Of a stretch of 64,000 nt of DNA, positions 1 through 64,000 are shown in pieces. The notes below the pieces were generated by a model. It saw nothing but the letters and a program-made list of their open reading frames with translations, did not search any database and was not told the origin of the DNA. The first letter of the stretch is position 1, and each line of letters starts with the position of its first letter. The translations under genes and the position numbers were made by a program. The stretch is from Laetmonice hystrix (lineage: Eukaryota), in contig OZ249436.1 in assembly GCA_965235115.1 (NCBI GenBank), positions 1,242,001 through 1,306,000 of the forward strand. The letters run 5' to 3'.

Positions 1-2385
1 ATCAGGTCTAAAGAGGGCAGAGAAAGGCTACCATCCACCAAGATCAGGTCTAAGGAGGGCAGAGAAAGGCTACCATCCACCAAGATCAGGTCTAAGGACA
101 GAGAAAGGCTACCATCCACCAAGATCAGGTCTAAAGAGGGCAGAGAAAGGCTACCATCCACCAAGATCAGGTCTAAGGAGGGCAGAGAAAGGCTACCATC
201 CACCAAGATCAGGTCTAGGAGGGCAGAGAAAGGCTACCATCCACCAAGATCAGGTCTAAGAAGGACAGAGAAAGGCTACCATCCACCAAGATCAGGTCTA
301 AGGAAGGAAGAGAAAGGCTACCATCCACCAAGATCAGGTCTAAGGAGGACAGAGAAAGGCTACCATCCACCAAGATCAGGTCTAAGGAGGACAGAGAACG
401 GCTACCATCCACCAAGATCAGGTCTAAGGAAGGCAGAGAAAGGCTACCATCCACCAAGATCAGGTCTAAGGACAGAGAAAGGCTACCATCCACCAAGATC
501 AGGTCTAAAGAGGGCAGAGAAAGGCTACCATCCACCAAGATCAGGTCTAAGGAGGGCAGAGAAAGGCTACCATCCACCAAGATCAGGTCTAGGAGGACAG
601 AGAAAGGCTACCATCCACCAAGATCAGGTCTAAGGAAGGCAGAGAAAGGCTACCATCCACCAAGATCAGGTCTAAGGAGGGCAGAGAAAGGCTACCATCC
701 ACCAAGATCAGGTCTAGGAGGGCAGAGAAAGGCTACCATCCACCAAGATCAGGTCTAAGGAAGGCAGAGAAAGGCTACCATCCACCAAGATCAGGTCTAG
801 GAGGACAGAGAAAGGCTACCATCCACCAAGATCAGGTCTAAGGAGGGCAGAGAAAGGCTACCATCCACCAAGATCAGGTCTAAGGAGGACAGAGAAAGGC
901 TACCATCCACCAAGATCAGGTCTAAGGAAGGCAGAGAAAGGCTGCCATCCACCAAGATCAGGTCTAAGGAAGGCAGAGAAAGGCTACCATCCACCAAGAT
1001 CAGGTCTAAGGAGGACAGAGAACGGCTACCATCCACCAAGATCAGGTCTAGGAGGGCAGAGAAAGGCTACCATCCACCAAGATCAGGTCTAAAGAGGGCA
1101 GAGAAAGGCTACCATCCACCAAGATCAGGAGGGCAAAGAAAGGCTACCATCCACCAAGATCAGGTCTAAGGAAGGCAGAGAAAGGCTACCATCCACCAAG
1201 ATCAGGTCTAAGGAAGGCAGAGAAAGGCTACCATCCACCAAGATCACGTCTGAGAAGGACAGAGAACGGCTACCATCCACCAAGATCAGGTCTAAGGAGG
1301 GCAGAGAAAGGCTACCATCCACCAAGATCAGGAGGGCAGAGAAAGGCTACCATCCACCAAGATCAGGTCTAAGGAAGGCAGAGAAAGGCTACCATCCACC
1401 AAGATCAGGTCTAAGGAAGGCAGAGAAAGGCTACCATCCACCAAGACCAGGTCTAAGGAAGGCAGAGAAAGGCTACCATCCACCAAGATCAGGTCTAAGG
1501 ACAGAGAAAGGCTACCATCCACCAAGATCAGGTCTAAGGAGGACAGAGAAAGGTTACCATCCACCAAGATCAGGTCTAAGGAGGACAGAGAAAGGCTACC
1601 ATCCACCAAGATCAGGTCTAAGGAGGGCAGAGAAAGGCTACCATCCACCAAGATCAGGTCTAAGGACAGAGAAAGGCTACCATCCACCAAGATCAGGTCT
1701 AAGGAAGGCAGAGAAAGGCTACCATCCACCAAGATCAGGTCTAAGGAGGGCAGAGAAAGGCTACCATCCACCAAGATCAGGTCTAGGAGGACAGCGAAAG
1801 GCTACCATCCACCAAGATCAGGTCTAAGGAGGGTAGAGAAAGGCTACCATCCACCAAGATCAGGTCTAAGGAGGACAGAGAAAGGCTACCATCCACCAAG
1901 ATCAGGTCTAAGGAGGGCAGAGAAAGACTACCATCCACCAAGATCAGGTCTAGGAGGACAGAGAAAGGCTACCATCCACCAAGATCAGGTCTAGGAGGGC
2001 AGAGAAAGGCTACCATCCACCAAGATCAGGTCTAAGGAGGACAGAGAAAGGCTACCATCCACCAAGATCAGGTCTAAGGAGGACAGAGAAAGGCTACCAT
2101 CCACCAAGATCAGGTCTAAAGAGGACAGAGAAAGGCTACCATCCACCAAGATCAGGTCTAAGGAAGGCAGAGAAAGGCTGCCATCCACCAAGATCAGGTC
2201 TAAAGAGGACAGAGAAAGGCTACCATCCACCAAGATCAGGAGGGCAGAGAAAGGCTACCATCCACCAAGATCAGGAGGGCAGAGAAAGGCTACCATCCAC
2301 CAAGATCAGGTCTAAGGAGGGCAGAGAAAGGCTACCATCCACCAAGATCAGGTCTAGGAGGGCAGAGAAAGGCTACCATCCACCA
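1..2385. repeat. Tandem array, 42-bp unit (AGGTCTAAGGAGGGCAGAGAAAGGCTACCATCCACCAAGATC), ~57 copies, truncated by window start
   Basis: Directly visible; shorter deletion variants occur. The minus-strand ORFs (VDGSLSLPSLDLIL)n are repeat translations. Confidence 0.97.
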
Positions 2386-2865
2386 GTTTGATTGGTTAGA
2401 TCACTGGGACAAACCGTAGCGCAAATTAAAAAGCAAACATATTGTATTCCTACCATAACTCGCAAAACAAAAGTCTAAAGTCTAGTAAAAAATAACTTGT
2501 TAGTATCAACTACGAACACAAAGACGATAAAGCTGTCTAAAGCAAGTCAACTTTCTGTTTGTATAAACGGCTTGCACAATGAGCTCGGATTCACAGGAAG
2601 GTTTTGTAAGAGATTCCTAATGTTGTCAAACCGTAGGCTTTATGCTAGAGTTTCTGCCGTATAGGTCAATCCTGCCAAGTAACCTTTCTGATCGCCATTA
2701 TGGCGAGCAGGACGGGTCACCTGAGGAAATTGAATCATTTCTCAGAGTAGTCGGTCAGCTTCCCTACTTCGTACAACTATATAGGGATGTGTCTCCATGT
2801 TCAAAGCTACCTTTAGTAAATGGAAAATAAAGAGTCATTTTGGGGTTATTCACCATTGCTTGTGC

Positions 2866-2965
2866 ACACCTAACAGCATTGGCTATATTTCTTGCAACAT
2901 TAAATTAGGCTCATGCCTGCACCTAACGGCCTTGGCTATGTTTCTTGCAACATTAAATTAGCTCA
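2866..2965. repeat. Two-copy ~52-bp tandem duplication
   Basis: CACCTAAC.GC.TTGGCTAT.TTTCTTGCAACATTAAATTAG occurs twice in tandem. Confidence 0.8.
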
Positions 2966-3394
2966 AACAGCGTCAAGTCACCTATACGTTACACGGTACA
3001 TCATCTGATCCCTGGCTTTATAGGTTAGGGAGAAGTGAGATTGGTGGATCTTTACATTGATATATTATCGCCTGGCAGTGGCTCAGTGTAATTGATATGT
3101 TAGGCCCTGTTTATAGGGCACGTCCAGTTAGAGATCGAGATAATTAATTGATAGCCAATTAGTTGATAAATTAATGACAATGCTCAGGGCCAGAATGGGC
3201 ATTTATCGCCTAATTAGTTTGGCTCCACTCCCCAGCCGAACTATGGATGATATCAAGTTTCTTTAACGGCGATTGATAACCAGAAGGTATAAAATCAGCG
3301 CCCTACTCACAGCAATGATTTCAATTTGATGAATGAACATCGATTCCGAATGTTCTTAGCCTATAAAATAAACAGCGAGGAAAACGAACTGCAG

Positions 3395-4434
3395 CATCAC
3401 ATTCTGTACTGACGGGAAACAACATCAGATTCTGTACTGACGGGAAACAACATCAGATTCTCTACTGACGGGAAACAACATCAGATTCTCTGCTGACGGG
3501 AAACAACATCACATTCTGTACTGACGGGAAACAACATCACATTCTGTACTGACGGGAAACAACATCACATTCTGTACTGACGGGAAACAACATCAGATTC
3601 TGTACTGACGGGAAACAACATGACATTCTGTACTGACGGGAAACAACATGACATTCTGTACTGACGGGAAACAACATGACATTCTGTACTGACGGGAAAC
3701 AACATTAGATTCTCTACCGACGAGAAACAACATCAGATTCTGTACTGACGGGAAACAACACCAGATTCTGTACTGACAGGAAACAACATCAGATTCTGTA
3801 CTGACGGGAAACAACATCAGATTCTGTACTGACGGGAAACAACATCAGATTCTGTACTGACGGGAAACAACATCAGATTCTGTACTGACGGGAAACAACA
3901 TCAGATTCTGTACTGACGGGAAACAACATCAGATTCTGTACTAACGGGAAACAACACCAGATTCTGTACTAACGGGAAACAACATCAGATTCTGTACTGA
4001 CGGGAAACAACATCAGATTCTGTACTGACGGGAAACAACATGAGATCCTGTACTAACGGGAAACAACACCAGATTCTGTACTAACGGGAAACAACATCAG
4101 ATTCTCTACTGACGGGAAACAACATCAGATTCTGTACTGACGGGAAACAACATCAGATTCTGTACTGACGGGAAACAACATCAGATTCTGTTCTGACGGG
4201 AAACAACATCAGATTCTCTACCGACGGGAAACAACACCAGATTCTCTACTGATGGGAAACAACATCAGATTCTGTACTGACGGGAAACAACATCAGATTC
4301 TGTACTGACGGGAAACAACACCAGATTCTCTACTGACGGGAAACAACATCAGATTCTCTACTGACAGGAAACAACATCAGATTCTGTACTGACGGGAAAC
4401 AACATCAGATTCTGATGGGAAACAACATGAGATT
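3395..4434. repeat. Tandem array, 28-bp unit (ATTCTGTACTGACGGGAAACAACATCAG), ~37 copies
   Basis: Directly visible, near-identical units, no spacers. Confidence 0.97.
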
Positions 4435-5710
4435 AACTAGGGACAGGAATGTGTGTCTGGGGAGGCACTCAATGACATAACCTCCTCTCATTGGTTGGCC
4501 AGATCAGCCAATCAGGCGCGTTTAACTTGATATTAAGTTTGTTTTTATCAAAACCAGACCCTGGAGTGTCACCGACCGAAGGATCGAAATTCTTTATTAA
4601 TTGATTGCATCCTGTTTTTTTATACCATGAAGATATTATAGGAACATGTCCCTTCCCGGAGCAAACTATCGGCATTAAAAATATCCTAGTGAGATTTGTT
4701 TTGTTTCAAGCGGCCGTGACGCCAGAACCTCTTCCGTAAAGTGCCAAACTCTATCTGACGGGCGAGCGGCCAAATATGAACTTACAATACTTTTGTTCAG
4801 TGTTATAGTTGGCAATTATAGACAGAATCGGAATACATAATGCAATATATTGGAATATGTGTTCACAATGAAGGTAACTCATTTATACGGATTACAGCCA
4901 TACCTGTACATTTTCAAAACTGGCTGGCCACTGGATGTTTTATTCAGTAGCAGACCTGATGACGAATGGCAAGGCTTACTTCATAGTGTCTTATATCCCA
5001 AGCAACCTGTTCCGTGAATGGCGACAATATGTATCATTATAAATCTGTTTGACAAACGTTATGTAACCGCTGGTGGATACCTGCATGATTCTATCACGGC
5101 TGGAATAAATACATGATATTCTTTGTAATTGGAATACATTTTATCTCCTGTGTGCCTCCTTATCCTCCAAGTTACAGTCCTATCACTAATGGAAAGCAAA
5201 ATTAATGGAACATGCATCCGTGAAAAAATACGTCACCATAATCTGGCGAAAGATATCATCGTCATTGTGTCATACATCGACTCAAAGTGAAACCTCACAG
5301 ATCGACAGATATGGCGGGAAGCGCAAGGGTTGTATTTATTGCATTAATGCCATTCGTGACATTTAAATTTGTTAAACTATACAGTCTATAATGATAACTA
5401 CCCAGTCTATTTGCATTATTTGTAATACTTCAAAATGATATTTCATTCTCAATATAACCCTTTTGAATCGCTGATGTGTTGAGGGTCCACAGTGTGAGGA
5501 GTCGTGGGATAAGACGATTAGGTCCCGAAGGAAATTATTTCATGAATAATATTATCAACCATGCCCTGCCAAGGAACGTAAAACGTAAGGAAGGGTTCTA
5601 TTAGCGTATAGTTTACATGGAGGAGCAGCATTTCATATTTGCTTTATTTGACACCAAACGTGACACAGATTACATTTAAGAAAATATCAAATCATTGGCA
5701 TTTGCTAAAA

Positions 5711-5713
<3 letters not shown>

Positions 5714-5775
<62 letters not shown>

Positions 5776-5776
5776 A
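5714..5776. repeat. (GA)n microsatellite ~1 kb upstream of the GPCR start codon
   Basis: Directly visible. Confidence 0.95.
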
Positions 5777-6764
5777 CAAGGGAGAGGGAAAGCGAGAGAC
5801 AGAGAAAACGACGAAGCCATAGAGAGAATTGCCGCTGAGAAGGCGGACTGTACATATACATTTAACGAATTTAACGAGTCATTGGCCGTTCTGCTTTAGC
5901 GCGCTGGCAGTCGGCGAACCCGTGGACCACGCATGTAATCGCAGATGAAGCCCGGCCATGCCCGGCATCAGCTGAGGTATCACTGGAGCCGTTCGCAGCG
6001 AGTCGCCAACCACCAGGCAGTCTCCCACAGATGGGCTGAGCGAACTGGCCTCGGTCTCAACACCAGGCAGAGAGCTCCGCTCACATTAACAGGTACGGCG
6101 CGGCACTGATCACATCAGGCAAGGAGTTTTACCCAACCATTACAGACTTCAGCTACAGGGCGGGATTGTCCACCCTCAGGACAGTAATCCTGATTTGACG
6201 TCATAACATTTCCATGTGAAGGGGTAGACACCGAGGAAGGCACGGATGGACTGGTTCTATTGAACCACTTAATATTAACACCTTCACGACTATCAATCTA
6301 ATCAGCTAACTGTGCTTTAGATCCCAGGTACATCACGCAGGATCCTAACTATGTGATAATTTTCCGGTAATTGGCCTAGCGATTTTATTAACCTGTTGGA
6401 GCAATAAGAGGACCATACGAACCATCACCGTAACTGACTGGATGGGATTGGCAAGCCTGTAAACCCAGGACGTGGAAGAAGAATTTATTTACTTTTAACG
6501 ACAAACCCTTCCCTATTGGATTTTACTCTGCAGTGTAACAATCGCAAAGAAAGGGAAGGGATCTTTGATACCCTGCTCACGTGTCAGCACAGACTATAAC
6601 CTCGGGCTTTCCCCCCTCTCTCAGCTGGCAGAGAGCCGTCTAACAGTGACACTCATTTTGTGTCATTTTCCTGTCGTTCCCCTGCCATCATACAGGATAG
6701 GCCTGCCAAACAAGAAGACGCTGCTAACTTTGCACGTTCTAGTTCCTTGACGTTATCCGTCGCC

Positions 6765-7044
6765 ATGAATGCCACACTGAGTAACTTGAGTGGGAACGTC
6801 TCCGACAGTCTACAACCATGGCCACTGTTGAGGAAGTCTACCACCCTTGTTGTCATACTCTCGGTCGCTTACTTCTTGGTCTTCATCCTCAGTGTCGTCA
6901 ACAACAGTCTGGTAGTGTCAGTCATATACCGGACGCCTCAGATGAGAAACGTCACCAACTATTTTCTCGCCAACCTGGCCATAGCGGACCTTACTGTCTC
7001 CTTCATTGTCTTGCCGATCACGTTGCTGAACAATCTTTTTACAG
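6765..7044 (+). CDS. First coding exon of a class A (rhodopsin-like) neuropeptide GPCR, SIFamide/NPFF-receptor-like; N-terminus through TM2
   Basis: gccATG at 6765. N-glycosylation sequons NAT/NLS/NVS; TM1 AYFLVFILSVVNNSLVVSVI; ICL1 YRTPQMRNVTNYF; TM2 LANLAIADL..LP; ends LLNNLFT-G at a canonical donor AG|GTAAGT (7045, phase 1). Subfamily is inferred from motif resemblance. Confidence 0.9.
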
Positions 7045-7190
7045 GTAAGTCACGTTCGTTTCAAGGTTTACCGGAATAAATGTTTCTCACCCGTTTCTTT
7101 CCGTTCCTCCTCTACGTTTAACGTTTTACATTGTGTCCTGAATACATCAGGAAACAGATGTATCGTCACGTGCGTGAGAAAGCTATACTT

Positions 7191-7312
7191 ATAGTTTACA
7201 GATGGTAATAAACCGATGTTATAGAGTTTACAGATGGTAATAAAGCGATGTTATAGAGTTTACAGATGGTAATAAACCGATGTTATATAGTTTACAGATG
7301 GTAATAAACCGA
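7191..7312. repeat. Tandem array, 32-bp unit, ~4 copies
   Basis: AGTTTACAGATGGTAATAAACCGATGTTATAG repeated. Confidence 0.9.
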
Positions 7313-8169
7313 TTGTCTGATGATGCAGGTTGTCGAATCCCTAGTAGGCAGGTAATATTCCCATAAAACGGCCGGGCGGGTGGGTGGTCTATATAACACA
7401 TTGTGGCCTCAGGTGTATGCAACCTATTTTGAATGCAAATGAAGAATCCCAAACAACTTCTTTGTACAAAATCCCAGTATTATCTTATCTTCTACCCCCG
7501 CACGTTTTCAATCATCTCATTATCAGCCTACCGACGTTATAGTTGAACTATTTACGCCAACTCATTGTTATGACGGTAGTCGATAGATTCTGAGACGTCG
7601 TAAAGTCGCCAATCCGTTCTCATTGGTTGGTAATCTATATAGTTAGGCAGATAGTGATTAGCAAAGCGCTCTTATGCACATTCTGCAACTTAGGAAATCC
7701 TCTCACATAGAAGCACCTCATCGCCCCCGAGGACCAAATAGAATAACATGCATATGCTCACAGCTTCAGGGAAAGAGCTGCTTAGCTTGCGTGCGCTAGG
7801 CGTGTGAATGGCTGCCTAATTGGACGAATAATTGTACGGGCTCTACGACGAGGGGCCTTAACCCAATGTCGCAAACGAATTTAACGTAAATTTGATCCAG
7901 CCGCCTACCTGCTAAACAGGAATTATAGCAGCCCGGGTCCAGGAACAGGATGGACGAGCTGGCACGTTCTGGGGATAATGTCGTAATCAGCCTCAGACAT
8001 GACTCTAATGCCAGTCTGTCGGTGCGTGCCTAACTAGCAAATCATGGTCCCTCGGTGGCAACGAACAATAGCATGGTGGACCTCCTCACACCTATACAAG
8101 TATGAGAGCAAGTCGGTTCCCTCCCAGCACGCCTGCAGGTGATCAGTTCTCACGCTCGATTAGCCATGA

Positions 8170-8802
8170 GGATCGGAAAGTCCTCCCTGAGCCGGTGCGA
8201 GTCTTACAGGGTCTCTGGCATTGATTGTGTTAGGATGGGAAAGTCGGCCCAGATGGTCCCTGAGCCCGTGCAAGTCTTACAGGGTCTCTGGCATTGATTG
8301 TGTTAGGATCGCAGAAAGTCGGCCCAGATGGTCCCTGAGCCCGTGCGAGTCTTACAGGGTCTCTGGCATTGATTGTGTTAGGATCGCGGAAAGTCGGCCC
8401 AGATGGTTCCTGAGCCCGTGCGAGTCTTACAGGGTCTCTGGCATTGATTGTGTTAGGATCGCGGAAAGTCGGCCCAGATGGTCCCTGAGCCCGTGCGAGT
8501 CTTACAGGGTCTCTGGCATTGATTGTGTTAGGATCGCAGAAAGTCGGCCCAGATGGTCCCTGAGCCCGTGCGAGTCTTACAGGGTCTCTGGCATTGATTG
8601 TGTTAGGATCGCGGAAAGTCGGCCCAGATGGTTCCTGAGCCCGTGCGAGTCTTACAGGGTCTCTGGCATTGATTGTGTTAGGATGGGAAAGTCGGCCCAG
8701 ATGGTCCCTGAGCCCGTGCGAGTCTTACAGGGTCTCTGGCATTGATTGTGTTAGGATCGCGGAAAGTCGGCCCAGATGGTTCCTGAGCCCGTGCGAGTCT
8801 TA
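8170..8802. repeat. 73/75-bp satellite, left segment (~8.5 copies)
   Basis: Unit GATTGTGTTAGGAT(GG/CGCG)GAAAGTCGGCCCAGATGGTCCCTGAGCCCGTGCGAGTCTTACAGGGTCTCTGGCATT; interrupted at GTC-TTA by a transposon. Confidence 0.97.
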
Positions 8803-10059
8803 TGGGTCAGATCCACTAAGGCGACGACATTCGCATTGAAATTCTCATGCGACGCATGCGATCATGCGAATGTTGCGACTGATGCGAATCCTATGCGAAT
8901 GGCAAATCCACTACAGCGATTCATGCGAATTTCTCTTGCGAATGGCAAATCCACTACAGCGATTCATGCGAATTTCTCTTGCGAATGGTAAATCCCCTTC
9001 AGCGATTCATGCGAATTTCTCACGCGAATGTCTGAGCGTATTGCTAGACGAGTTAGGTTTATTTTCAATGGGCAATTTCTTTTACCCTTTAAAATTATTC
9101 GTGACCACCCGGGCCTAATATTCGCCCATCAACATGGAGATACCGATAGATAGATAGTTTGCCTTCTCTCTTATCAGACTGTATGGAATTGTATCAGATA
9201 TATGATAATATGATAATATGTATAAACAATGCATGTTTTATTTTACTAAATTTTACGTACACAAAGCAAAATGTACTGATGAACGTCTTTATCAAGAATA
9301 TTTTGCCTCTGCCCTTTGAAGACAACGATCTTGATACAACAACTAACCTGTGGAAATATAAGGTAACTTCTAAATCTTTCTAACAAAACTTTCCAGGCCG
9401 TGTTGGCTCTGACGTATCCACGAGATGCTTCGGTGACTAACGTTAACAATATTACAGATCGGGTTTAACTTGAAAAGGATTTACAGAAGTCATCTCGTAT
9501 TATCATATCATAGAGTCCTTACACCTTTTACGAAAGACAAACCTGTGACATAGAATTAATAAGTTCTATGTGTGTTACGAAATGTCCTTGTTACTCATCT
9601 CTGACAGGCTCTGGGACATCCTACTCCCAATATAACACGTATACTTTCTTTTTTTAAACAGAATTGCCGAAATCGTCTGATTCATATGTTCTTTATGTAT
9701 GAACTAATAAACTAGATCTCAAAAACAAAATGGTTCTCCCATCACATTATAATCTATCATTGCAAACATAGATTTTCCTAAGTCGGTCAAACAAAAAAAT
9801 GGTTAAAAAAGAAACAAGAGTCGGCAAATATTTTCACCCCTGACACAAGTTAAAAAATACAGAATGGGCTTCAAAAAAATGACCATATCGCTTGGATTAT
9901 GCTGCAATAAAATTGTACACGAGAAACCCGATACATCCGGGGTATGACCATATGCATACCAACAAAATGGATGAAATATCTAACATCCAACAGTCAAGAA
10001 ACCCTCATAAGCTAACATAAACAAGGAAATCCTGTAGCCATATCAGATATATTTGGATT

Positions 10060-10575
10060 TCAATCTTTCTTAGGCCAGTCGCCCTCCATTGCATCTAGTG
10101 CGACAGTATCTACATATATTTTGAAGCGCTCAGCCACCCTGGGTTGCATTGCGCTAACCTTTCCCGCCAGAAGTCGTGACCAGACAACATTTTTGTCTTG
10201 TTCTGAAGAAGACACTTTGGCTTTGGAATAGGATTCAGCTATGGCTGAAACAGAATTCGTCAGTTGTGTGAACATGTGTTTCTTTTCTTCCTCCTCCTTC
10301 CGTGCGTAACCCTTTTTCTTAGCTTTAGGACATGGGGGCTCCTCTTCCTCGTCAGATCCTAAGTCGAGATCCACCATCTCAGGAAACCTCTTCTTCATAA
10401 GGGGATTCTTGCCTGATTTCAGAGTCAATCTGTCTGTTTTGCGTGGTGGGGTTGGATCTTCCCTGATGGGTTCAGGCCAATCGTTATCTGTATTCTCTTG
10501 TTCCTCATCTGTCTCCTTGTCCAAGTTAGCTGATTCATGAGCCTTCTTCTTTATGGTCTGGGCAGCTGGATAGGT
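10060..10575 (-). CDS. MADF protein exon 3: acidic/basic linker and BESS-like C-terminal motif
   Basis: TAG acceptor. Reads TYPAAQTIKKKAHESANLDKETDEE... in frame with ORF 10060-10524 and ends DKNVVWSRLLAGKVSAMQPRVAERFKIYVDTVALDAMEGDWPKKD*. Spliced CDS 352+197+516=1065 nt (354 aa), no internal stop. Confidence 0.85.
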   Translation of the reverse strand, partial: TYPAAQTIKKKAHESANLDKETDEEQENTDNDWPEPIREDPTPPRKTDRLTLKSGKNPLMKKRFPEMVDLDLGSDEEEEPPCPKAKKKGYARKEEEEKKHMFTQLTNSVSAIAESYSKAKVSSSEQDKNVVWSRLLAGKVSAMQPRVAERFKIYVDTVALDAMEGDWPKKD

Positions 10576-11165
10576 CTACACGAGCAGAAAAAATACATAA
10601 CATCAATGCTACGAAAATATTACCAATCAAAAAATGAAGTGCAGTTTTTCCTGAAATTCACAATTTTCTCACTTCCATATCACTGTGATGAACAATGTTA
10701 CCTTGACCAGCTTTCATGACGAAAGATAATATGCACAGGGGTCCATATTATTTGGGTAATTTCAAAGACAAAGACCGTCCGTAAGGGAGGGGGGGGGGGG
10801 GGTCCAACTACTATGTTAGCGAATGGGTGCAGTAATCTTGGGGCTGGGGTTTAATTCCAGTATACAGGACTATACAACTTTTTTCTTTCCGGACATTCTC
10901 AAAGTAACCGGGTTACGCCAGATTTCCGTGCATTTAAAAATAGAAATCACTCACTCGCTCAGTGGAATTGATGAATAACAGAATAGCAATGCTCCTATCA
11001 AATGACCATTCATCTGACTACTATTGGAACAGTAGCGAAATTATATTTTCAGGAATGGATATTAATAAGGCGATTGTACAAACAGTTAATTTGGCGTGAA
11101 TAATATTATGCTTTAAGGTGATATAGGTCTAATATATGGTACAGGATTTATATTATTTCACTCAC

Positions 11166-11362
11166 CATCACCTTCCTAGGGCTCTTTCGTTTCAGGTTAC
11201 TGACACTTTCCCGCGACTTTATATGGCAGCGCAAAAATGAACACATATCCAGGATATCACACTGCCTGGGTGTTAGTCTATCTGAGCCAGATCCTGATGG
11301 AATGTAGGCCAGTTTGGTGAATGTTGTTCTTAATGATCTCAGGTGAAGCTCGATATCTTTTA
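11166..11362 (-). CDS. MADF protein exon 2 (absent from the ORF track)
   Basis: Polypyrimidine tract + CAG acceptor. Translates VKDIELHLRSLRTTFTKLAYIPSGSGSDRLTPRQCDILDMCSFLRCHIKSRESVSNLKRKSPRKVM (MADF helix 3, SGSG, xxFL). 197 nt, donor GTGAGT, phase 0; frame-compatible with exons 1 and 3. Confidence 0.88.
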
Positions 11363-11550
11363 CTGAAAAAAAGAATGAGAATATTAAATAACATATAAAC
11401 TCGCGCCAAGTGGGGGGGGGGGGGGGGCTGCGCTAGGGGGGGGCCTCCAACTGAAAATGTTTGGAAATATAAAATGCTATTTCCCGGCTTCTCAGCATCA
11501 GACTGAAGAGCTTTCAGTGCCGACCTTTTGGTAAAAATTAATGTAATAAT

Positions 11551-11819
11551 CAGTGGATGACCCAGAGGGGCTTGGCCTTAGATTTTCCTTTTATGTATGA
11601 AGATGCATTAGTATGTATACAGTTCCAATGAAATCATGCCGAGCGGAGCAAAGCTAAACAATTTTTAGGTGCCCCCCCAACCCCCTTATCAAAATCCTAG
11701 ATTCCCCCACTGATTAATGCTTATTAGAAAGGGGGGATGGCCGAGAGCAGGTGGAATGGTCGAGAGCAGGGGGGGGGGGGGTCACGACCCCAAAACCCCT
11801 CCCCCTGGATCCACCCCTG
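11551..11819. mobile_element. Degenerate small MITE remnants in intron 1 of the MADF gene
   Basis: CAGTGG...CCACTG bracket (11551-11712) and a second end ...CCCCCTGGATCCACCCCTG with G/C tracts; no clean TSD. Confidence 0.4.
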
Positions 11820-12150
11820 TTTACATATTAGGCTACATGTAGGGGGGTGGGCGGGTAGTGCCTCCTGAGCATGTATAACAGGTATCAATAACAGTGTTAA
11901 TGTTGGGGTATCAACATGCAGGGGCCTACCTCCAAATTTCATAGGCCTATATTATCTATGTGCCCTATTTCATAAGAATGCGTTGATCTTCCATGTACCC
12001 GATAGCCTAGTAGACTAATGAATAGGCCTAGATCTATTCTCTGACTCTTTTTTTATTAATCATATTTGGCGTTTACAATTAGGCCTAGGCCTCTATGGGT
12101 TAATAAAGTAGGCCTACCAACAGGGCATAGAGCGAGGCCTATCAACTTAC

Positions 12151-12502
12151 CATCCATCTCCAGGATAGCGGAGAACCTTTTCACCGCAGCAGCACGTTTA
12201 ACCGTGTTCCGGTAATCTTTTGACGTAGAATCGTAAAGGTGAGCCTCTTCTGCCCAAAGTTCACATAAGCGGTGCTCCCTCTCACGGGTCCACCGGCGGC
12301 TTGTCCCGGGGCTTTGTGCCCCGACATCCTCAAATGTGTCTTCATAATCAATCCGATTAGAAATCATGCCTTGGGTAGGTGTCTTGGGTAGGTGTGCATC
12401 TTTCGGTGTGCATCTTTCGGGTTCCGCGGTTTGTTTTTTGGGGGGTGTGACCTCTTCCCTCGCCTTTGATTTGCCTTGTCTTCTTACATTTTTTCGCACC
12501 AT
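12151..12502 (-). CDS. MADF/Myb-SANT DNA-binding protein, exon 1 of 3 (Harbinger-associated)
   Basis: ATG at 12502; WTREREHRLCELWAEEAHLYDSTSKDYRNTVKRAAAVKRFSAIL matches the MADF N-terminal pattern. 352 nt, donor G|GTAAGT at 12150, phase 1. Confidence 0.88.
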
Positions 12503-12815
12503 CTTGCTAGCCGGGTCCCCAGCTCTATATTAACTTCGTATATAGAGCCTGGCGTAGGCCAATCGAAGCAAGCGTTGTGATTGGCCCATCGAAAACATGG
12601 ACGCAAACGAGGTATAGTTCCGTACCCCCCGTATTTCTCCAACAAGACACAAATATTTTCGTCAATCCCTTTAAAATACAAGTGTTAAATGTCCTCGCTT
12701 TTCTGGATGTAAACATAGCGTCACCAGTCCCCACACCTGCAACGGTCTGCATACGCAGTCGCATGTTGGCCACTCCCGGCCACGCTCCAAGCAGAAGTCG
12801 ATCACTCTGTTAACG

Positions 12816-12872
12816 CCGGAGGCGGAAGTGATTAGCTCCGAGGCGGAAGTGCTTGGAGACCAACACTTCCGT
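12816..12872. promoter_or_regulatory. Three ETS-like CGGAAGTG motifs ~320-370 bp upstream of the MADF ATG
   Basis: GAGGCGGAAGTG twice plus inverted CACTTCCG; a CCAAT and an AT-rich TATA-like stretch lie nearer the ATG. Function is inferred. Confidence 0.35.
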
Positions 12873-13441
12873 TTTACAGCTTTCTGTTAGCCATCACCGG
12901 GCCTAACATCAAGCGGATGCGTATGGTAAGGCACCGGGGACCAGGCTAACCATCTTGCTTGTTGGTTTGTGCGCGATCCCAGATTGATCACATGACCGAC
13001 CCGTACCACCTAGTGTCAATCTCGATAACTAAAAACGCCCCCCCCCCCGACGGCAAAGTTGGCTATGCGACCACAAGCGAGTCATGCGAAAATTTCTAAA
13101 CGTTTGAATATTTTCGCTTTGCATTCTCATGGCCACGCGAATTCCCATGCGACATGAAAATCTCAACCGAACGCCTGATCCACTACAGCGATTTGCGCGC
13201 CGACAGCTCATGAGATCATGCGAATTCGGCGCGACGGCAAATTCGCAAGAAAAAGTACACATTTACGTTGGGATTTTGTCGGTTGGCATTCTCATGGCCA
13301 TGCGAATTCGCATGAGATCGTGCGAATCTCATGCGAACACCTGATCCACTACAGCGAAATTCGCGCCGACAGCTCATGAGATCATGCGAATTCGGCGCGA
13401 CTGCAAATTCGCAAGAAATTCGGCTTAGTGGATCTGGCACT

Positions 13442-16400
13442 TTACAGGGTCTCTGGCATTGATTGTGTTAGGATGGGAAAGTCGGCCCAGATGGTCCCTG
13501 AGCCCGTGCGAGTCTTACAGGGTCTCTGGCATTGATTGTGTTAGGATCGCGGAAAGTCGGCCCAGATGGTTCCTGAGCCCGTGCGAGTCTTACAGGGTCT
13601 CTGGCATTGATTGTGTTAGGATGGGAAAGTCGGCCCAGATGGTCCCTGAGCCCGTGCGAGTCTTACAGGGTCTCTGGCATTGATTGTGTTAGGATGGGAA
13701 AGTCGGCCCAGATGGTCCCTGAGTCCGTGCGAGTCTTACAGGGTCTCTGGCATTGATTGTGTTAGGATAGGAAAGTCGGCCCAGATGGTCCCTGAGCCGG
13801 TGCGAGTCTTACAGGGTCTCTGGCATTGATTGTGTTAGGATGGGAAAGTCGGCCCAGATGGTCCCTGAGCCCGTGCGAGTCTTACAGGGTCTCTGGCATT
13901 GATTGTGTTAGGATCGCGGAAAGTCGGCCCAGATGGTCCCTGAGCCCGTGCGAGTCTTACAGGGTCTCTGGCATTGATTGTGTTAGGATGGGAAAGTCGG
14001 CCCAGATGGTCCCTGAGCCCGTGCGAGTCTTACAGGGTCTCTGGCATTGATTGGTGTTAGGATCGCGGAAAGTCGGCCCAGATGGTCCCTGAGCCCGTGC
14101 GAGTCTTACAGGGTCTCTGGCATTGATTGTGTTAGGATCGCAGAAAGTCGGCCCAGATGGTCCCTGAGCCCGTGCGAGTCTTACAGGGTCTCTGGCATTG
14201 ATTGTGTTAGGATGGGACAGTCGGCCCAGATGGTCCCTGAGCCCGTGTGAGTCTTACAGGGTCTCTGGCATTGATTGTGTTAGGATGGGAAAGTCGGCCC
14301 AGATGGTCCCTGAGCCCGTGCGAGTCTTACAGGGTCTCTGGCATTGATTGTGTTAGGATCGCGGAAAGTCGGCCCAGATGGTTCCTGAGCCCGTGCGAGT
14401 CTTACAGGGTCTCTGGCATTGATTGTGTTAGGATGGGAAAGTCGGCCCAGATGGTCCCTGAGCCCGTGCGAGTCTTACAGGGTCTCTGGCATTGATTGTG
14501 TTAGGATGGGAAAGTCGGCCCAGATGGTCCCTGAGTCCGTGCGAGTCTTACAGGGTCTCTGGCATTGATTGTGTTAGGATAGGAAAGTCGGCCCAGATGG
14601 TCCCTGAGCCGGTGCGAGTCTTACAGGGTCTCTGGCATTGATTGTGTTAGGATGGGAAAGTCGGCCCAGATGGTCCCTGAGCCCGTGCGAGTCTTACAGG
14701 GTCTCTGGCATTGATTGTGTTAGGATCGCGGAAAGTCGGCCCAGATGGTCCCTGAGCCCGTGCGAGTCTTACAGGGTCTCTGGCATTGATTGTGTTAGGA
14801 TCGCGGAAAGTCGGCCCAGATGGTCCCTGAGCCCGTGCGAGTCTTACAGGGTCTCTGGCATTGATTGTGTTAGAATGGGAAAGTCGGCCCAGATGGTCCC
14901 TGAGTCCGTGCGAGTCTTACAGGGTCTCTGGCATTGATTGTGTTAGGATCGCAGAAAGTCGGCCCAGATGGTCCCTGAGTCCGTGCGAGTCTTACAGGGT
15001 CTCTGGCATTGATTGTGTTAGGATCGCAGAAAGTCGGCCCAGATGGTCCCTGAGCCCGTGTGAGTCTTACAGGGTCTCTGGCATTGATTTGTGTTAGGAT
15101 GGGAAAGTCGGCCCAGATGGTCCCTGAGCCCGTGCGAGTCTTACAGGGTCTCTGGCATTGATTGTGTTAGGATGGGAAAGTCGGCCCAGATGGTCCCTGA
15201 GCCCGTGCGAGTCTTACAGGGTCTCTGGCATTGATTGTGTTAGGATGGGAAAGTCGGCCCAGATGGTCCCTGAGCCCGTGCGAGTCTTACAGGGTCTCTG
15301 GCATTGATTGTGTTAGGATGGGAAAGTCGGCCCAGATGGTCCCTGAGCCCGTGCGAGTCTTACAGGGTCTCTGGCATTGATTGTGTTAGGATGGGAAAGT
15401 CAGCCCAGATGGTCCCTGAGCCCGTGCGAGTCTTACAGGGTCTCTGGCATTGATTGTGTTAGGATCGCGGAAAGTCGGCCCAGATTGTCCCTGAGCCCAT
15501 GCGAGTCTTACAGGGTCTCTGGCATTGATTGTGTTAGGATAGGAAAGTCGGCCCAGATGGTCCCTGAGTCCGTGCGAGTCTTACAGGGTCTCTGGCATTG
15601 ATTGTGTTAGGATGGGAAAGTCAGCCCAGATGGTCCCTGAGCCCGTGCGAGTCTTACAGGGTCTCTGGCATTGATTGTGTTAGGATCGCGGAAAGTCGGC
15701 CCAGATGGTCCCTGAGCCCGTGCGAGTCTTACAGGGTCTCTGGCATTGATTGTGTTAGGATCGCGGAAAGTCGGCCCAGATGGTCCCTGAGCCCGTGCGA
15801 GTCTTACAGGGTCTCTGGCATTGATTGTGTTAGGATCGGAAAGTCGGCCCAGATGGTCCCTGAGCCCGTGCGAGTCTTACAGGGTCTCTGGCATTGATTG
15901 TGTTAGGATCGCAGAAAGTCGGCCCAGATGGTCCCTGAGCCCGTGCGAGTCTTACAGGGTCTCTGGCATTGATTGTGTTAGGATAGGAAAGTCGGCCTAG
16001 ATGATCCCTGAGTCCGTGCGAGTCTTACAGGGTCTCTGGCATTGATTGTGTTAGCATCGCGGAAAGTCGGCCCAGATGGTCCCTGAGCCCGTGTGAGTCT
16101 TACAGGGTCTCTGGCATTGATTGTGTTAGGATCGCGGAAAGTCGGCCCAGATGGTCCCTGAGCCCGTGCGAGTCTTACAGGGTCTCTGGCATTGATTGTG
16201 TTAGGATCGGAAAGTCGGCCCAGATGGTCCCTGAGCTCGTGTGAGTCTTACAGGGTCTCTGGCATTGATTGTGTTAGGATGGGAAAGTCGGCCCAGATGG
16301 TCCCTGAGCCCGTGCGAGTCTTACAGGGTCTCTGGCATTGATTGTGTTAGGATGGGAAAGTCGGCCCAGATGGTCCCTGAGCCCGTGCGAGTCTTACAGG

Positions 16401-19400
16401 GTCTCTGGCATTGATTGGTGTTAGGATCGGGGAAAGTCGGCCCAGATGGTCCCTGAGCCCGTGCGAGTCTTACAGGGTCTCTGGCATTGATTGTGTTAGG
16501 ATGGGAAAGTCGGCCCAGATGGTCCCTGAGCCCGTGCGAGTCTTACAGGGTCTCTGGCATTGATTGTGTTAGGATCGGAAAGTCGGCCCAGATGGTCCCT
16601 GAGCCGGTGCGAGTCTTACAGGGTCTCTGGCATTGATTGTGTTAGGATGGGAAAGTCGGCCCAGATGGTCCCTGAGCCCGTGCGAGTCTTACAGGGTCTC
16701 TGGCATTGATTGTGTTAGGATGGGAAAGTCGGCCCAGATGGTCCCTGAGCCCGTGCGAGTCTTACAGGGTCTCTGGCATTGATTGTGTTAGGATCGGAAA
16801 GTCGGCCCAGATGGTCCCTGAGCCGGTGCGAGTCTTACAGGGTCTCTGGCATTGATTGTGTTAGGATGGGAAAGTCGGCCCAGATGGTCCCTGAGCCCGT
16901 GCGAGTCTTACAGGGTCTCTGGCATTGATTGTGTTAGGATGGGAAAGTCGGCCCAGATGGTCCCTGAGCCCGTGCGAGTCTTACAGGGTCTCTGGTATTG
17001 ATTGTGTTAGGATCGCGGAAAGTCGGCCCAGATGGTCCCAGAGCCCGTGCGAGTCTTACAGGGTCTCTGGCATTGATTGTGTTAGGATGGGAAAGTCGGC
17101 CCAGATGGTCCCTGAGCCCGTGCGAGTCTTACAGGGTCTCTGGCATTGATTGTGTTAGGATCGGGAAGTCGGCCCAGATGGTCCCTGAGCCGGTGCGAGT
17201 CTTACAGGGTCCCTGGCATTGATTGTGTTAGGATGGGAAAGTCGGCCCAGATGGTCCCTGAGCCCGTGCGAGTCTTACAGGGTCTCTGGCATTGATTGTG
17301 TTAGGATAGGAAAGTCGGCCCAGATGGTCCCTGTGCCGGTGCGAGTCTTACAGGGTCTCTGGCATTGATTGTGTTAGGATCGCGGAAAGTCGGCCCAGAT
17401 GGTCCCTGAGCCCGTGCGAGTCTTACAGGGTCTCTGGCATTGATTGTGTTAGGATCGCGGAAAGTCGGCCCAGATGGTCCCTGAGCCGGTGCGAGTCTTA
17501 CAGGGTCTCTGGCATTGATTGTGTTAGGATCGCGGAAAGTCGGCCCAGATGGTCCCTGAGCCGGTGCGAGTCTTACAGGGTCTCTGGCATTGATTGTGTT
17601 AGGATCAGAAAGTCGGCCCAGATGGTCCCTGAGCCCGTGCGAGTCTTACAGGGTCTCTGGCATTGATTGTGTTAGGATCGCAAAGTCGGCCCAGATGGTC
17701 CCTGAGCCCGTGCGAGTCTTACAGGGTCTCTGGCATTGATTGTGTTAGGATGGGAAAGTCGGCCCAGATGGTCCCTGAGCCCGTGCGAGTCTTACAGGGT
17801 CTCTGGCATTGATTGTGTTAGAATGGGAAAGTCGGCCCAGATGGTCCCTGAGCCCGTGCGAGTCTTACAGGGTCTCTGGCATTGATTGTGTTAGGATCGC
17901 GGAAAGTCGGCCCAGATGGTCCCTGAGCCCGTGCGAGTCTTACAGGGTCTCTGGCATTGATTGTGTTAGGATGGGAAAGTCGGCCCAGATGGTCCCTGAG
18001 CCCGTGTGAGTCTTACAGGGTCTCTGGCATTGATTGTGTTAGGATGGGAAAGTCGGCCCAGATGGTCGCTGAGCCCGTGCGAGTCTTACAGGGTCTCTGG
18101 CATTGATTGTGTTAGGATCGCGGAAAGTCGGCCCAGATGGTCCCTGAGCCCGTGCGAGTCTTACAGGGTCTCTGGCATTGATTGTGTTAGGATGGGAAAG
18201 TCGGCCCAGATGGTCCCTGAGCCCGTGCGAGTCTTACAGGGTCTCTGGCATTGAGTGTGTTAGGATGGGAAAGTCGGCCCAGATGGTCCCTGAGCCCGTG
18301 CGAGTCTTACAGGGTCTCTGGCATTGAGTGTGTTAGGATGGGAAAGTCGGCCCAGATGGTCCCTGAGCCCGTGCGAGTCTTACAGGGTCTCTGGCATTGA
18401 TTGTGTTAGGATCGCAGAAAGTCGGCCCAGATGGTCCCTGAGCCCGTGCGAGTCTTACAGGGTCTCTGGCATTGATTGTGTTAGGATGGGAAAGTCGGCC
18501 CAGATGGTCCCTGAGCCGGTGCGAGTCTTACAGGGTCCCTGGCATTGGTTGGTGTTAGGATGGGAAAGTCGGCCCAGATGGTCCCTTAACCCGTGCGAGT
18601 CTTACAGGGTCTCTGGCATTGATTGTGTTAGGATCGCGGAAAGTCGGCCCAGATGGTCCCTGAGCCCGTGCGAGTCTTACAGGGTCTCTGGCATTGATTG
18701 TGTTAGGATCGCGGAAAGTCGGCCCAGATGGTCCCTGAGCCGGTGCGCGTCTTACAGGGTCTCTGGCATTGATTGTGTTAGGATGGGAAAGTCGGCCCAG
18801 ATGGTCCCTGAGCCCGTGCGAGTCTTACAGGGTCCCTGGCATTGATTGTGTTAGGATGGGAAAGTCGGCCCAGATGGTCCCTGAGCCCGTGCGAGTCTTA
18901 CAGGGTCTCTGGCATTGATTGTGTTAGGATCGCGGAAAGTCGGCCCAGATGGTCCCTGAGCCCGTGCGAGTCTTACAGGGTCTCTGGCATTGATTGTGTT
19001 AGGATGGGAAAGTCGGCCCAGATGGTCCCTGAGCCCGTGTGAGTCTTACAGGGTCCCTGGCATTGATTGTGTTAGGATGGGAAAGTCGGCCCAGATGGTC
19101 CCTGAGCCCGTGTGAGTCTTACAGGGTCTCTGGCATTGATTGTGTTAGGATGGGAAAGTCGGCCCAGATGGTCCCTGAGCCCGTGTGAGTCTTACAGGGT
19201 CTCTGGCATTGATTGTGTTAGGATAGGAAAGTCGGCCCAGATGGTCCCTGAGCCGGTGCGAGTCTTACAGGGTCTCTGGCATTGATTGTGTTAGGATGGG
19301 AAAGTCGGCCCAGATGGTCCCTGAGCCCGTGTGAGTCTTACAGGGTCTCTGGCATTGATTGTGTTAGGATCGCGGAAAGTCGGCCCAGATGGTCCCTGAG

Positions 19401-20917
19401 CCCGTGCGAGTCTTACAGGGTCTCTGGCATTGATTGTGTTAGGATGGGAAAGTCGGCCCAGATGGTCCCTGAGCCCGTGCGAGTCTTACAGGGTCTCTGG
19501 CATTGATTGTGTTAGGATGGGAAAGTCGGCCCAGATGGTCCCTGAGTCCGTGCGAGTCTTACAGGGTCTCTGGCATTGATTGTGTTAGGATGGGAAAGTC
19601 GGCCCAGATGGTCCCTGAGCCCGTGCGAGTCTTACAGGGTCTCTGGCATTCATTGTGTTAGGATGGGAAAGTCGGCCCAGATGGTCCCTGAGCCCGTGCG
19701 AGTCTTACAGGGTCTCTGGCATTGATTGTGTTAGGATCGCGGAAAGTCGGCCCAGATGGTCCCTGAGCCCGTGCGAGTCTTACAGGGTCTCTGGCATTGA
19801 TTGTGTTAGGATGGGAAAGTCGGCCCAGATGGTCCCTGAGCCCGTGCGAGTCTTACAGGGTCTCTGGCATTGATTGGTGTTAGGATCGCGGAAAGTCGGC
19901 CCAGATGGTCCCTGAGCCCGTGCGAGTCTTACAGGGTCTCTGGCATTGATTGTGTTAGGATCGCAGAAAGTCGGCCCAGATGGTCCCTGAGCCCGTGCGA
20001 GTCTTACAGGGTCTCTGGCATTGATTGTGTTAGGATAGGAAAGTCGGCCCAGATGGTCCCTGAGTCCGTGCGAGTCTTACAGGGTCTCTGGCATTGATTG
20101 GTGTTAGGATCGCAGAAAGTCGGCCCAGATGGTCCCTGAGCCCGTGCGAGTCTTACAGGGTCTCTGGCATTGATTGTGTTAGGATCGCGGAAAGTCGGCC
20201 CAGATGGTCCCTGAGCCCGTGCGATTCTCACAGGGTCTCTGGCATTGATTGGTGTTAGGATGGGAAAGTCGGCCCAGATGGTCCCTGAGCCCGTGCAAGT
20301 CTTACAGGGTCTCTGGCATTGATTGTGTTAGGATCGCGGAAAGTCGGCCCAGATGGTCCCTGAGCCCGTGTGAGTCTTACAGGGTCTCTGGCATTGATTG
20401 TGTTAGGATGGGAAAGTCGGCCCAGATGGTCCCTGAGCCCGTGCGAGTCTTACAGGGTCTCTGGTATTGATTGTGTTAGGATCGCGGAAAGTCGGCCCAG
20501 ATGGTCCCTGAGCCCGTGCGAGTCTTACAGGCTCTCTGGCATTGATTGTGTTGGGATCGCAGAAAGTCGGCCCAGATGGTCCCTGAGCCCGTGCGAGTCT
20601 TACAGGGCCTCTGGCATTGATTGTGTTAGGATCGGAAAGTCGGCCCAGATGGTCCCTGAGCCCGTGCGAGTCTTACAGGGTCTCTGGCATTGATTGTGTT
20701 AGGATCGCGGAAAGTCGGCCCAGATGGTCCCTGAGCCCGTGTGAGTCTTACAGGGTCTCTGGCATTGATTGTGTTAGGATGGGAAAGTCGGCCCAGATGG
20801 TCCCTGAGCCCGTGCGAGTCTTACAGGGTCTCTGGTATTGATTGTGTTAGGATCGCGGAAAGTCGGCCCAGATGGTCCCTGAGCCCGTGCGAGTCTTACA
20901 GGCTCTCTGGCATTGAT
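13442..20917. repeat. 73/75-bp satellite, right segment (~100 copies)
   Basis: Same unit as 8170-8802; highly homogeneous, with multi-monomer block duplications. Confidence 0.97.
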
Positions 20918-21764
20918 TCGTGTTTTGATGGTCACATTTCACGACTACCTGATGCGCAAGGAGCTATTCAAATGTCGGTATTGATTATGGCCTGTTGAGC
21001 CTTTCGTACCTCGCCAACACCAATATACGGTCAGGCGGGATTCCGCGGTGGGACAGCCAGGAATCCCCGTCTCTACCTCAGCTGTCCGCAGTATTGATAC
21101 AGGCTCAGTAATTCATCACGAATCGACTGGTGAAACTGACTCCAAGGCCAAGGCGGGAACTATAAAATAACCAATCTGAATATAGCGGGAATCTAGACAC
21201 TGATCGCAATGCAGATACCCACATCGCCCCAACCATAACGCTGCAGCACGTAGAACGAAGGATTGACGTGCAATGCTCCTCCCGCCTAGTCCCTGGTTCT
21301 ATCATGCTGCAGTAATATTAGAGAAGAGATTAATGATATTGATATTCGATAGAATTGACTTCTGTTTAATTCGGTGATTTTGTACTCAGGTTACAAGGAA
21401 GGACTCTATCCCCACCGTGTACGGGCAGAATGCTCAAACCGCTCATATTTGAGAAGTTTAGAGAAACTCATACGAAACCCTACTCGATTCTAACCCCGGC
21501 CAGAAGATAACTGCTGATTTATACCAACTCTGCCGTCGCTACCTTCCTAAAAAAACGTTTTCCCGAAGAAGTAGGAGAATGGTTCCTCCACTCACGCAAT
21601 ATCTCCCCAGATAAGACCCAGGCTGTTCAAGAATGGGGTACGAAATCCATCTGTCACTGGCTACAGAAAGAATTACATGACGATTTTCTGGGGTAAAAGT
21701 TATAGATATAAGGCTCAACCCAGGTAACTTTCACATTGTACCGAAAGGGAACATTGTAATGTAG

Positions 21765-21973
21765 GCCCTAGGTAACTGAAATTGAATCCATGTCCCAAGA
21801 TTACTGGTCCCCGTCACAGGGTTCCGGTGTCACATCGAAAACTGACCCCCGTGGTAAATTGACCCCCGGTGTAACGATTTCAAGTTCCCCCCTCATTCAA
21901 GTTCCCCCCCCCCCCCGGGGTCACTTTACCACATCACACCGGTATCAACGCCTAAGCTAATTCCACCACCGCC
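21765..21973 (-). mobile_element. Possible degenerate tRNA-derived SINE head, split by a mini-MITE
   Basis: Minus strand without the insert reads GGCGGTGGTGGAATTAGCTTAGGCGTT..GACCAGTAATCTTGGGACATGGATTCAATTTCAG (A-box-like and B-box-like spacing); degenerate. Confidence 0.3.
21824..21942. mobile_element. Mini-MITE (~119 bp) with imperfect ~26-bp TIRs
   Basis: CCGGTGTCACATCGAAAACTGACCCC vs reverse complement of right end CCGGTGTGATGTGGTAAAGTGACCCC. Confidence 0.55.
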
Positions 21974-22494
21974 AGCTTTTCTATGTTTTGGTGGTGAAGC
22001 AAGACAATGGATCCTCGATCTCAGTGATTGAGAGTTGGTGTTCATGTTATAGAAGGCTCGTGCCAACCTGAAGAAGGTCTTACCTGTCGGTGTGCCAGCT
22101 CGGCCCTACTTACCGGCAGGACTAGCATTGTGGCAGGTTTAACACGCTACTCTTACAAGGTTTTCATGAGAAGGATGCCAACTCAATTAAGCTCAAGTGT
22201 AACCCAAACTTCCGACTAATTTACGTTCAATGGCAAGTAGTGAAACTGAGTAGACCGAATCCTCCTCGACCGTGGAACAAGGCAAAGGTTCATTTCACGG
22301 AAATAAAAACAGACATTTCCATTCGGAGACACATAATATTGATGAAATGTTCTTCCCCTGAGCAGCTGAAAATTGTTCTAATCCAAATAGGCAATAATAA
22401 TTCTGATGGCGAGAGATACGGTCATCGGCATTGCTGCTCCTCGCTCTCGTCATGTCGTTATAGGGCGCTTGGTCCCGATAATCGACGTTCTGTG

Positions 22495-22558
22495 TGTAAT
22501 GTTGGTCACAGCCAATGTAATGTTGGTCACAGTCAATGTAATGTTGGTCACAGTCAAT
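22495..22558. repeat. 21-bp unit x3
   Basis: TGTAATGTTGGTCACAG(C/T)CAA repeated. Confidence 0.9.
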
Positions 22559-22840
22559 GAACCTAGCCATGGCATCGGTTAAAAAAATCATCATGTTTAC
22601 TCACCGCCGACCACACGGTGCATACCGCACGCCGCTAGCTTCGATTTCTACCACAGTTAATTGCAGACTGTGACGATGTTGTTGTCCCACCAGTTTGCCG
22701 CTGCTCCGTTGAGGTCTTGCAGGAAGACGGGGAGGTGTTTTTATATATCTAAGGACAGTGAGAGAGAAACCGAATCTAGCTTACCCAACATACGGGCGTC
22801 ATCACTTTATAACAAGTCGATGTCGATGTGGAAACCGCCT

Positions 22841-24420
22841 CGGTTAACGCCCCAGGGTAGGCCTGTATAGAAACAGATAAACTGTGAGAGTTGTGTACGG
22901 TAACTGATCCATCGGTTAATGTACCAGGGTAGGCCTGTATATAAACACATAAACTGTGACAGTTGTGTACGGTAACTGAGCCATTGGTTAATGTACCAGG
23001 GTAGGCCTGTATATAAACACATAAACTGTGACAGTTGTGTACGGTAACTGAGCCATCGGTTACTGTACCAGGGTAGGCCTGTATATAAACACATAAACTG
23101 TGACAGTTGTGTACGGTAACTGAGCCATCGGTTAATGTACCAGGGTAGGTCTGTATAGAAACAGATAAACTGTGAGAGTTGTGTACGGTAACTGAGCCAT
23201 CGGTTACTGTACCAGGGTAGGCCTGTATATAAACACATAAACTGTGACAGTTGTGTACGGTAACTGAGCCATTGGTTAATGTACCAGGGTAGGCCTGTAT
23301 ATAAACACATAAACTGTGACAGTTGTGTACGGTAACTGAGCCATCGGTTAATGTACCAGGGTATAGGTCTGTATATAAACACATAAACTGTGAGAGTTGT
23401 GTACGGTAACTGAGCCATCGGTTAATGTACCAGGGTAGGCCTGTATATAAACACATAAACTGTGACAGTTGTGTACGGTAACTGAGCCATTGGTTAATGT
23501 ACCAGGGTAGGCCTGTATATAAACACATAAACTGTGACAGTTGTGTACGGTAACTGAGCCATCGGTTAATGTCCCAGGGTAGGCCTGTATATAAACACAT
23601 AAACTGTGACAGTTGTATACGGTAACTGAGCCGTACAGTTGTGTACGGTAACTGAGCCATCGGTTAATGTACCAGGGTATAGGCCTGTATATAAACACAT
23701 AAACTGTGACAGTTGTGTACGGTAACTGAGCCATTGGTTAATGTACCAGGGTAGGCCTGTATATAAACACATAAACTGTGACAGTTGTGTACGGTAACTG
23801 AGCCATTGGTTAATGTACCAGGGTAGGTCTGTATATAAACACATAAACTGTGACAGTTGTGTACGGTAACTGAGCCATCGGTTAATGTACCAGGGTAGGT
23901 CTGTATATAAACACATAAACTGTGACAGTTGTGTACGGTAACTGAGCCATCGGTTAATGTACCAGGGTAGGCCTGTATATAAACACATAAACTGTGACAG
24001 TTGTGTACGGTAACTGAGCCATCGGTTAATGTACCAGGGTAGGCCTGTATATAAACACATAAACTGTGACAGTTGTGTACGGTAACTGAGCCATTGGTTA
24101 ATGTACCAGGGTAGGTCTGTATATAAACACATAAACTGTGACAGTTGTGTACGGTAACTGAGCCATCGGTTAATGTACCAGGGTAGGTCTGTATATAAAC
24201 ACATAAACTGTGACAGTTGTGTACGGTAACTGAGCCATCGGTTAATGTACCAGGGTAGGCCTGTATATAAACACATAAACTGTGACAGTTGTGTACGGTA
24301 ACTGAGCCATCGGTTAATGTACCAGGGTAGGCCTGTATATAAACACATAAACTGTGACAGTTGTGTACGGTAACTGAGCCATTGGTTAATGTCCCAGGGT
24401 AGGCCTGTATATAAACACAT
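22841..24420. repeat. Tandem array, 72-bp unit, ~22 copies, degenerate tail to ~24500
   Basis: CCAGGGTAGGCCTGTATATAAACACATAAACTGTGACAGTTGTGTACGGTAACTGAGCCATCGGTTAATGTA; long minus-strand ORFs occur in two frames and are repeat artefacts. Confidence 0.97.
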
Positions 24421-25547
24421 TGAAAGACGACAAATAGTCCTAATATACCGATAGTAACAACAGTTGACATAGCAGTTGCGTACGGTAACTGAACCATCGC
24501 TCACTCTCATTGCTTATTGTGGCCCAGCGTCTGACGGTCACCACCACAAACACCCGTGGCGTCCGTGGCTAATTAAAGCTGACGAGATGACGGGCTCCCT
24601 CACATCGGCTGAAGATGGAGGACTTGAAAGGATTGGTGGCCGCACGAGTTATAGTGAGAGTATGCATACCGGTCCTCTACAGGCAAACCGTCGGAAACGT
24701 CAACTGTTGCGTTATGAATTGCTTCTGGATAGTCAGCTGAAGCCGTAGCTCTGGATGCAGGCCTGCAGGTCAAGACACCAGGCCTCCATAGGGATTTCAT
24801 ATTAATGTGTTTGCTTATATTTTCGATCTGTTTTTCCAATATTTACATAGGAGATTGAATTGTAAATTAAGCCACTGGCACAGAACTTTTAGCATGCAGG
24901 TCACGTTACGAATGGCCTTCTAGACGATAGAGCCAAGTTTGACTATTGATTTTTAATTCCTTCATAACATGTACGGCTAATATAGCATGGAAAAGAGCGT
25001 TGGCATTGTGTACTCTCACTTGACAACATGGAGCATGATCTACAGTAGCGGATTACAATGGAAAAATCCGATATTATCTTCACTATGCAATGGACAGTGA
25101 TCGCACAATTATTAGGTATATAATAAATATTATATAAAGATGCCAACTTTATTCGGATACTTGGCTTGAGAAAAACATATCTATTATCATATCAGGCAGT
25201 GATCTTATAATATCTAGGTCGTGACATTGCCATAGTAACTCAGTTCTGACAGTGACCTTCCACTTGGACTTTTAACCCAATCCAGTAAGCAAATGATGAT
25301 AATGATAAATAAATAATGATAAAATAAAACCGTTGGGAGGTGGGGGGGGGGGATGCTGTTCCGGCTAGATATGTCCGAACGGCTAGTTATGTCCGAGAGG
25401 ATATATGTCCGAAAATATCAGCTAGATATGTCCGGTAATCCGGATCTGTCCGCAAATATCAGATAGATATGTCCGGTAATCCGGATCTGTCCGCAAATAT
25501 CAGATAGACATGTCCGGTAATCCGGATATGTCCGCAAATATCAACTA

Positions 25548-25850
25548 GAGGGTAGGGTTCACTAGTCCGAAAGTTCACTAGTCCCAGGGTTCACTAATCC
25601 GAAGTGGGCAATAGGCAACCCTAACCCAAAAAAAAACAAATATAACTAACCCTAAACCTAACCTTAACTCTAACCCATATAGGGGATTGGTCTGTCGCAC
25701 CACTGGGCTGTCGGACTAACCCCCCCTGAGGTTAACACCATATTTGCCCCATGTTCCCCTGCCATTGCCTACTGTCAACTTCGGACTAGTGAACCCTCGG
25801 ACTAGTGGCCCCCCACTGGTGGCCCCCATGGACTAGTAGGTAGTTCCCCA
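25548..25850. mobile_element. Nested MITE with inverted GGGTTCACTAGTCCGA subrepeats and a CCCTAA-like core
   Basis: GTTCACTA(G/A)TCC x3 on the left and GGACTAGT x3 on the right; centre CCCTAACCC..CTAACCCTAAACCTAACCTTAACTCTAACCC. Interrupts the 41-bp repeats of the host element. Confidence 0.65.
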
Positions 25851-26001
25851 GCTGGATGTGTCCGGTAATCTGGATGTGTCCGCAAATGTCAGCTAGATAT
25901 GTCCGGTAATCTGGATATGTCCGCAAAAGTCAGCTAGATGTGTCCGCTACCGGACACATCTAGCTGATATTTGCGGACATATCCATTTCTTCGGACATAT
26001 G

Positions 26002-27147
26002 TAGCTGATGTTTGCGGACATATCTCCTATCGGACATAACTAGCCGTTCGGACGTATCTAGCTGATGTTTGCGGACATATCTCCTATCGGACATAACTAG
26101 CCGTTCGGACATATGTAGCTGATGTTTGCGGACATATCTCCTATCGGACATAACTAGCCGTTCGGACATATCTAGCTGATGTTTGCGGACATATCTCCTA
26201 CCGGACATCACTAGCCGTTCGGACATATGTAGCTGATGTTTGCGGACATATCTCCTATCGGACATAACTAGCCGTTCGGACATATCTAGCTGATGTTTGC
26301 GGACATATCTCCTACCGGACATCACTAGCCGTTCGGACATATCTAGCTGATGTTTGCGGACATATCTCCTATCGGACATAACTAGCCGTTCGGACATATC
26401 TAGCTGATGTTTGCGGACATATCTCCTACCGGACATAACTAGCCGTTCGGACGTATCTAGCTGATGTTTGCGGACATATCTCCTATCGGACATAACTAGC
26501 CGTTCGGACATATCTAGCTGATGTTTGCGGACATATCTCCTATCGGACATAACTAGCCGTTCGGACATATCTAGCTGATGTTTGCGGACATATCTCCTAT
26601 CGGACATAACTAGCCGTTCGGACGTATCTAGCTGATGTTTGCGGACATATCTCCTATCGGACATAACTAGCCGTTCGGACATATCTAGCTGATGTTTGCG
26701 GACATATCTCCTATCGGACATAACTAGCCGTTCGGACGTATCTAGCTGATGTTTGCGGACATATCTCCTATCGGACATAACTAGCCGTTCGGACGTATCT
26801 AGCTGATGTTTGCGGACATATCTCCTATCGGACATAACTAGCCGTTCGGACATATCTAGCTGATGTTTGCGGACATATCTCCTATCGGACATAACTAGCC
26901 GTTCGGACGTATCTAGCTGATGTTTGCGGACATATCTCCTATCGGACATAACTAGCCGTTCGGACGTATCTAGCTGATGTTTGCGGACATATCTCCTATC
27001 GGACATAACTAGCCGTTCGGACGTATCTAGCTGATGTTTGCGGACATATCTCCTATCGGACATAACTAGCCGTTCGGACATATCTAGCTGATGTTTGCGG
27101 ACATATCTCCTATCGGACATAACTAGCCGTTCGGACGTATCTAGCCG
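26002..27147. repeat. Tandem array, 57-bp unit, ~20 copies (inside the foldback element)
   Basis: TAGCTGATGTTTGCGGACATATCTCCTATCGGACATAACTAGCCGTTCGGAC(A/G)TATC; source of the 415-aa repeat ORF. Confidence 0.97.
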
Positions 27148-27335
27148 GAACAAGTGCTGACTGCTGGAGCCCCGTGTACATCTCATGTTTGTCTTCCGTC
27201 CACGCACTCGTCTTCCCGATTCCGTTTGTCACCACACCGGCTGTCTGATGTCACCCGCCGTTTTAGAAGTAATGCGGTGGGCGGGGGCGGGAGCGGGTCA
27301 ATGACCGGGAGAGGGCGACCGAAAACATGAAGGAA

Positions 27336-27915
27336 ACTATGAAGACCATTAGGTGACGTATACCGCCACTCGCCCCGCTACTCGCCCCGCCACTCGCCCC
27401 GCTCCTCGCCACTCGCCCCGCTCCTCGCCCCGCTTCTCGCCCCGCCACTCGCCCCGCCACTCGCCCCGCCACTCGCCCCGCCACTCGCCCCGCTACTCGC
27501 CCCGCTACTCGCCCCGCTACTCGCCCCGCTCCTCGCCCCGCTCCTCGCCCCGCCACTCGCCCCGATCCTCGCCCCGCTCCTCGCCCCGCCACTCGCCCCG
27601 CCACTCGCCCCGCTACTCGCCCCGCTACTCGCCACTTGGCCCGCTACTCGCCCCGCTCCTGCCACTCGCCCCGCCACTCGCCCCGCTAACGCTAACACTA
27701 ACCCTAACCGGCGGGTAGCGGGGCGAGTAGCGGGGTGAGTGGCGAGTAGCGGGGCGAGTGGCGGGGCGAGTGGCGGGGCGAGTGGCGGGGCGAGTGGCGG
27801 GGCGAGTGGCGGGGCGAGTGGTGAGTGGCGAGTAGCGGGGCGAGTGGCGAGTAGCGGGGCGAGTGGCGAGTAGCGGGGCGAGTGGCGGGTGATGTCACCT
27901 TATGGTCTTCATAGT
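27336..27915. mobile_element. Foldback MITE with inverted 12-bp arrays (CTCGCCCCGCCA)n and a telomere-like core
   Basis: Left ACTATGAAGACCATTAGGTGAC..CCGCCACTCGCCCCGC; right GCGGGGCGAGTGGCGG..GTCACCTTATGGTCTTCATAGT; centre GCTAACGCTAACACTAACCCTAACC. Flanks AGGAA/ATGAA could be a decayed 5-bp TSD. Confidence 0.8.
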
Positions 27916-29056
27916 ATGAAAACGGCCCGGACGCCAAAGACAGTAAGTAGGTCAGAGTCATGGGCAGATGTCTTCTTTGCTTAAGTGTAAACAAAAGAAC
28001 GCGTTGCCTTGACAATGAAAAAAGGCTGCTAAAGAAAAATATGTGCAGACAATTAAATAAATCATTTCAATGAATGACGCCATAGGCCTATATTGAGGAA
28101 TAGTTACCGATGGCACTTGCTTTCCTTCGCTCCACGCAGCCCCGCCAGTTTGCCATGGCGGTGGTTTGTAAACTCCACGGACCGTGCTCGGGCGACTTAA
28201 CTTGTAATTTTCTTACATTTGTTGCCATTATTTGATTGCCATATTTAATATCATGTTGCTAAGGATGAAACATTTTGGGGTAATTGACGGAGTCCCTTTA
28301 AGCAGCGCGTCGCAATATATCTGCCGACTTACGGACTGCTCCCCAGTCCACCTTTCTGGGCAACATGGCGGCTACAAACATCCGAGGCCAGTTCTCACTT
28401 GACGGAAATGGCCGAGGAGTTCTGAATGCTGTCCACGTTCTCGTCCGGCACCTCTGGTAGTACTCGTGAACCCGGCCCACCCCGGCCTAACTTATCTCGG
28501 CTCACTCGGCTGACTGCAATGGTTTCCCATGGCCTTCACGTCGCGTACCCTCTGGACATTGCTTCTTTAATAATATGTTGTCATGTCCTAATCAGCCGCC
28601 TGAGAGCTTTAGATCGCCGAAACCTTATACATGCATGTTTTTCAATGAGCTCCCCCCCCCGTACGTTGATTAGATCTACGCCTCGGCAAGGAACAACCAG
28701 TGTCAAGAGCATTAGACGTAACCGGACCGTGCAGCATGTACAGCCTTACAAACCTCAAAGAGGCTTTGAAATGTGAAACGGTTTACGACCACAGGCCAAT
28801 GGGTGAAGTCACTCTGGTCCCAAAGTGGATTTAGTTAAGGCGCCTCATCTGTACGAAAACATTGTTTTCTACCTCATTACACTTGCAGAATATGGTTGCT
28901 TTAAAGTAAACGCCGATGAGGTCTGGATGTGCAGGTAATTCTCTCCTTGGGGCAGTTCTTTCGATGATCAAGGCCTTCTACCTTCTGTAAGGATTCCCTA
29001 CTCACACTTCGTCTCACCCCCAGTGTCATCCAAATGGCAGATTACCACTAGCAGAT

Positions 29057-29387
29057 GGGGGGAGGGGGTTAGAACCGCCCTTGGCAACCAAGTTTTTCTT
29101 TTTTTCTGAATTGATGCTGAACCCCCTTCCCTCCTTAGTAAATTCGTTCCCTAAACCCCCTCCCCCTTTACCAAAATCCTGCCAGGGGCGGGTTGCACTA
29201 ACGGTCCTACGGGTTAGGACTGAATTTAGGACCAGTCCTACTGAGGGTCATGCCCCCCAGGCACTTCATATCTATCTGCGTTTCAATAGCCCAAGTTGAG
29301 ATATAAAAGTTGACGAATTATATTTAAATTATGGATATTGGCCCCTGCTGAATGTAGGACTGGTCCTAAATTCAGGATCCGCCCCTG
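29057..29387. mobile_element. Nested MITE fragments (CAGGGGCGGATCC-type end plus Harbinger-like insert)
   Basis: 21-bp inverted repeat TGAATTTAGGACCAGTCCTAC (29221) / GTAGGACTGGTCCTAAATTCA (29354); CAGGGGCGG...CCGCCCCTG bracket. Boundaries uncertain. Confidence 0.45.
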
Positions 29388-31920
29388 ATTACTATTCCCA
29401 ATATAATAACAGTTCCTTTTTTGTGCTGTTGATTGTGCAAGCCACCATATTAGAACAGGCACAGCTTACCGATGGTGTCGGTGGAATGGGATTATACCTT
29501 GATATCACGACCTGCAAGACTTGGAGATCCAGTTATCACGACCTACAAGACTTGGAGATCCAGTTGACCGAGTTTCTGTTTATCGTCCTACTCCTACTAC
29601 ACCTCAATGGTGTGTCTGTGTTGTCATTCCGGGCACGTGTCTTCATGCCGGGTCGCAAATCTTATTTCACATACATGGGGGGGGGGGGGGGGGGGGGCTG
29701 GACTTGGAAAGAACCCGTGAGAAGAAGATAGGAAGATTTTATAAGATAAATGATAGTTTGGTCTAGATTTTATTGTTTCTTAGTAGCTGCTCGTATTTTC
29801 TTGGCGTAGCTGGTGTTTATTTATGATGCCTCAAGACAGCTGGCTCACTGACAGACAGATTACCCAGACATGTAGAATGCAATATGTGGACCATCTGTAT
29901 GTAGGGAGTTGTCTATAATAGAGATCCCCCCCCCCCCCCCCCGAGTACCAAAGAACTAGGGCTCCGCCTTTTGCCGAATGCACGTCATGCATCAAGATTG
30001 CCGAGTTAGGTTGAGCAGGTTTGACAGTGGAGTGCTGCATGACTCTCAGCGTCCCATATTAAACCAGAGATGATGATGGAAACGTGGCCGTCCCCAGTAA
30101 CGAACCTGCCAGCATATCGATCGCTAAAACGGTCTTGAAATGATAGAACATGTAGGTCATTATAATATAAAGATATATAACACTGTATGTAGGTCATTGT
30201 TAGCAGGATCTAAGCCATAATAACAAAAACGTCTGCATGGGCCAACTATCTCGGCCTAGTTACACCGCGGACCATAAACTGTTCAAAATTAAAGTGTGTT
30301 TTACAACACATTCAGTTTACTGGCTGCTCTGCCCGTCTCTACAGGAAAGATTGGGTTACAAGCGAATTCGTGTTCCGTTATAGAGCTGTGTACAAGTAGC
30401 AGCCATAAACTTGATTTCGATGGATCTGTCCGTACAATGCGCAGGGAAATGTTAAAACGATTGTGGAATGGACTTCCCTGGTTTCGTTCAATAGCTTTGA
30501 ACAGATACTTAAGGGTGGTAGTATAGAAACGTCAGTTAGCCGTGGTCGTTCTTCCCGTTATCTGCTGCTCATTGTTACACCCACTGAAGTTGGAATTATC
30601 TTCTCATTTGGTGACACGTCTTAGCCAGACACCTCATGGGCCGGGAGACGGCAAGGGCCATCAGGAACCTTCTGTCTCTCCTGACAACAGAATCATTCCT
30701 ACTGTGTGTGGAGTGTGCGATCAATATTGCTCGACCAACGTCGCCAGTCTGAAATCCGCCAGGTGTAAACGTTAACTGAATGTCCATGTTCGCTGCCAGA
30801 TAACACAAAAGCCGATCCGTGCGCCATAAATAGAGAACTCGACCTTGACCTAGGCGGCTAACCTGTAAAGCCGGGTTTCCATGGGTCCGTTTCCGTTATC
30901 CATTTCTGATTCGATCATTTATGCCTACTTCTTTTGAGGGTATTTCCATGTGTACGGTACGTTTCGTAGCTTAACGCCCTAAGCAAAGCGCGTGTGAAAT
31001 GAGGTCATTCCAAACCTCGCTTTCATCCTGAACTAAATATTAACTTCCGGTATAGGACTGTTAATGTTATAAAAACTCAACCATTTTCCTGGACCAACAC
31101 TCACCCTATTGGCCGCCTCTTACCATTACCCTATAGTACCCATAGAAAGTGTAGGTATACGTGAGTAATCCGCGGATTCCCTTAGATGTATGTTATCACT
31201 ACGGCTGTGTCCACAGCTGACCAATCAGTCAGCCTGGCGCAGCCAATAGATGGTTTACACCAGATAGATTTATTACAATACTTGTGTCCAGTCTTTCGTT
31301 CAACTCGAGTCGGTCATCCTATACATGTATATTGATCTATTTACCCATGTGTACACGATTACAGATCAATATTTTTGTCTACCGAACGTCCTGAGGTATA
31401 CGCTTTGCAAGACGACACCGCCTTTACTTAAAACGCCGGAAGTGATTTGTAAGTTCCGAGAGACTTGTAGGCGTTCTCGAGACCTGGGCATTAAATCACG
31501 TGAGCGTTCTAGTTAAATTGGGCGGACCAGTCAGAGCAGAAGTTCAGCCTCGTAATTTTCCAAGTCTTTTTCTTTTCTCAGGACGATCAAGCCAATCTAG
31601 TATCATGGCCGAGTTACGTTATTACAAATTTTTTCCACTTGGTATCCTGTTCGGCTAGCTAAAGCTGGCGAAACTTCCCTGATGCCGACTTCCATACTGG
31701 TCGCCATACATTTGTTTTGCAACAGTGCGTTCTTTTGATCCTAGCCCAAGGCCCAGCAAAAATCTCTATATCGGACCCGCCAATCTCGGTTAGTTCTCCC
31801 CTAAGGAGGTAAGAACTGAGTGCGAGATTTCTACATCCGGTACATCTACGTACACCCTGAATGTTGGTATGACAACCATGCATTCAACATCGTAGTTATT
31901 GAATGGAAGACCCCTGCCTG

Positions 31921-32007
31921 GGGTCAGTTGCATGTCTGTCCGTTCGTTAATTTCCCCATGTATTTTCAAAGAGAATTTTAACGAACGGACCGTCATGCAA
32001 CTGGCCC
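31921..32007. mobile_element. 87-bp Harbinger-type MITE with CTG target duplication
   Basis: 30-bp TIR GGGTCAGTTGCATGTCTGTCCGTTCGTTAA vs GGGCCAGTTGCATGACGGTCCGTTCGTTAA (27/30); CTG on both flanks. Confidence 0.8.
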
Positions 32008-33450
32008 CTGCCAACACTGTCTGCTTGCATTCTCTCCGTATCCAAGGCTGGCTCTTGATTTTTGCCAAATATTGGCATAATTATTTCATTAAAGCAATGG
32101 CCGGGCAAGAGTGAGTGATAATTTTTGGAGAATTGCAGTACACCATGGTTGTCACCGAAAGTACATGAAGCAAGTGAAATCAGGATTGATGGCCAATACA
32201 AAGTATAATAGGCCTTTTGCTGGTAGTTTACGAAGTCTCGCGGCACGATTATGGGTTTTCTGGATAGGAGGTACAAATGGAGCGTCAAAAGCGGTGCGCT
32301 ATTGACAAACAATTGTTACCTCAAAAATTTCCCCACTGGTTTAACATACGATGAAGCGGCATAGTTCCAAAGATCGGCCTAGTGTTTAAGAATTTTGACT
32401 TTTATTATTTATTCAAGCGTAAGACAGTTTGACAAAAATATCTGGGAAAGCTCATTACTAAGAGCAGCATAATTACAGAGAAATCGCAAGTTGAAGTTGA
32501 CAGTCGCCGTTCCCTATGGCCGGCGCAAGGCTAAACAAGCTTGAGCGATAATGAAGTGTCACCAAAACCCACCTTTATGGTTTCAAGAAATTAGGCCCCA
32601 TGCTTATCTTTACGTACGCTGAAGGACTGATATAATTAAGTTCCATCGATGTGTCTGTATTGTGTATTAGATATGTTAATTAGTAGCTGGTAATTAGTCT
32701 CCTAACCAAGCTCTTGGACATGCCTTCACCAGAGCTGACAGTTCAGTGCCTCAATAATCTGAAATGTGCCTGGTCATTTCATGTTTGCAAAATACATTAC
32801 CATAATAGTAGGCCCTGCGTCTGCTATGAGTCTATGTTACATTTGCGGTTTCTGGATTCTGAAAAAGGTTGTTTTGTAGCTTTGAATTATAAATATAACT
32901 GCCATATCGTATTCTCCCACGTCCGTATGGCAGAAATGATGTTTTGTATGAGTTTCACATCTGGGAAGACACACCGTAATCTTATCAAGGCGACGACAAC
33001 TAGGACAAAGAATGATTTCAAAATGGTATAGGGGCCAATAAAAAAATTGTATTTGAAATCAAATGTGTACAGCGTTTAAGATCTGGCTGTATGGGCATTG
33101 CGTGATATCCTTTTTCTGTGAAGTTTGAAACGTGCTCGGAGCTGTGCTGTATTTGGCCTTTCATCTCATTGTTCATCTCCTTGCTATGGCCCATCTTTCG
33201 TATAGGAAGTAAAACGCTCGGGAGAAAAATGAGCAATCGTTTCTGGTGCTGGTACATTCCACATTAATTTCTGACACGATTCCCGTACAGCTGGCTGACA
33301 GGGGTAGTGGTCACGTGCAAATCCGTTCCAAGTTATGATTCGATTTTGCACTAATCACTGCCCGTGTAGGCAGCAAATATCATCAGGGCAGTGTGGGTTG
33401 TACAGAAACATCGCCACTCACGACCCAATCTATCCCTATCTGGGTTACAC

Positions 33451-34105
33451 TAGCCTCTAACATAGGCCGTGTGTATACACGGCCTATCCTCTAGCGAACG
33501 GGCTACGAGACCAAACGTTCTAGCGCAAAATGAATGTGCTAGCGCACCTCTTCCATCACTTCAAATAAAAGATTGCCTTTACCTTCAGCTACTGAGCCCA
33601 ATGAACTTACTTGGTGTTCCTCTAAGCAACAGATTCGGCCCATTTTCCAAACCAAGCGACCACTTTCCATAGTCTTACAACCGGCGCCATTTCTGTAAAC
33701 CCACATCCGGGGTCAAGCTCACGAAGGGAGCAGTCATTTCAGACGTTGGCTATCATAGTTTGGCGCCATAATGGAGGAATTGCTGTTTGGTCTAGAATAA
33801 TGAATGCTCCCCTGCTGGGCGCCAGTGTGCATGTTTTGAACATGCGCAGTAGAACAAACAGTATGGCGGCTAACGGCAGTGAACCAGCGCGATTCGAAAT
33901 TTCGAAAGTCTGATTTATTAAAACTTTGGGCAAAAATCCTCGGAAAAAAGTGTGCAGCAGAGGAACAGAAGATGGGCTGCGTTAGAATTGACACCTCAAC
34001 TGGCAGTAGTTACGATGGATTTTGCACAGCGAGTGATTGACATAGGAGGTAGGGTTTTTCGCGTTAACGCTGTCCGTCCCTACACTGGGGACGATACTCC
34101 GTCTA
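33451..34105. mobile_element. 655-bp insertion with TAG...CTA termini and 8-bp TSD (GGTTACAC)
   Basis: GGTTACAC at 33443-33450 and 34106-34113; removal restores a monomer of the adjacent 96-bp array. An 11-bp-arm hairpin lies near the left end. No extended TIR and no recognisable protein. Confidence 0.8.
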
Positions 34106-34996
34106 GGTTACACAGGAAGGGGCTGGCGGGGGTCAAGGTCATCAGGGCAGTGTGGGTCGTACAGAAACATCGCCACTCACGACCCAATCTATCCCTATCT
34201 GGGTGACACAGGGAGGGGCTGGCGGGGGTCAAGGTCATCAGGGCAGTGTGGGTCGTACAGAAACATCGCCACTCACGACCCAATCTATCCCTATCTGGGT
34301 GACACAGGGAGGGGCTGGCGGGGGTCAAGGTCATCAGGGCAGTGTGGGTCGTACAGAAACATCGCCACTCACGACCCAATCTATCCCTATCTGGGTGACA
34401 CAGGGAGGGGCTGGCGGGGGTCAAGGTCATCAGGGCAGTGTGGGTCGTACAGAAACATCGCCACTCACGACCCAATCTATCCCTATCTGGGTGACACAGG
34501 AAGGAGCTGGCGGGGGTCAAGGTCATCAGGGCAGTGTGGGTCGTACAGAAACATCGCCACTCACGACCCAATCTATCCCTATCTGGGTGACACAGGAAGG
34601 GGCTGGCGGGGGTCAAGGTCATCAGGGCAGTGTGGGTCGTACAGAAACATCGCCACTCACGACCCAATCTATCCCTATCTGGGTGACACAGGAAGGGGCT
34701 GGCGGGGGTCAAGGTCATCAGGGCAGTGTGGGTCGTACAGAAACATCGCCACTCACGACCCAATCTATCCCTATCTGGGTGACACAGGGAGGGGCTGGCG
34801 GGGGTCAAGGTCATCAGGGCAGTGTGGGTCGTACAGAAACATCGCCACTCACGACCCAATCTATCCCTATCTGGGTGACACAGGAAGGGGCTGGCGGGGG
34901 TCAAGGTCATCAGGGCAGTGTGGGTCGTACAGAAACATCGCCACTCACGACCCAATCTATCCCTATCTGGGTGACACAGGGAGGAGCTGGCGGGGG
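34106..34996. repeat. Tandem array, 96-bp unit, ~9 copies; first monomer begins at ~33381, before the insertion
   Basis: Directly visible; long ORFs on both strands are artefacts. Confidence 0.97.
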
Positions 34997-35701
34997 ATGG
35001 TTGTAGAGCACTCAAAAGATGTCTTTGAAATATTAATAGGACCACTGCTCTAGTTGCTTTGGTTGTGTGGGCGTGAATGGGTCTGAACTCGACGTAAAGA
35101 TAATGAGAATAGCGTGAGAACGGAACCTGCCACCGACAAGTAATTCCCTGCTTGTATAATTAAAAAAAATCAGGGGGGTCCACGAACCGTTCCCGTCCAT
35201 GCTTCCGGAGGGGATGAAGCCTGCAGCTACACAAGGAAATCGACAAGACCCCAATGGCGCACGCCTTGAACAGCCAGACCTGGACCATTGTTAATCCTCG
35301 TCTTGTGATAAAAAAGATTGGTCCGTTGGGACTGGTGCCTTTCTCGAGGTGTCGGAAATAGGCGGAAGTGCCGGAAGATGGTCCTCCTGATACCTGCACG
35401 ACATCCACCTTTTACGACATAACGACCGTTGTTTGTCAGACGGGTAGGACCAATCGCCCTGCAGGTTCTGATAGACTGAACAATCTTCAGAGTGAAAACG
35501 TGATGAAATGTAAAATATGAAAGAGTTCAATCTAGACAAATGTTGTTGGTAGTAGTGGACCGTCTTATTAAAGATTGATCCAATTTAATAATATGTTATA
35601 ACTCCAACAGATGCAATCGTTTGTTACTAATTGTGAATGTATGACTACTGGATGAGCGTCCCCACTGATGACTGCAAGATGCTAAAAGTAATACAAGCCG
35701 C

Positions 35702-35781
35702 ACCCCACCCCACCCCCACCCCCACCCCACCCCCACCCCCACCCCCACCCCCACCCCCACCCCCACCCCCACATCCACCCA
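35702..35781. repeat. (CCCCCA/CCCCA)n simple repeat
   Basis: Directly visible. Confidence 0.9.
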
Positions 35782-38700
35782 CATATGGCCTTTTTAAAGC
35801 AGCTATAAGCAGTTCTAACAGGATGAACAGGAAGACAACTGATTAGTACCTAATCATTTATTCAATCTAAACGTTCTGCTATTAACAAACAGTGACCTCA
35901 GGTAGCACAGATAATTACCAGGCCTACTGTTCACTGGTTACTTATACTGACCGGTTGGAAGGCCCATAATCCCACCCAGCAATCCGTCATCATTACAAGC
36001 CCAGGACCGTCACCTCCACCCAGCCGCTAATAAGACCCCAAGACAAGCTTCCCGGAACCCTAACTCTGTGTTCTTTTGTTCTCAGGGGACTTATAAGGTC
36101 AAACTGTGTTGGTTTAATAATGAAATCAGAGTAGTAGAGAACAGTGTAGTGTTTAGTAATTGAAAACTCCGTCAAGAACCAAGTTCATGATCGCATGTAT
36201 TATCGCCCCCTGGCGGTTTGCCTATACCGCGTCCGTCTGTTCCTTCCGGTTCCTGTCGCTCCTCCCGCAACCCTCCATTCCGGCCATTAGAATGGTTACA
36301 ACGACAACAATGATGATGATAGTGCTTAGGCTGAAGCTACGGGGAGTCTGTTATTCAAACCATATATCTTGATTTCACGCAAACACATTTGATAGCTCTC
36401 ATCACGATAGCTTCCAGTGGGGCACCCGTTTATTAAATTTGTTGTGGGGCACGGATACGGAACAAACTTCCCGGCAGTGTTCTTTGCCTAATTGAGACAG
36501 AGTGTCACCATGGAGTTCATTACCGGACGCTTCCACGTTCTATAATAAAAAAAAGCGTCGTCCCGGGATCGCGTTTAAAGCGAGGCTAGCTGGTGCTGCA
36601 ATATCTGTCATCAGCTGTCCTCGCGTGGCAGACTTCTTGCAGCGATAGTTTTAGTATCAAAGGGCATTGGACTCGGGGTTAGAGTTACCAAATAACACAT
36701 TCTACTTTTCGCTTCATGATCTCCAAGCGCCAGCACGTTTAGCACGCCTTTGGCGCCAGCAGGCCATACGTAGGTGTGGCGTGGTGGGGTGGGGTGGCGT
36801 GGTGGGGTGGGGTGGGATGTGGCTGTCAGGTGACAAATGACACCCACCTCGGCGAGTATTCCCTGTGATGCTATCACAGCTAGTGTCCCAATAGGAATAG
36901 GACACCCGGCGGGCCCGATCAAAGTGGAATCTCTTATAACTGCCCGATTCAATAGGATAGCGTTTTACCCGAGCATCGACATAATAAAACGGCGCATCCC
37001 TGATAAAATATTGGCCAGAATATGGGAGCCCCGCCTCCAGTCACCGGAAGTATTGCGGGAGAGTAGGTGTCTTTGATGTTCCCGCTGGGTCACGCACTTC
37101 ACTGGAGCCGAAAAGTCAGACGTTTTGAGAGTCTTTCATTTGTTTTTCACTCCGTGTCATATTATAATGGGCACCTTATCATTCACAATATTTGTTGTAC
37201 GAATAAAAAGACGATATTAAAATAACTTAACAAGGGCGAGGTAGGTAAATTCTGTCCTGCAGAGACAGGCGGAGGCGCTACAATAGAAAATATCCCTAAG
37301 CACAAACGTAGCACGTATTTGATGGTTTGCAATCCATTTCTCGTGTAAAAATAGCAAACCATGGGACTATTATAGATTCTTCGCGGTTCAAAGAGAGGAA
37401 AAAGGACCCCTGTTTCCTGAGGTAATTTGTCCTGCTTTGCGGGCCTTGCCACCTTGTACATATGAAGTGGTAATCTACAAAGATCAAAGCAGACCAGAAG
37501 GTAATGCCGAGTCTTGGAGAGGCATTTCTTCCTCTTTACAAACATGTCGGTCAACCATATTGGGAACCATGTACGGACCCGACGAGATTATGAACCGTCA
37601 GCGAACATATCTTACGTGAAACTTGCTTGAGGTTAACGGACGAGTATAGAGCTGCTCGCAGGCGGATCGAATGTCGTTGATACTGCGCAGCTTTGCCATA
37701 GCGACGTGACGCCACAATTACCGGTATAGGCGCGAGTCAATAGGCCTAAATTATTTGAATATTATGCTGTTTCAAATCCACGAAGCGAACATTTTGGGTG
37801 TAACAATCATTATTTACCGAGGCTCGTCCACTGATGTTCCGGAGAAGAATAGCTTCCCATACATTTATCATGATTAGCCATTTTAAGTAGAACTGAAGGA
37901 GAAGGATATGCTATAACAGGCCAGCTGGACGCACGGAAACACAGGAACCCGCCGGGGTGCGCTACACAAGCGCTAAGATCGATCCTTTTCAAGCGATATG
38001 CCCTTGATAAGAAAAATAGAGGGCAAACCGTTTTACAAGTTCTTACGATAATGACAGAGGGAGTTTTCCTCTAGATTAAATCCTTTCCTATGATATCGGG
38101 AAGATGAGCCCTACATTTTGGGCCTTCATCGCCTCACTAAAAGTATTGCCTTCCAGTAATTTCTAGCCACATCTTCTTTTGTTATGCTTTGTGTCCCAAG
38201 GAACTTTATGAAGTCAAAACTCGGAGAGGAGGATGGTATTGTAGGTTACATTTTATTTATATTGTAACCCGTCGATCCCATATAAGTTAACGAACATATC
38301 TATACAAAAATAACCCCCTTCAATCCCTTATGAAGGGACTATACAATGACGTTTAATAATGAATTACATCACATGATAACACACTACTCCTTCATAAGTC
38401 GTTATATTGTTATGTGAAAACTCATAGGAATCTGATATAGCTGGTTAGCCGTATGAGGTCGAGACAACATGGGCCACAAAGAAACTAGGAATGCCCTCCC
38501 AAATCAACCCAATTCCGTACAAAAACCAAAACGGGCAGCCACGCTGACCCCGAGTCCCTTGATAGTAATCCCCAATCAAGTACTGTACACTGTGACCACG
38601 GTGACAGGGCGCAGTGCACCACATACACGTGTAGTTGTTATAGCAATACAAGGTAGTATTCAGGAAACAGGCGTTTGTAAGATTAATAAGCAGATATATG

Positions 38701-39090
38701 CTTGGATATCCTTAAGGAACGTTGATTAACGATACCAGCATATACAGCGTAATTAGCGAATTATCCTTATTATCACCGTTCCTAGTCTGGTATCACTGAT
38801 AAGGAACGATATAGGATTTTTTGGTACAACGCACCCCCGGCCGAGTGGTTCTTCTCCATTCTCTCTCTGTTTTTCCGACAAATTCACAAAATTTAATTAA
38901 GGTGTTACGATATAATAGACGTCCACATCATGAAATCACTTTAGTTATTATTCAACTACTTGGTGTATATATAGACAGGGTAGTCAAAATAAAAACGGAA
39001 TTACAAATTGATATCCCGACATCCTATAAATGTGATATGCCAGCTTGCAGCTGATGGATTCTAGTTGGTATGTCCTTCTTTAAAAAACAG

Positions 39091-39231
39091 ATCAAATCAA
39101 ACATCTCATCATATTCAGACCTGCAATTGAAATCAAACATCTCATCATATTCAGACCTGCAATTCAAATCAAACATCTCATCATATTCAGACCTGCAATT
39201 CAAATCAAACATCTCATATTCAGACCTGCAT
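39091..39231. repeat. 36-bp unit x4
   Basis: AAATCAAACATCTCATCATATTCAGACCTGCAATTC repeated. Confidence 0.92.
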
Positions 39232-39508
39232 TTGAAGGACTTCTGGTGCACGTTTAGTTTTAGTTTTTCTTCTGTTAGTTTTTTGTCATAGTTAAAGAAC
39301 CGTGAACATAATATACGAAGCTATACTTTGATGTACGATCATACCTCTCAGGCACTGTCCCTGAGAAATCGTGTGTGGAGGAAGAGAATGACTCATCATA
39401 GATTAGACGTGGTACATAATATCCCGAAGCGGTTCTATAAAATCATTTAATGGCTTTACTCGTGAGGGGAAGCTGTATGACATAGATTCATACAGCTGTA
39501 GAGTTTTT

Positions 39509-39860
39509 GTTCACCGCTGTGTCATTCCGCGATGTGAGATCCCTCCCGCTCATGCGTTCTGAGGTGTCATTCCGCGATGTGAGATCCCTCCCGCTCATGC
39601 GTTCTGATGTGTTATTCCGCGATGTGAGATTCCTCACGCTCATGATTTTGAGGTGGGTTCACCGCTGTGTCATTCCGCGATGTGAGATCCCTCACGTTCA
39701 TGCGTTCTGAGGTGTTATTCCGCGATGTGAGATCCCTCGCGTTCATGCGTTCTGAGGTGTTATTCCGCGATGTGAGATCCCTCACGTTCATGCGTTCTGA
39801 GGTGGGTTCACCGCTGTGTCATTCTGCGATGCGAGATCCCTCACGCTCATACTTTCTGAG
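39509..39860. repeat. 45-bp unit with longer variants, ~7 copies
   Basis: TGT(C/T)ATTCCGCGATGTGAGATCCCTCACGTTCATGCGTTCTGAGG repeated. Confidence 0.9.
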
Positions 39861-40955
39861 CTGTAACCCATCGTTTTTAGACGATCCCTTCCGGTGAGAC
39901 GATTCTTATGTCAACCAGGCAGTTGTGAAAGAAGATCCCAACGGAAAATATGGGCAGACCACAACTAATTGTATCGCACCACTGTAATCAAACTCTTCAA
40001 GATAGATTATTTTTTCAGGCAATTAGGCTTCCGTCCGCCTGTGACACGATTCATCTCCCCAGTTTTTTTTTAATAGAGGTTTACTGTTTTATATTTATTA
40101 GATTGCGTTTAGGTATTTATTAAACACATAAAAAGAGAAAGAAAAAGCTAAATCCTCACCGCTATTACGAGCAATTATTACCGAATACAAAATATATGCG
40201 ATTCTTCTTCTTCTTGGCATATTGCCTTGCGATGGGCCTAGTGGGCTAGCACTCCTACATCCTCCCCCGCTCGGGGTTGAGCCGCTGCAGTTGCAGTTGA
40301 TTCATCCCCCTCCCGCCTGCCCGTCTATTCTTAGAGACGCGTTCCTCGCAGCGCCACCTGTTGCTGCCGTCTGCGGCCGCGCCGTGAGATTACAGCACTG
40401 CCTGAGGCGCGATTCATAAAAATTAGCGTGCATTTCTGGTTAGCCAATAGGAACGTTCCCACGGTAAAGTTGTTGTTGTCGAAGCAATGGCGAAGCCAAC
40501 GATAGCAGCAACGGGTAGGCATTTAATCCCGACACTATAGTGACAGTGAGAGGAACAACTTTGAGTTGACAGGGCTGCAAGAACACACACTATAACTAAC
40601 TGTATTGTTAGGGAGCGACACATTTGTTTATCAGCGACCTGGGCAAGGCTATCAGGCATTTTTGCGAGAAGTAAGCCTTCGGTGTGGACCGCTTGTGCAG
40701 GTGGAGCGCCGATGACAGGTCCTATTAATGTCAACTTCCGTCCGGTTAGCATGGGCTGCGCTCAAGGGGAAGAATGCATGATGCGCGATGCCCCTTGACA
40801 ACTCAAGATGGCACTCCTAGTGAGAACTCTGGCAAAGTGGGCACAACAGGCTGATTTGGAAAATCTACGAGAAACAAAAATGCAAAATCCGTACTGAGGC
40901 GGCGGTTGTTCCCATCCCATCCGTCTCTGTAATAATATAGGGGGTGTTTCATACT

Positions 40956-41262
40956 TTACCAGTTAGTCATCACTGTCGGACGTTGACGACATTGGCGGGA
41001 CGACGTCGCTCGATCTGGAGTAACTTTTGTTTCATTACCAGTGTAGTTTGTCATCACTGTCGGACGTTGACGACATTGGCGGGACGACGTCGCTCGATCT
41101 GGAGTAACTTTTGTTTCATTACCAGTGTAGTTTGTCATCACTGTCGGACGCTGACGACATTGGCGGGACGACGTCGCTCAATCTGTATAGTAACTTTTGT
41201 TTCATTACCAGTGTAGTTTGTCATCACTGTCGAACGTTGACGACATCTGTAGTAAATTTCGT
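40956..41262. repeat. 84-bp unit, ~3.5 copies
   Basis: TCATCACTGTCG at 40967, 41051, 41135 and 41221. Confidence 0.92.
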
Positions 41263-41751
41263 TTCGTTGCCACAGGCATCACACAAATTATGCATATTTA
41301 CCCCGATAGTTCACAAAAGGCGTGGACAGTACGAAAGTAACAACAGTTGTATCTGTTGGGCATTAGAGATCTATATTTTGGGTTAAAAGGTAGTCTATGT
41401 TTTCACTTTACATTTAAAGTCATTAGATGTGGCCCAGTAGCAAAGAAAAGGGCAGATTAATTACTCATTCTGACTCAACGGAGAACGTCTTCTTTAGCAC
41501 GTACTTGTTATTGTGACAGCGCGACACTAGGAAAGGTTCCAGTTCAAGTATCGTGAAAACGTCGCTTGCCTGCAGTCAAGGTGGGAGACTATTGGATCAA
41601 ATTAGACGAATGGACGTGTTGTATAGCCGCTTCACTGCCGTTAAAAAAACACCATGCCCCTGGGATATTCTTCTTCTCGGGTATGGAACGCGTAAATTGA
41701 ATTGATAAATCTAGCCCGTCTGTGAGTAGAAATATCTCACATAGAGGGCTG

Positions 41752-42202
41752 CATGCAGGAAATTCTCTATGTCTGTGTTAGTAGTATATCAAAATGGTGG
41801 TTTGTGTGCAGGGAATTCTCCATGTCTATGTTAGTAGTATATCAAAATGGAGGTTTGTATGCAGGGAATTCTCTATGTCTATGTTAGTAGTATATCAAAA
41901 TAGAGGGCTGGATGCAGGGGATTCTCTATGTCTATGTTAGTAGTATATCAAAATGGAGGGTTGGATGCAGGGAATGCTCCATGTCTATGTTAGTAGTATA
42001 TCAAAATGGAGGGTTGGATGCAGGGAATGCTCCATGTCTATGTTAGTAGTAGGCCTATATCAAAATGGAGGGTTGGATGCAAGGAATGTTTCATGTCTAT
42101 GTTAGTAGTATATCAAAATGGAGGGTTGGATGCAGGGAATGCTCCATGTCTATGTTAGTAGTATATCAAAATGGAGGGTTGGATGCAGGGAATTCTCCAT
42201 GT
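41752..42202. repeat. 53-bp unit, ~8.5 copies
   Basis: GCAGGGAATTCTCTATGTCTATGTTAGTAGTATATCAAAATGGAGGGTTGGAT repeated. Confidence 0.93.
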
Positions 42203-43462
42203 TTGGTAAGTTTCACAACTGGGCGGTAGCTCGTCGTATCTTTAAGACAAATGTTTTATGAATGGGACCAGGGGTCCCATCATGCCATACAAGAGCATGA
42301 TGGGATGATAAGTATAATCTCATGGATAATTTCTCCCCAGGTATCATCTTCATATTTTATCATCACTACCATCATTAGTGCTAGGTCATTATTCCGTACA
42401 GACTTAAAGAAGGAGGTTTATCAGAAAGGGAATATCATTTCCATGCATTATTCTCCAACAGGGAATTCTGATGGAGCAGATAGTGCCGGCTCCTCAATTG
42501 GTCATTCCCCCATGAGTGTATTACTGCACAATCGTGGATAGGGTAGATATAATTTGTAGTCTGGGGGCGGCGGAGGTTAGGTTTGGTGTTAGGTTATATC
42601 ATATTTATTCTGGTAACACGTGTTCTGAGTAAAAGGTAGTCATATTCTTCCTATAGGTGAAAGAAGTATAAAATATCAGAAATAAAGGAAAACATTATGT
42701 TTGCTGCCGGCTTCTTGTAACCTTGTTCCAGAAATCGTAAAATAAAATTAAAAAAATTTAAATCCCTGATTCTGCCGACAATAATGCTGACAATATTGGA
42801 AGCTTCTAATTTCTAACAATCTTAACTGAGTCATAGCGACGGACCATAGTGAGCCCGTCGTGCGACGAGTAATCACACTGTGTGTGTTGACCTTTATGTA
42901 ACCAGAATAGAAAGGGAATCCTACTTTCGCGTAAAAACAACGAAATCAGAGCCAGCTACAAATCTCAGGGTCTTATCCCCGGATTTAAAATCAATTTAAA
43001 GGACAATATGGTGACTGTTATATTATAAAATAATTTAACACAATATATAGAATTTATTCGTATTGTATAAGGTACAATCGTGTGTAACAATACCCCTCAA
43101 ACTCAGATGGAAATGTAGAGAAACTATGAATGATATCCATATAACAACATATTTATAAGTCACGTATTATTTGCAGTTCGAGAGGGCCTTCTTTCAAGAA
43201 CCGGCATGTCGGCTGCCGATTTGAAGTTATTACCGGGTTAAAAAACAACTCTTGGATTGGCCCGCATAGTTCTAAAACTGATCTGATGGCATGAGCTGTG
43301 ACAGACATGTCACGTCCCTCGGCGGGTGAACATGCACAACGGCATAATGTCATGTCAGCTGAACATCTCCTTAAAAATAATTACTTTTTTTCTCATCAGT
43401 TCATTGTTTTGGTGCTGGTCCCCGCTTCTACTGTACACCTTTAATTTGCAGTGACGTCATTT

Positions 43463-43968
43463 ACTGTTCTGGACAAGGTCAATTAGTTGAAAGGTGTTGA
43501 TTTGTAATTTACTGATGTGCACAGTGTACTGTTCTGGACAAGGTCAATTATTTGAAACGTGTTTATTTGTAATTTACTGATGTGCACAGTGTACTGTTCT
43601 GGACAAGGTCAATTATTTGAAAGGTGTTGATTTGTAATTTACTGATGTGCACAGTGTACTGTTCTGGACAAGGTCAATTATTTGAAACGTGTTTATTTGT
43701 AATTTACTGATGTGCACAGTGTACTGTTCTGGACAAGGTCAATTATTTGAAAGGTGTTGATTTGTAATTTACTGATGTGCACAGTGTACTGTTCTGGACA
43801 AGGTCAATTATTTGAAACGTATTTATTTGTAATTTACTGACATCATTTACTGTTCTGGACAAGGTCAATTATTTGAAAGGTGTTGATTTGTAATTTACTG
43901 ATGTGCACAGTGTACTGTTCTGGACAAGGTCAATTATTTGAAACGTGTTGATTTGTAATTTACTGATG
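43463..43968. repeat. 65-bp unit x8, organised as 130-bp dimers
   Basis: Monomers alternate GAAAGGTGTTGA / GAAACGTGTTTA. Confidence 0.93.
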
Positions 43969-44059
43969 TAGTGTTTGATTATAATGTAAAGGAAGCCAAC
44001 ACGACGGGCAGACAGTTTAATTAATTCCCAATATTTGTAATGCGTGCGATATTTAATAC

Positions 44060-44661
44060 AAAGGTGTTGGGTGTGACAATCTCATCTGATCTCACAGGGA
44101 ATGTTCATGTTGACAATATTGTAACAAAAGCCAGTAATATTGTAACAAAAGCCAGTAATATTGTAACAAAAACCAGTAATATTGTAACAAAAGCCAGTAA
44201 TATTGTAACAAAAGCCAGTAATATTGTAACAAAAGCCAGTAATATTGTAACAAAAGCCAGTAATATTGTAACAAAAGCCAGTAAGCGTATTTACATTTTA
44301 TACCAGCTGAAACGAGCTGGCATCGACCCAATAGATTTACTTAGAATATACTTAAGCCTAATACGTCCTGTTGTTGAATATGCCTGCCCGGTGTGGGACA
44401 CACCCTTACCAACTTACGTATCCAATAATATAGAAATGGTTCAAAAACATTTTGATAGTCTTAACCTGTCGACCCTGTGGACAAGAAGAAAGGACTTGTG
44501 CAAGAAATATTTTAACACCTTCACACAAGTTAAATCATCTTTTACCTGATATCAGAAATGTTCCATATCCTTTACGAGCTGGGAATAAATACCCACTGGT
44601 CCATGTAAGAACTGAGAGATACAGGAAGTCTTTTATTCCATGGACTGCCGCTGGCTTTTAG
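44060..44661 (+). mobile_element. 5'-truncated non-LTR retrotransposon (CR1/L2/Rex-group LINE), ORF2 C-terminal remnant
   Basis: KVLGVTISSDL..NVHVDNIVTKASKRIYILYQLKRAG..LLRIYLSLIRPVVEYACPVW..IEMVQK, then after a frameshift SHKLNHLLP..YPLR..RTERYRKSFIP. These are typical post-RT motifs of CR1-group LINEs. Confidence 0.9.
44115..44282. repeat. 21-bp unit x8 inside the LINE ORF (NIVTKAS)
   Basis: AATATTGTAACAAAAGCCAGT x8, one variant copy. Confidence 0.97.
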
Positions 44662-47307
44662 AGAATTACTTGGATTCCCTCGAACCTTTGAATAGTTCTT
44701 ATATCATCTCACATTCGCAAATTATTGATTCAACGAATCGTTCAAAGACACCCTGTCTTGAAAGATTCTTCAATCATCTATTACCTTTACTTTTGTTGGG
44801 ATCAGATTCCAAATAAATATTATGAAAAATGTTACTCGTCGACAAAGAGCATTACTGGAACTGAAAATGAGAAACACTCGATATTAGTCTTGTTAAGAAA
44901 CTCCGTTGTTTTTGAATTGCAGCATATTTTATGAGCACCAAGAGGAAAACAACTGGAATATTTGCGATAGAATATCTCATATGTGAATAAATATTACACC
45001 TACGGGTTTGACGTTTGAATTGAAAAAGGACAACAGATCACTAGATCGTAGAAATCAAACTGCCGTTTCATTGAAATGGGTTTCGGTGGAAAGTGTCGTG
45101 AAAGCTTTGATTGTCTTTTTCCGTAACTTGCTATTAATATCTAAGCCCTGGTTTGATGGAGAGCCTGGCACATGTAATCCTATAGTATGCACCGATAATA
45201 TCCATTTGTAATTCTTCCCTGCGCCCGTACCGTCAAAATGCATCAACCACTAACAGCAATGTGCACCCTTCCCCTGCTAAAACATTCTTGTTAGTGTTAA
45301 ATCACCAAGGAATGATGAAACGCTTACAAACACGCATTGAAGGTTTTAATCCAATATAAAATACCAAATGTATGAAGACTGAAAATGTAAAAAGTTGGAT
45401 TATTGATGGCATCTATCGTGGGAGCCGAGTATGAAGAGGTGTACAAATAGAAGAACCCGGGCAAGCAAGTCTCACGTGGATTTAGGAATAACTATAATTA
45501 TATCACATTTTCCATCCCCTCCATATCTCATTATAAGTGCAGTCATGTGTGATTCTAATGCGACACAAATGAGGATTATGTACACTTGTGACATTTTGTT
45601 ACTACTAGATGTGCAATTCGCGTGAATAATGACATCATACAATATTTAGAATAAGAAAGTAATTTAGAATAAGCAGCAGTTTCTGAGACTGTAAAATGAG
45701 GAATTGACGGCATATCGACATCAGTCACCAGCGAATTCTAGTTACCGTACACAGAGCTATGTTCCTGTCGCCATGGTACAGTATAAATCGCTGACTCGGA
45801 AAATATCAATGTTTCAACTCCTATATCACCGCGTTTTATTGGCGACTAAAGTCCTTGAGAGTTTCGTTTTACATTAATCATTTAGACCTCGTGCTTAGAT
45901 AGCTAGAAATATCAGCCGTTCTCACCCCAAATGACGGGCACTGTCTGGTCGATATAATGGGCTGTGCGGATGTAATATGGTTAGGGGTATAGAATCAGAA
46001 CTCTATGGTTTTACAATCTGCCATGATGTATTACTTGTCATCAACCACCATTCGTGTTGTGGCAGTTTGTGATAGACTACGGGATGGTGGGATTGGGGTT
46101 TCATGCCTCAGTAACAGTCGAGGTGGGCTCAGGAGGAAAGGGAATACTTCCCTGGGATAGCTACTGTCCTAATACAGGGACTTCAGCTAGGTAGAACACT
46201 TCACCTTAGTTTGCCTCAGAGGCATTTGTCTTTAACCGGATTACAACAACCTTCCTTCCTGGAAACCCAAGCCCGTCCGATTTCATATCACCGGAGCCAT
46301 ATTATGACTTCCCTATCTGCTTCCTGGCAGCTAATCCAGATGTCCCCAGTCGGTCTGATTGCAAGTCGAGCAACTCACAGCAAGTTGAGAAACTCACAGC
46401 GACAGTTGTGAATGTTTGGTCGTCATCAGTCGGCCCCACGGCGAGACGCACGTCGGCTGGTGGAGATTTGACGTGACGTCACGGAGGACGTGGGTGGCCG
46501 GCCTGTCGATGTTCATGATGGGGATTTGTATGGAGAGAAGAACACTTGCCTTTGATGCTTAAGTTGATTAACAAGTGGATGATCGAGTGGACAAAATGTG
46601 TGCCATGAGTCAGAACAGAATAAGGAGCAGAAATCTCAATTTGTCCTTGGTGAATTTTTAGACATCAAAATGTTAAAAAAAATAAACCTGGCACCGATAT
46701 CGCGGACGCCTTGTGGTTTTAATAATTGTGCAAAACATGGTAGAATAAAAGAATATAATTCTTGAGGCCATACACGATGCAAAGTACCTTATTTTTGCGG
46801 AATTATTTGAGGTGACTTAACGGAGAGACTAATTAATTTGTTATTCTTCGGCATCATTTAACTTTGAAATGATGTTTTATTTGTAACAATATGTAATGTG
46901 GCATTCTGTCGAGGCACATTCTTGTAATATCCAGATTCATCACCAAGTCAGACATGAAACATATCAAGAATGTTTAGTTTTTGTTAGAGTTGTCAGAAGA
47001 AATCTACGTAGTGCTCCACCTACGTAACTCTGAAAGGTTTCCGTGCGAGCAAGCGGAAATATGGCGATGGCAAACGTAAAACCTCTCCCTATTCAATGCA
47101 TACATTTTGCACTGTTATAGCGTAAGAGAGAAGATGGAGTACATGAATGGATATTTCCAAATAAATCAGAAGTAGCGGCCTCTTGTTATTCTGAAGGGGA
47201 ATGTGTGATTAGTCCTTAAGTCAGGCGACATTTGAAGCATTGCGGTGACTTTTCTACATGCTGGCAGTACTAGCCTGAAACGTGGGGAAAAAAGACAGTA
47301 GGCAAAC

Positions 47308-47787
47308 TTTGATGGTGGTTTTGTTTGATGGTGGTTTTGTTTGATGGTGGTTTTGTTTGATGGTGGTTTTGTTTGATGGTGGTTTTGTTTGATGGTGGTT
47401 TTGTTTGATGACGGTTTTGTTTAATGGTGGTTTTGTTTGATGGTGGCTTTGTTTGATGGTGGTTTTGTTTGGTGGTGGTTTTGTTTGATGGCGGTTTTGT
47501 TTGATGGTGGTTTTGTTTGATGGTGGTTTTGTTTGATGGCGGTTTTGTTTGATGGCGGTTTTGTTTGATGGCGGTTTTGTTTGATGGCGGTTTTGTTTGA
47601 TGGCGGTTTTGTTTGATGGTGGTTTTGTTTAATGGTGGCTTTGTTTGATGGTGGTTTTGTTTGATGGTGGTTTTTGTTTGATGGCGGTTTTGTTTGGTGG
47701 CGGTTTTGTTTGATGGCGGTTTTGTTTGATGGCGGTTTTGTTTGATGGTAGTTTTGTTTGATGGCGGTTTTGTTTGATGGTGGTTTT
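47308..47787. repeat. 16-bp unit (GATGG(T/C)GGTTTTGTTT), ~30 copies
   Basis: Directly visible. Confidence 0.96.
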
Positions 47788-48177
47788 ATCAAGTCGTTGC
47801 ATGCAGGCAGATGTTGGGTTTATCGTAGCTGACTGCAAAAAGTCGCCAAGTGTCACAAATCAGAACCGTCAGAGCAATGCTACCCAATGTTTAATATGTA
47901 CCAATGATCATATTTCAATCGACGGAAAGTTGAACCACACTTTCTACTTGAACATTGCACCGGTCCATACGTTCCTGTCTGACACAGTTAACAGGCGCGG
48001 GGGAAACTGCGCCTTCCAAATGGAACTGTCGGTAGTACACAAACTACAAAAGCTGGAGCCTCCTTTAGGCACAGACTCGCGGGAAATTAAATTCCATGAC
48101 CGTGGTTTCAATTTCCTCGCTGGGCAGGCCTCACGTCGCCGTCCTCTGTATACAGGACGTTCTGTATGGAGGGAGTC

Positions 48178-50631
48178 GTAACCCACTGGGCGTGTGCTCC
48201 CGACCTATGTAATCATTGTGAACCATGCGATACGGGCCGTGCCGGGGCGGGGGTGGGGTTGTAACCCACTGGGTGTGTGCTCCCGACCTATGTAATCATT
48301 GTGAACCATACAATACGGGCAGTGCCGGGGCGGGGTTGTAACCCACTGGGCGTGTGCTCCCGACCTATGTAATTATGTGAACCATGCGATACGGGCCGTG
48401 CCGGGGCGGGGTTGTAACCCACTAGGCGTGTGCTCCCGACCTATGTAATCATGTGAACTATGCGATACGGGCCGTGCCGGGGTGGGGTTGTAACCCACTG
48501 GGTGTGTGCTCCCGACCTATGTAATCACGTGAACTATGCGATACGGGCCGTGCCGGGGCGGGGGCGGGGTTGTAACCCACTGGGCGTGTGCTCCCGACCT
48601 ATGTAATCACGTGAACTATGCGATACGGGCCGTGCCGGGGCGGGGGCGGGGTTGTAACCCACTGGGCGTGTGCTCCCGACCTATGTAATCATTGTGAACC
48701 ATGCGATACGGGCCGTGCCGGGGCGGGGGCGGGGTTGTAACCCACTGGGCGTGTGCTCCCGACCTATGTAATTATGTGAACTATGCGATACGGGCAGTGC
48801 CGGGGCGGGGTGGGGTTGTGACCCACTGGGCGTGTGCTCCCGACCTATGTAATCATTGTGAACCATGCGATACGGGCAGTGCCGGGGCGGGGGTGGGGTT
48901 GTAACCCACTGGGCGTGTGCTCCCGACCTATGTAATCATTGTGAACCATGCGATACGGGCCGTGCCGGGGTAGGGTTGTAACCCACTGGGCGTGTGCTCC
49001 CGACCTATGTAATCATTGTGAACCATGCGATACGGGCCGTACCGGGGCGGGGTTGTAACCCACTGGGTGTGTGCTCCCGACCTATGTAATCATTGTGAAC
49101 CATGCGATACGGGCCGTACCGGGGCGGGGTTGTAACCCACTGGGTGTGTGCTCCCGACCTATGTAATCATTGTGAACCATGCGATACAGGCAGTGCCGGG
49201 GCGGGGTGGGGTTGTAACCCACTGGGCGTGTGCTCCCGACCTATGTAATCATTGTGAACCATGCGATACAGGCAGTGCCGGGGCGGGGTGGGGTTGTAAC
49301 CCACTGGGCGTGTGCTCCCGACCTATGTAATCATTGTGAACCATGCGATACGGGCCGTGCCGGGGCGGGGGCGGGGTTGTAACCCACTGGGCGTGTGCTC
49401 CCGACCTATGTAATCATTGTGAACCATGCGATACGGGCCGTGCCGGGGCGGGGGCGGGGGCGGGGTTGTAACCCACTGGGCGTGTGCTCCCGACCTATGT
49501 AATCATTGTGAACCATGCGATACGGGCCGTGCAGGGGCCGGGGCGGGGTTGTAACCCACTGGGCGTGTGCTCCCGACCTATGTAATCATTGTGAACCATG
49601 CGATACGGGCCGTGCCGGGGCCGGGGTGGGGTTGTAACCCACTGGGCGTGTGCTCCCGACCTATGTAATCACGTGAACCATGCGATACGGGCCGTGCCGG
49701 GGCGGGGGCGGGGGCGGGGTTGTAACCCACTGGGCGTGTGCTCCCGACCTATGTAATCATTGTGAACCATGCGATACGGGCCGTGCCGGGGCCGGGGTGG
49801 GGTTGTAACCCACTGGGCGTGTGCTCCCGACCTATGTAATCATTGTGAACCATGCGATACGGGCCGTGCCGGGGCGGGGGTGGGGTCGTAACCCACTTGG
49901 CGTGTGCTCCCGACCTATGTAATCATTGTGAACCATGCTATACGGGCCGTGCAGGGGCCGGGGTGGGGTTGTAACCCACTGGGCGTGTGCTCCCGACCTA
50001 TGTAATCATTGTGAACCATGCGATACGGGCCGTGCAGGGGCCGGGGTGGGGTTGTAACCCACTGGGCGTGTGCTCCCGACCTATGTAATCATTGTGAACC
50101 ATGCGATACGGGCCGTGCCGGGGCGGGGGCGGGGGCGGGGTTGTAACCCACTGGGCGTGTGCTCCCGACCTATGTAATCACGTGAACCATGCGATACGGG
50201 CCGTGCCGGGGTGGGGGCGGGGGCGGGGTTGTAATCCACTGGGCGTGTGCTCCCGACCTATGTAATCATGTGAACCATACGATACGGGCCGTGCCGGGGC
50301 GGGGGTGGGGTTGTAACCCACTGGGCGTGTGCTCCCGACCTATGTAATCATTGTGAACCATGCGATACGGGCCGTGCCGGGGCGGGGGTGGGGTTGTAAC
50401 CCACTGGGCGTGTGCTCCCGACCTATGTAATCATTGTGAACCATGCGATACGGGCCGTGCCGGGGTAGGGTTGTAACCCACTGGGCGTGTGCTCCCGACC
50501 TATGTAATCATTGTGAACCATGCGATACGGGCCGTGCCGGGGTGGGGTTGTAACCCACTGGGCGTGTGCTCCCGACCTATGTAATCATTGTGAACCATGC
50601 GATACGGGCCGTGCCGGGGCGGGGTGGGGTT
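48178..50631. repeat. ~76-89-bp unit, ~30 copies, with a variable G-tract cassette
   Basis: GTAACCCACTGGGCGTGTGCTCCCGACCTATGTAATCATTGTGAACCATGCGATACGGGCCGTGCC followed by 2-4 G-runs and TT. Confidence 0.97.
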
Positions 50632-51142
50632 AAGTTGTTAACACTATCCCTCAGGGAGGATATATTATTTGTTAAAGTTTTATAATCCAGTGTTGCATGT
50701 TATAATCATCTTTAAGTGAAAAGAATTTTTCTTTTCCTTTCTTAGTCACCACTGACTACCCCAAAATGACACCCTGCCCATAATTTGATACATTTTAGTG
50801 TTCTGAGTTCCAGCGACGCTTTTGAAATAAAGAACTTGATATTGTCACTTAAATTCAGGCGTTTAAGTTACCTGGCTACCTGTCCTTGCTTGATTACCTT
50901 GCAGCCTTACCTTAGATTCCACAATCAAAGAGCATGTTTGTGTGAGCGAAATCCACCAATTCAATACTTTGTGACGAGTTCTCTTAACAGTTGGTCAGAT
51001 CTGACAAGGTGCGTTGTATAAGCGCTAAGATCGATTCTTTTATGAAGTGATCTGTCCTTAGTTAAGGAAAATAGAGGGCAAACTGTTGCAAAGGTTCTTA
51101 CGATAGCGATTTTTAGGTTAAAATCGCATAAGGAAGTCTTAA

Positions 51143-51660
51143 AGGGGCATGCTATGGAACACGTTTTGGGGGATTTCCGGCAATTATCCAACATGACCGT
51201 GTACTAGGGATCCAAGTAAATAATCCTACCACAGCATTTTGTCCTCCGACGTGTTTTCGCTGCGTATGCAGCACAAGTCGGCTCTATACGACCAAACCCA
51301 CAGATTTCTCCCGATAGCACATCTCCCGCCATAATTTGGTAGACAACCTCCTATCAACCCTTGTAATTGCATACTGCGTCATATCCTGCGTGTGCACTCT
51401 CTGCATGTGCTTAGTCACGTGCTTCGCTTAGCTGTAAACAGTTCAGCAGTTGCACTCGATCAGAATGCCACCCCAAAAATATATTACGAAATCGGCAGAG
51501 AAGCAGGCAAGGGAGCTTCATAAACTTCGATTTCTCACGCAAAATAGAATTGATAAGTCTGACTTTGTTTACCAAGCAATTTTAATGAAGGATATCTTTA
51601 TGAAAACACCAAAAGTTCTTTGAAATACCGATTTTTCACGTTTCCTCATAATATGCCCCT
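51143..51660. mobile_element. Kolobok-type non-autonomous DNA transposon (518 bp, TTAA TSD)
   Basis: TTAA|AGGGGCATGCTATG ... CATAATATGCCCCT|TTAA; 14-bp TIR with 2 mismatches. Purine-purine termini distinguish it from piggyBac. Confidence 0.8.
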
Positions 51661-52471
51661 TTAAATAACGACTACCAAAATCATAATAACTGTTCCATAA
51701 ATAAGGGAATTTCTTGATGTCAAAATGGGTGGGGGTGCTTCCCAAAACCTTTTGCACTCAGTTTGAGCTTTGGCTACAAATCAGAATTGTCAAATCTGTC
51801 AAAATGGAATAAAAGGCTGTAACGGGAAGACGGCGAAAAATAGTGCCATACTTACTAATAAACATGAATAGGAAGTTATATATGAGCTTTTATTTTATGC
51901 CATTATTTCTGATGTAGCGTGAGGTAGAAAGGTCATAATGACTGCAGACATATTTAGTTTTTGAGACTGCTGATTTCTATTGAAATTCAAGTGGGCAGAC
52001 AAACCTTTGCTACATCATAGTTGACAGTTTTGATTTCATTGTTTTTCCTATGACAATCGGACTGTTCGTTTACAAAATGACAAGAATCGTCATTATGAAC
52101 AAAAACATTTTATTTGTAGTAATTGGAAAATACAGTAAGAAAAGACGAACAAATTATAAATGTAATCAGGAAAGTATTGTGAGAGTACCGATGTTTCGGC
52201 GACTTGCCTAAATTCTCCCCTTTTGGGGGTATAGCTTTATTTCCGTCATCAAATACACTTTCACCAGTTCGCCATCTTTTTCTTCCCCCTTAATCCCCGT
52301 AATGCCTAACGGGATTAACTGGAAAAAACCTGTGCTTACTACACGTGACTCCCAGTGGGATTTTTGTTGGAAATAAACGTCCATGTTAACCGGAAACGAA
52401 GTTCAAGTTCAAAAAACATATAAATTATTTAAACGAACAGTTTCTTGGAAAACCGTTCAGAACAACCGATG

Positions 52472-52862
52472 TACCCCCCCCCCCCCCCCCCCCGTTGGCA
52501 ACCTATTGGCAACCTGTTCGCAACTCGGGGAAGTCCTACAGTTGACATCCCAGTCGCGAACACGACACGAACACTATTTTGGTGGATCACCTGTCATGAG
52601 GGGTTTGCAACTGGCTCTGCGACTCACCTGGCTTTGCAACCTGTTCGCAACCTCCCTTGGTGAAATCAAATATGTTTGATTTCGCCCACTGGCGACTGGA
52701 ACTTGGCAACTGTATTTTCCGGTGGATCAGCTTTCGCGACTGATTCGCAACTTGTCATCAAAGGTGCGAATCAGTTGCAAAGTTTTGTTTGTGACTGATT
52801 CGCAACTTTGATTCTTTAGGCTAGTCAGTTGCGAAGCAGACGCCACCGGTGGATCAGGGGCA
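52472..52862. mobile_element. Harbinger-like MITE with a decayed left end
   Basis: Right end GCCACCGGTGGATCAGGGGCA followed by TTA; internal GGTGGATCA copies and many GCAAC/TTCGCAAC/GTTGCGAA motifs. The left end is a poly-C run followed by CCGTTGGC. Confidence 0.55.
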
Positions 52863-53249
52863 TTACGATGTTAGTATGTGTAACAGAATTAGGGAATTAT
52901 CCTTACTATCACCGTTCCTATAGTTTGGTATCACTACAATATGGAACGATATAGGAGTTTCTTGTACAGCGCGGCCGTTGTATGTGGGGAAGAGTAGGGG
53001 AGTTTGATGGTAATGACCTGCTCTAGGCGATCGGAACGGTCCAGACAACCTGAAGACATACGCTTCGCCACGTCGCATTAGTAGACAGATCCTCAAGTAT
53101 CTGCCCCAAGTACTCGTCCCTATTGTGCTCACTTAGCCCGCCAGAACACGATCAACAGCTTTCAGTCAGCTTTCTATGAACGCTTCCAGCACGAGACCTG
53201 CATTTGGCCGTCTCCAATTTGGCGGCGCAGTCAACTGCGCAACTTGGTG

Positions 53250-53817
53250 GGCGGCAGGTCGATGTTATTATTTTACCGAGTAAACTGCTGACAGTGACAG
53301 CGACCTGTCCAGTGATCAGTGGCGGCAGGTCGATGTTATTATTTTACCGAGTAAACTGCTGCCAGTGACAGCGACCTGTCCAGTGATCAGTGGCGGCAGG
53401 TCGATGTTATTATTTTACCGAGTAAACTGCTGCCAGTGACAGCGACCTGTCCAGTGATCAGTGGCGGCAGGTCGATGTTATTATTTTACCGAGTAAACTG
53501 CTGCCAGTGACAGCGACCTGTCCAGTGATCAGTGGCGGCAGGTCGATGTTATTATTTTACCGAGTAAACTGCTGCCAGTGACAGCGACCTGTCCAGTGAT
53601 CAGTGGCGGCAGGTCGATGTTATTATTTTACCGAGTAAACTGCTGCCAGTGACAGCGACCTGTCCAGTGATCAGTGGCGGCAGGTCGATGTTATTATTTT
53701 ACCGAGTAAACTGCTGCCAGTGACAGCGACCTGTCCAGTGATCAGTGGCTGCAGGTCGATGTTATTATTTTACCGAGTAAACTGCTGCCAATGACAGCGA
53801 CCTGTCCAGTGATCAGT
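53250..53817. repeat. 71-bp unit x8, nearly identical
   Basis: GGCGGCAGGTCGATGTTATTATTTTACCGAGTAAACTGCTGCCAGTGACAGCGACCTGTCCAGTGATCAGT repeated. Confidence 0.97.
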
Positions 53818-53857
53818 GCGGGGTGTGTAAAAACGATAACCGATGGTGCCAGTAGTT

Positions 53858-53998
53858 ATACTGTCAGTGGGGTTATCCTACCAATGAGGAGATCAAGGTG
53901 TGTTCTTCAGCTTACGACAATAAATATACTGTCAGTGGGGTTATCCTGTCCTACCAATGAGGGGATCAAGGTGTGTTCTTCAGCTTACGACAATAAAT
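53858..53998. repeat. Two-copy ~70-bp tandem duplication
   Basis: TATACTGTCAGTGGGGTTATCCT..ACCAATGAGG.GATCAAGGTGTGTTCTTCAGCTTACGACAATAAAT twice. Confidence 0.85.
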
Positions 53999-54019
53999 TA
54001 GGTCGGGAGCTTTTCTTTT

Positions 54020-54187
54020 TCTCTGTCTCTCTGTCTCTCTCTGTCTCTCTCTGTCTCTCTCTGTCTCTCTCTGTCTCTCTCTGTCTCTCTCTGTCTCTCT
54101 CTGTCTCTCTCTGTCTCTCTATGTCTCTGTCTCTCTCTGTCTCTCTGTCTCTCTCCCTGTCTCTCTGTCTCTGTATCTCTCTGTCTG

Positions 54188-54226
<39 letters not shown>

Positions 54227-54284
54227 GTCTCTGTCTGTCTCTCTCTCTCCCTCTCCCTCTATCTCTCTCTCTCTCTCTCTCTCT
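54020..54284. repeat. (CTGTCTCTCT)n/(CT)n microsatellite
   Basis: Directly visible. Confidence 0.95.
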
Positions 54285-54568
54285 GGTTTTACTGGCATGT
54301 TCAATCCTTTCGGTGGTCGAAGAATTGTGGGCAGAATTCTTTAGAAAATAATTAAGTACGACACAAGTTTTGTTTAATTAGGTTAACAGTAATGGACCGA
54401 GTACAGGTCCACCTGGAGCGTCACATGGTGTGATGTTCATGGGGAACACGGCAACAGCAAAACATAGGGACGTAAAGGTGCTTCACTTAAAACAAAGGTT
54501 ACACACAAAGATTTGCAGAAAGTAGTATAAAACACTTCTACCTGTAATATGACCATCTGGATTGTTGG

Positions 54569-54890
54569 ATAACATATTCATCTTATACCTATATAACATA
54601 TTCATCTTATACCTATATAACATATTCATCTTATAGGCATACCTATATAACATATTCATCTTATACCTATATAACATATTCATCTCATACCTATCTAACA
54701 TATTCATATTATACCTATATAACATATTCATCTTATACCTAACATATTCATCTTATACCTATATAACATATTCATCTTATAGGCCTACCTATATAACATA
54801 TTCATCTCATACCTATATAACATATTCATCTTATACCTATATAACATATTCATCTTATACATATATAACATATTCATCTTATACCTATAC
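54569..54890. repeat. 24-bp unit (ATAACATATTCATCTTATACCTAT), ~13 copies
   Basis: Directly visible. Confidence 0.95.
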
Positions 54891-55037
54891 AAGATACAAA
54901 TATAATCGTTTTCCTGTGACTAATGACCAAAGAAATCTTCTTTTACAATTCAATGGGAAAGATCCGATTTTGCTCGCAAATTTCGAAAAGAAAATATACA
55001 CCAAAATGAGGTAAATAGTGGCAGGCACATTTGCTTG

Positions 55038-55600
55038 CCATTGTTTCAAGTAAAACTCGCTTCATAATATCTACAAACCATTGTTTCAAGTAAAACTCGC
55101 TTCATAATATCTACAAACCATTGTTTCAAGTAAAACTCGCTTCATAATATCTACAAACCATTGTTTCAAGTAAAACTCGCTTCATAATATCTACAAACCA
55201 TTGTTTCAAGTAAAACTCGCTTCATAATATCTACAAACCATTGTTTCAAGTAAAACTCGCTTCATAATATCTACAAACCATTGTTTCAAGTAAAACTCGC
55301 TTCATAATATCTACAAACCATTGTTTCAAGTAAAACTCGCTTCATAATATCTACAAACCATTGTTTCAAGTAAAACTCGCTTCATAATATCTACAAACCA
55401 TTGTTTCAAGTAAAACTCGCTTCATAATATCTACAAATCATTGTTTCAAGTAAAACTCGCTTCATAATATCTACAAACCATTGTTTCTAGTATAACTCGC
55501 TTCATAATATCTACAAATCATTGTTTCAAGTAAAACTCGCTTCATAATATCTACAAACCATTGTTTCAAGTAAAACTCGCTTCATAATACCTACAAACCA
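55038..55600. repeat. 40-bp unit x14
   Basis: CCATTGTTTCAAGTAAAACTCGCTTCATAATATCTACAAA repeated. Confidence 0.97.
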
Positions 55601-57851
55601 GTAGGGAGAGGGAGAAGGAGAGGGAGAAATATGAATTATGTGAATATGGCCGAATGTTAAACACGTGTGTACCATTCCATATCAAGATCTTCCCCTGCAG
55701 GGCATAATTCCCGCTTTCGTTGTGTGAACAAAGAGGAATACCTGGCTACACCAGCCATTCTGTGGGATCGGTACGCGCAAACCGTGCTATATTGCCCAAG
55801 TGTTTTTTTCTCCTGTAGACCACACAACCACCAGTCATGAATCGCGTAATGCTAGCTGAGAGATAACTCGCCTACGACATGCACAAGGGTCCTGTATCCG
55901 ATGTCCCCCGGGAGGCAGCTCATCCATTGCTGGATACGAACCGCTTCAGCGGAAATAGAATGGCCACTTGCCGGGCGAACTTAACGAACCTTCTGACCTT
56001 ATGGAAACGAGAAAAACGCATGACTTTTAACATGTAACGATAAAGGATAGAGGAACTTTAGTTGCTCAAATGTAAACTGGATTGTGGGTTGCGTGTAAAC
56101 ATGCACTTGTTGGCTCAGTGAACACCAGCATTGACTACATTAAATCGCTTTGGTTATGTTACAGCATGGTCTGGAGGTCAACACACAGGTCAAATGTATA
56201 GTCACAAACGAAAAAATACGACACACAATGGGGGGGGGGGGGGGGGATTTAGCCGAAACTGTTCAACAACAACGAAAAGTTCCAGATTTCGTATCATGCG
56301 TACACCCCGACAAATACCCGTGCACTCAAGGTTAATACTAACTTCTCAAGGCATAATTTTACTTTTTAATTTCGAGTCCGCAGCATGGCCAATTTCTTTC
56401 ACAAACACATGATATACGAGAGCTATTGCTCGCTCCTGTGCTGTTAAGGAAGACACTAATAAATGGAAGATTTGTTTCGGCTTGACGATGGCCAACAGTT
56501 GCCGGCAGGGATTTAAGCAATCAATGTGGCGCCGCCACAACCATCACAACCAGGAAATATAAAAGTTACTTATGTTTGATATTTGCGTCAGATTTCTGTG
56601 TATTTGGATAATGAGAGTGTGGATTTTAATCTACAGTGTGGGCTAACAGTACGCGGGGGTTCTGTCAGGCCTATTACACTGTCGAAGTATTAATTAAATT
56701 TTTCAGAGGCTCTGTTAACGACAAACTGCGTGCGAACCAGCATGACTGTCACACTTCGGCTGAACGTCTATTAATAATAGTTGAGTCGCCAACTGTCGCC
56801 CACGTCGCCGCCCGCTGGGAAGTCGCCGACTAAAAGAGGTCGCCCCATCTTTTTTGTGTGCTCCTGAACGCCAGTCGACGTCAAATTCCAATCGTTGCTG
56901 TGTCGACTACGAATGCATGCACCTTTAAGGCGACAAGAAAGGCTTCAGTCAAACCTGCTAGTGGTTGGCAGGCCAGAATGACAAAGGCCGGTGGGAGGAA
57001 GTAAATATCCTGTCGGGAGAAAATGTTGTGAGGCTGCTTCCTGCCTTCTGCGCGAGTCTAGCGTTCTCGGCAGCTAACACCATATTCTTATCATGTGTCC
57101 TCGTTCGGTAGTAGAACGCCGATTTAACGCTAAACCCGCGTCGCAACTGAATAAAGAGAAGCCACGTCATGACGTCACAAACTCGAAAACGGGTCTCGCA
57201 CCCGTACGGCCTGGACGATGTCAATGGTCATCATCTACAGCATGCTGCAGGTTCCCCCGTAAGTGGCGGCTACGTCGCCCACTGACTGATTGGCCTTCAA
57301 ACTATCCGAAAGAGAGGGCTGTTCGCTAGAAAGGCGGCCTACATGATTTCGCCTGCCCGCTCGTGTGTTCTTGTCACATGTCAGGGGCTCTAATTGCCTC
57401 CCCCGACCCACCTGCTTTACGGAACCCCACGATCCCCGTCAAACTGCCCACCAGCTGCCCGTAAAGGGCTCCGGATTGACCCACAGATCAAGCTGGGGGA
57501 TCCCTAAATGTAATTAGCCAGCCAGGATCCTAGAGGGCTTTGAAACATTTGCCATTTCCGTGTCCACGGGACGTAAACATGACGAGATTGGCGAAATGGG
57601 AGACGTATTTAACCAGGCTTACTGGTAGTGCCAGAACGCTTACGGCAAGACGTGACAGGGGTCCCTGCGGGTAGCAAATCACAGCAACCCATTGAACAGT
57701 TTGTCCAGTAAGTGAAGTATTAGCATTATCAGATAAATGTGTACAATAACTAAGCAGCCTTTAATACCGGTAAATCAATGTCGAATTGAATCTTTAATCT
57801 TCAGTGTAAAGTCCCTCTGAACACATCTACGAACATTTTAAGGCGATGAGG

Positions 57852-58147
57852 GGGCGACCATTAGATATTTAAGGTGGGGCCTGGGGTTTTTTCTTGGGAA
57901 TATTTTTTTATTTCAAAGAGTGGACTGCCTCAATTACTTTTTACCAACCCTCATGGCAAAATTTTATTTATTTCACATGAGACTCGTTATTTATTTCCAG
58001 ATACTAATAACACATTTAACACAAATAACACGTCTTTCGGGTATGGCCAGGGAGAATTTATTCATTTCACCACTTTTCCACCCGAAATGATTTATTTCCA
58101 AAAACACCCAGCCCCCCCCCCCTCGCCTAAATATCTAATGGTCGCCC
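57852..58147. mobile_element. MITE (~296 bp) with perfect 20-bp TIRs
   Basis: GGGCGACCATTAGATATTTA / TAAATATCTAATGGTCGCCC; AT-rich interior; TSD not clean. Confidence 0.75.
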
Positions 58148-58406
58148 TGTAATCGTCAACCCACTTCTTGTCTAGGGAAAGTTGAAAAGTAATAGGTTTA
58201 AAATACCTTATTAGTCGTGACAGTCGTTACCCAGACCAATCTAACCGGCAGAAGTAACTAGAATGTATAGATACTGCTTGCCAAACGCAATACTTGGGCC
58301 AGGGCCAATAAACCAATCACAGCGTTCGTTCCAACCCGTCCATGGATTTTAAAGATGACAGAGTGCAGATCGACATTGTAGCTGGCCTGTTGTTGTTTTT
58401 GTTCCC

Positions 58407-58587
58407 TTCTTCTTCTCTTCTTCTTCTTCTTCTTCTTCTTCTTCTTCTTCTTCTTCTTCTTCTTCTTCTTCTTCTTCTTCTTCTTCTTCTTCTTCTTCTT
58501 CTTCTTCTTCTTCTTCTTCTTCTTCTTCTTCTTCTTCTTCTTCTTCTTCTTCTTCTTCTTCTTCTTCTTCTTCTTCTTCTTCTTCTT
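58407..58587. repeat. (CTT)n microsatellite, ~60 units
   Basis: Directly visible; source of the poly-K and poly-L ORFs. Confidence 0.97.
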
Positions 58588-59259
58588 CGTGAAATACACG
58601 TGATAAGTGTTTAGCCGTACAGCCAGAAAAAAAAATTAGGGTACGGACCAGAGGAGGGGTCCAGCGCCAGTGCTGTCATCTATATTAAAACATATGCGCT
58701 CGCAGGCCCCATTGCTCAAGGCATCATCGGGAAGTTTTTACAGGCATGAGAATCTTCCGCCGATCGGCGGAATTCCGATTTCTTCAAGTGATTTTGGTCA
58801 TTCTTGAGATCGATGCAAATCCGTTGAGAAAAATTTCAGTGTTATGGGGGGTGGGGGGTGGGGGGTGGGGGGCTATCCAACTCCAGACTACCCAATGATT
58901 TTGAGGGTACAGATCCGTACCCTGGAAAAAATTTTAGGGTGCGGAATTTTACCCATTTTACCCTCTGGCGGAAACCCTGTTGAAGGCAAAAAAAAGAGAG
59001 TTTCGTTTCTTTTCCTTTCATGTGTGTGAATGTAAAAAAAAAGTTGGTGCGGTGACGCGGTTTTTTTCTCTTTTCTCTTTTTTTGTGTGGATGCAGCCAG
59101 ACAATGGCCGATTCTTCGAATGCAATTGCTGTTGGGAACATGAACAAATCTTGAAGAAAAAATTAATGCAATGATTTTCAATGTTTTATTAAAGAATGTG
59201 AAAACTCACATAAAAAGCAATAAGACTAACAGAAACGTTGTAACGTTCTGTCACAGCGC

Positions 59260-59554
59260 TACACTGCCCACCATACACTGCCCACCATACACTGCCCACC
59301 ATGCACTGCCCACCATGCACTGCCCACCATACACTGCCCACCATACACTGCCCACCATACACTGACCACCATACACTGCCCACCATACACTGCCCACCAT
59401 ACACTGCCCACCATACACTGCCCACCATACACTGCCCACCATACACTGCCCACCATGCACTGCCCACCATGCACTGCCCACCATGCACTGCCCACCATGC
59501 ACTGCCCACCATGCACTGCCCACCATACACTACCCACCATACACTGCCCACCAT
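59260..59554. repeat. 14-bp unit ((A/G)CACTGCCCACCAT), ~21 copies
   Basis: Directly visible. Confidence 0.96.
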
Positions 59555-59936
59555 AAAAAAAAAATACTTGACGTGGGGAATTTTAGGTGACGCGCGCTGG
59601 GACAAGAAACGCAACCATTTTTTGGCCTAAGTAATCCGTCAACAATGGTCTAAATTCACGACGTGACGGCTAGCCTTAATCGCTATCCATTACAGTTACG
59701 GACATTGAACCGAGCAACATGAAGAGGAAATTGCATTCAATGTACCGATGAGACAAATTACATGAAGTATAGGTGTTCACATTACGTTTAACAGGTCATG
59801 TGTCATCATTGTGAGCCAGTGCCAGCTCTCGTGCCATGTTCCATGAACCGAGGTCCTTGCTTTCAGTGGTGATAAATGCCATGTTATCGTGTTTAAATCA
59901 GTGGCACCACCGGGGTCCTTTAGACACACACACACA

Positions 59937-62900
59937 CACTTCGTTATCCCCTACAGTGGTCTAATGTTCCTGACCGCGACCTCAGGGTATCACTTCGTTA
60001 TCCCCTACAGTGGTCTAATGTTCCTACCCGCGACCTCAGGGTATCACTTCGTTATCCCCTACAGTGGTCTAATGTTCCTACCCGCGACCTCAGGGTATCC
60101 CACTTCGTTATCCCCTACAGTGGTCTAATGTTCCTACCCGCGACCTCAGGGTATCACTTCGTTATCCCCTACAGTGGTCTAATGTTCCTACCCGCGACCT
60201 CAGGGTATCCCACTTCGTTATCCCCTACAGTGGTCTAATGTTCCTGACCGCGACCTCAGGGTATCCCACTTCGTTATCCCCTACAGTGGTCTAATGTTCC
60301 TAACCGCGACCTCAGGGTATCCCACTTCGTTATCCCCTACAGTGGTCTAATGTTCCTACCCGCAACCTCAGGGTATCCCACTTCGTTATCCCCTACAGTG
60401 GTCTAATGTTCCTAACCGCGACCTCAGGGTAACACTTCGTTATCCCCTACAGTGGTCTAATGTTCCCAACCGCGACCTCAGGGTATCCCACTTCGTTATC
60501 CCCTACAGTGGTCTAATGTTCCTACCCGCGACCTCAGGGTATCCCACTTCGTTATCCCCTACAGTGGTCTAATGTTCCTAACCGCGACCTCAGGGTATCA
60601 CTTCGTTATCCCCTACAGTGGTCTAATGTTCCTAACCGCGACCTCAGGGTATCCCACTTCGTTATCCCCTACAGTGGTCTAATGTTCCTGACCGCGACCT
60701 CAGGGTATCACTTCGTTATCCCCTACAGTGGTCTAATGTTCCTACCCGCGACCTCAGGGTATCACTTCGTTATCCCCTACAGTGGTCTAATGTTCCTACC
60801 CGCAACCTCAGGGTATCACTTCGTTATCCCCTACAGTGGTCTAATGTTCCTACCCGCAACCTCAGGGTATCCCACTTCGTTATCCCCTACAGTGGTCTAA
60901 TGTTCCTAACCGCGACCTCAGGGTATCACTTCGTTATCCCCTACAGTGGTCTAATGTTCCTAACCGCGACCTCAGGGTATCCCACTTCGTTATCCCCTAC
61001 AGTGGTCTAATGTTCCTACCCGCGACCTCAGGGTATCACTTCGTTATCCCCTACAGTGGTCTAATGTTCCTAACCGCGACCTCAGGGTATCCCACTTCGT
61101 TATCCCCTACAGTGGTCTAATGTTCCTACCCGCGACCTCAGGGTATCCCACTTCGTTATCCCCTACAGTGGTCTAATGTTCCTACCCGCGACCTCAGGGT
61201 ATCACTTCGTTATCCCCTACAGTGGTCTAATGTTCCTACCCGCGACCTCAGGGTATCACTTCGTTATCCCCTACAGTGGTCTAATGTTCCTAACCGCGAC
61301 CTCAGGGTATCACTTCGTTATCCCCTACAGTGGTCTAATGTTCCTACCCGCGACCTCAGGGTATCCCACTTCGTTATCCCCTACAGTGGTCTAATGTTCC
61401 TAACCGCGACCTCAGGGTATCACTTCGTCATCCCCTACAGTGGTCTAATGTTCCTACCCGCGACCTCAGGGTATCCCACTTCGTTATCCCCTACAGTGGT
61501 CTAATGTTCCTAACCGGGACCTCAGGGTATCACTTCGTTATCCCCTACAGTGGTCTAATGTTCCTACCCGCGACCTCAGGGTATCCCACTTCGTTATCCC
61601 CTACAGTGGTCTAATGTTCCTACCCGCGACCTCAGGGTATCACTTCGTTATCCCCTACAGTGGTCTAATGTTCCTAACCGGGACCTCAGGGTATCACTTC
61701 GTTATCCCCTACAGTGGTCTAATGTTCCTACCCGCGACCTCAGGGTATCACTTCGTTATCCCCTACAGTGGTCTAATGTTCCTAACCGCGACCTCAGGGT
61801 ATCACTTCGTTATCCCCTACAGTGGTCTAATGTTCCTGACCGCGACCTCAGGGTATCACTTCGTTATCCCCTACAGTGGTCTAATGTTCCTAACCGGGAC
61901 CTCAGGGTATCACTTCGTTATCCCCTACAGTGGTCTAATGTTCCTAACCGCGACCTCAGAGTATCACTTCGTTATCCCCTACAGTGGTCTAATGTTCCTA
62001 CCCGCGACCTCAGGGTATCCCACTTCGTTATCCCGTACAGTGGTCTAATGTTCCTACCCGCGACCTCAGAGTATCCCACTTCGTTATCCCTTACAGTGGT
62101 CTAATGTTCCTAACCGCGACCTCAGGGTATCCCACTTCGTTATCCCCTACAGTGGTCTAATGTTCCTACCCGCGACCTCAGGGTATCCCACTTCGTTATC
62201 CCCTACAGTGGTCTAATGTTCCTACCCGCGACCTCAGAGTATCCCACTTCGTTATCCCTTACAGTGGTCTAATGTTCCTAACCGCGACCTCAGGGTATCA
62301 CTTCGTTATCCCCTACAGTGGTCTAATGTTCCTACCCGCGACCTCAGGGTATCACTTCGTTATCCCCTACAGTGGTCTAATGTTCCTACCCGCGACCTCA
62401 GGGTATCCCACTTCGTTATCCCCTACAGTGGTCTAATGTTCCTACCCGCGACCTCAGAGTATCCCACTTCGTTATCCCCTACAGTGGTCTAATGTTCCTA
62501 ACCGCGACCTCAGAGTATCACTTCGTTATCCCTTACAGTGGTCTAATGTTCCTACCCGCGACCTCAGGGTATCACTTCGTTATCCCCTACAGTGGTCTAA
62601 TGTTCCTGACCGCGACCTCAGAGTATCCCACTTCGTTATCCCCTACAGTGGTCTAATGTTCCTGACCGCGACCTCAGGGTATCCCACTTCGTTATCCCCT
62701 ACAGTGGTCTAATGTTCCTAACCGCGACCTCAGAGTATCACTTCGTTATCCTCTACAGTGGTCTAATGTTCCTACCCGCGACCTCAGGGTATCACTTCGT
62801 TATCCCCTACAGTGGTCTAATGTTCCTACCCGCGACCTCAGGGTATCCCACTTCGTTATCCCCTACAGTGGTCTAATGTTCCTGACCGCGACCTCAGGGT

Positions 62901-64000
62901 ATCCCACTTCGTTATCCCCTACAGCGGTCTAATGTTCCTACCCGCGACCTCAGGGTATCACTTCGTTATCCCCTACAGTGGTCTAATGTTCCTACCCGCG
63001 ACCTCAGGGTATCCCACTTCGTTATCCCCTACAGTGGTCTAATGTTCCTACCCGCGACCTCAGGGTATCCCACTTCGTTATCCCCTACAGTGGTCTAATG
63101 TTCCTACCCGCGACCTCAGGGTATCACTTCGTTATCCCCTACAGTGGTCTAATGTTCCTGACCGCGACCTCAGGGTATCACTTCGTCATCCCCTACAGTG
63201 GTCTAATGTTCCTAACCGCGACCTCAGGGTATCACTTCGTCATCCCCTACAGTGGTCTAATGTTCCTAACCGCGACCTCAGGGTATCACTTCGTCATCCC
63301 CTACAGTGGTCTAATGTTCCTAACCGCGACCTCAGGGTATCCCACTTCGTTATCCCCTACAGTGGTCTAATGTTCCTGACCGCGACCTCAGGGTATCACT
63401 TCGTTATCCTCTACAGTGGTCTAATGTTCCTACCCGCGACCTCAGGGTATCACTTCGTTATCCCCTACAGTGGTCTAATGTTCCTAACCGCGACCTCAGG
63501 GTATCCCACTTCGTTATCCCCTACAGTGGTCTAATGTTCCTGACCGCGACCTCAGGGTATCCCACTTCGTTATCCCCTACAGCGGTCTAATGTTCCTACC
63601 CGCGACCTCAGGGTATCACTTCGTCATCCCCTACAGTGGTCTAATGTTCCTGACCGCGACCTCAGGGTATCACTTCGTTATCCCCTACAGTGGTCTAATG
63701 TTCCTGACCGCGACCTCAGGGTATCACTTCGTCATCCCCTACAGTGGTCTAATGTTCCTAACCGTGACCTCAGGGTATCCCACTTCGTTATCCCGTACAG
63801 TGGTCTAATGTTCCTGACCGCGACCTCAGGGTATCCCACTTCGTTACCCCCTACAGTGGTCTAATGTTCCTAACCGCGACCTCAGAGTATCACTTCGTTA
63901 TCCCCTACAGTGGTCTAATGTTCCTGACCGCGACCTCAGGGTATCACTTCGTCATCCCCTACAGTGGTCTAATGTTCCTACCCGCGACCTCAGAGTATCA
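59937..64000. repeat. 54/56-bp satellite, >70 copies, runs off the window end
   Basis: CACTTCGTTATCCCCTACAGTGGTCTAATGTTCCT(AC/AA/GA)CCGCGACCTCAGGGTAT(CC) repeated. Confidence 0.97.

Follow-up and report, generated by a model that had tools for sequence, protein, structure and literature searches.

The 64,000-nucleotide stretch of Laetmonice hystrix contig OZ249436.1 analysed here (the window) contains at positions 8803-13441 a PIF/Harbinger element of 4.64 kb, inserted into a TTA triplet of a satellite array and flanked by copies of this triplet at 8800-8802 and 13442-13444 (Table 1). TTA is present at the insertion place in all 105 satellite monomers caught by the pattern (105/105), and the rejoined empty site is identical to the array at 180 of 180 positions, which bears out the target duplication within a satellite monomer proposed in the initial annotation; the imperfect 21-bp TIRs described there were also found, with 17/21 matching positions. 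The TIR/subterminal motif gave 62 exact matches, as compared to 1 for the control. PIF/Harbinger elements normally carry two genes, one for the cutting enzyme and one for a DNA-binding helper. The element in the window carries a MADF gene, while the DDE_Tnp_4 gene required of an autonomous PIF/Harbinger element is absent.

Table 1. Features of the element and of its satellite surroundings (positions in the window)
Feature	Positions	Strand	Remarks
Satellite, left part	8184..8802	.	73-75-bp monomer, 8.3 copies; includes left TTA (8800-8802)
Left TIR, transposase-promoter side	8803..8823	+	17/21 match to right TIR
Left subterminal region	8824..9050	+	43-bp repeats and ATCCACTACAGCGA / CATGCGAA motifs
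Putative transposase-promoter stub and start codon	9051..9150	+	ATG at 9134
AT-rich spacer	9151..10059	.	exclusive to the three full copies; no transposase remnant
Exon 3	10060..10575	-	acidic/basic linker and BESS-like C-terminus
Exon 2	11166..11362	-	second half of MADF domain; 39-59% identity to exon 2 of two-gene relatives
Exon 1	12151..12502	-	start codon and first half of MADF domain (PF10545 1-37/84)
Nested MITE with 10-bp duplication ACCATCTTGC	12498..12958	.	duplication at 12498-12507 and 12949-12958; TIR TAGCC(G/T)GGTCCCC
Putative native 5' leader and promoter-proximal part of MADF gene	12959..13082	-	
Right subterminal region	13083..13420	.	166-bp duplication; motifs as at left end
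Right TIR, MADF-promoter side	13421..13441	-	
Right TTA and remaining satellite	13442..20931	.	TTA at 13442-13444; 101.5 copies

The left subterminal region is 96-98% identical to the ends of a group of non-coding elements, designated B here, and its ATCCACTACAGCGA and CATGCGAA motifs are probable MADF binding sites. The ATCCACTACAGCGA and TCCACTAAGSCGA motifs are candidate targets for the MADF proteins of the present family (A) and of a two-gene family (R). Homology to B elements stops within the promoter stub, and no reading frame follows its ATG, which lies 332 bp from the element end, as compared to 333 bp in the two-gene relative L043. The adjoining spacer probably represents the 3' untranslated regions of two convergent genes; in L043, the stops of the two convergent genes are separated by 715 bp. 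On the other side of the element, the putative leader of the MADF gene is 88-90% identical to B elements.

The three-exon minus-strand gene of the initial annotation was confirmed: its exons have GT..AG ends and join in frame into 1065 nt encoding 354 aa, with a single terminal stop. Exon 1 alone matches positions 1-37/84 of PF10545 (E 8e-4, 20.1 bits), below the cut-off of 22, since an intron splits the domain and only half of it was scanned. Exons 2 and 3, scanned singly, gave no Pfam match, and BESS (PF02944) was not found in the Pfam scan of separate exons; the C-terminus resembles BESS-bearing clusters of the ESM Atlas (0.93, 0.90, and 0.90), of whose members only 11-24% have BESS. With exon 1 and exon 3 as queries, word-index protein searches gave no match at E 0.001, and of the 24 matches of 28-52% identity found by HMMER among 1.84 billion representatives, none of the 14 scanned had MADF or BESS. 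All three exons are homologous to ORF1 of two-gene elements. Intron 1 occupies the identical codon position, in the same phase, in the two-gene relatives L042, L043, and L045, and intron 2 is at most two codons away from its position in L043. Judged from its sequence, the MADF gene is an ordinary Harbinger ORF1 and belongs to the element itself. No splice joints of the gene were present among those listed for the contigs of three runs of one sample.

The description of the gene as intact applies to its reading frame, but not to its 5' side. A high-copy, 441-bp MITE, overlooked in the initial annotation, occupies positions 12508-12948, a region that had been searched there for transposase; it lies 5 bp upstream of the ATG, between the gene and its promoter, and its 10-bp duplication ACCATCTTGC takes in the MADF start codon. 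The window copy is thus probably impaired. The MITE is not present in the sister copies, and the MITE-free joint 12497-12949 was seen in contigs of the three runs of one sample. Target duplications of this MITE family are 9 or 10 bp long in 15 of the 16 copies measured and 7 bp in one. A duplication of 9-10 bp presumably places the nested MITE among Mutator or AcademH non-autonomous elements, an assignment for which the listings gave no confirmation.

The absence of a DDE transposase frame or remnant, noted in the initial annotation, was confirmed by tblastn and HMM searches with the nearest transposases, which found nothing in L001-L003 and in which the positive controls L042 and L043 scored 1e-176 or better. 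No transposase was found inside these ends in the haploid assembly, among at least 34 left and at least 46 right ends; the closest match listed is 17 kb inward of any of them. Three of the left-end matches are copies of A, and the rest run on into B-type sequence or break off. No cognate transposase, intact or decayed, was found among the candidates scored (150 out of 720 and 140 out of 585), and the five TIR-only matches that were fetched have no transposase within 2.5 kb. Several candidates were rejected. The tblastn matches of one wrong-frame peptide to B elements are weak (E 0.1-0.7). A transposase fragment at L031 is part of a nested derivative of the R family, which has a TIR of its own and lies between TTA/TTA flanks, while a weak DDE match at L041 lies outside the truncated element and belongs to a different Harbinger clade. 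A 15-kb element on C30 continues from its left end into a retrotransposon-like frame of at least 1168 aa, and the 3.9 kb that were read contain no DDE. L054, whose transposase is 56% identical to that of R, was rejected as the cognate partner, since it carries a MADF gene of its own and is frameshifted. Contigs of the three runs of one sample cross the inferred deletion point unbroken, which gives a weak hint that a near-identical two-gene parent is absent from that sample.

Family A has four loci. Besides the window copy, with its MITE between promoter and start codon, these are two 4.2-kb sisters that differ from it by about 0.6%, one intact (C5) and one frameshifted (C19), and a truncated copy (C8). 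The three full copies lie at unrelated sites between T-N-A flanks and are all transposase-less with one common structure, so the element has moved in this state. The earlier proposal that it keeps only the DNA-binding partner and obtains the nuclease in trans is supported. The further proposal of a recent insertion, with unmutated target duplication and monomer, is correct as to the site, which is exact; recency holds only roughly, as the window copy has 14 substitutions and three deletions that neither sister shares. Coding changes among A copies (10 non-synonymous and 5 synonymous) do not differ from the neutral expectation (p 0.22), so that selection is not detectable in this comparison of dN/dS, whose power is low at 15 changes. 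In each of the three full copies, high-copy repeats occur in the introns, while the exons are free of them.

The ends of A are shared by about 30 non-coding B elements of 2.4-3.5 kb. The closest B copies differ at 3 of 2460 bases, which indicates that the transposition machinery was active very recently. In their terminal parts (240 and 360 bp), A and B are 97% alike; in the adjoining parts, the likeness falls to 84% and 89%. A simple series of deletions from one parent does not account for this pattern, which fits a long joint dependence on one MADF protein, or an exchange of ends. The only MADF gene found between A/B ends is that of A itself.

Six paralogous MADF loci have a convergent transposase gene (L042, L043, L055, L045, L046, and L054), two of them being decayed or frameshifted. 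Two of the six, L043 and L055, belong to the sister family R; they are 99.7% alike, have an open spliced transposase frame, and are the only intact two-gene copies of R among the loci found, which makes it plausible that a cognate parent of A has no copy in one haplotype. The presumed ORF1-binding part of the transposase is distributed over three exons. A second, decayed element (L088), in which the last exon of a MADF gene lies about 430 bp away from a TIR, indicates that the loss of transposase recurs. The search for element ends across the genome found sister copies and, among the ends listed, no transposase-only partner. As to the objection that the only relatives might be two-gene Harbingers, with the window copy a single deletion product of theirs, the coding relatives are indeed two-gene elements, but the window copy is not a single deletion product.

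We consider it probable that family A is a non-autonomous PIF/Harbinger derivative, which arose by internal deletion, kept ORF1, and has been moved by a cognate transposase made elsewhere. The deletion would have taken out the transposase gene from a point just past its start codon; the convergent ORF1, with its MADF domain and BESS-like tail, would have remained together with both ends. The MADF protein would bind the subterminal repeats and recruit the DDE transposase, which would cut across the flanking T-N-A and paste the element into a new T-N-A. This transposase would most likely come from a low-copy cognate element, missing from the haploid assembly or lately lost. The same proteins may have mobilised the B elements, while the MADF frame would be kept mostly by inertia.

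The cognate transposase might instead be gone, with the intact MADF protein of A recruiting the enzyme of another Harbinger family, e.g., that of R. The two-gene R element with a PF13359 transposase has TIRs identical to those of A at positions 10-22, including the side-specific G/C, and its two near-identical copies with an open transposase frame, the conserved A/B termini, and the sole MADF gene between them are consistent with such recruitment, as is the exchange of Ping and Pong proteins in yeast, where, in the available part of the report, the ORF1 of Ping works with the transposase of Pong and vice versa (PMC2836001). However, the TIR core ATCCACTAAGSCGA is clade-wide (696 occurrences, mostly in other MITEs), so that agreement in this core is not specific to R; the TIRs of A and R differ at positions 1-9; the MADF proteins of A and R are only 33-51% identical in aligned blocks, as compared to 62% given for ORF1 of Ping and Pong in the same partial account; and only one of the four A loci looks fully competent, with selection undetectable. 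We regard this possibility as unlikely, though credible. Equally, a split system like that of the nematode Caenorhabditis inopinata, with a DDE-only element of the same ends absent from the assembly, has a precedent in the portion of PMC13668399 that we could draw on (many non-coding copies, some MADF-only ones, and a single intact DDE-only locus), and a single-copy partner could escape a haploid assembly. The initial annotation had considered the element as one half of such a system; the composition of the left ends, none of which leads to a DDE-only element, the TIR-only matches, and the assignment of the L031 fragment to a nested R derivative argue against it, and we find it rather doubtful.

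The MADF and BESS-like architecture, the open frame with canonical splice sites in two copies, and the restriction of high-copy repeats to introns could also be expected of a captured host transcription-factor gene spread by the element, as suggested in the initial annotation, or of a gene at the onset of domestication. This reading is largely refuted by the closest paralogs, which serve as ORF1 in two-gene Harbingers and agree in orientation and intron 1, and we consider it very improbable. The copies decay, one being frameshifted, one truncated, and one interrupted. Domestication would be signalled by TIR loss, a fixed locus, and purifying selection; in family A, TIRs and target triplets are intact, the young copies are dispersed at loci that are not fixed orthologs, and the changes stand at 10:5 with one frameshift.

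Matching T-N-A triplets flank 13 of 21 two-ended family members, while in five of the 21 the flanks are unequal at the middle base alone. One copy lies in a repeat that has TAA in 16/16 intact units, yet is flanked by TCA and TTA. Such triplets, for instance at L028 and L025, point to a piggyBac-like import of donor overhangs: under the internal-deletion reading, 3-base overhangs of the donor site would sometimes be retained at pasting, giving rise to non-matching "duplications". The mismatch is not significantly special to this family (5/21 vs. 1/11 comparison elements, i.e., seven readable MITE copies out of 12 fetched, five with decayed ends having been dropped, three R-family elements, and L042); Fisher tests on similar triplet counts gave p 0.07-0.29. 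It seems improbable that an A/B family without its own transposase both has its MADF adaptor redirect another family's enzyme to its own ends and those of about 30 non-coding passengers, and is pasted with donor overhangs, the triplets recording donor-daughter links. If this were true, flanking triplets would be partly inherited from the previous site.

An independent family and a second, decayed case in a 627-Mb animal genome suggest that two-gene Harbingers repeatedly give rise to MADF-only derivatives. With the A/B family, it can readily be tested whether end specificity is set by ORF1 alone and whether ORF1 can make use of foreign transposases. The unequal triplets, which arose in nature, bear on the way in which Harbinger ends are joined to the target and are relevant to Ping/Pong-based genome engineering; annotation filters that require perfect duplications would miss a sizeable part of young copies (8/21 here).

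The element shares with canonical two-gene PIF/Harbinger elements (Ping/Pong, Harbinger3_DR, and the R family) the 3-bp T-N-A target, short TIRs, subterminal repeats, and a Myb/SANT-type ORF1 that runs inward from one end with intron 1 as here, and differs from them in the deletion of the DDE_Tnp_4 gene. The likeness of the unequal flanks to those of piggyBac crosses superfamilies, as piggyBac, unlike Harbinger, has a 4-bp TTAA target; it employs hairpin chemistry. In the accessible part of PMC8717057, mismatches between the piggyBac overhang and the target are repaired on each side separately, giving unequal flanks at non-canonical sites, and asymmetric target duplications amount to about 2% of insertions (with Li et al. 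2013 as cited there). Excision of mPing, as far as the available portions of PMC4561436 and PMC11254759 describe it, is similar in its staggered cut across the flanking triplet, the carrying of donor triplets, and the flexible middle base; donor TTA/TAA triplets were seen there at Cas9 breaks, and in free transposition in yeast, TTA or TAA was found at 45/46 insertions of a TCA/TCA element, whereas the natural insertions studied here often appear to keep donor middle bases.

The closest counterpart is Harbinger-1M_cIno of C. inopinata, a MADF-only Harbinger moved in trans, published in 2026 in a paper which, in its available part, terms the separation of MADF and DDE not previously reported (PMC13668399). 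With this precedent in print, the present element is a further case, without a DDE-only partner. According to the same portion of that paper, Harbinger-1M_cIno likewise has an intact MADF gene, no DDE gene, and a TWA-type target, and is likewise mobile as a MADF-only element with more numerous non-coding derivatives of the same ends. It comprises 19 MADF-only elements, of which 14 are intact, and a single intact DDE-only locus, with MADF genes expressed, as compared to four MADF loci (one fully intact) and no DDE locus found within the ends of the present family, and its non-coding partners are short MITEs, in contrast to the 2.4-3.5 kb elements of the present genome.

The window element is a real, young Harbinger that carries only a MADF gene. 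In this genome of 627 Mb (35 contigs), it lies between two TTA triplets within a satellite of 73-75-bp period. A pattern search recovered 105 monomers of this satellite, all with TTA at the target position, and the rejoined empty site is identical to the array at each of the 180 bases compared. The two TIRs have 17 of their 21 positions in common and are followed inward by subterminal repeats; both the TTA duplication in a satellite monomer and the imperfect 21-bp TIRs of the initial annotation are borne out. The three-exon gene described there also holds, as its joined exons give 354 codons without an internal stop and GT/AG stands at all four junctions. As for its designation as MADF+BESS-like, exon 1 matches positions 1-37 of the 84 of the MADF profile (E 8e-4), while the likeness of the last 96 residues to BESS-bearing clusters comes from language-model features only. 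Satellite and element probably lie within an intron of a rhodopsin-family receptor gene, for which a motif search of the window found no exon beyond that listed in the table.

Two sister copies of 4216 and 4199 bp are present on contigs C5 and C19, and the three full copies (A elements) differ pairwise by 25-27 substitutions over about 4.2 kb. In the C5 copy the frame is open and no splice site is damaged; exon 1 of the C19 copy has lost 13 bp, and a fourth A locus, on C8, retains the right end and exon 1 only. The proposed dN/dS comparison among copies did not make selection evident: across the A loci we counted 10 non-synonymous changes per 829 sites and 5 synonymous changes per 233 sites (ratio 0.56, p 0.22 against neutrality). 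The window gene had been called intact, and its spliced frame is indeed open; however, a separate 441-bp MITE, absent from the sisters, had been missed, and its 10-bp target duplication includes the MADF start codon. In coding-strand order, the native leader is now followed by the duplicated ATG, which opens a 14-codon frame, and seven more ATGs precede the real start, 451 bases on. The window copy is therefore probably impaired, unless a TATA-like word close to the end of the MITE serves as a putative replacement promoter. This very abundant MITE family, which may belong to the Mutator or AcademH superfamily, has TAGCC(G/T)GGTCCCC ends and target duplications of 9 or 10 bp in 15 of the 16 copies measured. 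The whole query gave 3650 first-look candidates, the best 40 of which were scored and were mostly this MITE; at L011 one copy is nested inside another.

Features of the window and of the compared genomic loci
Feature	Location	Remarks
Window element	8803-13441	
441-bp MITE	12508-12948	
High-copy repeats, both introns	10806-10967; 11454-11777	common to the three full copies
Rhodopsin-family receptor exon	6600-7079; 6600-7045 as far as the GT donor	PF00001, E 8e-11; suggests an animal genome
Unrelated tandem arrays	1-64000	dense; periods 16 to 96 bp
Palindromic pairs	e.g. 25362-27145; 27363-27889	
L042, L045		MADF paralogs with convergent DDE transposase; open in last exon
L043	G000:C2:36753230-36758192	as L042; near-identical to L055, apparently intact two-gene Harbinger
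L055	C10	as L043
L046		MADF paralog with convergent DDE transposase; decayed
L054		MADF paralog with convergent DDE transposase; frameshifted
L056-L058, L089		MADF paralogs; decayed or interrupted
L088	G000:C20:11623600-11631400	as L056-L058; tandem 5.6-kb unit containing the last MADF exon, frameshifted, with an AGGGCC-type TIR about 430 bp away; long reverse-transcriptase-like frame
L028	G000:C2:19080090-19082695	triplets unequal at the middle base, unlike TAA target on both sides
L002, L022, L023, L025, L034		unequal triplets
L061-L071	C1, C2	Tourist-like MITEs, about 190-211 bp, ends AGGGCC..ATCCACTAAG; among the 696 TIR-core hits
Harbinger transposase tandem arrays (G000)	C12:27558645-27930344; C1:26032355-26103657; C11:22361676-22374231	C12: >20 copies, about 13-kb spacing

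The MADF gene of the element is a Harbinger ORF1. A convergent DDE transposase is present at six of the 11 paralogous loci fetched, and none was seen in the 6-8 kb read at the other five. Intron 1 has the same codon position and phase in the window gene, L042, L043, and L045. The start of the L043 transposase lies 333 bp inside the element end, and in the window element an ATG stands 332 bp from the corresponding end, with stops immediately after. The simplest history is a deletion of the transposase gene beginning just behind its own start codon. L088 is a second, decayed transposase-less derivative.

Left ends of the A type match 34 places in the genome (all 33 candidates scored) and right ends at least 44 (best 40 of 46 candidates scored). 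Twenty left-end loci were fetched and analysed, and the remaining left ends were assigned separately. Apart from the three full copies, left ends either break off or lead into one common non-coding interior (B elements; core of 2.4-3.5 kb, often with nested insertions), and the closest pair of B copies has 3 differences in 2460 bases. The likeness of A and B in the outermost 240 and 359 bp is 97%, the same as that among B copies; over the next 116 and 138 bp A-B likeness falls to 84% and 89%, but B-B likeness stays at 97-98%. The A-B homology ends at an ATG on each side.

Both proteins are described as required in PIF/Harbinger transposition, with ORF1 binding the ends and recruiting the transposase (PMC13668399, citing Sinzelle 2008; PMC2836001). 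As initially claimed, the element contains no transposase: the nearest ones, used as queries, matched nothing in the three full A copies or in the B core. A and B would have moved very recently by means of a MADF protein recognising their common ends and a transposase from outside, the most economical source of which seems, on balance, to be a low-copy cognate element that this haplotype lacks. Borrowing from the two-gene family R (L043 and L055) through the A-encoded MADF protein is unlikely. These two are 99.7% identical, with a spliced transposase frame that is open over 416-419 aa and whose junctions are not fixed, and are probably active; Ping and Pong proteins are reported to be interchangeable in mixed combinations (PMC2836001), and TIR positions 10-22 are the same in R and the window element, but the genome contains this core 696 times, also in MITEs of other families. 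A deleted R derivative is nested inside the B element L031. Of the proposed split two-element system, only the MADF-only member was found; an unseen DDE-only partner is likewise unlikely, and no transposase lay within 17 kb inward of the 34 left and 46 right ends among the 150 PF13359 and 147 L043-transposase matches listed (best 150 of 720 and best 140 of 585 candidates scored). These lists miss fragments such as that in L031, and therefore rule out a close relative more securely if it is intact than if it is decayed.

Flanking triplets were compared in 21 independent copies that keep intact ends on both sides, namely the C30 element and 20 further copies of the A/B family; L031 and L039 (damaged ends), L040 (no right end), and a duplicate of L030 were left out. 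They match in 13 copies, differ at the middle base only in five (TAA/TTA, TGA/TCA, TCA/TTA twice, TTA/TCA), and read ACA/TAA in one and TAA/TAC in two. That all five single mismatches fall at the middle position has p 0.004 under random mutation. The original target is readable for five copies, and both flanks equal it in three (window, L030, and L033). At L028 the host 36-bp repeat has TAA at 16 of 16 intact junctions and the flanks are TCA and TTA; at L025 the host site is an R-family end reading TAA and the left flank is ACA. We infer that the A/B family may often join donor overhangs to the target: 3-base donor overhangs would be ligated into the new site, leaving flanks unlike it. Gene conversion between copies could also produce unequal triplets by running across both ends, but a single matched base would have to suffice for its hold. 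As evidence against the generality of overhang ligation, unequal triplets occur in one of 11 comparison elements of this genome, and yeast insertions of TCA-flanked mPing are given as TTA or TAA in 45 of 46 cases (PMC4561436; PMC11254759).

Excised mPing is described as carrying donor triplets (PMC11254759; PMC4561436), and asymmetric piggyBac flanks as arising by mismatch repair (PMC8717057). In the literature searched, mostly open-access main texts, we found no report of Harbinger insertions in nature whose middle bases came from the donor. The flank asymmetry is a more surprising lead than the MADF-only status, as the MADF-only configuration was already published in 2026 and the present element, without a DDE-only partner, is a further case of it.
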